From Candidatus Saccharimonadota bacterium (GTDB taxonomy: Bacteria; Patescibacteriota; Saccharimonadia; Saccharimonadales; Saccharimonadaceae), in contig JBDSDX010000001.1 in assembly GCA_039920285.1 (NCBI GenBank), positions 360,001 to 392,000 on the forward strand: DNA of 32,000 bases, written 5' to 3'. Shown here in pieces: positions 1 through 32,000 of the stretch. Within the stretch, counting starts at the first letter, position 1. Each line of letters begins with the position of its first letter. The notes under the pieces were generated by a model. The model had not been told where the DNA came from. It worked only from the letters and a program-made list of their open reading frames with translations, and searched no databases. Made by a program: the position numbers and the translations under genes.

Positions 1-148
1 TCGCATTAGCCTGGTAACGCCAGGATGGCAGCGACGCGAGGGAGAAACCCCCTAACTTCATGGGTGGAGTAGACGGTAGGCTCACAAGCCAATGACCATC
101 TACTCCACCCGGAAGTACCATCTAACTACCCCTAAAGGGTGGTTTTTT
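1..148 (+). ncRNA. 3' part of an unclassified structured RNA entering from upstream of the window
   Basis: GC-rich with no convincing ORF. Hairpin cctgg/ccagg at 10-24, GGG-AGAAA-CCC at 40-50, and a perfect 12-bp helix 62-73/99-110, followed by hairpin plus T6 at 126-148. It contains GGTAACGCC and ACTCCACCCGGA, which match RNase P RNA strings as I recall them. The topology differs and there is no P4 3' strand. The 5' end is not visible. Confidence 0.35.
126..148 (+). terminator. Candidate intrinsic terminator (weak stem, T6)
   Basis: ctacccc-taaa-gggtgg stem with one bulged C, followed by tttttt at 143-148. ccaccc at 105-110 can pair with gggtgg at either 62-67 or 137-142. Confidence 0.4.
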
Positions 149-270
149 GTTGCAAAAGATACAGAGTTGTTGTAAAACAAGGACAAGCTGTAAGTGTGAC
201 GCACAGAGTCGCCACTACCAATACGGGAAGCAGTATTGGATGCAAACGCACATTGAAGTCTGGGAGAATT

Positions 271-873
271 ATGACCGCTCAATCCGCACTACGCCGCCAC
301 CAGTTGGGACAGGTTCCCGTCGAGAAGTATTTCGACGAGACCAGTGACGACATGGGAGCGACGCTGGCCGCTATCCGTTACAAGATAGTAGCCGTGTTTC
401 TGAGAGCAACCGACCCCGCCACGGGCCGGACGACCGGAAGGGACAACTGCATCATCGGTGTGAACGACGAGATCTCTGACCTCGTCACTTATGTGACCGA
501 ACGCATCAACCTGCGCCGTGAATTCGGCCTGAGGGAGTTGCATTACGGGCTTCGCGACGTCGAGAAGCACACATTGGCAACTCTGTCCCGACGAGATCGG
601 GAACAGATTGCCGGGAAAGTTCGCGCCAAACTCATTTGCATGGCCATGTTGGCTATGCGTGAGAAGCACTTCCTATACTGGATGGATGGTCGCTGGTGTT
701 TCACCTCCGACCTTCGGGACGAACATGACCACCTGGCGCAAGTCATGAGGGCCAAGGACAACTCCTACCACGGTGACAGACGGAACTGGCACGGCAAACC
801 TGCGAAACAGGGGAGACGTCGCACCAAACAGCTCCGCATGGCTCCGGGTACTTCCATCGGTAGTACTTCCTAG
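271..873 (+). CDS. Hypothetical protein, compositionally foreign (GC-rich), no family recognised
   Basis: Same frame as ORF-track entry 139..873. ATG at 271 follows GGGAGA at 262-267. There are 200 open codons in DNA of about 57% GC (hand count of 301-420), against about 45% in pyk. Codon choice (ctg, gcc, cgc, gac) differs from neighbouring genes. The C-terminus is basic. Confidence 0.6.
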   Translation: MTAQSALRRHQLGQVPVEKYFDETSDDMGATLAAIRYKIVAVFLRATDPATGRTTGRDNCIIGVNDEISDLVTYVTERINLRREFGLRELHYGLRDVEKHTLATLSRRDREQIAGKVRAKLICMAMLAMREKHFLYWMDGRWCFTSDLRDEHDHLAQVMRAKDNSYHGDRRNWHGKPAKQGRRRTKQLRMAPGTSIGSTS

Positions 874-978
874 ACTTCCTTGACAGAGGACACTGCTAAA
901 AGCGTAGATGAGAAACCATACCACGGTGACTCTCCTACCAACAGTGTTCTCTGTCGAGAGGAAATCAAATCACCGTTA

Positions 979-1004
979 GCCTCTAGTCAAACAGAGGTTT
1001 TTTT
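979..1004 (+). terminator. Candidate intrinsic terminator after the GC-rich ORF
   Basis: cctct (980-984) pairs with agagg (993-997) around an 8-nt loop, followed by T7 at 998-1004. Confidence 0.45.
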
Positions 1005-1012
1005 GTTACAAT
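1004..1012 (+). promoter_or_regulatory. Extended -10 box TGtTACAAT upstream of tRNA-Glu
   Basis: TG at 1004-1005 and TACAAT at 1007-1012, about 43 nt before the tRNA 5' end. Confidence 0.4.
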
Positions 1013-1054
1013 TTCCCGAGTCGAACGGCACGTTTTTTGACTTGTTCGTTTGAT

Positions 1055-1129
1055 GGTCTCATCGTCTAACGGTTAGGACACCAGGTTTTCATCCTGGCAA
1101 TCGGAGTTCGATTCTCCGTGAGATCACCA
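1055..1129 (+). tRNA. tRNA-Glu (anticodon UUC) with encoded CCA
   Basis: Acceptor stem ggtctca/tgagatc, anticodon arm ccagg-ttTTCat-cctgg, T arm ggagttcgattctcc, discriminator A, then CCA at 1127-1129. Confidence 0.93.
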
Positions 1130-1182
1130 AACGAAACAGTCAAGGCTACGACTAAACTAATCAAACAACAAGGAGTAACGCT

Positions 1183-2598
1183 ATGGGAATTATCTTCAAG
1201 CGCACAAAAATCTTGGCAACCGTTGGTCCTGCAACCAATGATGCTGATAAAATCGAGCAACTTATCCTCTCTGGGGTGAATGGTATGCGTCTCAATTTTA
1301 GTCACGGTGACTACGACGAACGAACCCAACAGATTAACTGGATCCGTGAAGCGAGCAAAAAAATTGGTAAACCGGTCGCAATCTTACAAGACCTTCAGGG
1401 GCCGAAGATTCGTCTTGGTATGTTGAATGAGAATACAGTCGTCAAAAAAGGCGATGAAATTGTTCTTGATTATGCAGCAGAACATAATGGTTTAACTTTC
1501 CCAGTTCAGTACAACCTGGCTGAAAAAGTCCAAGTTGGTGAACCTATTTACATTTTCGACGGCAAAGTTCGTACTACTGTACTTGAACTTACCTCTGATA
1601 CTGCGATTAAACTCCGTGTAGAAAACGATGGTACTTTAATGAGCAAGAAGGGTATTAACCTTCCTGACACCGACTTTGGTGGCGACATTTTAACCCCTAA
1701 AGACCTAAAAGATATTGAGTATGGCCTGACTCAGGACATTGATTACGTTGCGTTGAGCTTCGTTCAGGGTCCAGACGATATCCATAACCTCCGCCAGATT
1801 CTTGTTGCTGGTGGTTCTCAAGCGCAAATTATTGCCAAAATTGAGACAAAAGCAGCCATTAAACCAGATGTCATGGAAGAAATCGTGAAAGCAACTGATG
1901 GTATCATGGTTGCTCGTGGCGATCTTGCGGTTGAAGCAGGTGCTGAAATCGTCCCTATTGTCCAACGACGTCTGATCGCAATGTGCCGCAAACACGGCAA
2001 ACTTAGTATTGTCGCGACACAAATGATGGCTAGTATGGTCGACGCTCCAGAACCAACTCGTGCAGAGGTAAGTGACGTTGCGAACGCGGTGATTCAAGGT
2101 GCTGACAGCGTCATGCTTTCAGATGAGACGGCTAACGGTAATTACCCGCTTGAGACTGTTGCAGCAATGAAAAAAGTCATCCTTTATACACAAGATAACG
2201 CCGCGGTTGCCCCAATTCACGACGATATTATTGCCAAGAATATGCAACTCGACGCGATTAGTACCGCTGCAGTTCATTTGGCTGAGCAACTGACCGTCGA
2301 TGCTATCTTTGCAGAGACTAAATCTGGTGCAACTGCAGCCAATATCGCTGCACACCGTCCAAACCTACCGATTATCAGTGTGACAAGTGAGCTTCGAACT
2401 GCACAACAACTCAGTTTGAGTTACGCAAACCGTAGCTATGTTCGTCCAGACGGTGAAGAATCTGGTTTTGACCTTGCAAAAGAGCTCAAAGCTGACGGTT
2501 TCTTTGGTGAAGGGCCTGCGACAGTTATTATCGTGAGCGGACAACAACCAGGAATCATCGGAACTACTGACACAATCAAAGTACGCGTGCTAGAATAA
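1183..2598 (+). CDS. pyk: Pyruvate kinase
   Basis: 471 aa. Contains pyruvate kinase motifs (RTKILATVGPA, NFSHG, MVARGDLAVE, MLSDETANG). AAGGAG lies 7 nt upstream of the ATG. Confidence 0.95.
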   Translation: MGIIFKRTKILATVGPATNDADKIEQLILSGVNGMRLNFSHGDYDERTQQINWIREASKKIGKPVAILQDLQGPKIRLGMLNENTVVKKGDEIVLDYAAEHNGLTFPVQYNLAEKVQVGEPIYIFDGKVRTTVLELTSDTAIKLRVENDGTLMSKKGINLPDTDFGGDILTPKDLKDIEYGLTQDIDYVALSFVQGPDDIHNLRQILVAGGSQAQIIAKIETKAAIKPDVMEEIVKATDGIMVARGDLAVEAGAEIVPIVQRRLIAMCRKHGKLSIVATQMMASMVDAPEPTRAEVSDVANAVIQGADSVMLSDETANGNYPLETVAAMKKVILYTQDNAAVAPIHDDIIAKNMQLDAISTAAVHLAEQLTVDAIFAETKSGATAANIAAHRPNLPIISVTSELRTAQQLSLSYANRSYVRPDGEESGFDLAKELKADGFFGEGPATVIIVSGQQPGIIGTTDTIKVRVLE

Positions 2599-2613
2599 AA
2601 ACATTATAGACGG

Positions 2614-3849
2614 GTGGGGACGGTGACTTTTTTCAAACTAACAATTCGTGATGTACCTATTGAAGGCAAGACTGTGCTGGTGCGTGCCGATTATAATGTG
2701 CCGCTGACACATGATGGCAAGATCGATGACGATCTTCGTATCCGAGCGAGCATACCAACCCTGCAATATTTACTCGATCGCCACTGTAAAGTAGTCGTCA
2801 TGAGCCACCTTGGTCGTCCTGTGGGACATGAAGCCAAGTTTAGTCTAGAGCCTGTCGCCGAACGACTACGGGAACTTTTGGGAATTCCGGTTCAATTTGT
2901 TGATGATTGTATTGGTGACAAAGTCGTTCAAGCAGTCAAAAAAGCCGCTCCTGGAACGGTAACCCTTCTTGAAAACCTTCGTTTTTATACTGAAGAAGAA
3001 GCTGATGACCACGAATTTGCTAAAAAGATTGCGACGGCTACCGGTGCACGTTACTTCGTGCAAGACGGATTCGGTGTTGTTCACCGCGCGCATGCCAGTA
3101 CTCATGCTATTACCCTTTGTATTCCAAGTGTCTCTGGACTTCTTCTGGAAAAAGAATACATGACGATAACTAAAGCGATGCGTTCACCAGATCGTCCGTT
3201 AGTTGCAGTGCTTGGGGGTGCTAAAATTAGTGACAAAATCGCTATTATTGAAGAATTTGTAAGAGTTGCCGACAAGATTATCATTGGTGGGGCTATGGCT
3301 AATACGTTCCTCGCGTACAAAGGTGTTGCGATGGGAAAGAGTATTTTTGAAACGAACCAAAACGAAGAACTCGATCGTATATATGCAGCAGCACGAGAGA
3401 AGGTTGGTGAGGCGGAAGTTGATAACTTTATTCTCTTACCGACAGATGTAGCTGTGGCGAAGGCTCCAACGCCCGAAGCAGAGCGCCGTGTCGTTGCGCT
3501 CGATGCAATCGAGTCAGACGACGAAGCACTCGACGTTGGTGATGTGTCAATCGATCATATAATTGCCGATCTCCAAGGTGTAAAGACGGTTATTTGGAAT
3601 GGCACACTGGGGTATGCAGAACTTCCAGCTTTTGCTCATGGATCAGCCCGATTGGCGCTAGAACTGGCCACGCACCCTGATATCACCTCTATTATTGGTG
3701 GTGGCGATACCGCTGACTTTGTCTTGAAATGGGATGCTGCTGGTGGTAAAAGTTTCACCCATGTTTCGACGGGTGGTGGTGCAAGTTTAGAACTTATGTC
3801 AGGCGAGAAATTACCAGGAATCGAGAGTTTGCTCGATGCGCGAAAATAA
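2614..3849 (+). CDS. pgk: Phosphoglycerate kinase
   Basis: 411 aa. Contains VLVRADYNVP, SHLGRP, and GGGDT and STGGGASLE at the C-terminus. GTG start; an in-frame GTG at 2623 is an alternative. Confidence 0.95.
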   Translation: MGTVTFFKLTIRDVPIEGKTVLVRADYNVPLTHDGKIDDDLRIRASIPTLQYLLDRHCKVVVMSHLGRPVGHEAKFSLEPVAERLRELLGIPVQFVDDCIGDKVVQAVKKAAPGTVTLLENLRFYTEEEADDHEFAKKIATATGARYFVQDGFGVVHRAHASTHAITLCIPSVSGLLLEKEYMTITKAMRSPDRPLVAVLGGAKISDKIAIIEEFVRVADKIIIGGAMANTFLAYKGVAMGKSIFETNQNEELDRIYAAAREKVGEAEVDNFILLPTDVAVAKAPTPEAERRVVALDAIESDDEALDVGDVSIDHIIADLQGVKTVIWNGTLGYAELPAFAHGSARLALELATHPDITSIIGGGDTADFVLKWDAAGGKSFTHVSTGGGASLELMSGEKLPGIESLLDARK

Positions 3850-3886
3850 GCTACACTAACAGTAATAAAGCATGAGTGGGATGTAA

Positions 3887-4666
3887 GTGGCTAGGGATAA
3901 AAAACTCGTTATCGGTAACTGGAAGATGAACCTCGGGGTTCATGAGGCTAGTTTGTACCTTCATCGCCTCGAGAAGGTCGTTCAGCCACACCGCAATGTT
4001 GAGATTATTTTGGCTCCGACGATGTTGGCATTGCAGACATTAAGTTTGCAAGTGAACTTCCGCCAATTTCGATTGGCGGCACAGAATTTCTACTGGCGCG
4101 ACCACGGTGCGTTCACCGGTGAAGTATCCGCCACTCAACTCCGCGGTATTGTGACGTATGCGCTCGTGGGTCACTCTGAACGTCGTCATATTTTCCATGA
4201 GACAGATAAAGATACTCGCGCCAAGGTCCAAGCAGCTATTCGAAACGGCATTCGACCAGTACTCTGTGTTGGCGAAACAGCCAACGAAAAGACAGCGGGA
4301 GAAACTCAAGATGTCCTCCATGACCAATTAATCGGTGGACTTGCGAACATTACAAGTGAAGAACTCGATCAAGTTATTATCGCCTACGAACCTGTCTGGG
4401 CAATCGGAACAGGGCAAAATGCAGTCCCTGCAGACGTCACGGGTGCTGTTCGTTCGATTCGCAACCAACTTAAGCATTTATACGGTCAAAAAGCAGCAGA
4501 TGGCGTACAAGTCCTCTACGGTGGGAGCGTGACGGCAGATAGTGCGGCTGATTACCTGGCGTTAAGTGAAATTGACGGGTTATTAATCGGGGGCGCAAGC
4601 TTGGATGAAAACGCGTTTAGTAGTATTGTTGAAAAAGCTTATGCAAGTGCAAAGAAAGAAAAATAA
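3887..4666 (+). CDS. tpiA: Triosephosphate isomerase
   Basis: 259 aa. Contains GNWKMN, VGHSERR, AYEPVWAIGTG and YGGSV. GTG start. Confidence 0.93.
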   Translation: MARDKKLVIGNWKMNLGVHEASLYLHRLEKVVQPHRNVEIILAPTMLALQTLSLQVNFRQFRLAAQNFYWRDHGAFTGEVSATQLRGIVTYALVGHSERRHIFHETDKDTRAKVQAAIRNGIRPVLCVGETANEKTAGETQDVLHDQLIGGLANITSEELDQVIIAYEPVWAIGTGQNAVPADVTGAVRSIRNQLKHLYGQKAADGVQVLYGGSVTADSAADYLALSEIDGLLIGGASLDENAFSSIVEKAYASAKKEK

Positions 4667-4674
4667 GGAACATA

Positions 4675-5652
4675 ATGCAAGATATTGATTTTGATGAACT
4701 AGACCGCGCAGTCAGCTCAACGATGGAGCCTTCTACTCCGACGCCAGCTCCTTCGAGTGATGCCGTTACTGTTTCAGATTCAGCACCAAAACCCGTGTTG
4801 AGCGGCACACCCGCAGCTCGTCGAAGTTCTGGACGATTTATGGACATGGTTCATTCTTCATCTGACATGCGAAACGGAAGCCCGGTACCAGAACGTTCAG
4901 CACCTCGACCAGTAGAAGTGTCAGCTCCTGAGCATACCCCAGAACCTTCAGTTGAACGTAGTACCGACTGGCCTGATCCACTTGATTTTCATGGTTTTGA
5001 CAAAGAAGACGAAGCCGAAGTACCAGCCCCTGTCCCGGAAACTCCTGAACTCGAATTGATTGAAGATGATCTTCCTGAACCAAAACCACTCGAAACGCCT
5101 TTTTTGAGTGATGCAAAAGTTGAAAAACGACCACTCGGTGCGTTTTCTAGTTCTGAAACACCAGCAACTGATCCATTTGATGATCTTATGAAAGTGGAAG
5201 CCGAAGAAACACCTGAAGTGAAAAAGGATGAACCAGAACTCTTGCTGGCTGCATCTGACGAAGACCTCCTTACTGCTTTGACTGCTGAAAATGAAGCTGA
5301 TGACAAAGAAGAAACTCCTATGGAGACGCCTATTGTTGAACAAGAAGCTGAGCCTGTCGTTGAAGAGACACCAGAATCACCAGCTCTGCAACAAGAAGAA
5401 GTTGTCAGACCTGTTGAAACAGACACAGCACCGGCTGGTCCTACCTCGATTCATCAACAGTATAAAGAACAGCCAAGCACGACTAATCAGCCATCTGGCG
5501 CTATTTATGATACCGAAGCTTACCATCAGCCGTTGGCTTATGTAGCAAAGAAGAAATCTGGCGGACTCGTTATTCTCTGGATCGTCGGGCTTATCATCAT
5601 CGGTGGTGGTATTGGCGCTGCAATCTACTTTTTTGTGCTCCCACTTCTCTAG
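4675..5652 (+). CDS. Hypothetical acidic Pro/Glu/Thr-rich protein with a C-terminal transmembrane anchor
   Basis: 325 aa. Low-complexity acidic body and a single hydrophobic segment (LVILWIVGLIIIGGGIGAAIYFFVL) at the extreme C-terminus. AAGGA lies 5 nt upstream of the ATG. Confidence 0.7.
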   Translation: MQDIDFDELDRAVSSTMEPSTPTPAPSSDAVTVSDSAPKPVLSGTPAARRSSGRFMDMVHSSSDMRNGSPVPERSAPRPVEVSAPEHTPEPSVERSTDWPDPLDFHGFDKEDEAEVPAPVPETPELELIEDDLPEPKPLETPFLSDAKVEKRPLGAFSSSETPATDPFDDLMKVEAEETPEVKKDEPELLLAASDEDLLTALTAENEADDKEETPMETPIVEQEAEPVVEETPESPALQQEEVVRPVETDTAPAGPTSIHQQYKEQPSTTNQPSGAIYDTEAYHQPLAYVAKKKSGGLVILWIVGLIIIGGGIGAAIYFFVLPLL

Positions 5653-5672
5653 GCTGAGACTCCTCACTCGGC

Positions 5673-5678
5673 TATAAT
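5673..5678 (+). promoter_or_regulatory. -10 box TATAAT 7 nt upstream of the pcrA ATG (leaderless-type)
   Basis: TATAAT at 5673-5678 and ATG at 5686, with no Shine-Dalgarno sequence between them. Confidence 0.45.
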
Positions 5679-5685
5679 AGAACTA

Positions 5686-7797
5686 ATGGATTTACTCGAG
5701 GGTTTAAACGAGGCTCAAAAACAGGCCGCGCAAGTTGTTGTGGGTCCACTTTTGATATTGGCAGGTGCGGGGAGTGGTAAAACAAAGACGCTGACACACC
5801 GCATTGCTCGTTTAGTCGCCGAAGAAGGTATCTGGCCAAGCCAGATTTTAGCAGTCACTTTTACCAATAAAGCGGCTCGCGAAATGCGTGAACGACTCAG
5901 TTACCTCCTTCGCCAAGAGAACAACCGCAACTTTATGCCGTGGATGGGAACATTTCACGGTATTTGTGTCCGTTTGCTTCGGATGGATGGTCAATCGATT
6001 GGTATCAGTCGTAACTTTGTTATCTACGATGAAGCCGATCGACAGGCGATGATCAAACAGGCGATGAAACAATTATCTATTTCTGAAAAAGAAATCAAAG
6101 CCTCTCAAGCGAGCAGCACAATTTCAAATGCCAAAAATGAAATGCGTAGTCCTGATGACTACGATGCTACCTCGAAGTACCCTTATGAGAAGAACATCGC
6201 TAAAATCTACAAACGCTACGAGACGATGCGAAAAGAAGCTGGGGCGCTTGATTTTGACGACCTTCTGCTCGACGGTGTGCGCCTACTTCGTGATGTTCCT
6301 GAACTCCGCACTAAATGGCGTGATCATTTCAAACATATCTTGATCGATGAGTATCAAGATACTAACGCTGCTCAGTACCAACTCGTGAAGTTATTGGTCA
6401 ACGAAGACAATAATATTTGTGTCGTGGGTGATGACTGGCAATCGATTTATAGTTGGCGTGGCGCTGATTTTACAAATATCTTAAACTTTGAACGGGATTT
6501 CCCAGGTGCGACAGTTGTGAAACTGGAACAAAACTATCGAAGTACCGGTAATATTCTTGAAGCGGCCCATAACGTTATTTCCAAAAATACTCAACGAACC
6601 GATAAAAAACTATGGACGGCGGAAGGTGCTGGTTCACCAGTCCAGGTTCATGGTGTCTATGATGAGGCCGAAGAGGCGAATTTGGTAGGTGAGCGAATCT
6701 CAAGCCATGTATCCTTGGGTGCCCGTAATTATAACGATTTCGCAGTACTCTATCGTACTAACGCTCAGAGCTACACATTGGAACGGGCATTTTTGCAGTT
6801 ACGTATCCCCTACCAGCTTGTTGGTGGTGTGAGATTCTACGATCGAAAAGAGGTGAAAGACATCATTGCGTATCTGAGGTTGTTATATCAACCAAATGAT
6901 CGAATGAGCTTTACGCGTATCGCCAATGTACCACTTCGTGGAATTGGGGTAACGAGTCTAGAAAAGTTTTTGAATTGGCAATCTGGACGAGGAATCGATA
7001 TTATTACGGCACTGACAGAAGTTGAGAATGCAGGTGTGGTAACGGGCAAGGCGAGAACTGCACTTGGTGCACTTGGTGCTAAATTAAGAAAAGTCGCTGA
7101 ACGTATCGATGATGCCTCACCAACCGAACTTATCGAAGCAGTTATTTCATCGACTGGCTACCGTGATTACATTCTTGATGGGACGCCACAAGCCGAAGAT
7201 AGAGAAGCTAACCTTGGCTCGTTATTATCTGACGCCCAGAATTTTAGTGCACTCCCTGATTTCCTCGAAGAAGTTGCGTTGATGTCGAGTACAGATACAG
7301 AAAACGAAGGTAAGAAAGTCACCTTGATGACCCTTCATGCTGCCAAAGGTCTCGAATTTCCGGTCGTATTTATTGTCGGAATGGAAGAGGGAATTATTCC
7401 AAATGCTCGAGTCTTCGAAGCTGGGCCAGCTGCTTTGGAAGAAGAACGACGCTTGGCCTATGTTGGGATGACTCGTGCCCGTGAAGAATTACATCTCAGT
7501 TACGCCTACAGCCGTTTGCAGTTTGGTCAGCGGAGCTATAATCCAATGTCACGATTTATTACTGATATGGGAGACCAGGTAGCGAATATTTCTGCTAATC
7601 CTGGCATTATGGGACAACGCAACGACGAGCCATTTTATAGTGATGAAATTGGGTTTGAGATTGGCGATGCAGTCAAATCTACGGCCTTTGGTGAAGGTGA
7701 AATTATCGACGTTGACGGCATGGCAGTCACGATTGCCTTTAAAAACGGACAAACCAAGAAACTGAATGCCGAATATGCTCGACTTGAGCGACTCTAG
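5686..7797 (+). CDS. pcrA: ATP-dependent DNA helicase, UvrD/PcrA family
   Basis: 703 aa. Contains AGAGSGKT, TFTNKAA, DEYQDTN, QNYRS, TLHAAKGLEFP and VGMTRA, plus a C-terminal Tudor-like tail. Confidence 0.93.
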   Translation: MDLLEGLNEAQKQAAQVVVGPLLILAGAGSGKTKTLTHRIARLVAEEGIWPSQILAVTFTNKAAREMRERLSYLLRQENNRNFMPWMGTFHGICVRLLRMDGQSIGISRNFVIYDEADRQAMIKQAMKQLSISEKEIKASQASSTISNAKNEMRSPDDYDATSKYPYEKNIAKIYKRYETMRKEAGALDFDDLLLDGVRLLRDVPELRTKWRDHFKHILIDEYQDTNAAQYQLVKLLVNEDNNICVVGDDWQSIYSWRGADFTNILNFERDFPGATVVKLEQNYRSTGNILEAAHNVISKNTQRTDKKLWTAEGAGSPVQVHGVYDEAEEANLVGERISSHVSLGARNYNDFAVLYRTNAQSYTLERAFLQLRIPYQLVGGVRFYDRKEVKDIIAYLRLLYQPNDRMSFTRIANVPLRGIGVTSLEKFLNWQSGRGIDIITALTEVENAGVVTGKARTALGALGAKLRKVAERIDDASPTELIEAVISSTGYRDYILDGTPQAEDREANLGSLLSDAQNFSALPDFLEEVALMSSTDTENEGKKVTLMTLHAAKGLEFPVVFIVGMEEGIIPNARVFEAGPAALEEERRLAYVGMTRAREELHLSYAYSRLQFGQRSYNPMSRFITDMGDQVANISANPGIMGQRNDEPFYSDEIGFEIGDAVKSTAFGEGEIIDVDGMAVTIAFKNGQTKKLNAEYARLERL

Positions 7798-7821
7798 CGC
7801 AAGGATTATTCTAGAATTGTT

Positions 7822-7830
7822 TGATATAAT
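7822..7830 (+). promoter_or_regulatory. Extended -10 box TGaTATAAT for the G5-domain gene
   Basis: TG at 7822-7823 and TATAAT at 7825-7830. The predicted 5' UTR is about 32 nt. Confidence 0.45.
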
Positions 7831-7836
7831 AAACAG

Positions 7837-7854
7837 AACACCTAAGGGGGTGTT
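7837..7854 (+). promoter_or_regulatory. 5' UTR hairpin carrying an SD-like loop
   Basis: aacacc (7837-7842) pairs with ggtgtt (7849-7854). The loop taaggg is SD-like but sits too far from the ATG at 7869 to act as its ribosome-binding site. Confidence 0.3.
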
Positions 7855-7868
7855 ACATCATACCCAAA

Positions 7869-9044
7869 ATGAAACGATTACTGCGTAAAGCCACCACGAT
7901 TATAGGCGTCAGTGTTATTGCTGTTGGTCTTTTAGTATGTAGCCTCCTTTCCTTCAACCAAACTGCCGGTGCAACCAACCAGTCGGGTCGTTTGATCACC
8001 ATTCACGACCGTGGTGATGAAAAAGTACTCCTGTCGAACGCAGCGACTATCGGTGATGCATTGAAAGATGCGGGCATTGTAATTGATAATCGTGACGCGG
8101 TTGAACCGAAGGCCGACGTAAAGCTTGTTGCGAGTGAATATCAGATCAACATCTACCGCGCTCGACCGGTCTTGATTATCGATGGCGCTACTCGCCAAAA
8201 GATCGTGACTCCGTATCAAACACCGGAACAGATCTTGAAAGATGTTGGGACGACGCTGTATCCAGAAGACAAAGCGAAGATTACTCAATCTGAAAATATT
8301 CTGGTTGATGGTGCTGGCCTCCTTTTGACTATTGATCGAGCAACTGTCTTCAATTTCAATTTGTATGGCAATAGAACAGAAGCCCGGACCCAGGGAGCGA
8401 CTGTGGCCGATATGCTGAGAGCAAAAGGACTTGAACTTGACGCCAGCGACCGCGTCTCGGTTCCACTCACCACTCCAATAACACCGGGACTTGAAGTTCG
8501 TGTCTGGCGCGAAGGAAAGCAAACGGTGACGGTTCAGGAACCAGTGCAATTTGATACAGAGCAGATTCGTGATGCTGACCACGAAATAGGATATAAAGCC
8601 GTTCAGACGGCAGGGCAAGTCGGGCAACGAAATGTGACGTATGAAATTGAGATTCAAGACGGCGTCGAAGTAAACCGTAAAGAAATCGTCTCGCTTGTGA
8701 CGACTGAACCGCTCAAACAGATTGAAATTATTGGTGTCAAACCGAAGACACTCCCATACACAGGAGGAGGTACTAAGTCAGAGTGGTTAGGTGCATCGAA
8801 TATTGCCGAGAGCGACTGGGGTTATGCCGACTTCATGGTTGGGAGAGAAAGTGGATGGAATCCAAACTCAGTAAATAAATCATCTGGAGCGTGTGGCTTA
8901 GCACAAGCCTTGCCATGTTCAAAGGTACCTGGTAACCCGTATAACCCTATCGATTCGCTCAACTGGATGAATAGCTACGTGAATGGACGTTATGGAGGCT
9001 GGGCAAATGCCTATGCATTCTGGAATGCGCACCATTGGTATTAA
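7869..9044 (+). CDS. Secreted or anchored cell-wall protein: DUF348-like repeats, G5 domain and a C-terminal transglycosylase-like domain (RpfB/YabE architecture)
   Basis: 391 aa with an N-terminal signal anchor. The G5-like region reads VTVQEPVQFDTEQIRD...GYKAVQTAGQVGQRNVTYE. The C-terminus reads GACGLAQALPCSKV...RYGGWANAYAFWNAHHWY. Confidence 0.85.
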   Translation: MKRLLRKATTIIGVSVIAVGLLVCSLLSFNQTAGATNQSGRLITIHDRGDEKVLLSNAATIGDALKDAGIVIDNRDAVEPKADVKLVASEYQINIYRARPVLIIDGATRQKIVTPYQTPEQILKDVGTTLYPEDKAKITQSENILVDGAGLLLTIDRATVFNFNLYGNRTEARTQGATVADMLRAKGLELDASDRVSVPLTTPITPGLEVRVWREGKQTVTVQEPVQFDTEQIRDADHEIGYKAVQTAGQVGQRNVTYEIEIQDGVEVNRKEIVSLVTTEPLKQIEIIGVKPKTLPYTGGGTKSEWLGASNIAESDWGYADFMVGRESGWNPNSVNKSSGACGLAQALPCSKVPGNPYNPIDSLNWMNSYVNGRYGGWANAYAFWNAHHWY

Positions 9045-9045
9045 G

Positions 9046-9822
9046 ATGACTGGCCCAAAGAAATCACTTGGACAACACTGGCTCAAGGATCGTGACGTTT
9101 TATCGGCGATTGCCGACGCTGCTGACATTAATCCTGAAGATACTGTTTTAGAGATTGGCCCAGGACTCGGGACGCTGACGAGTGAACTCCTTCGTCGGGC
9201 GGCTAAAGTGGTGGCTGTTGAGCTTGACGATGAACTTGCCGCAAAGCTACCTGGCCAATTCCCTGGGACTGCACTTGAAGTCGTTCATGAAGATATTCTC
9301 CAATTTGATCTCTCTGTTTTACCAGAACACTACGTTGTCGTGGCAAATGTGCCGTATTATATTACGTCAAAGATTATTCAGATGTTGCTTGCGAACCCAA
9401 ATAAACCACGACAAATCGTGTTGTTGATCCAAAAAGAAGTTGCCCAGCGACTCGCTGCGAAACCAGGAGATTTAAGTATTCTGGCTATTAGTGCCCAGGC
9501 ATTCGCTGAAGTAAGTCTTGACCAAGAAGTCCCGGCTCGCTTTTTCACGCCACCGCCCAAAGTGGACAGTCAAGTTATCGTTTTGAAGACTCGCCAGGAA
9601 TCACTCATAAAAGATATCGACGAAAAAGCATTTTTCCGTGTCGTAAAAGCTGGTTTTTCTGCAAAACGTAAGAAACTCCGTAGCAGTCTTTCCGCTGGTC
9701 TTGGACTTTCTAAGCCTGATCTTGAAGCCTTGCTTGTGACTGCCAAAATTGATCCTGATGTACGCGCTGAAGCCCTATCGATCGATGATTGGGTTCGCCT
9801 CACAAAAATTGTGAATGCATAG
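9046..9822 (+). CDS. rsmA: 16S rRNA (adenine1518/1519-N6)-dimethyltransferase
   Basis: Contains KSLGQHWL, EIGPGLGTLT and NVPYYITS. I placed the start at the ATG at 9046, directly after the upstream stop, rather than the ORF-track start at 8983. Confidence 0.9.
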   Translation: MTGPKKSLGQHWLKDRDVLSAIADAADINPEDTVLEIGPGLGTLTSELLRRAAKVVAVELDDELAAKLPGQFPGTALEVVHEDILQFDLSVLPEHYVVVANVPYYITSKIIQMLLANPNKPRQIVLLIQKEVAQRLAAKPGDLSILAISAQAFAEVSLDQEVPARFFTPPPKVDSQVIVLKTRQESLIKDIDEKAFFRVVKAGFSAKRKKLRSSLSAGLGLSKPDLEALLVTAKIDPDVRAEALSIDDWVRLTKIVNA

Positions 9823-9828
9823 TGCTCA

Positions 9829-9837
9829 TGCTAAGAT
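9829..9837 (+). promoter_or_regulatory. Extended -10 box TGcTAAGAT 9 nt upstream of the pilin ATG
   Basis: TG at 9829-9830, TAAGAT at 9832-9837, ATG at 9847. Confidence 0.4.
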
Positions 9838-9846
9838 AAAAACACT

Positions 9847-11190
9847 ATGCGATATGCGCTTCGATCCAAAAATCTACAAGGCTTTACAATTGTCGAATTA
9901 CTGATAGTTATTGTCATCATTGGGATACTGGCGGCAATCGTCATCGTTTCTTATACCGGGCTTCAATCATCAGCCATTGATAAGGGAGTTTCATCCGATC
10001 TTGACGGCGTACAAGCTGAAGTTACTCGCTACCAACTCAAAAATGGTGGCTATCTAAGTAGTGATAATAGTGGAAGTGGTGTCACTTGGTACTCTGGTGG
10101 CGCAGTGAATACTAATATTACATTTACCCCTAGTGGTTCAAATGTCATTGATGTCGTGGCAAATAAAACTGATTACTGTATTCGCGCCTATAATACTTCG
10201 GCTTCAACGAAAAAATCGCTCACAACGGCAGCTTATAAAGAATCGACAGCAGGGACGTGCGATAATTTAGCTCCTTCGAATAGTGCTATTGCTGGTGATC
10301 CAACTTATGGTGCTGACTACGCTAATCTTACCTGGACACAACGGATTGGTCCTGGCATGAAGAACTGGAAGGCTGTCGCGTCGTCAGCGGACGGCACCAA
10401 GCTCGCTGCTGTCGTAAACAGTGGTTTTATCTATACCTCAACTGACTCTGGTGCGACCTGGACACAACGAGACTCGAGCCGGTCATGGACGAATGTCGCG
10501 TCGTCAGCGGACGGCACAAAGCTTGTCGCTACGACCTACGGTTTTATCTATACCTCAACTGACTCTGGTGCGACCTGGACACAACGAGCGAGTGGACAGT
10601 ATTGGGAATCAATCGCCTCGTCAGCTAACGGTACAATTTTGTACGCAGGAACAAGCACTGTGTCTATGTCAACTGACTCTGGTGTCACATGGACGGTGAC
10701 GAGCGCGCCATTTGCAGGCAGTAGTTGGTACACCCTTGCAGTGTCAGCGGACGGCACGAAAGTGGTTGGTGGTCCAAACAATAATTACGTGTATACATCC
10801 TCGGATAGCGGCGCAACATGGGTTCAAAGAACCACTAGTGGGTCGAATTTCTGGTATAAAGCGATTTCATCATCATCAGGTACAAAAATAGCCATTTCTC
10901 AACAAGCATCAACCGCTATTATCTCTACTGATAGTGGTGCGACTTGGACTGATAGTGGTCAAGGCGCCGGTTACTGTGCTGGTTTGGGTGGTTCAGCAGA
11001 TGGATCGAAGTTAATCGCAAGTACAAACTCGACAACAGTGGGACGCTCAATCAATGGTGGTGCGACATGGACAGCGTCGACACCTGGGTCGGCTGGTTGC
11101 TATGACATCTTCGCAATGTCAGCAGACGGCAAGAAAATCATTGCAGCTCAATCTGGCGAATATCTCTACACCGGCCTCTACTCGCAGTAG
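9847..11190 (+). CDS. Type IV pilin-like protein fused to a BNR/Asp-box beta-propeller
   Basis: 447 aa. Class III signal QG/FTIVELLIVIVIIGILAAIV with Glu at +5. This is followed by 6-7 repeats of ..ASSADGTKL...YTSTDSGATWTQR (S-x-D-x-G-x-T-W Asp boxes). Confidence 0.85.
   Translation: MRYALRSKNLQGFTIVELLIVIVIIGILAAIVIVSYTGLQSSAIDKGVSSDLDGVQAEVTRYQLKNGGYLSSDNSGSGVTWYSGGAVNTNITFTPSGSNVIDVVANKTDYCIRAYNTSASTKKSLTTAAYKESTAGTCDNLAPSNSAIAGDPTYGADYANLTWTQRIGPGMKNWKAVASSADGTKLAAVVNSGFIYTSTDSGATWTQRDSSRSWTNVASSADGTKLVATTYGFIYTSTDSGATWTQRASGQYWESIASSANGTILYAGTSTVSMSTDSGVTWTVTSAPFAGSSWYTLAVSADGTKVVGGPNNNYVYTSSDSGATWVQRTTSGSNFWYKAISSSSGTKIAISQQASTAIISTDSGATWTDSGQGAGYCAGLGGSADGSKLIASTNSTTVGRSINGGATWTASTPGSAGCYDIFAMSADGKKIIAAQSGEYLYTGLYSQ
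10375..10611 (+). repeat. Two tandem intragenic units (120 and 117 nt) encoding adjacent propeller blades
   Basis: A 23-nt identical run starts at 10375 and again at 10495. A 49-nt perfect repeat occurs at 10423-10471 and 10540-10588. A degenerate third unit starts near 10612. Confidence 0.85.
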
Positions 11191-11199
11191 TCGATGATC

Positions 11200-11208
11200 T
11201 GTTACAAT
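11200..11208 (+). promoter_or_regulatory. Extended -10 box TGtTACAAT 8 nt upstream of the metG ATG
   Basis: TG at 11200-11201, TACAAT at 11203-11208, ATG at 11217, no Shine-Dalgarno sequence. Confidence 0.45.
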
Positions 11209-11216
11209 AGTCAGTA

Positions 11217-12704
11217 ATGGAAAAGAAACTCTACATTGCAACCGCTATTCCTTATGTGAACGGCACACCCCATATCGGCAACGCGCTTGATTATTTGATT
11301 GCTGACATTTGGACTCGATATCAAATTCAACAAGGCCATGAAGTCCGCTTTCAAGTGGGTACTGACGAGCATGGCAACAAAATTGCCGCTAAGGCTGCTG
11401 AGGTGGGTCTTGACCCCAAATCTTTCACTGATAAGATGTATGTTAACTTTGAAGCATTGATGAAGAAAGTGGGAGCGAGCTACACTGATTTCATTCGTAC
11501 CACTGATGAACACCACGTTGCTTCTGTCCAATACATTTGGGAAAAGCTGAAGCCCTACATTTACAAGGGTTCATACCAGGGCTGGTACTGTGTTGGACAT
11601 GAGGCCTTTTTCACCGATAAAGAGGTGCAAGCCACCAATGGAGTCTGTCCTGATCACCAGGCACCGTATCAACAGGTGAGTGAAGAAAACTATTTCTTTA
11701 AAACGAGTGCGTTTACTGAACAAATTCGAACCGCACTGAGTGACGGAACGATGCAGATTTATCCCGAGTTCCGTAAACTCGAATTTCTTGAATTAATCAA
11801 AGATGGTTTGGCTGACGTGAGTGTGTCTCGTCCTAAGAAAAGTCTGACATGGGGTATTCCTGTGCCTGGTGATCCTGAGCAAATCATGTATGTCTGGCTC
11901 GATGCTCTTGCGAATTACATTACGGTTATTGGGTACCCTGATCGTGCGGAATGGCAACAGTATTGGCCTGCAGATGTGCAGGTGATTGGAAAAGATATCC
12001 TCCGTTTCCACGCTGGCATTTGGCCGGCAATGTTACTTGGCCTTGGTCTTCCCTTGCCTAAGAAACTCCTCGCTCACGGTTTCGTGAATATTGGTGGTGC
12101 TAAAATTAGCAAATCTGTCGGAAACACTATCGATCCAAATGAGATCATCGACAACTATGGGGTTGATGCCTTCCGTTATTTCTTCTCGCGGCACATTCCA
12201 ACCCTTGAAGACGGTGATTTTACTTGGGAAAAATTCGAAAATGCCTACAATAACGAGCTCGGTAATGACCTCGGTAATTTGATTCAACGTGTCGCCAGTA
12301 TGATTACCAAATATCAATCTGGTGTTATTGGTGAGTCTGCTCAGACGGAGCACGATATGAGTGCATATCACGAAGCGATGGATGGTCTTGAATTTAACAA
12401 AGCAATCGACGAAGTGTGGAATATGGTTCGAAGCCTCAACCAGTATATTGATAGTGTCAAACCATGGCATGTTGCGAAGGAAATCGGCAAAGACCCCGAT
12501 GCTGAAGCTCACCTGTCTGAAATTCTTGCTCATTGTGCGGGAGCTTTGGTTCAAATCGGCGACTTATTGATGCCATTCTTGCCATCAACTGCACTTGCTA
12601 TCCAACAAATCTTTGAAAGTGGTGTTATCAAACAGAGCGATGGTGTCCTCTTCCCGAAGAAATACCTCCATACGCCGGCGCCAACTCAGCAACCAGTAAA
12701 GTAA
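11217..12704 (+). CDS. metG: Methionine--tRNA ligase (short form without a C-terminal tRNA-binding domain)
   Basis: 495 aa. Contains AIPYVNGTPHIGN (the HIGH region) and KISKSVGN (the KMSKS region). Confidence 0.93.
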   Translation: MEKKLYIATAIPYVNGTPHIGNALDYLIADIWTRYQIQQGHEVRFQVGTDEHGNKIAAKAAEVGLDPKSFTDKMYVNFEALMKKVGASYTDFIRTTDEHHVASVQYIWEKLKPYIYKGSYQGWYCVGHEAFFTDKEVQATNGVCPDHQAPYQQVSEENYFFKTSAFTEQIRTALSDGTMQIYPEFRKLEFLELIKDGLADVSVSRPKKSLTWGIPVPGDPEQIMYVWLDALANYITVIGYPDRAEWQQYWPADVQVIGKDILRFHAGIWPAMLLGLGLPLPKKLLAHGFVNIGGAKISKSVGNTIDPNEIIDNYGVDAFRYFFSRHIPTLEDGDFTWEKFENAYNNELGNDLGNLIQRVASMITKYQSGVIGESAQTEHDMSAYHEAMDGLEFNKAIDEVWNMVRSLNQYIDSVKPWHVAKEIGKDPDAEAHLSEILAHCAGALVQIGDLLMPFLPSTALAIQQIFESGVIKQSDGVLFPKKYLHTPAPTQQPVK

Positions 12705-12715
12705 CGGATAGTTTT

Positions 12716-13465
12716 ATGTTCGTCGATACACATTGTCATATTCATGAAGCCGATTACCCTATAGATAGGGATGAGGTGGTGACACTTGCACGAGAAGCGG
12801 GAGTTACAGAACTTCTATGTATTGGCACGAGTGAAGAAAGCTCACGTCAGGCGATCAAGTTTGCGGCAACTCGGGATGATACCTACGCCTCAATTGGCGT
12901 GCATCCACACGACACGAAAGACGGATATGGAGAAATCGCCGTATTAGCTGGTTCATCTGAGAAAATCGTTGCTGTTGGAGAGATTGGTCTCGATTATTTT
13001 TATACTAATAGTCCTCGTGAGATGCAGCTTGAAGCGCTTAAAGCCCAAATCCAGGTTGCACTTGATCATAAGCTGCCAATAATCTTTCACGTTCGAGAGG
13101 CTTTTGATGATTTTTGGCCAGTGTTTGATTCGTTTGAAGGAATTCGCGGCGAATTACATAGTTTTACGGATACAAAAGAGAATCTAACGAAAGCAATAGA
13201 ACGAGGATTATATATTGGTGTGAATGGGATCAGTACCTTCACGAAAGATGAAGCTCAAAAAGCGATGTTTGATGCGATTCCTCTCGACAAACTGCTACTT
13301 GAAACAGATGCGCCCTTCTTGACGCCTGCCCCATTACGTGGTAAGATAAACCAGCCAGCATACGTGAGGAATGTCGCTGAGTACCACGCTGAACGGCGCG
13401 GTATCTCTATTGAGCTGATAGCTCAAGCGACTACTGACAATGCTCACGCGCTATTTGCGCTCTAA
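12716..13465 (+). CDS. TatD-family metal-dependent hydrolase/DNase
   Basis: 249 aa. Contains DTHCHI, GEIGLDY, FHVREA and LLETDAPF. Confidence 0.9.
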   Translation: MFVDTHCHIHEADYPIDRDEVVTLAREAGVTELLCIGTSEESSRQAIKFAATRDDTYASIGVHPHDTKDGYGEIAVLAGSSEKIVAVGEIGLDYFYTNSPREMQLEALKAQIQVALDHKLPIIFHVREAFDDFWPVFDSFEGIRGELHSFTDTKENLTKAIERGLYIGVNGISTFTKDEAQKAMFDAIPLDKLLLETDAPFLTPAPLRGKINQPAYVRNVAEYHAERRGISIELIAQATTDNAHALFAL

Positions 13466-13483
13466 CCCCTAAAGTTCTGCGAG

Positions 13484-14272
13484 ATGACTACCACCACTAA
13501 TCAGGCCCCAGATGCCAATAGCACCTATCGATATCCTGCTCAAAATACAGGAGATTCTTTTACGGGTCCTGTGTCTCAATCATCAGAACAACCAACCCCA
13601 CGGTCGTCAGAACTTACTCCCGACCTCTTAAGAAGTGATCGTGAAGCACATATTGCTGAAGCGACTTTTTTGGCTATGTCTGCATTCGAGCGAGAAGGAA
13701 GCACCCCATTATTCCATAAAACTGCTGAACTGCTTGGTGACCGCGAACGCATGAAACTGCGTCCTGAAGTTGAAGAATTTCGTCGTATCTTTCAATCACT
13801 GGGTATCATGCAAGATAAGTACATGGACGAAACGTTTGATAACCCTGCACTCCTCGTTCAATTGGTGAATATGTTCGGTAAGCGACGTGTATCAGAAGTT
13901 GACCGTGAAGAATTTCGCAAACGGTTAATCGATGAAGAAACCTCGTTAAGTCCAAAAATATTCGCAGAAGTGCCTGAAAATCAAAAACCGAAACATCATG
14001 TCTGGGAAATGCACCATATCGACGGACATGTATTCTGGACAATGTATGATCCATCAGTTTCTAAAGAACCACTTTCAACTATTCACTACACGCCAACCTA
14101 CGACGGTGCGACTAAAACACAGAGCTTCCTTAACGATAGTCGTCTTATTCACGAAGTTGTTGAAGATACTGAGCTAAAAACGGTCGTATATTATCTCAGT
14201 AAGCTTGAAAGTCTCGTTGCGAACGAACTATATCTCAAACCTCAAAATGGCCGACGTGGCCGTCATTCTTAG
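13484..14272 (+). CDS. Hypothetical protein
   Basis: 262 aa with host-like composition and no recognised family. Has a disordered N-terminus and the His-rich patch HHVWEMHHIDGH. Confidence 0.65.
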   Translation: MTTTTNQAPDANSTYRYPAQNTGDSFTGPVSQSSEQPTPRSSELTPDLLRSDREAHIAEATFLAMSAFEREGSTPLFHKTAELLGDRERMKLRPEVEEFRRIFQSLGIMQDKYMDETFDNPALLVQLVNMFGKRRVSEVDREEFRKRLIDEETSLSPKIFAEVPENQKPKHHVWEMHHIDGHVFWTMYDPSVSKEPLSTIHYTPTYDGATKTQSFLNDSRLIHEVVEDTELKTVVYYLSKLESLVANELYLKPQNGRRGRHS

Positions 14273-14280
14273 TCTTTAAC

Positions 14281-14289
14281 TGGTATAAT
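14281..14289 (+). promoter_or_regulatory. Extended -10 box TGgTATAAT 6 nt upstream of the GTG start of the cysteine desulfurase gene
   Basis: TG at 14281-14282, TATAAT at 14284-14289, GTG at 14296. Confidence 0.45.
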
Positions 14290-14295
14290 TAAACA

Positions 14296-15450
14296 GTGAA
14301 CGACGAGGTAATATATCTTGATCATGCGGCGGCGACGCCCATGGATCCTAAAGTGGTGGCAGCAATGCAACCTTATTTTTCTGACGATTTTTATAACCCA
14401 TCAGCACCGTATGCTCCTGCAATAACTGTTCGTCGTGCCTACGAGCAGGCAAAACAAACAATAGGCCAAACGATTGGTGTAAAAGGTGAAGAACTTATTA
14501 TTACGGCTGGTGCGACGGAATCTATAAACTTAGCTTTTAATGGTCTGACGGGCCATGTTGTGTCTGCAAATGTTGAACATCATGCAGTTCTTGAAGCAGC
14601 GAAGCGTTTTGAACACACACTTGTCGAAGCTGATAAGCGAGGTGTTGTATCCGCGGATAGTATCAAGGATGCGATTCGACCAGATACGCAATTGGTGAGT
14701 ATTGCTCTCGCGAACAATGAGCTAGGAACTATTCAGCCACTTCGTGACATCGCACAAGTTGTGAAGAACGAGCGTGAAGCTCGTCTGGCGCGCGGTGACC
14801 ACACACCAATCTATCTTCATAGTGATGCTTCGCAGGGTGTCGGACAACTCGATGTGAACGTTGCCCGGCTTGGCGTCGACCTTTTAACTCTCAATGCGGC
14901 GAAGGTGTATGGACCTAAACAAGTCGGTCTTCTATGGGCAGCGACATATGTTTCGCTCTCGCCATCCATCGTCGGTGGTGGACAAGAACGTGGACTCCGA
15001 AGTGGGACAGAAAATGTCGCCGGTACGATTGGTTTTGCTAAGGCAATGGAACTTGCAAACGAGCACCGCAAATACGAGAGCGATCGTTTAACGAAACTTC
15101 GAGATAATCTTCAAAAAGAATTAACCACTGCCTTTCCCGGTGCGGTTGTTTCAGGTCATCAAAAACACCGCCTGGCGGGTCATCTCCATATTTCATTTCC
15201 ACATCTTGATGCGGAACGGGTTTTGTTTGCGCTCGAGAATCGAAACGTCTTAGTTGCAACAGGAAGTGCCTGCGCTGCCAATAAAGGAACGCGCTCGCAT
15301 GTTCTGACTGCTATTGGGTTGGATCCCGAAGTCGCTGACGGAAGTCTACGCATGACACTCGGCCATCTATCGACAGAAGAGAATATTGCACATGCTGCGG
15401 TGATTATTCGTGAGGAAATTCAACGTGAGTACGACAGGGCTAGTCGATGA
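14296..15450 (+). CDS. Cysteine desulfurase, NifS/IscS family (class V aminotransferase)
   Basis: 384 aa. Contains YLDHAAATP, a region consistent with the PLP-lysine site (TLNAAKVYGPK), and the catalytic loop ATGSACAA. Confidence 0.9.
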   Translation: MNDEVIYLDHAAATPMDPKVVAAMQPYFSDDFYNPSAPYAPAITVRRAYEQAKQTIGQTIGVKGEELIITAGATESINLAFNGLTGHVVSANVEHHAVLEAAKRFEHTLVEADKRGVVSADSIKDAIRPDTQLVSIALANNELGTIQPLRDIAQVVKNEREARLARGDHTPIYLHSDASQGVGQLDVNVARLGVDLLTLNAAKVYGPKQVGLLWAATYVSLSPSIVGGGQERGLRSGTENVAGTIGFAKAMELANEHRKYESDRLTKLRDNLQKELTTAFPGAVVSGHQKHRLAGHLHISFPHLDAERVLFALENRNVLVATGSACAANKGTRSHVLTAIGLDPEVADGSLRMTLGHLSTEENIAHAAVIIREEIQREYDRASR

Positions 15451-16055
15451 TTAAGTGGTTGATTATTGTTGTCGTCGGACTGGCCGCTATTATTGTAGGC
15501 ATTAGTTTTTACCTACAACCGAATAATTTTATCGGATGTAGTGAGACACCATCTCCAGGCAGTGGAAATTGTGAAAAACTCGATGCCATTGTTGTCGTCA
15601 GTGGTGGTGATACGAATGCTCGTACGGATGAAGGAATTAAATTATTCAAAAACGGCTGGGCTGATACAATTATCTTTTCAGGTGCCGCTAAGGATAAGAA
15701 TAGTATTAGCAATGCTGCAGCCATGCGGCTCCGTGCGCTCAACAAGGACGTGCCTGCTGACTCAATTTTAGTTGATGAATTTGCTGAGACGACAGAGCAG
15801 AATGCTGCAAATACGCAGTCAATTTTCAAGATTCATGGCTTCAATAAAGTCATGCTTGTGACATCTGGATATCACCAACGCCGTGCCGATCTTGAGTTTG
15901 AAAAAAGAGCAGGTGATATTCACATTCTTAATCACCCACTGCTTAATGACAAAGACTGGTCATATGCATTTTGGTGGGTGAGTCCGCGTGGATGGTGGCT
16001 TGCTGGTGGTGAAATTGTGAAGATCATCGCGTTCTACGTTACGGGGACAGTATGA
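15447..16055 (+). CDS. DUF218 (YdcF/SanA/ElyC-like) membrane-anchored protein
   Basis: 202 aa. N-terminal transmembrane segment, then VVVSGG....R and VTSGYHQRRA motifs. The ATGA start overlaps the upstream stop. Confidence 0.8.
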   Translation: MIKWLIIVVVGLAAIIVGISFYLQPNNFIGCSETPSPGSGNCEKLDAIVVVSGGDTNARTDEGIKLFKNGWADTIIFSGAAKDKNSISNAAAMRLRALNKDVPADSILVDEFAETTEQNAANTQSIFKIHGFNKVMLVTSGYHQRRADLEFEKRAGDIHILNHPLLNDKDWSYAFWWVSPRGWWLAGGEIVKIIAFYVTGTV

Positions 16056-17104
16056 TGACTAAAGTTTACGTCGGTATGAGTGGTGGTGTTGACTCGTCGC
16101 TCACCGCCGCACTATTGAAAGAACAGGGCTACGATGTCACTGGAGTGTACATGAAAAACTGGACACAGGATCTTCCCGGTATGCGTTGTCCCTGGGCTGA
16201 CGATTTAGCAGATGCAAAACGGGTGGCTGTTCAACTTGGCATTGATTTTAAAGTGTTCGATTTTGAGAAAGAGTACAAACAAAAAGTTGTCGATTATATG
16301 ATTAATGAATATAAGCTGGGACGTACTCCGAACCCAGATATCATGTGCAACCAAGAAGTGAAATTTAAATTATTTCTTGAGACTGCACTCGATGATGGTG
16401 CCGATCTGATCGCGACAGGACACTACGCGAGAGTCAAAGATGGTGTCTTGAAACAAGCAGTCGATACCAATAAAGACCAGACATACTTTTTGTATCGTGT
16501 AACGGGTGAAGCACTTAAGAATACACTGTTCCCGCTCGGCGAATTCACCAAGCCAGAGGTACGAAAAATGGCAGAAGAACGTGGGCTTTACACGGCAGCT
16601 AAGAAAGATAGTCAAGGTATCTGTTTCGTCGGTCAAATTGGCATTCGTGAATTTCTTTCACAATACGTTGAAGAAAAAGCTGGTTCGATTATCGATAAGC
16701 AAACAGGTAAGATACTTGGTCAACACGACGGTGCCATTTTCTATACCGTTGGACAGCGCCATGGACTCGAAGTCGGTGGTGGTTTACCGTATTACGTCGT
16801 CGGGAAAGATATGGATAAAAATGATGTCTATGTCACAACCGATCTCAACGATGAAAATCTTTGGAAGCCAGAACTTGGCCTCGTTGGTGTTCACTGGATC
16901 AACGGGGCACCAGAAAACGGGACGTATCAGATTCGCGTTCGTCACCGTGCAACACTGACCGATGCAGAATTAATCCTCGATGGTGAGACTGCTCGTCTCA
17001 TTTTGAAGCACCCTGAACGCGCTGTTGCCGCAGGTCAATCGGTCGTTATTTACAGTGGTGAGGACTGTCTGGGCGGTGGTATCGTGAGCCCATTAAGCGT
17101 ATAA
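16052..17104 (+). CDS. mnmA: tRNA-specific 2-thiouridylase
   Basis: 350 aa. Contains the PP-loop VGMSGGVDSS, plus ATGHYAR and QGICFVG. The start overlaps the DUF218 stop (ATGATGA). Confidence 0.92.
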   Translation: MMTKVYVGMSGGVDSSLTAALLKEQGYDVTGVYMKNWTQDLPGMRCPWADDLADAKRVAVQLGIDFKVFDFEKEYKQKVVDYMINEYKLGRTPNPDIMCNQEVKFKLFLETALDDGADLIATGHYARVKDGVLKQAVDTNKDQTYFLYRVTGEALKNTLFPLGEFTKPEVRKMAEERGLYTAAKKDSQGICFVGQIGIREFLSQYVEEKAGSIIDKQTGKILGQHDGAIFYTVGQRHGLEVGGGLPYYVVGKDMDKNDVYVTTDLNDENLWKPELGLVGVHWINGAPENGTYQIRVRHRATLTDAELILDGETARLILKHPERAVAAGQSVVIYSGEDCLGGGIVSPLSV

Positions 17105-17138
17105 TAGAGGAGTACTAATCTTAACAAAGGAGGGGTCT

Positions 17139-17396
17139 ATGGGATTCTTTGATGATACAAAGGACAAAGCCGCAGACGTAGCCAACGATGTAAAAGATAA
17201 CGCTGAACAGGTAGCAAACACGGTCCAGGAGACGACAAGCAATGTCGTTGATGCGACTAAGGATGTTGCCGGCGATGTCGCTCATACAGTCGCTGAAAAA
17301 GCAGAAGACGCTAAAGAAGCCTTCGACGAAAAGAAGGATGATGTAACTGAAGCTGTTGGCGAAAAAGTCGACGAAGTCAAAGAACGTTTTAGCTAA
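17139..17396 (+). CDS. Small acidic repeat protein (YtxH/CsbD/LEA-like stress-protein character)
   Basis: 85 aa with a strong AAGGAGG 5 nt upstream. Has repetitive DVA.DVK..AE.VA periodicity and is followed by a good terminator. Confidence 0.7.
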   Translation: MGFFDDTKDKAADVANDVKDNAEQVANTVQETTSNVVDATKDVAGDVAHTVAEKAEDAKEAFDEKKDDVTEAVGEKVDEVKERFS

Positions 17397-17415
17397 TCTA
17401 AAGAGTTAACAAACC

Positions 17416-17446
17416 AACCGCTCCGTAAGGGGCGGTTATTTGTTTT
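17416..17446 (+). terminator. Intrinsic terminator
   Basis: aaccgctcc-gtaa-ggggcggtt hairpin followed by atttgtttt. Confidence 0.7.
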
Positions 17447-17458
17447 AAGTCATATATC

Positions 17459-17467
17459 TGATAGAAT
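17459..17467 (+). promoter_or_regulatory. Extended -10 box TGaTAGAAT 7 nt upstream of the alaS ATG
   Basis: TG at 17459-17460, TAGAAT at 17462-17467, ATG at 17475. Confidence 0.45.
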
Positions 17468-17474
17468 AACAGAG

Positions 17475-19430
17475 ATGAATGCTCGAGAAATCCGTAACTC
17501 GTACTTAGAGTTCTTTAAAGAACGTGGCCACGCGATTATTCCTCGCGCTAAACTGGTGCCATATAACGATCCAACGACGCTTTTTATTGGGAGTGGTATG
17601 CAACCTCTACTGCCGTATCTCTTGGGAGAATCACACCAAGATGGTGTTCGCTTGGTTGATAGCCAAACTTCTCTTCGGGCGCAAGATATTGAAGACGTTG
17701 GTGACAACCGTCATACAACTTTTTTTGAAATGCTCGGCAACTGGAGCCTGGGTGATTATTTTAAAGAACAGCAGATTCGTTGGTTCTTTGAATTTTTGAC
17801 AGATGTCGTTGGACTTGATCCTCACAAAATCTACGTGACCGCATTTATTGGTGACCCAACACTTAATATTCCGCGCGATGACGAAGCAGCAAATATCTGG
17901 CAAAAAGTATTTGAAGAAAAAGGTATTGAAGCTAAGATTGTTGAAATCGGAAGTCAAGAAGACGGCAACAAGCGTGGTATCAAGCCCGGTGAACGTATCT
18001 TCTTTTACGACGGCGATGAGAACTGGTGGAGCCGAGGCGGTGGCATTGAAAAGACACCAATTGGTGACCCGTGTGGCCCTGATAGCGAAGTATTTTACGA
18101 CTTTGGTCCTCAAAACCACGCCGAAGGGTATGGCCTCGCGCACCCTGCGAGCGACAGTGGTCAATTCATGGAAATTGGCAATCAGGTCTTTATGCAATAT
18201 CGTCGAAACGAAGACGGGAGTTTCTCCCCTCTCGAAAAACAAAATGTCGATTTTGGTGGTGGGCTTGAACGCATTGCTGCAGCACAAATTGACAGTCCTG
18301 ATGTGTTTAGAATTAGTCTTCTTTGGCCAATTATTGAAAAACTCCAAAAATTAAGCGGCAAAGACTATGAGTCACACACTGCGAGTATGCGTGTGATTGC
18401 CGATCACCTTCGTGCAGCCACTTTCCTTGCTGTCGATGACGTTAGACCCTCTAACAAAGAACAGGGTTACGTTATGCGTCGATTACTTCGTCGTGCGATT
18501 ATAAAAGCGTTTGATTTAGGTATTGAGCAAAATTTCTTAGAAGAGATAGTACCAATAATTGCAGATTTATATACAGATGATTATCCAGAAGTTAAGTCAA
18601 AACGTGACGAAATCATCGCTGTATTAGTTAAAGAAGAAAAAGCTTTTCGTCAAACATTGCGGAAAGGTTTAGCTGAGTTTGAAAAAACTATGAAGTGGGG
18701 AATTGTCGATAATTCAGTAATTTATGACACTGCACGTAAAAGTGAAGCGAAAATTGAAAACATCATTACTGGTGATCAAATATTTTTACTCTATGCGACG
18801 TATGGATTTCCTACGGAGTTGATTTATGAGGAAGCATTTAAACGAGAAATTAAAGTACCAGATCAATCAAAGTCGCGATTTTCTGAGTTATTGGAAGAAG
18901 ATAGAGAGCGATCTAGGACTGCCACGAAAGGCGTCTTTAAAGGTGGTCTTGGTGGTCAAACTGAGATTCACAAGCAGTACCACACGGCAACTCACTTGAT
19001 GTATGCTGCACTTCGACAGGTCCTTGGTGATCATGTTGTTCAACACGGCAGTAATATTACTGAAGAACGACTTCGTTTCGACTTTTCTCATCCAGAAAAG
19101 GTTACCCCTGAACAGATTAAGGAAGTCGAATCTATAGTTAATGCTGAAATTAATAAAGATCTCAAAGTCAGTTACGCTGAATATTCGACAAAAATCGCTC
19201 GAGAAGAAATGGGCGCTTTAGGTCAATTCGGTGATCGCTACGGCGAAACAGTCAAAGTCTATACAATGATTGCTGATAACGCTGAAAAACCATTTAGTTT
19301 CGAGATCTGTGGTGGCCCTCATGTTGAGCACACGCTCGAGCTTATTCAACCAGGTGATAAAGTTTTCAAGATATTAAAAGAAGAATCTTCAAGCGCGGGA
19401 ATTCGCCGAATTAAAGCCGTTCTTCTCTAA
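17475..19430 (+). CDS. alaS: Alanine--tRNA ligase, short form ending after the editing domain (no C-Ala domain)
   Basis: 651 aa. Starts MNAREIRNSYLEFFKERGH. Editing-domain motifs HTATHLM and CGGPHV are present. The protein ends ...SAGIRRIKAVLL. Confidence 0.92.
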   Translation: MNAREIRNSYLEFFKERGHAIIPRAKLVPYNDPTTLFIGSGMQPLLPYLLGESHQDGVRLVDSQTSLRAQDIEDVGDNRHTTFFEMLGNWSLGDYFKEQQIRWFFEFLTDVVGLDPHKIYVTAFIGDPTLNIPRDDEAANIWQKVFEEKGIEAKIVEIGSQEDGNKRGIKPGERIFFYDGDENWWSRGGGIEKTPIGDPCGPDSEVFYDFGPQNHAEGYGLAHPASDSGQFMEIGNQVFMQYRRNEDGSFSPLEKQNVDFGGGLERIAAAQIDSPDVFRISLLWPIIEKLQKLSGKDYESHTASMRVIADHLRAATFLAVDDVRPSNKEQGYVMRRLLRRAIIKAFDLGIEQNFLEEIVPIIADLYTDDYPEVKSKRDEIIAVLVKEEKAFRQTLRKGLAEFEKTMKWGIVDNSVIYDTARKSEAKIENIITGDQIFLLYATYGFPTELIYEEAFKREIKVPDQSKSRFSELLEEDRERSRTATKGVFKGGLGGQTEIHKQYHTATHLMYAALRQVLGDHVVQHGSNITEERLRFDFSHPEKVTPEQIKEVESIVNAEINKDLKVSYAEYSTKIAREEMGALGQFGDRYGETVKVYTMIADNAEKPFSFEICGGPHVEHTLELIQPGDKVFKILKEESSSAGIRRIKAVLL

Positions 19431-19436
19431 GAACGG
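19417..19436. terminator. Perfect 8-bp hairpin spanning both convergent stop codons
   Basis: ccgttctt-ctct-aagaacgg. The alaS TAA (19428-19430) and the minus-strand TAG (19427-19429) lie inside it. U-tracts are weak. Confidence 0.35.
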
Positions 19437-20374
19437 ACTGATTTAATTGATCGTTCAGCAAACTGAACGATATCAATGAACCGACCGTAGGACTCAAGTG
19501 TGAGAGGTAGGACTTCAGAATGAATCTCACGCGTCACCGTATCAGCGAGTTGGTTATGCAAAGAGTTATTCGTTTTTAAGACGGTCCGAGACATCATAGG
19601 TGTCGCGCTGTCGTAGCCAGCTGATTCAGATTGAGCACTGGTGTAGAAATGGAGAGTATCACGATCATCTTCGTCATCACTCGGAAGTGATGCTTCAATA
19701 ATCTCAGTCACTGCTTGAGTACGGAGATGGATATCGTCGGTATCAGATGGTTTTTCGTCGTAGACTTCAGTGTTTGAAATTCGAACCGAGGACATAACAC
19801 CTGGGAGCATATGAGGAATACCGGTCTCGGGGTCAACGAGACTAAAATTAGGGTCAATATCGCGAATGAAATCGACGTGCTCAGCAAGTTGCCAGCCACG
19901 AGTCTTTTCAAGTAGTTCAGCCCGCCAAAGCTTATAGCTAGCAGCATCAATCGTTCCTGGTTGGTTTATGCCCAACATGCCCATTAAATCAGCGTTCTTG
20001 TAGGGCTCAATCGGGAGGAAGTTCCGCTCGATAGGTAAGTGAGTCTCAAGACTTGGGATATAGCCGAGCGAGTCAGTTCGTTGGATAACCGCAGCAACTG
20101 CCTTGTTATCGACGCCGATTGCGAGTCGATCAACGACAAATTCTTCCGAATTAGGGTTAAAAGAGAGATCAACATTAACACCTGATTTTCGATCAAGGGA
20201 TTGTGAGAACTGCTGTTCAAGTGTGCGGATGACAAACTGAGAAATACGAGCCCCTTTGAGAGACAGCTTGTAATTTAAACCGGGAAGCATTTCATCGGAA
20301 ACACCACCGATTCTTCGGACAATTTCGCTTTCTCGGCGGCTCATAAGACGTTCAGCTAAATTTGCATCAATCAT
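19427..20374 (-). CDS. Hypothetical protein (the only large minus-strand gene in the window)
   Basis: 315 aa with host-like composition, no transmembrane segment and no family recognised. A TGtTATAAT box lies 7 nt upstream of its ATG. Confidence 0.7.
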   Translation of the reverse strand: MIDANLAERLMSRRESEIVRRIGGVSDEMLPGLNYKLSLKGARISQFVIRTLEQQFSQSLDRKSGVNVDLSFNPNSEEFVVDRLAIGVDNKAVAAVIQRTDSLGYIPSLETHLPIERNFLPIEPYKNADLMGMLGINQPGTIDAASYKLWRAELLEKTRGWQLAEHVDFIRDIDPNFSLVDPETGIPHMLPGVMSSVRISNTEVYDEKPSDTDDIHLRTQAVTEIIEASLPSDDEDDRDTLHFYTSAQSESAGYDSATPMMSRTVLKTNNSLHNQLADTVTREIHSEVLPLTLESYGRFIDIVQFAERSIKSVRS

Positions 20375-20381
20375 TAAATAT

Positions 20382-20390
20382 ATTATAACA
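20382..20390 (-). promoter_or_regulatory. Extended -10 box TGtTATAAT (minus strand) 7 nt upstream of the ATG at 20374
   Basis: The reverse complement of 20382-20390 reads tgttataat. Confidence 0.45.
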
Positions 20391-20438
20391 TACTAATATT
20401 CAAAATACAACCCTTTAGGACCATAAGCACCTTTGTTA

Positions 20439-20444
20439 TATAAT
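20439..20444 (+). promoter_or_regulatory. -10 box TATAAT for ftsA
   Basis: TATAAT at 20439-20444 overlaps the first ATG (20443). The second in-frame ATG at 20455 is 10 nt downstream and may be the true start. Confidence 0.4.
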
Positions 20445-21720
20445 GGTTCTAACTATGGTATTAGAAAAACTACGCAAGTCACGTAAAAAAGCCGCTGGTG
20501 AAGACTATATAGTCGCACTCGACATCGGAACCGAATTCGTTAAAGCACTCATCGCCAAGCAAAAAGGCGATGAGTTAGAGATTGTTGGGGTTGGGCGCGC
20601 ACGTCAAGAAGTCAGCGACATGCATTCTGGTGCAATTGCTGACATTGCAGGCGTCGTTCGTAATTGCGAAGAGGCCTTGGCTGATGCTGAAGAACAGGCG
20701 GGATTGCAGGCGAAACAAGTGGTGATTGGTATTGCTGGCGAACTAGTAAAAGGTGTCACTGACACTATTCGCTACCGACGACCGCAACCAGATCGACCGC
20801 TTGACTCCTCTGAGATGGAATTTATTATTGAAAAAGTTCAAGAACGCGCTCAAATCAAAGCTCAACGACAGATCGCTCTTGAGAGCGGCAATGAAGACGT
20901 TGAGGTAAAATTGGTAAACAGTGCGCTGGTGAGTATTCACATTGATGGCTACAAAGTCAGTAACCCTATTGGTTTTCAGGGCCGTGACGTTGCTGTCCAA
21001 ATCTACACCGCATTTGCGCCAATGGTTCACATTGGTGCATTGGAACGTGTTGCAGAGGAGCTTTCATTGGAACTACTCGCAGTTGCGGCAGAGCCATTTG
21101 CGGTGAGCCGAAGCGTCGTTGGAAGTGACGCAAGCAATAACTTTACTGCTATTTTGGCTGACGTTGGTGGTGGTACAACTGATATCGCAGTCGTCAACGA
21201 CGGGGGTGTTGAAGGCACGAAGATGTTCGGCATTGGCGGACGAAGCTTCACACAGACGATCGCTAGCGAAATGAATTTATCGTACAAAGATGCTGAAAAA
21301 CTCAAGGTAAATATCGATCATTCACAGATCAAACCGAGCGTTGCAAAAGAAGTGAACGAGGCGATCGACAAGACACTTGAAGTCTGGATAGCTGGAGTTG
21401 AACTTGCCCTGAGCGAATTTGATTCTGTCGATCATCTTCCGAACCGTATTCTCCTTTGTGGGGGTGGTGCGAGCCTTGAAAAGCTTGTTCACGCACTTGA
21501 AGGTTCCGAGTGGCACAAAGATCTGCCGTTCACCAAGAAGCCAACGGTTCATCACATTCATCCCTCAGAAGTTATTGGTATTGTTGATACGACGCACGAT
21601 ATCACAGACCATACATTCATAACCGCAATGGGCCTTCTTAGGGTCGGCTATGATACACTATTAGGGAGTGGAGAAGGGGATTCGATCAAAGAAAAACTTA
21701 ATCGCCTTCTGAGAATTTAA
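20443..21720 (+). CDS. ftsA: Cell division protein FtsA (actin-like ATPase)
   Basis: 425 aa. Contains ALDIGTEFVK and ADVGGGTTDIAVV, plus a C-terminal amphipathic tail KEKLNRLLRI. The start could be 20443 or 20455. Confidence 0.85.
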   Translation: MVLTMVLEKLRKSRKKAAGEDYIVALDIGTEFVKALIAKQKGDELEIVGVGRARQEVSDMHSGAIADIAGVVRNCEEALADAEEQAGLQAKQVVIGIAGELVKGVTDTIRYRRPQPDRPLDSSEMEFIIEKVQERAQIKAQRQIALESGNEDVEVKLVNSALVSIHIDGYKVSNPIGFQGRDVAVQIYTAFAPMVHIGALERVAEELSLELLAVAAEPFAVSRSVVGSDASNNFTAILADVGGGTTDIAVVNDGGVEGTKMFGIGGRSFTQTIASEMNLSYKDAEKLKVNIDHSQIKPSVAKEVNEAIDKTLEVWIAGVELALSEFDSVDHLPNRILLCGGGASLEKLVHALEGSEWHKDLPFTKKPTVHHIHPSEVIGIVDTTHDITDHTFITAMGLLRVGYDTLLGSGEGDSIKEKLNRLLRI

Positions 21721-21721
21721 C

Positions 21722-23413
21722 ATGCAAAAAGACGTAATTTACATCGATGTCGACGACGACGTAACCGCCATTATTGGTAAGATAAAAAAATCTAAGGAAA
21801 AAGTCGTCGCTATTGTCCCGCCAAAACGAGCCGGTGCGCTTCAGAGTGCGGTTAATTTGCGTTTGCTTGATCGAATGGCAAAAACCAACAAGAAGAATCT
21901 TGTTTTAGTCACCAATAACCCAGCTTTAGTGGCACTCGCTGCTAACGCTTCGATACCAGTGGCTAAAAACTTACAGAGTAAACCAGAGATTGCTGAAGTC
22001 CCTGCACTTGTTGTTGATGACGGAGACGATATTATTGATGGTTCCGATCTTCCTGTTGGTGATCACGCCAAAACCGTTAAAGTAAGTGACAATACTCGCG
22101 CTGAACGAACTGAAGGACGAAGTGATGTCATTGATGGGATGGATATTGATGGTGAAGAAATCGCAACATCAGCCGGTGCTGTCGGTTCGGGGTCGGTTAT
22201 TTCCAAGAAAGTTGCCGCCGCACGTTCAAAGGTAAAAATTCCTAACTTTGATAAATTTCGTAAAAGATTATTCTTTGCTATTACTGGTGGCGTGGCGCTC
22301 ATTGCACTGCTTATTTGGATGTTCGGCTTTGCACCTGCAGCAACAGTGATTATTACGGCAAAAACTGCACCCGCTCCTGTAAGCTCAACTATAAAACTTG
22401 GCGGTACTGCAGCAACAGACTTCAAGACTGGTATTGTGAAATCCGTTGCACAGCAAGAAAAGAAAGATATTTCGATTGATTTTGATGCAACAGGAACAGG
22501 AAAAGTGGGCGACAAATCCTCAGGAACTGTTAATTTCCGAAATTATGAAACGGCCAGTTCTGTGACGGTCCCTGCAGGAACGACTATTTCTGCGAACGGA
22601 CGTAATTATGTTACTCAGGCTGCTGCAACCGCACCTGCTCCTGGATTTATGACTGAGGGCGTTTCCGGCTCTGTTGCAATACAGGCAGCTGACGTTGGAG
22701 ATGAGTATAATGCTCCCTCTGGCACAGTCTTCTCTGTTGCTGGGCATGGTGCGACATCTGGTGCAACCTATTTCAAGGCAGTTGCGACAGCTGCTATTGA
22801 CGGTGGCTCAAGTAGAGAAGTGAAGATCGTCTCAGCCGATGATATTGACCGCGCCAAGGGTCAGCTTATCGGTCAATCAACCGATGCTGAAAAAAATATT
22901 CTTGCTAAGAAATTCGTTAATGGTGAAAAAATTATTGATAGCAGCTTTACAGTTGACCGAGCCGAGGCTGTATCAGCGCCAGCTGTTAATGCAGAAGTTC
23001 CTGCAACTGGTAAGGCCAAACTGACGATCTCAACGACTTTTACTCTATACGCGGTACCAAAAGCTGATCTCGACACGTACTTGAATGCCAGTATGAAATC
23101 ACAACTCGATAGTCAGACAAACCAGAAAGTCTACAATACTGGTATCGATAAAGCTACTATTAGCAACTTCAAAAAAGAGGGTGAAGTGATCACCGCGACA
23201 GTGAATGCTACAGGTCAGATTGGTCCTCAAATCGATGAAGCTGCTATTAAAGATAAGGTAAAGGGAAAGATTTACGGAGAGGTCCAGTCATCACTTCAAG
23301 CGCTTAATGGAATCCAAGAAGTCGATGTTCAGTTCTCGTACTTCTGGGTCCAGTCTGTCCCCAATGACCCCAATAAGATTCAGATCGAATTCAAACTTCA
23401 GAATGAAAACTAG
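21722..23413 (+). CDS. Hypothetical bitopic membrane protein, start 1 nt after the ftsA stop
   Basis: 563 aa. Has a cytoplasmic N-terminal domain of about 100 aa, an acidic linker, one transmembrane segment (LFFAITGGVALIALLIWMFGF) and a large Ala/Thr/Gly-rich external domain. No family recognised. Confidence 0.75.
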   Translation: MQKDVIYIDVDDDVTAIIGKIKKSKEKVVAIVPPKRAGALQSAVNLRLLDRMAKTNKKNLVLVTNNPALVALAANASIPVAKNLQSKPEIAEVPALVVDDGDDIIDGSDLPVGDHAKTVKVSDNTRAERTEGRSDVIDGMDIDGEEIATSAGAVGSGSVISKKVAAARSKVKIPNFDKFRKRLFFAITGGVALIALLIWMFGFAPAATVIITAKTAPAPVSSTIKLGGTAATDFKTGIVKSVAQQEKKDISIDFDATGTGKVGDKSSGTVNFRNYETASSVTVPAGTTISANGRNYVTQAAATAPAPGFMTEGVSGSVAIQAADVGDEYNAPSGTVFSVAGHGATSGATYFKAVATAAIDGGSSREVKIVSADDIDRAKGQLIGQSTDAEKNILAKKFVNGEKIIDSSFTVDRAEAVSAPAVNAEVPATGKAKLTISTTFTLYAVPKADLDTYLNASMKSQLDSQTNQKVYNTGIDKATISNFKKEGEVITATVNATGQIGPQIDEAAIKDKVKGKIYGEVQSSLQALNGIQEVDVQFSYFWVQSVPNDPNKIQIEFKLQNEN

Positions 23414-23810
23414 GTCAATTGTCTGCCTCGATGTTGGCGAAAAACGAATTGGGGTTGCTGTTGCTGATACCGGTGTACGCATAGCGATTGCTTTTGATAC
23501 TGTGCTTGTTGATGGGACGGAAATTGAAACCATTGCAAAGATTATCGACCAAGAAGGAGCGGATACGTTAGTTATTGGCTACCCTCGAAATCAACTCGGT
23601 GAATCAACCGCTCAAACAAGTTTTGTTGAACTGTTTGCTCAGAAACTCGAAGATTTTGTTCCGACAATGGTGTTTCAGGATGAGTCGCTCACCAGTGTCC
23701 TTGCCGAAGAACAACTTAAGGCTCATAAGAAACCATATACCAAGGGCGATATCGATGCACAGGCAGCAGCGATTATATTGCAAGATTATCTCGAGAGTAA
23801 CAATGGATAA
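23403..23810 (+). CDS. ruvX: Holliday junction resolvase-like / pre-16S rRNA nuclease YqgF
   Basis: Contains CLDVGEKRIGVAV and LVIGYPRN. I placed the start at the ATG at 23403, overlapping the upstream gene end, rather than the ORF-track start at 23307. Confidence 0.88.
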   Translation: MKTRSIVCLDVGEKRIGVAVADTGVRIAIAFDTVLVDGTEIETIAKIIDQEGADTLVIGYPRNQLGESTAQTSFVELFAQKLEDFVPTMVFQDESLTSVLAEEQLKAHKKPYTKGDIDAQAAAIILQDYLESNNG

Positions 23811-24927
23811 AAGGGAACCAACTCCGCCACCAACCCTGATTCCAGCCCCAGTTATGCCACAACCGATCGAAGCATCAAAGTCTGGTCTGACAATCAAACC
23901 CAAATGGTCAAAAAAGAAGAAAACGGTCGTTTTCTCGATTATTGCTGTTGTCGCCGCAGTTATGGTGCTTTTTCTGAGCGCATGTATCTGGTACCGTGTG
24001 CAGTTATCACCAGTTGGTACCAGCAAAAATGAATTGATTAAGGTGACTATTGAGCCCGCAACCTCACCAAAAGCGATCGGACAGCTGCTCGAGGATAAAC
24101 ACATCATTCGTAGCCAGGACGCATTTAATGTCTATACGCGGCTCTCTGGTACCCAGAACGTGCTTCAAGCGGGTACATATCGGTTATCTCCGGGTGAATC
24201 AACTCCTGAGATTGTTGATCACTTAAAAAATGGTAATGTTGATACCTTCAATATTACTTTTCTTCCCGGCGCAACACTTGCAGAGAATCGTAAAGTGCTT
24301 ATAGATGCGGGATATTCAGAGACAGAGGTGGACGCCGGCCTCAAAGCAACATACTCCTCCTCACTATTCGATGGGCGACCAGTGAATGCCGACCTTGAAG
24401 GATATATATATGGTGATACTTATAAGTTTGGCAGTGGTGCGACCGTCGGCGAAATCTTGAATTATACTTTTGAGACCTACAATGGCGTGATTGAAAAAAA
24501 TAACCTCGTTGCCCAGTTCAAGAGCCGCAACCTAACGTTGTACCAAGGTATTACACTTGCCTCTGTCATTCAACGTGAATCAATCGGAGGAGACGAGTCA
24601 AAGATCGCTGAAGTGTTCTACAATCGCCTCGCACAAGGTATGGTTCTGGGCTCAGATGTTACCTACCAGTACATTGCTGATAAAACTGGTGTTGCCCGTG
24701 ATCCTAACCTTGATTCACCGTACAATACCCGTCGTTTTCCTGGATTACCTCCCGGACCAATCGCTACGCCAGGCATCGCGGCACTCAAAGCAGTCGCAAA
24801 TCCTGCGGTAGGCGACTATGTGTTCTTCCTGAGCGGTGATGATGACGTCACCTATTTCGCAAAAACGAATGCTGAACACGAGCAAAACATCACTGACCAC
24901 TGTAAAGTGAAATGTAGCACTCTTTAG
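23803..24927 (+). CDS. mltG: Endolytic murein transglycosylase, YceG/MltG family
   Basis: N-terminal transmembrane anchor, then LASVIQRES, YNRL, PYNTR..GLPPGPI and GDYVFF. Start placed at the ATG at 23803. Confidence 0.88.
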   Translation: MDKREPTPPPTLIPAPVMPQPIEASKSGLTIKPKWSKKKKTVVFSIIAVVAAVMVLFLSACIWYRVQLSPVGTSKNELIKVTIEPATSPKAIGQLLEDKHIIRSQDAFNVYTRLSGTQNVLQAGTYRLSPGESTPEIVDHLKNGNVDTFNITFLPGATLAENRKVLIDAGYSETEVDAGLKATYSSSLFDGRPVNADLEGYIYGDTYKFGSGATVGEILNYTFETYNGVIEKNNLVAQFKSRNLTLYQGITLASVIQRESIGGDESKIAEVFYNRLAQGMVLGSDVTYQYIADKTGVARDPNLDSPYNTRRFPGLPPGPIATPGIAALKAVANPAVGDYVFFLSGDDDVTYFAKTNAEHEQNITDHCKVKCSTL

Positions 24928-24995
24928 TACCTCTGTTAGCCTGTGTACAAAATTGTTAAAAACATAGACAAAATGGGCTCCAAAGGTCGATTTTA

Positions 24996-25004
24996 TGCTA
25001 TACT
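24996..25004 (+). promoter_or_regulatory. Extended -10 box TGcTATACT driving the long LysM/CHAP leader
   Basis: TG at 24996-24997 and TATACT at 24999-25004. Confidence 0.4.
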
Positions 25005-25010
25005 CGTAAG

Positions 25011-25245
25011 AGCACATTTTGTGATTCTGTCTACTAGTAGTGATTTACCAAGGTGAAACTTGAATAAAAAGCTGTCAGCGAGTGGGAAGATCAGGACGCA
25101 AATGAGCCTACCAAAACTGTCGTACGGGTACCGAAACTCTTTCAATTAACTAATCGGTCGACATGTACCCCTTTCTCCATTAGGAGAAGCTAAGACTTAG
25201 TAAGGTAGAGCCCTCGCGAGTAATCCGAGCGGCAGGAGAACGATA
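25011..25245 (+). promoter_or_regulatory. Structured 5' leader of about 235 nt, riboswitch-like, class undetermined
   Basis: No ORF in this stretch. ttctcc (25173-25178) can pair with ggagaa at 25183-25188 or with the RBS ggagaa at 25235-25240. Also has a long-range helix gggtac (25126-25131) / gtaccc (25165-25170) and a gcc-ctcg...cgag-c-ggc hairpin just before the RBS. Confidence 0.35.
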
Positions 25246-26391
25246 ATTCGTAATCAGATCACGTCGAGCTCAGCTCTTCAAGGATCAGTTGCTCTTTCAG
25301 AGCAACAGCCAATTGTCCGATCAAGCCGCAAGGCGAAGAATCGGATCAAATCGTCCACTATCGCCGTATATTCGAGTATTTTTGTACTCCTTGTTGTCCT
25401 CATCGCGATTGGATACCGGGCACCTCAACAGGTGTCAGGTGTTGCCAACACCGCGACCCTCCCAGGCAACTTAAGTAATGATCAAGAGAAGGCGACCGTC
25501 AATGACGTTGTCGCCACTAATATTGCTGCCAGCGTCGCTGCTGCGACTAATCTTTCAGTTGCACCGTCTGTTAGTAGCCTTGCTATCTCAACCCAAATTG
25601 AAAGTCAGTTACCAACTTCTGATGACTCTTCGATTTCTAAGCCATCAATTATCCAGGTTTCTGCTGCTGGCCGCAACATCGTCAGCTACACAGTTGCTGA
25701 CGGCGATACGACAGATTCAATTGCTGCTAAATTCCGTATCACAAAAGACACTCTTAAATGGGCGAATAACATGGTGTCCGATGCATTAACGGTTGGTCAA
25801 TCGATACAAATCTTGCCACGTGACGGTCTTATATACACAGTTAAAGCAGGTGATTCTGTTCAAGGAATCGCTGACAAATATAAAGCCGATTCATCTGTTA
25901 TCACGACCTACAATGATCTCGAAATCAGTGGTGTTACCCCTGGTCTTAAGATTGTTATTCCAAATGGTGACCTTCCAACCAACGAACGTCCTGGGTATAC
26001 CGCACCTGTTTCAGTTTCACGAGGCGGTGGCTTCTACGCTGGATACCGTGCTGGTTCAGTCGGTAACAAATATGCCTACGGTAACTGTACATGGTACGCT
26101 TACGAGCGTCGTGCAGCCCTTGGTAAACCAGTCGGAAGTTTCTGGGGTAACGGAGGTTCATGGAGTTATAGCGCAGCAGCCGCAGGCTACCGTGTCGACA
26201 ATACTCCTGAAGCTGGTGCTCTGCTTGTCGAACGAGGAAGCCCCGGACACGTTGCAGTCGTCGAGTCAGTTGCAGCTGACGGTAGTATCGTTGTGAGTGA
26301 GATGAATAACTCAGCATATGGCGGCTTTAATATCGTCAATAACCGTACGATTAGTGCCGGTCAAGCAACGCTTTACGTCTACGTTCACTAG
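25246..26391 (+). CDS. Membrane-anchored peptidoglycan hydrolase with 2x LysM and a CHAP domain; start probably non-canonical (ATT)
   Basis: The frame is open from 25204. AGGAGA (25234-25239) lies 6 nt before an in-frame ATT at 25246. The upstream extension encodes KAKNRIKSS plus the transmembrane helix TIAVYSSIFVLLVVLIAIGY. The ORF-track GTG at 25432 would delete this anchor. LysM motifs are YTVADGDT and YTVKAGDS. CHAP residues are GNCTWYA and GHVAVVE. Confidence 0.8.
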   Translation: MRNQITSSSALQGSVALSEQQPIVRSSRKAKNRIKSSTIAVYSSIFVLLVVLIAIGYRAPQQVSGVANTATLPGNLSNDQEKATVNDVVATNIAASVAAATNLSVAPSVSSLAISTQIESQLPTSDDSSISKPSIIQVSAAGRNIVSYTVADGDTTDSIAAKFRITKDTLKWANNMVSDALTVGQSIQILPRDGLIYTVKAGDSVQGIADKYKADSSVITTYNDLEISGVTPGLKIVIPNGDLPTNERPGYTAPVSVSRGGGFYAGYRAGSVGNKYAYGNCTWYAYERRAALGKPVGSFWGNGGSWSYSAAAAGYRVDNTPEAGALLVERGSPGHVAVVESVAADGSIVVSEMNNSAYGGFNIVNNRTISAGQATLYVYVH

Positions 26392-26411
26392 ATCAAAAAT
26401 GTCTCTTAACT

Positions 26412-26441
26412 ATTCGCCCCTGTTAATTCAGGGGCGAATTT
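26412..26441 (+). terminator. 10-bp hairpin after the hydrolase gene (short U-tract)
   Basis: attcgcccct (26412-26421) pairs with aggggcgaat (26430-26439), followed by tt. Confidence 0.5.
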
Positions 26442-26443
26442 AG

Positions 26444-26449
26444 TATAAT
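26444..26449 (+). promoter_or_regulatory. -10 box TATAAT 8 nt upstream of the obg ATG
   Basis: TATAAT at 26444-26449, ATG at 26458, no Shine-Dalgarno sequence. Confidence 0.45.
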
Positions 26450-26457
26450 AAGACAAT

Positions 26458-27756
26458 ATGTTTGTTGATACCGCCAAGGTCTATGTTCAAGCTGGTCGCG
26501 GCGGTAATGGTGCCGTCAGTTTTCGTCATGAAATTTATGTCGACAAAGGGGGACCAGACGGCGGTGATGGTGGCAAAGGTGGCGATGTTATCTTCGTCGG
26601 TACCGGTGGTCTCAACACCCTCATTGACTTTCGTTATAAGCCGGAATTAAAGGGTCAACTCGGCCAAGCTGGTGCGAAGCGCGATCGTCACGGTAAATCA
26701 GGTGATGCCATCTACGTCAAAGTCCCTGTGGGAACGATCGTTAAACGAGACGGTCGTATTATTGCTGATATTATCGAAAATGACCAAGAAGTTGTCGTCG
26801 CTAAAGGCGGTGATGGTGGATTTGGTAATGCTCACTTTAAGTCATCGGTTCGTCAAGCACCACGTATCGCTGAAAATGGCGAAGATGGCGAGACGTTTGA
26901 AGCTGAACTAGAACTGAAGCTTCTGGCTGACGTTGGTTTGGTTGGATTCCCGAATGCCGGTAAATCAACTTTCTTGAGTGTGGTGAGTAATGCTCGCCCT
27001 GAAATTGCTGATTATGCCTTCACGACCCTCTCACCAAACCTTGGTGTCGCGGATATTGATGACGGTAGTCTACTGATTGCGGACATTCCTGGCCTGATTG
27101 AAGGTGCGAGTGAAGGCAAGGGCCTTGGTGATGCGTTCCTTCGTCATGTTGAACGTACCGCGGTGCTCTTGCATCTTATTGATGCATACGAAGATGATGT
27201 TGCGAAAGCATACCAGACTATTCGACACGAACTTGCCTCATATAATGACATTCTTATTGATCGACCTGAAATTATTGCTTTGACCAAAACTGAAGGTCTT
27301 GACGAAGAAATTATTCAAATGCAAGTTGATGCGGTGAAAGCTGTTGCTGGCGACCGCCTCGTATTTGCTATCTCTTCACCAGCCCACAAGGGTATTACGG
27401 AAGTACTTCGTGCACTTCGTATTGAAGTTGAAACAATTCGTGAAGTAGAAGAACTTGATGATGAAACTGATGGTTTGCCTGTCATTTCTCTTTCTGCTGA
27501 CCAAGTTGCCTTGTCTTGGAATGTCGAGAAAGTTACCGAGAATGGACAAGAGGTCTTTCTCGTTACTGGTCACAAGATTGAGAAATTTGCTCGACGCACT
27601 CGTTTTGAAACTCATGAAGGCCTCAATCGCCTTCGAGACATTATGAAAAAAATGGGCATTGCTTACGCTTTAACCCGCGCAGGTGCGGTTGGGGATAGTG
27701 TTATCCGTATTGGTAATGATACGTTTAGCCTTGTTGAACAAGCGAACGACAACTAG
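26458..27756 (+). CDS. obg: GTPase Obg/CgtA
   Basis: 432 aa. Glycine-rich Obg fold (GGNGAVSFRHE, GGDGG), G domain (GFPNAGKST, DIPGLIEGA, TKTE) and a C-terminal OCT-like domain. Confidence 0.93.
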   Translation: MFVDTAKVYVQAGRGGNGAVSFRHEIYVDKGGPDGGDGGKGGDVIFVGTGGLNTLIDFRYKPELKGQLGQAGAKRDRHGKSGDAIYVKVPVGTIVKRDGRIIADIIENDQEVVVAKGGDGGFGNAHFKSSVRQAPRIAENGEDGETFEAELELKLLADVGLVGFPNAGKSTFLSVVSNARPEIADYAFTTLSPNLGVADIDDGSLLIADIPGLIEGASEGKGLGDAFLRHVERTAVLLHLIDAYEDDVAKAYQTIRHELASYNDILIDRPEIIALTKTEGLDEEIIQMQVDAVKAVAGDRLVFAISSPAHKGITEVLRALRIEVETIREVEELDDETDGLPVISLSADQVALSWNVEKVTENGQEVFLVTGHKIEKFARRTRFETHEGLNRLRDIMKKMGIAYALTRAGAVGDSVIRIGNDTFSLVEQANDN

Positions 27757-27762
27757 AAATCA

Positions 27763-27791
27763 TTGACTTTATAGCCAATTAGTGCTATAAT
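27763..27791 (+). promoter_or_regulatory. Near-consensus sigma70-type promoter TTGACT-N17-(TGc)TATAAT
   Basis: TTGACT at 27763-27768, a 17-nt spacer, TG at 27783-27784 and TATAAT at 27786-27791. It is the only promoter in the window with both a good -35 element and an extended -10. Confidence 0.6.
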
Positions 27792-27797
27792 TGTATT

Positions 27798-28220
27798 AAC
27801 TCTTATGGAAATGCTTTGCATTGTCATCAGAGTCGCCTTCCGTAGGCCTTGGAGATTCATCTCCTCATGGTTCGGCCATGGGGTGGGTTCGTCCCGAGAG
27901 CGTCTAACGCCTCGAACGACCAGCTTGAAGCGCGACGTCAATCCGCTCGCTGAGTATTGTGGTGATCGTGAAGCTTCCTGCTACGACACCCATAGCCCAC
28001 CTCCTGGTCCTACGGATCAAAAATCTTTGCCAATCGGCTGCCCGCGACCCCCCGTCAGGGGCGCCAACCGGTAAAGATGGGACCTCCTCGAGGTTCCAGT
28101 GACCGCGGATGCGGTGAATGAGAAGGACTCCCCCCAGTCCTATGCCCCCAGCCTCTTCACCCTCCGCGGTCACACCCGCACACTCTTTCGATCTTTGCAC
28201 ACCCAAGTGGTGTGTTTTTT
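27798..28220 (+). ncRNA. Unclassified GC-rich structured RNA of about 420 nt
   Basis: Has its own promoter and a terminator (cacacc/ggtgtg plus T6, 28198-28220). Hand counts give 60-68% GC. Several strong helices are present, including an 11-bp perfect stem 28099-28109/28163-28173 and a 9-bp stem 28023-28031/28070-28078. There are C-rich loops. I found no tmRNA, RNase P or SRP hallmarks. Confidence 0.55.
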
Positions 28221-28228
28221 GTTATGCT
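28220..28228 (+). promoter_or_regulatory. Extended -10-like box TGtTATGCT 6 nt upstream of the sbcB ATG
   Basis: TG at 28220-28221, TATGCT at 28223-28228, ATG at 28235. It overlaps the end of the terminator T-tract. Confidence 0.35.
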
Positions 28229-28234
28229 AGAGGT

Positions 28235-29653
28235 ATGGCCCAAACTTTTTTCTTTTACGACCTTGAGACTTCAGGGCTGAGTCCGCGCGACGATCGTGTG
28301 ATGCAATTTGCTGGTATCCGAACCGACATGAATCTCAAAACGATCGGGGAACCTTATAACATTTTAGTGAAATTAAATGATGACGTATTGCCAAGTCCTG
28401 ATGCTTTGATGGTAACTGGTATTACCCCACAATCAACGATTGAAGATGGATATACAGAAGCTGAATTTGCAAGAATGCTGACAGAAGAAGTCTTCACACC
28501 TGATACGATTTCCGTGGGATTTAATAATATTCGTTTTGACGATGAATTTATTCGGCATCTTCTTTGGCGTAACTTCTATGATCCATATGAATGGGCGTGG
28601 AAAGATGGTCGTTCACGTTGGGACTTGCTCGACGTGGTACGTATGACTCGGGCGCTTCGACCTGAGGGTATTGAATGGCCATTCGTTGACGGTAAAGAGA
28701 GTAACCGACTTGAGCTCTTGTCAAAGGTTAACAAGATTGACCACGAAAAGGCACACGATGCACTCAGTGACGTCGAGGCTTTAATTGCAGTGACGGGATT
28801 AATCAAAGAAAAACAGTCACAACTTTATAATTATCTGTTGAAACTAAGAGATAAGAAAGAAGTGAAAGGTCTTGTGAATCTTGACGATAAGCAACCTTTT
28901 GTCTATGTGAGTGGCCGCTTTGACGGCCAATTCCATAAAGCAACTGTCTCATTCCCTTTAACGAGTGGCAGGAACGGTAATGTGATCGTGTATGATCTTC
29001 GAGATGACCCAACGCCATTTGTTACTCTTTCTCAAAAAGATATCGAGAGTCGTATTTTCGCTAAATGGGAAGACCGCCAAAAAGATGACTTTGTGAATAT
29101 CCCGATTAAAGAATTGCAATATAACCGTGCGCCTGCGGTGGCACCACTTGGTGTTCTCGAACAGTCTGATGGATGGAACCGGATTGGTCTTAGTGAAGAT
29201 ATCGTGACAAAACACCGAAATATTTTGTTGGCACATCCTGGATTTGCCGAAACGATTCGCAGTATCTTTGAGAAGAAGGCAGACTTTAAACCAGCAACCG
29301 ACCCTGAAGGTCAGCTATATGATGGGTTTGTCGGTGATATGGATACAATGCGTATTGAAAAAGTTCGTCAATCTGATGAACAGGCCCTGGCTGATTTGCA
29401 CCCTGAATTCGTTGACGAACGATTACCTAAATTACTTTTGCATTACAAAGCGCGTAATTATCCACGTAGTTTAGCCGAGGATGAAGCGATGGCATGGGAA
29501 GAATGGCGCGCACAGCACATTCAAAAGCAACTTCCGATGTTTTTGAAACGACTCCAGGCAGTCTCTAGTGTGACCACTGACGACAACAAGCAGTTCATCT
29601 TACAAGAGCTGCAACTATGGGCTGAGAGTATCGTTCCAATCGACGCTGATTAG
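28235..29653 (+). CDS. sbcB: Exodeoxyribonuclease I
   Basis: Strong similarity throughout to E. coli ExoI as I recall it (FFFYDLETSG, GFNNIRFDDEF, RNFYDPYEW, SRWDLLDV, RPEGIEWP, HDALSDV). I placed the start at the ATG at 28235, not the ORF-track start at 28118. Confidence 0.9.
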   Translation: MAQTFFFYDLETSGLSPRDDRVMQFAGIRTDMNLKTIGEPYNILVKLNDDVLPSPDALMVTGITPQSTIEDGYTEAEFARMLTEEVFTPDTISVGFNNIRFDDEFIRHLLWRNFYDPYEWAWKDGRSRWDLLDVVRMTRALRPEGIEWPFVDGKESNRLELLSKVNKIDHEKAHDALSDVEALIAVTGLIKEKQSQLYNYLLKLRDKKEVKGLVNLDDKQPFVYVSGRFDGQFHKATVSFPLTSGRNGNVIVYDLRDDPTPFVTLSQKDIESRIFAKWEDRQKDDFVNIPIKELQYNRAPAVAPLGVLEQSDGWNRIGLSEDIVTKHRNILLAHPGFAETIRSIFEKKADFKPATDPEGQLYDGFVGDMDTMRIEKVRQSDEQALADLHPEFVDERLPKLLLHYKARNYPRSLAEDEAMAWEEWRAQHIQKQLPMFLKRLQAVSSVTTDDNKQFILQELQLWAESIVPIDAD

Positions 29654-29901
29654 GCGCGACTACGAATACGGAGAGAAAAGCGTTCGCTTAATTGCAAAAT
29701 AAAGCGAGCACTGACGCGTGCCATGACGAAGCCGATAAGAAGCGCGAAACCTTCCATCATGACTTCAGCACTGAGAGCGGTAGAGGTACCAGGGATAACG
29801 CCAGCGAGTAAAAACATCATGAATGCGTGACCAGCATTCATGCTGTCCAAGATAATCAGTCCCGAAAGAACGAGACAAGTGATGATGATAATTCTTCGCA
29901 T
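29650..29901 (-). CDS. Small hydrophobic membrane protein
   Basis: 83 aa counted from the ATG at 29901, with AGAGG 7 nt upstream. Has 2-3 predicted transmembrane segments. The longer ORF-track start at 30093 would run across the uvrA promoter region. Confidence 0.55.
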   Translation of the reverse strand: MRRIIIITCLVLSGLIILDSMNAGHAFMMFLLAGVIPGTSTALSAEVMMEGFALLIGFVMARVSARFILQLSERFSLRIRSRA

Positions 29902-29927
29902 TTCCGTACCTCTGTAAAGTTTTATGA

Positions 29928-29936
29928 AATATACCA
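29928..29936 (-). promoter_or_regulatory. Extended -10 box TGgTATATT (minus strand) for the small membrane protein
   Basis: The reverse complement of 29928-29936 reads tggtatatt. The 5' UTR of about 20 nt contains AGAGG. Confidence 0.35.
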
Positions 29937-30001
29937 CTTGAGACACATCGATGCAAGCATAAGCTTCCTTCAACGGTCTGGTAAAAAATGAAAATGAAGC
30001 G

Positions 30002-30007
30002 TATAAT
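30002..30007 (+). promoter_or_regulatory. -10 box TATAAT immediately upstream of uvrA
   Basis: TATAAT at 30002-30007. ATGs at 30011 and 30017 lie 3 and 9 nt downstream. Confidence 0.4.
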
Positions 30008-30010
30008 CGT

Positions 30011-32000
30011 ATGGTTATGTCAGAGGTAATTAAGGTCGTCGGCGCACGCGAACATAATCTTAAAAACATCAGTGTTGAGATTCCGCGTGACAAACTTGTC
30101 GTAATAACTGGACTCAGTGGGTCTGGTAAATCTTCGCTTGCGTTCGATACAATCTATGCCGAGGGACAGCGACGTTATGTTGAAAGTCTTTCAAGTTACG
30201 CTCGTCAATTCTTGGGATTAATGGAAAAACCTGATGTTGATCAGATTGATGGACTGAGTCCAGCGATCAGTATCGACCAAAAGTCTACCAGTCGAAACCC
30301 TCGCAGTACCGTTGCAACCGTGACTGAAATCTATGACTATCTTCGTCTTTTGTTTGCTCGTATTGGTATTCCACACTGTCCAGTCTGTGGCAAACCAGTC
30401 ACTCGTCGAACACCTGATGATATCATCGATGAGGTAATGAAATTAACATCTGGCGCACGTTTGATGATATTGGCACCAATCGTCAAAAGTAAAAAAGGCG
30501 AGTTTGCGCATATTCCTGAACAATACAGTCGTCTTGGCTTTGCGCGTGCTCGTGTTGACGGTGTTATCTATGCACTCGATGAGTTTCCAGAACTCGACAA
30601 AAAGTTCAAACACGATATTGAAATTGTTGTTGACCGTATCGCACTGAGTGACGATGTTCGTTCACGTATTGCACAGTCAGTCGAACAATCACTTGATATT
30701 GCTGATGGTGTTGTTCAGATTCTCGATGTCGACGCTGAAAATACCTATGTCTATAGTCAACGCTACGCTTGTGTCGATCACCCAAATGAAGAAATTCCCG
30801 AACTTGAACCACGACTCTTTAGCTTTAACGCGCCTCAGGGTGCTTGCCCAGTCTGTACTGGTCTTGGTAACCGACTTGAAGTTGATCCTGAGCTTGTTTT
30901 CAACCCGAGCTTGACGATTGCGGAAGGTGCGATTCGTCCATACAATCGCGTCAATAGTGACGCATGGTACATGAAACGATTGCAAGCAGTGGCAGAACGT
31001 CATGGCTTTAGTCTTCGTGTTCCTGTTAAAGAATTAAACGATGAAGCGATTCAAAAGATTCTGTATGGAACGGGAGAAGAAAAATACCGTGTCTCACTTG
31101 GCGACGGACGTGCGTATGATGCTGCCTATGAAGGAGTTATCCCGAATCTTGAGCGCCGTTTCAAGGAAACTGATAGCGACTTTATGCGCCGCGATATTGA
31201 ACGTTTCATGCGTGAACGAGAATGCCATGCCTGTCATGGTGCACGTTTGAAGCCGGTCGTTTTGGCGGTGACTGTTCATAATTTGAATATTATGGATATC
31301 TGTAATCTTGGTGTTGATGCAGCACTCGATCTCTTAACAAACAATCTGAAACTCAATGATCAAGAACAGTTCATTGCGGCCCAGATTATGAAGGAAATTA
31401 ATGCTCGGCTTGGATTTATGAGTAACGTTGGGTTGAGTTATCTTGAACTGTCACGTGCCGCCAATACACTTTCCGGCGGTGAAGCACAGCGTATTCGTCT
31501 TGCAACTCAAATTGGTTCAGGGCTTCAAGGGGTCTTGTACGTATTGGACGAACCTTCAATCGGTTTACACCAACGCGATAATGATCGTTTAATTGCGACA
31601 CTGAAGCATCTGCGTGATCTTGGAAATACTGTCTTGGTTGTTGAACACGACGAAGACACGATTCGCCACGCTGACTACCTACTTGATATTGGGCCTGGCG
31701 CTGGTATCGCTGGTGGTGAGGTTGTTGCCGCAGGAACTCCTGAAGAAGTTGCCAATAACCCCAATAGCATCACAGGTCGCTATTTGAGTGGTGTCGAGAA
31801 AATCGAAGTGCCAAAGAAGCGACGTGCAGTACAAAAAGACCGTAACCTGATTATAAAAGGTGCGCGTGAAAACAATCTTAAGAACATTGACGTGACGATT
31901 CCGCTTGGTTTGATTACTGTCGTGAGTGGTGTGAGCGGCTCAGGCAAATCAACACTCATTAATGATATCTTAGCGAAGGAACTATCGGCTCGTCTTCACC
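30011..32000 (+). CDS. uvrA: Excinuclease ABC subunit A (partial, continues past the window end)
   Basis: This ORF is absent from the ORF track because no stop occurs within the window. My translation reads M(VM)SEVIKVVGAREHNLKNISVEIPRDKLVVITGLSGSGKSSLAFDTIYAEGQRRYVESLSSYARQF. It also contains zinc-finger cysteines (CPVCG, CHACHG) and the ABC signature LSGGEAQR. The start could be 30011 or 30017. Confidence 0.93.
   Translation, partial: MVMSEVIKVVGAREHNLKNISVEIPRDKLVVITGLSGSGKSSLAFDTIYAEGQRRYVESLSSYARQFLGLMEKPDVDQIDGLSPAISIDQKSTSRNPRSTVATVTEIYDYLRLLFARIGIPHCPVCGKPVTRRTPDDIIDEVMKLTSGARLMILAPIVKSKKGEFAHIPEQYSRLGFARARVDGVIYALDEFPELDKKFKHDIEIVVDRIALSDDVRSRIAQSVEQSLDIADGVVQILDVDAENTYVYSQRYACVDHPNEEIPELEPRLFSFNAPQGACPVCTGLGNRLEVDPELVFNPSLTIAEGAIRPYNRVNSDAWYMKRLQAVAERHGFSLRVPVKELNDEAIQKILYGTGEEKYRVSLGDGRAYDAAYEGVIPNLERRFKETDSDFMRRDIERFMRERECHACHGARLKPVVLAVTVHNLNIMDICNLGVDAALDLLTNNLKLNDQEQFIAAQIMKEINARLGFMSNVGLSYLELSRAANTLSGGEAQRIRLATQIGSGLQGVLYVLDEPSIGLHQRDNDRLIATLKHLRDLGNTVLVVEHDEDTIRHADYLLDIGPGAGIAGGEVVAAGTPEEVANNPNSITGRYLSGVEKIEVPKKRRAVQKDRNLIIKGARENNLKNIDVTIPLGLITVVSGVSGSGKSTLINDILAKELSARLH

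What the first reader, a model, noticed from the sequence alone, without database searches (positions are those of the whole stretch)
27763..28220. Strongly promoted GC-rich structured RNA of about 420 nt, of no recognisable class, between obg and sbcB
What the sequence shows:
- The window's only near-consensus promoter (TTGACT-N17-TGcTATAAT, 27763-27791) fires into a segment of 60% GC (27841-27900) to 68% GC (28041-28100). Flanking genes are about 45% GC.
- The segment ends in a hairpin plus T6 (28198-28220).
- Helices I can pair by eye:
  - ggaga/tctcc at 27851-27864.
  - cgag-a-gcg/cgcctcg at 27895-27914.
  - ggtg-a-tcgt/acgacacc at 27961-27990.
  - A 9-bp stem 28023-28031/28070-28078 enclosing gcg-a-cccc/ggggcgc at 28044-28064.
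  - An 11-bp perfect stem 28099-28109/28163-28173 enclosing ggtgaa-gag/ctc-ttcacc and the hairpin GGACT-CCCCCC-AGTCC (28125-28140).
- The overlapping ORFs on both strands (89 aa plus strand, 100 aa minus strand) are Arg/Pro/Ser/Gly-rich. That is expected for chance ORFs in GC-rich DNA.

Inference: this is an abundant stable RNA. The C-rich loops resemble 6C-type and UCCC-type regulatory RNAs that pair with G-rich ribosome-binding sites, but the RNA is several times larger than those.
Basis: partly seen in the sequence, partly recalled or inferred. Interest (0 to 1): 0.75.

Follow-up and report, generated by a model that had tools for sequence, protein, structure and literature searches.

The report
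New C-loop RNA gene in Saccharibacteria
Between the obg and sbcB genes of an uncultured Saccharibacteria (TM7) bacterium lies a real, separately transcribed, about 423-base folded RNA gene of an undescribed, fast-evolving family that displays cytosine-rich loops; what it does is still unknown.

Summary
The promoter TTGACT-N17-TGcTATAAT is unique in the 32-kb window. A 57-65% GC segment follows, folding far better than shuffles (z = -8.9), and it ends in a terminator.

It matches no Rfam 15 family, is not a tmRNA, and is not protein-coding:
- Substitutions against the nearest relatives show no codon periodicity.
- 13 of 16 indels are not multiples of three.

It is under selection as an RNA:
- Identity to the closest relatives is 62-68%, against 35-44% at fourfold sites of the flanking genes.
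- 17 base pairs show compensatory changes.
- The C-rich loops stay constant while the stems change.

sbcB has its own -10 box 6 nt upstream of its ATG (leaderless), with or without the RNA. The RNA is therefore a separate unit, not an sbcB leader.

The element belongs to a hypervariable family at the obg|sbcB junction of Saccharimonadales. Shared features are the conserved promoter, a covarying 3' helix with an invariant GAGGG/CCCUC core, hairpins with C5-C9 loops, and a shared terminator. Relatives have often lost it, and many relatives carry small ORFs in it.

Best guess for function (about 0.4): a trans-acting RNA with several C-loops, working like 6C, RsaE/RoxS or RNAIII but not a member of those families. 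Expression, partner and function remain untested.

The parts
27763..27791 (+). Sigma-70-type promoter: -35 TTGACT (27763-68), 17-nt spacer, extended -10 TG-c-TATAAT (27783-91). The predicted start is near 27798.
   Evidence: It is the only 11/12 match with TG in the window. The pattern is unique in the window, with 0 expected. The same pattern lies just after the obg stop in most of the 32 relatives' loci that carry it. It is nearly identical in L162-L164.
27798..28220 (+). Predicted primary transcript of about 423 nt: the non-coding RNA.
   Evidence: It is bounded by the promoter and the terminator. MFE z = -8.9. It has no Rfam family. Identity to L162 is 62-68%, against 35-44% at fourfold sites of obg and sbcB. 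There is no codon periodicity.
27799..27833 (+). 5' hairpin H1 (ACUCU.AUGG.AAUGC-UUU-GCAUU.UCAU.AGAGU).
   Evidence: MFE fold. In the window/L162/L164 alignment, 13 pairs are 97% paired and 3 have changes on both sides (helix 1). A hairpin occupies the same position in family members.
27839..28016 (+). 5' domain, closed by UCCGUAGG (27839-46) / CCUACGGA (28009-16). It contains the long helix GGGUGGGUU (27881-89) / AGCCCACCU (27994-28002) and four small hairpins.
   Evidence: MFE fold. Helices 6 and 7 are 97-100% paired with 2 double changes. The CCUUC(C)GUAGG motif corresponds in position and sequence to the 5' strand of the closing helix of relatives.
28023..28078 (+). Domain 2: a 9-bp stem (28023-31/28070-78) enclosing a hairpin that presents the C6 run 28048-28053.
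   Evidence: MFE fold. The block CCCCCCGU is invariant between the window and L162-L164 while the stem sequence differs. The run has an unpaired probability of 0.83.
28079..28097 (+). Hairpin GGGACCUC-CUC-GAGGUUCC. The loop and 3' flank read CCUCCUC.
   Evidence: MFE fold. The homologous hairpin in L162/L164 is GGGAGCU-UCCCCC-AGCUCCC, with a C5 loop.
28099..28173 (+). 3' core domain. The outer helix is GUGACCGCGGA..GGUGAA.GAG / CUC.UUCACC.UCCGCGGUCAC. It encloses the hairpin AGGACU-CCCCCC-AGUCCU (28124-28141) and a second C5 run (28145-49).
   Evidence: MFE fold. A covariance model built from nine relatives, without the window clade, hits exactly 28099-28173. The score is 18.1 bits, with E = 3.9e-4 within the syntenic gap and 0.64 in 781 kb. 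In 13 distinct relatives the helix is 95% paired, and 10 of 16 pairs show double changes.
28197..28220 (+). Intrinsic terminator (GCACACC-CAAGU-GGUGUGU plus T6). Relatives that lack the RNA use the same terminator for obg.
   Evidence: It is identical in L162-L164. The same hairpin, T-run and GTTATGCT follow obg directly in the short-gap loci L043, L027, L094 and L095.
28220..28237 (+). Not part of the RNA: the sbcB promoter. It has an extended -10, TG-t-TATGCT (28220-28228), 6 nt upstream of the ATG at 28235, so the mRNA is leaderless. It is fused to the terminator's T-run.
   Evidence: A TAnnnT box ends 6-7 nt before the sbcB ATG in nearly all of the about 128 distinct junctions, whether the gap is 22 or 2500 nt.

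Best explanation
What it is (confidence about 0.85): a stand-alone gene for a structured non-coding RNA of about 423 nt in a Saccharimonadales (TM7) genome.
- It is transcribed from its own near-consensus extended -10 promoter.
- It ends at the intrinsic terminator that, in relatives lacking the RNA, terminates obg.
- It is the window-clade version of an undescribed, lineage-specific, rapidly diversifying RNA family inserted between obg and the leaderless sbcB promoter.

How it most likely works (inferred, about 0.4): the fold serves as a scaffold that presents several C-rich apical loops.
- In the window these are C6 at 28048-53, C6 at 28130-35 and C5 at 28145-49, plus a CCUCCUC hairpin at 28084-90.
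- These loops act in trans as seed sites that pair with G-rich stretches of other RNAs, such as Shine-Dalgarno-like or G5-6 tracts.
- The RNA would thereby modulate translation or stability of several targets at once, as the small 6C and RsaE/RoxS RNAs and the 3' domain of RNAIII do.

Shown here, computationally only:
- The transcription signals.
- Independence from sbcB.
- A significant and conserved fold.
- Purifying selection.
- Conservation of the C-loops over covarying stems.
- Absence of a coding signal.
- Absence from known families.

Inferred only: high expression, action in trans, and G-rich RNA partners.
For: Transcription unit
- The promoter is unique in the window. It is conserved at the same place in relatives.
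- A terminator is present.
- sbcB keeps its own -10 box 6 nt from its ATG in loci with and without the RNA.

Structure
- z = -8.9.
- The window and L162, folded independently, give the same modular architecture.
- In the three-sequence alignment, 128 pairs are 91.7% paired. Seventeen pairs changed on both sides, against 6.0 +/- 2.0 in shuffles (0 of 500 reach the observed value) and 1-4 when the partners are slid.

Selection
- RNA identity is 0.62-0.68. The fourfold sites of obg and sbcB show 0.44 and 0.35. Alignment to a shuffled sequence gives 0.50 +/- 0.016.

Not coding
- Mismatches by codon position are 42/44/44 and 39/36/41.
- 13 of 16 indels are not multiples of three.
- Pfam finds nothing.
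- No gene is called in the L162 gap.

Strand
- The promoter, the terminator and the G-U pairs all indicate the + strand.
- The family model scores 58-76 bits on the + strand against 18-26 on the - strand.

C-loops
- Three of the four C>=5 runs of the window lie in the element.
- In 14 family members the C-runs have a mean unpaired probability of 0.64-0.99, and the C>=5 runs in apical loops about 0.8-1.0. Other C residues have about 0.3.
- In 53 mid-size junctions there are 71 C5+ runs against 14 G5+ runs.
- The blocks CCCCCCGU and CCCCAG are invariant between the window and L162 although the stems differ.

Family
- The 3' core helix covaries: 10 of 16 pairs, with 0 of 500 shuffles reaching the observed value.
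- RNAalifold independently recovers the closing helix, the 3' helix and the terminator.
Against: - There are no expression data of any kind.
- No target or partner was identified. Only 32 kb of the genome was available, and the few G5 runs in it are not at start sites.
- Many genes here appear leaderless, so Shine-Dalgarno sequences may be scarce targets.
- The family is dispensable. 45 of 128 distinct junctions are shorter than 150 nt, and there are deletion remnants.
- Many relatives carry SD-led small ORFs in the transcript. The ancestral role may therefore be mRNA-like, and the C-runs could be by-products such as former Pro codons or general GC and C enrichment.
- Covariation for the full-length window RNA rests on only two lineages.
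- The link of the window's 3' domain to the wider family is modest: 18.1 bits, E = 0.64 without the synteny prior.
Confidence: 0.4

Rival explanations
1. Protein-titrating RNA. The same scaffold displays multiple C-rich loops to sequester an RNA-binding protein that prefers C-rich single strands, for example a KH-domain KhpA/KhpB-type protein, a cold-shock-domain protein, S1 or Rho. This would parallel the way CsrB/RsmZ display GGA loops to CsrA.
For: Several similar loops per molecule (2-4 C5-C9 loops in each of 14 members) fit a multivalent sponge. The loop flanks vary between relatives while the C-run is kept, which suits a low-specificity protein site as well as it suits a seed. No RNA target was found.
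Against: No candidate protein was identified or is linked to the locus. The neighbours (LysM/CHAP protein, Obg, ExoI, UvrA) are unrelated. Known C-loop RNAs (6C, RsaE/RoxS, RNAIII) act by base pairing (PMC6486639 for 6C; own knowledge for the others).
Confidence: 0.2
2. Cis-acting element. It could be a long leader or attenuator controlling sbcB. It could be a structured 3' UTR that stabilises obg mRNA. It could be a device that occludes the sbcB promoter by terminating strong transcription on top of it.
For: The terminator's T-run abuts the sbcB -10 box (28215-28228). obg has no terminator of its own before the RNA, so obg transcripts must run through it. The promoter-structure-terminator-ATG layout superficially resembles an attenuator.
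Against: sbcB has a conserved -10 box 6-7 nt from its ATG in loci with and without the RNA, so it is leaderless and self-sufficient. AGAGGT is not conserved as a Shine-Dalgarno sequence (for example TAGATATATG). No conserved anti-terminator was seen: the CACACC repeat in the window is absent from L162. A hypervariable interior is not what a ligand-sensing leader looks like. Cis roles do not explain conserved C-loops and compensatory changes.
Confidence: 0.08
3. Decaying cargo of a recombination hotspot. The obg|sbcB junction collects foreign or fast-turnover GC-rich DNA. The window's segment would then be a relic of an sORF-bearing unit, with no present function beyond its promoter.
For: The junction ranges from 3 to 2539 nt. 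Interiors are mutually unalignable, and some carry inserted protein genes. Losses and remnants occur (L002, L094-96). Relatives carry sORFs that the window lacks.
Against: The RNA is far better conserved between the window and L162 than neutral sites (0.62-0.68 against 0.35-0.44). It shows compensatory pair changes and invariant loops. An identical copy occurs in an independent sequencing run (L081).
Confidence: 0.07
4. Host-directed RNA. The episymbiont would make a GC-rich RNA with 6C-like C-loops, and in relatives sORFs with high-GC codon usage, that acts on or in its actinobacterial host.
For: Saccharibacteria are episymbionts of high-GC Actinobacteria, whose conserved 6C RNA uses C-rich loops (own knowledge; PMC6486639). 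The element has 57-65% GC in a 46% GC genome. Relatives' sORFs have GC3 of 0.9-1.0 against 0.30-0.46 for genuine genes. Hypervariability would fit an arms race.
Against: No similarity to 6C even at E<=1-10. No homologues of the peptides were found outside Saccharibacteria. RNA transfer to the host has no precedent here. GC3 enrichment can also arise from selection for a GC-rich, stable RNA. The host of this organism is unknown.
Confidence: 0.05
5. A divergent copy of a known housekeeping RNA (RNase P RNA, tmRNA, 6S, SRP RNA) or a small protein gene (the 89-aa or 100-aa ORF).
For: The size, GC richness and strong promoter are typical of housekeeping RNAs. Gene callers do call an 89-aa minus-strand ORF in the identical Logan contig.
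Against: No Rfam hit even at E<=10, and no tmRNA by ARAGORN. The element is absent from the locus in about a third of relatives and unalignable at about 80% flanking-protein identity, which is impossible for an essential conserved RNA. No codon periodicity, indels that break the reading frame, no Pfam domain, and no gene called in L162.
Confidence: 0.03

Closest known systems
Staphylococcus aureus RNAIII (Rfam RF00503)
   Same: Both are large (about 0.5 kb), strongly promoted, multi-hairpin RNAs. Sequence drifts fast between relatives while several hairpins keep C-rich apical loops. RNAIII is dual-function (it encodes hld), and many relatives of this element carry SD-led small ORFs in the same transcript.
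   Different: There is no sequence or covariance-model similarity. No conserved ORF exists in the window version. No agr-type control is known. The loops here are C5-C9 rather than UCCC. The phylum differs (CPR/Saccharibacteria). Targets are unknown.
Actinobacterial 6C RNA (RF01066)
   Same: Both have hairpins presenting runs of C in apical loops. 6C pairs with G-rich mRNA sites without a chaperone (PMC6486639). Both are strongly transcribed (PMC5014011).
   Different: 6C is a small two-hairpin RNA (own knowledge: under about 100 nt), highly conserved in sequence across Actinobacteria (PMC5014011). This element is about 423 nt, branched, hypervariable and restricted to Saccharimonadales. It does not match RF01066 even at E<=10.
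RsaE/RoxS (RF01820) and other sRNAs with C-rich regions
   Same: Both carry several C-rich motifs, which in those RNAs pair with Shine-Dalgarno regions.
   Different: Those RNAs are about 100-115 nt with conserved sequence. There is no model match here. Much of this genome appears leaderless.
CsrB/RsmZ-type multi-loop sponge RNAs
   Same: Both have many repeated hairpin loops of one motif on a variable scaffold, and both evolve rapidly at the sequence level.
   Different: The motif there is GGA, bound by CsrA. Here it is C5-C9, and no binding protein is known.
sRNAs embedded behind a gene with their own promoter and a shared terminator (type I 3'-UTR sRNAs such as MicL and DapZ)
   Same: The RNA sits directly behind the obg stop codon, has its own promoter, and uses the terminator that serves obg in relatives.
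   Different: It is several times longer. The promoter lies after, not inside, the upstream coding sequence. No Hfq-type module is evident.

Membership tests
6C RNA (RF01066) | Match to the family covariance model at or above the gathering score. | tested here: not met
   No hit at the gathering score in the window. None at E<=10 in 27700-28280. None at E<=1 in eight family members.
6C RNA (RF01066) | Hairpins whose apical loops carry runs of C. | tested here: met
   The C6 loop at 28130-35 has unpaired probability 1.00. The C6 run at 28048-53 has 0.83, and the C5 run at 28145-49 has 0.82.
6C RNA (RF01066) | Small two-hairpin RNA conserved in Actinobacteria. | tested here: not met
   The element is about 423 nt and branched. 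The organism is Saccharibacteria.
RNAIII (RF00503) | Covariance-model match; hld ORF; agr P3 control. | tested here: not met
   No model match. No conserved ORF in the window clade. agr control could not be tested with these tools.
RsaE/RoxS (RF01820) | Covariance-model match. | tested here: not met
Housekeeping RNAs: RNase P (RF00010/11), tmRNA (RF00023), 6S (RF00013), SRP (RF00169/RF01854) | Model match; universal presence and conservation; a tRNA-like domain for tmRNA. | tested here: not met
   No hits at E<=10. ARAGORN finds no tmRNA. The element is missing from 45 of 128 junctions and is unalignable among close relatives.
Cis-regulatory leader or riboswitch with terminator | The downstream gene depends on the leader's promoter (one transcription unit). 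| tested here: not met
   sbcB carries a TAnnnT box 6-7 nt before its ATG in loci with and without the RNA.
Cis-regulatory leader or riboswitch with terminator | A conserved sensing core and a conserved terminator/anti-terminator alternative. | tested here: not met
   The interior is hypervariable. The only candidate anti-terminator repeat in the window is absent from L162.
Protein-coding gene | A conserved reading frame, third-position substitution bias, and indels in multiples of three. | tested here: not met
   Mismatches by codon position are 42/44/44 and 39/36/41. Only 3 of 16 indels are multiples of three. No Pfam match.
New obg|sbcB intergenic RNA family of Saccharimonadales (defined here) | Position between the obg stop and the terminator/sbcB -10, with its own TTGAC-N15-19-TAnnnT promoter within 60 nt of the obg stop. 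| tested here: met
   Window promoter at 27763-91. 41 of 53 junctions of 150-800 nt have such a promoter, and 35 have both the promoter and a T-run.
New obg|sbcB intergenic RNA family of Saccharimonadales (defined here) | A 3' core helix CC..GAGGG.../...CCCUC..GG enclosing a C-loop hairpin. | tested here: met
   Model R1 hits 28099-28173 at 18.1 bits, with E = 3.9e-4 within the syntenic gap and 0.64 database-wide, so the support is moderate. The helix covaries in relatives.
New obg|sbcB intergenic RNA family of Saccharimonadales (defined here) | A long-range closing helix that encloses the whole interior. | tested here: inconclusive
   It is present in L085, L090, L097 and L098. In the window the corresponding helix (27839-46/28009-16) closes only the 5' domain.

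The most novel reading that the evidence does not exclude
The obg|sbcB junction of episymbiotic Saccharibacteria is a strongly transcribed, hypervariable 'cargo' locus whose products are aimed at the high-GC actinobacterial host. These products would be large RNAs displaying 6C-like C-rich loops (as in this window) and, in relatives, small ORFs with near-100% GC3 codon usage. That would make it an RNA-level effector system of an epibiont.
Probability: 0.05. Interest if true: 0.95.

Novelty: new variant of a known kind. Interest (0 to 1): 0.6.

Why it matters
I found no described regulatory RNA for Saccharibacteria or other CPR bacteria beyond a few cis-regulatory motifs such as lysM-TM7 (literature searches). 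These organisms have tiny genomes and depend on actinobacterial hosts.

If this RNA is expressed as predicted, several things follow:
- It would be one of the first large trans-acting RNAs proposed for the group.
- It defines a family that can be recognised by position, promoter, 3' core helix and C-loops.
- It shows a locus where RNA and small-peptide cargo turn over much faster than the surrounding genes.
- Because related units occur in a cultivated strain (TM7i, locus L035), the function and any link to the host relationship can be tested directly.

The analysis also corrects annotation. The 89-100-aa 'hypothetical proteins' and the N-terminally extended SbcB models called here are artefacts of a GC-rich region with few stop codons.

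Tried and rejected
- **Rfam 15.** I searched at the gathering score on the window. I also searched at E<=10 on 27700-28280, at the gathering score on 15 relatives, and at E<=1 on 8 relatives. Only lysM-TM7 and tRNA were found, plus chance-level miRNA and snoRNA hits.
- **ARAGORN.** No tmRNA.
- **Single-sequence searches.** nhmmer and blastn with the window RNA against 80 syntenic genome loci found nothing. This first suggested an orphan. Homologues appeared only after fetching contigs of the closest SbcB proteins.
- **Profile nhmmer.** It reached only the 3' ends of a few more loci.
- **All-against-all blastn of the gaps.** Only the edges are similar.
- **blastn against phages and plasmids.** No match, so no evidence of a mobile-element or phage origin.
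- **Protein-coding reading.** Rejected.
- **sbcB leader or attenuator.** Rejected, because sbcB has a conserved leaderless promoter.
- **MFIPPDPTEG ORF in L005/L085/L090.** The apparently synonymous differences fall in a hairpin loop or are compensated in the helix, so it is not evidence for coding.
- **sORF peptides of relatives.** No NCBIfam family. Only two Saccharibacteria hypothetical peptides were found among 5.8 billion proteins, so a host origin is not supported by homology.
- **N-terminal extensions of SbcB models (P0013 and others).** They are unrelated to the window's and did not reveal further members of the window clade.
- **Target search.** The G5 runs in the 32-kb window are not at start sites, so this was uninformative.
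- **Literature.** No description of this RNA was found.
Full report
**1. Where the window comes from**

The window carries a lysM-TM7 RNA (RF03005, 25106-25238, 73.5 bits). All relatives of its Obg and SbcB proteins are Saccharibacteria. The SbcB protein is identical to one annotated in an NCBI metagenome-assembled genome, 'Candidatus Saccharimonadales bacterium', on a 795-kb contig (P0001). A 3-kb contig from an independent run (Logan SRR26386594, L081) is 100% identical across the element.

**2.

- *Promoter.* TTGACT-N17-TGcTATAAT at 27763-27791 is the only 11/12 match with an extended -10 in the window. The pattern is unique, and none of 100 shuffles produced a match.
- *Composition.* GC rises to 0.53-0.65 between 27800 and 28200. 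The flanks have 0.33-0.47 and the window mean is 0.46.
- *Terminator.* A hairpin at 28197-28215 followed by T6 closes the segment.
- *Fold.* The + strand folds at -180.4 kcal/mol, against -134.9 +/- 5.1 for shuffles (z = -8.9). The - strand gives z = -5.9.
- *C-runs.* Three of the four C>=5 runs of the 32-kb + strand lie inside the element.

**3. It is not a known RNA and not a protein gene**

No Rfam 15 family reaches its threshold. At E<=10 only chance-level miRNA and snoRNA matches appear. ARAGORN finds no tmRNA.

The 89-aa and 100-aa ORFs have no Pfam domain. Compared with the closest homologue, substitutions are spread evenly over codon positions (42/44/44 and 39/36/41). Thirteen of 16 indels are not multiples of three. 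No gene is called in the homologous gap of L162.

**4. Homologues**

A single-sequence search of 80 syntenic genome loci (Obg 66-81% identical) found nothing. The obg-sbcB gap nevertheless turned out to be strikingly variable:
- Of 128 distinct junctions, 45 are shorter than 150 nt, 53 are 150-800 nt, and 30 are longer.
- The interiors of the long gaps are mutually unalignable.

The closest relatives are L162-L164 (SbcB 83%, Obg 87-90%). They have a 481-482-nt gap that aligns with the window over its full length:
- The promoter and terminator are almost identical.
- The interior is 62-68% identical.
- By contrast, the fourfold-degenerate sites of obg and sbcB are 44% and 35% identical, and alignment to a shuffled sequence gives 50 +/- 1.6%.

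The element is therefore under purifying selection, weaker than on proteins and far stronger than neutral.

**5. Structure is what is conserved**

The window and L162, folded independently, give the same modules:
- A 5' hairpin.
- A closed 5' domain.
- A stem enclosing a C-loop hairpin.
- A short hairpin.
- A long 3' domain with a C-loop hairpin.
- The terminator.

On the three-sequence alignment, the RNAalifold structure has 128 pairs, 91.7% of them paired. Seventeen pairs changed on both sides. Column shuffles give 6.0 +/- 2.0 (0 of 500 reach the observed value), and slid partners give 1-4. This rests on only two lineages, and the structure was derived from the same alignment, so it is supportive rather than conclusive. 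The invariant interior blocks are the loop sequences CCCCCCGU and CCCCAG, plus GUUCGGCCA, GGGnUCGUCC and the outer 3' helix.

**6. The wider family**

Many relatives with 270-700-nt gaps share an architecture that sequence search barely detects:
- The same promoter immediately after the obg stop. The exact pattern TTGAC-N15-TGnTATAAT occurs in 32 of 164 loci, nearly always at that position.
- A 5' hairpin.
- In several relatives (for example L085, L090, L097, L098) a long-range closing helix, for example AUAGCUAGGU...ACCUAGCUAU.
- In the members without sORFs, 2-4 hairpins with C5-C9 loops.
- A GC-rich 3' helix, CC(r)yrGAGGG.../...CCCUCyry(G)GG.
- The terminator.

I built a covariance model of the 3' helix from nine relatives, without the window clade. 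Results:
- It finds 15 + strand matches at E<0.005.
- On these, the 16-bp helix is 95% paired, and 10 pairs show changes on both sides. None of 500 shuffles reach this, and slid controls are 46-51% paired.
- The central GAGGG/CCCUC never varies.
- This alignment is fitted to the model, which favours pairing.
- The model hits the window at exactly 28099-28173: 18.1 bits, E = 0.64 in 781 kb and E = 3.9e-4 within the 478-nt syntenic gap.
- Plus-strand scores (58-76 bits) far exceed minus-strand scores (18-26), which fixes the strand.

RNAalifold on six full-length relatives independently recovers the closing helix, the 3' helix and the terminator. None of 23 relatives' loci searched matches any Rfam family in the gap. 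I found no description in the literature that I could search.

**7. C-rich loops are the recurrent functional-looking feature**

- In 14 members, C>=4 runs have a mean unpaired probability of 0.64-0.99. Other C residues have about 0.3.
- The C>=5 runs almost always sit in apical loops, with unpaired probability around 0.8-1.0.
- Across the 53 mid-size junctions there are 71 C5+ runs against 14 G5+ runs on the transcribed strand.

**8. It is its own transcription unit**

In nearly every locus a TAnnnT box (TATAAT, TATACT or TATGCT) ends 6-7 nt before the sbcB ATG. It is often preceded by TG. This holds whether the gap is 22 nt or 2.5 kb.

So sbcB is leaderless, with its own extended -10 promoter. 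In the window this is TG-t-TATGCT at 28220-28228. The sequence AGAGGT is the discriminator region, not a conserved Shine-Dalgarno sequence.

In short-gap relatives the same hairpin and T-run follow obg directly (L043, L027, L094, L095). The RNA gene is thus an insertion between the obg stop and obg's terminator. This argues against an sbcB leader or attenuator. No conserved anti-terminator was seen either.

**9. Relatives are not all non-coding**

Many 600-700-nt versions carry the following:
- An SD-led ORF of 26-45 codons. It has a shared [S/G/H]PP motif near codon 10 and extreme GC3 (0.90-1.00).
- A basic mini-ORF of 5-7 codons, for example MRLRP, MKRRP, MHRYRP or MRKRHP. It mostly ends in TAG and is followed by a hairpin.

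Genuine genes of the window have GC3 of 0.30-0.46. These peptides have no known family. Their only database relatives are Saccharibacteria hypothetical peptides.

The window clade has no conserved SD-led ORF. The only candidate is a 43-codon GUG ORF at 28099, and in L162 it is truncated to MTA-stop.

The junction also holds unrelated inserted protein genes in some genomes, tandem duplicated units (L013, L016, L040) and deletion remnants (L002).

**10. Mechanism**

What is shown is an independently promoted and terminated RNA. It is selected, structured and non-coding, and its most conserved interior elements are C-rich apical loops on covarying stems.

By analogy with 6C (PMC6486639), RsaE/RoxS and RNAIII, the most likely mode of action is in trans, with the C-loops pairing to G-rich RNA sites. 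I put this at about 0.4.

A protein-sponge role for the same loops is the main rival (0.2). Less likely are cis effects on obg or sbcB (0.08), a decaying relic (0.07), a host-directed RNA (0.05) and a known RNA or a protein gene (0.03).

The weaknesses:
- There are no expression data.
- No partner was found.
- The genome seems rich in leaderless genes.
- The family is dispensable.
- The full-length covariation rests on two lineages.

**11. Verdict**

This is a real feature and a new, lineage-specific RNA family. It works, at best guess, like the known C-loop riboregulators, but it fails every membership test for them. It is larger, modular and hypervariable, and it occurs in a phylum for which I found no such RNA described. 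I rate it a new variant of a known kind, with moderately high interest (0.6).

Noticed in passing
Relatives' obg-sbcB gaps, e.g. L012 5296-5972, L013, L014, L016, L019, L006, L089, L041, L033, L044, L048, L059, L086: SD-led small ORFs of 26-45 codons sit inside the homologous transcripts. GC3 is 0.90-1.00, in genomes whose genes have GC3 of about 0.3-0.46. They share an [S/G/H]PP motif near codon 10, often followed by D(G)I(D/T)N, and have a hypervariable G/A/S/T/C-rich C-terminus. No known family matches, and the only database relatives are Saccharibacteria hypothetical peptides.
   Followed up: partly
Relatives' gaps: L009, L038, L013, L014, L113, L101, L123, L004, L026, L001, L035, L010, L156, L087: SD-led mini-ORFs of 5-7 codons, rich in Arg/Lys (+x+) and often ending in Pro. 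They mostly stop at TAG, followed directly by a hairpin (MRLRP, MKRRP, MYRRKP, MHRYRP, MKYRP, MRKRHP and others). L038 also has MSRSPP and MNRSPP. They resemble ribosome-arrest leader peptides.
   Followed up: partly
window 28220-28237 and about 128 related junctions; also window 5686, 11217, 14296, 17475, 20374(-), 26458: Many genes, including sbcB and obg, have a -10 box 6-9 nt upstream of the start codon and no Shine-Dalgarno sequence. Leaderless mRNAs therefore seem common in this Saccharimonadales genome.
   Followed up: partly
window 978-1012 (before tRNA-Glu 1055-1129) and 28197-28228: A recurrent fused module: a terminator hairpin and T-run immediately followed by TGnTAnnnT. The T-run of one unit thus serves as the upstream part of an extended -10 promoter for the next.
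   Followed up: no
window 25106-25238: A lysM-TM7 RNA (RF03005, 73.5 bits) lies upstream of a LysM/CHAP cell-wall hydrolase gene (25432-26391). It is conserved at the same place in 14 of the 23 relatives' loci searched.
   Followed up: yes
obg|sbcB junction in L145/L152/L155/L160, L130, L066, L060/L063, L031, L023, L112: In some genomes the same junction holds unrelated inserted protein genes. Examples are a protein of about 300 aa, a 205-aa Ala/Glu/Arg-rich protein with GC3 0.83, and a 106-aa protein with an N-terminal hydrophobic stretch that looks like a signal peptide. The junction is a general variable spot.
   Followed up: no
L002 5294-5402; L094-L096; L013, L016, L040: L002 keeps only the 5' hairpin, the 3' strand of the closing helix and the terminator, so it is a deletion remnant. 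L094-L096 lack the RNA although their near relatives L097-L099 have it. L013, L016 and L040 carry two tandem units with two promoters.
   Followed up: partly
window 28118-29653; proteins P0013, P0037, P0040, P0084, P0103, P0114, P0116: Gene callers often extend SbcB by 15-95 residues at the N-terminus (488-567 aa; 511 aa in the window). The GC-rich, stop-poor RNA and terminator region is open in frame (...RRVFCYARG-M). An 89-aa minus-strand 'gene' is also called in L081. These look like annotation artefacts.
   Followed up: yes
3' core helix of the family (e.g. L098 3344-3419; window 28099-28173): The paired GAGGG/CCCUC core never varies while its neighbouring pairs covary. This suggests a sequence-specific role, such as a Shine-Dalgarno/anti-Shine-Dalgarno-like element or a protein site, beyond simple pairing.
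   Followed up: no
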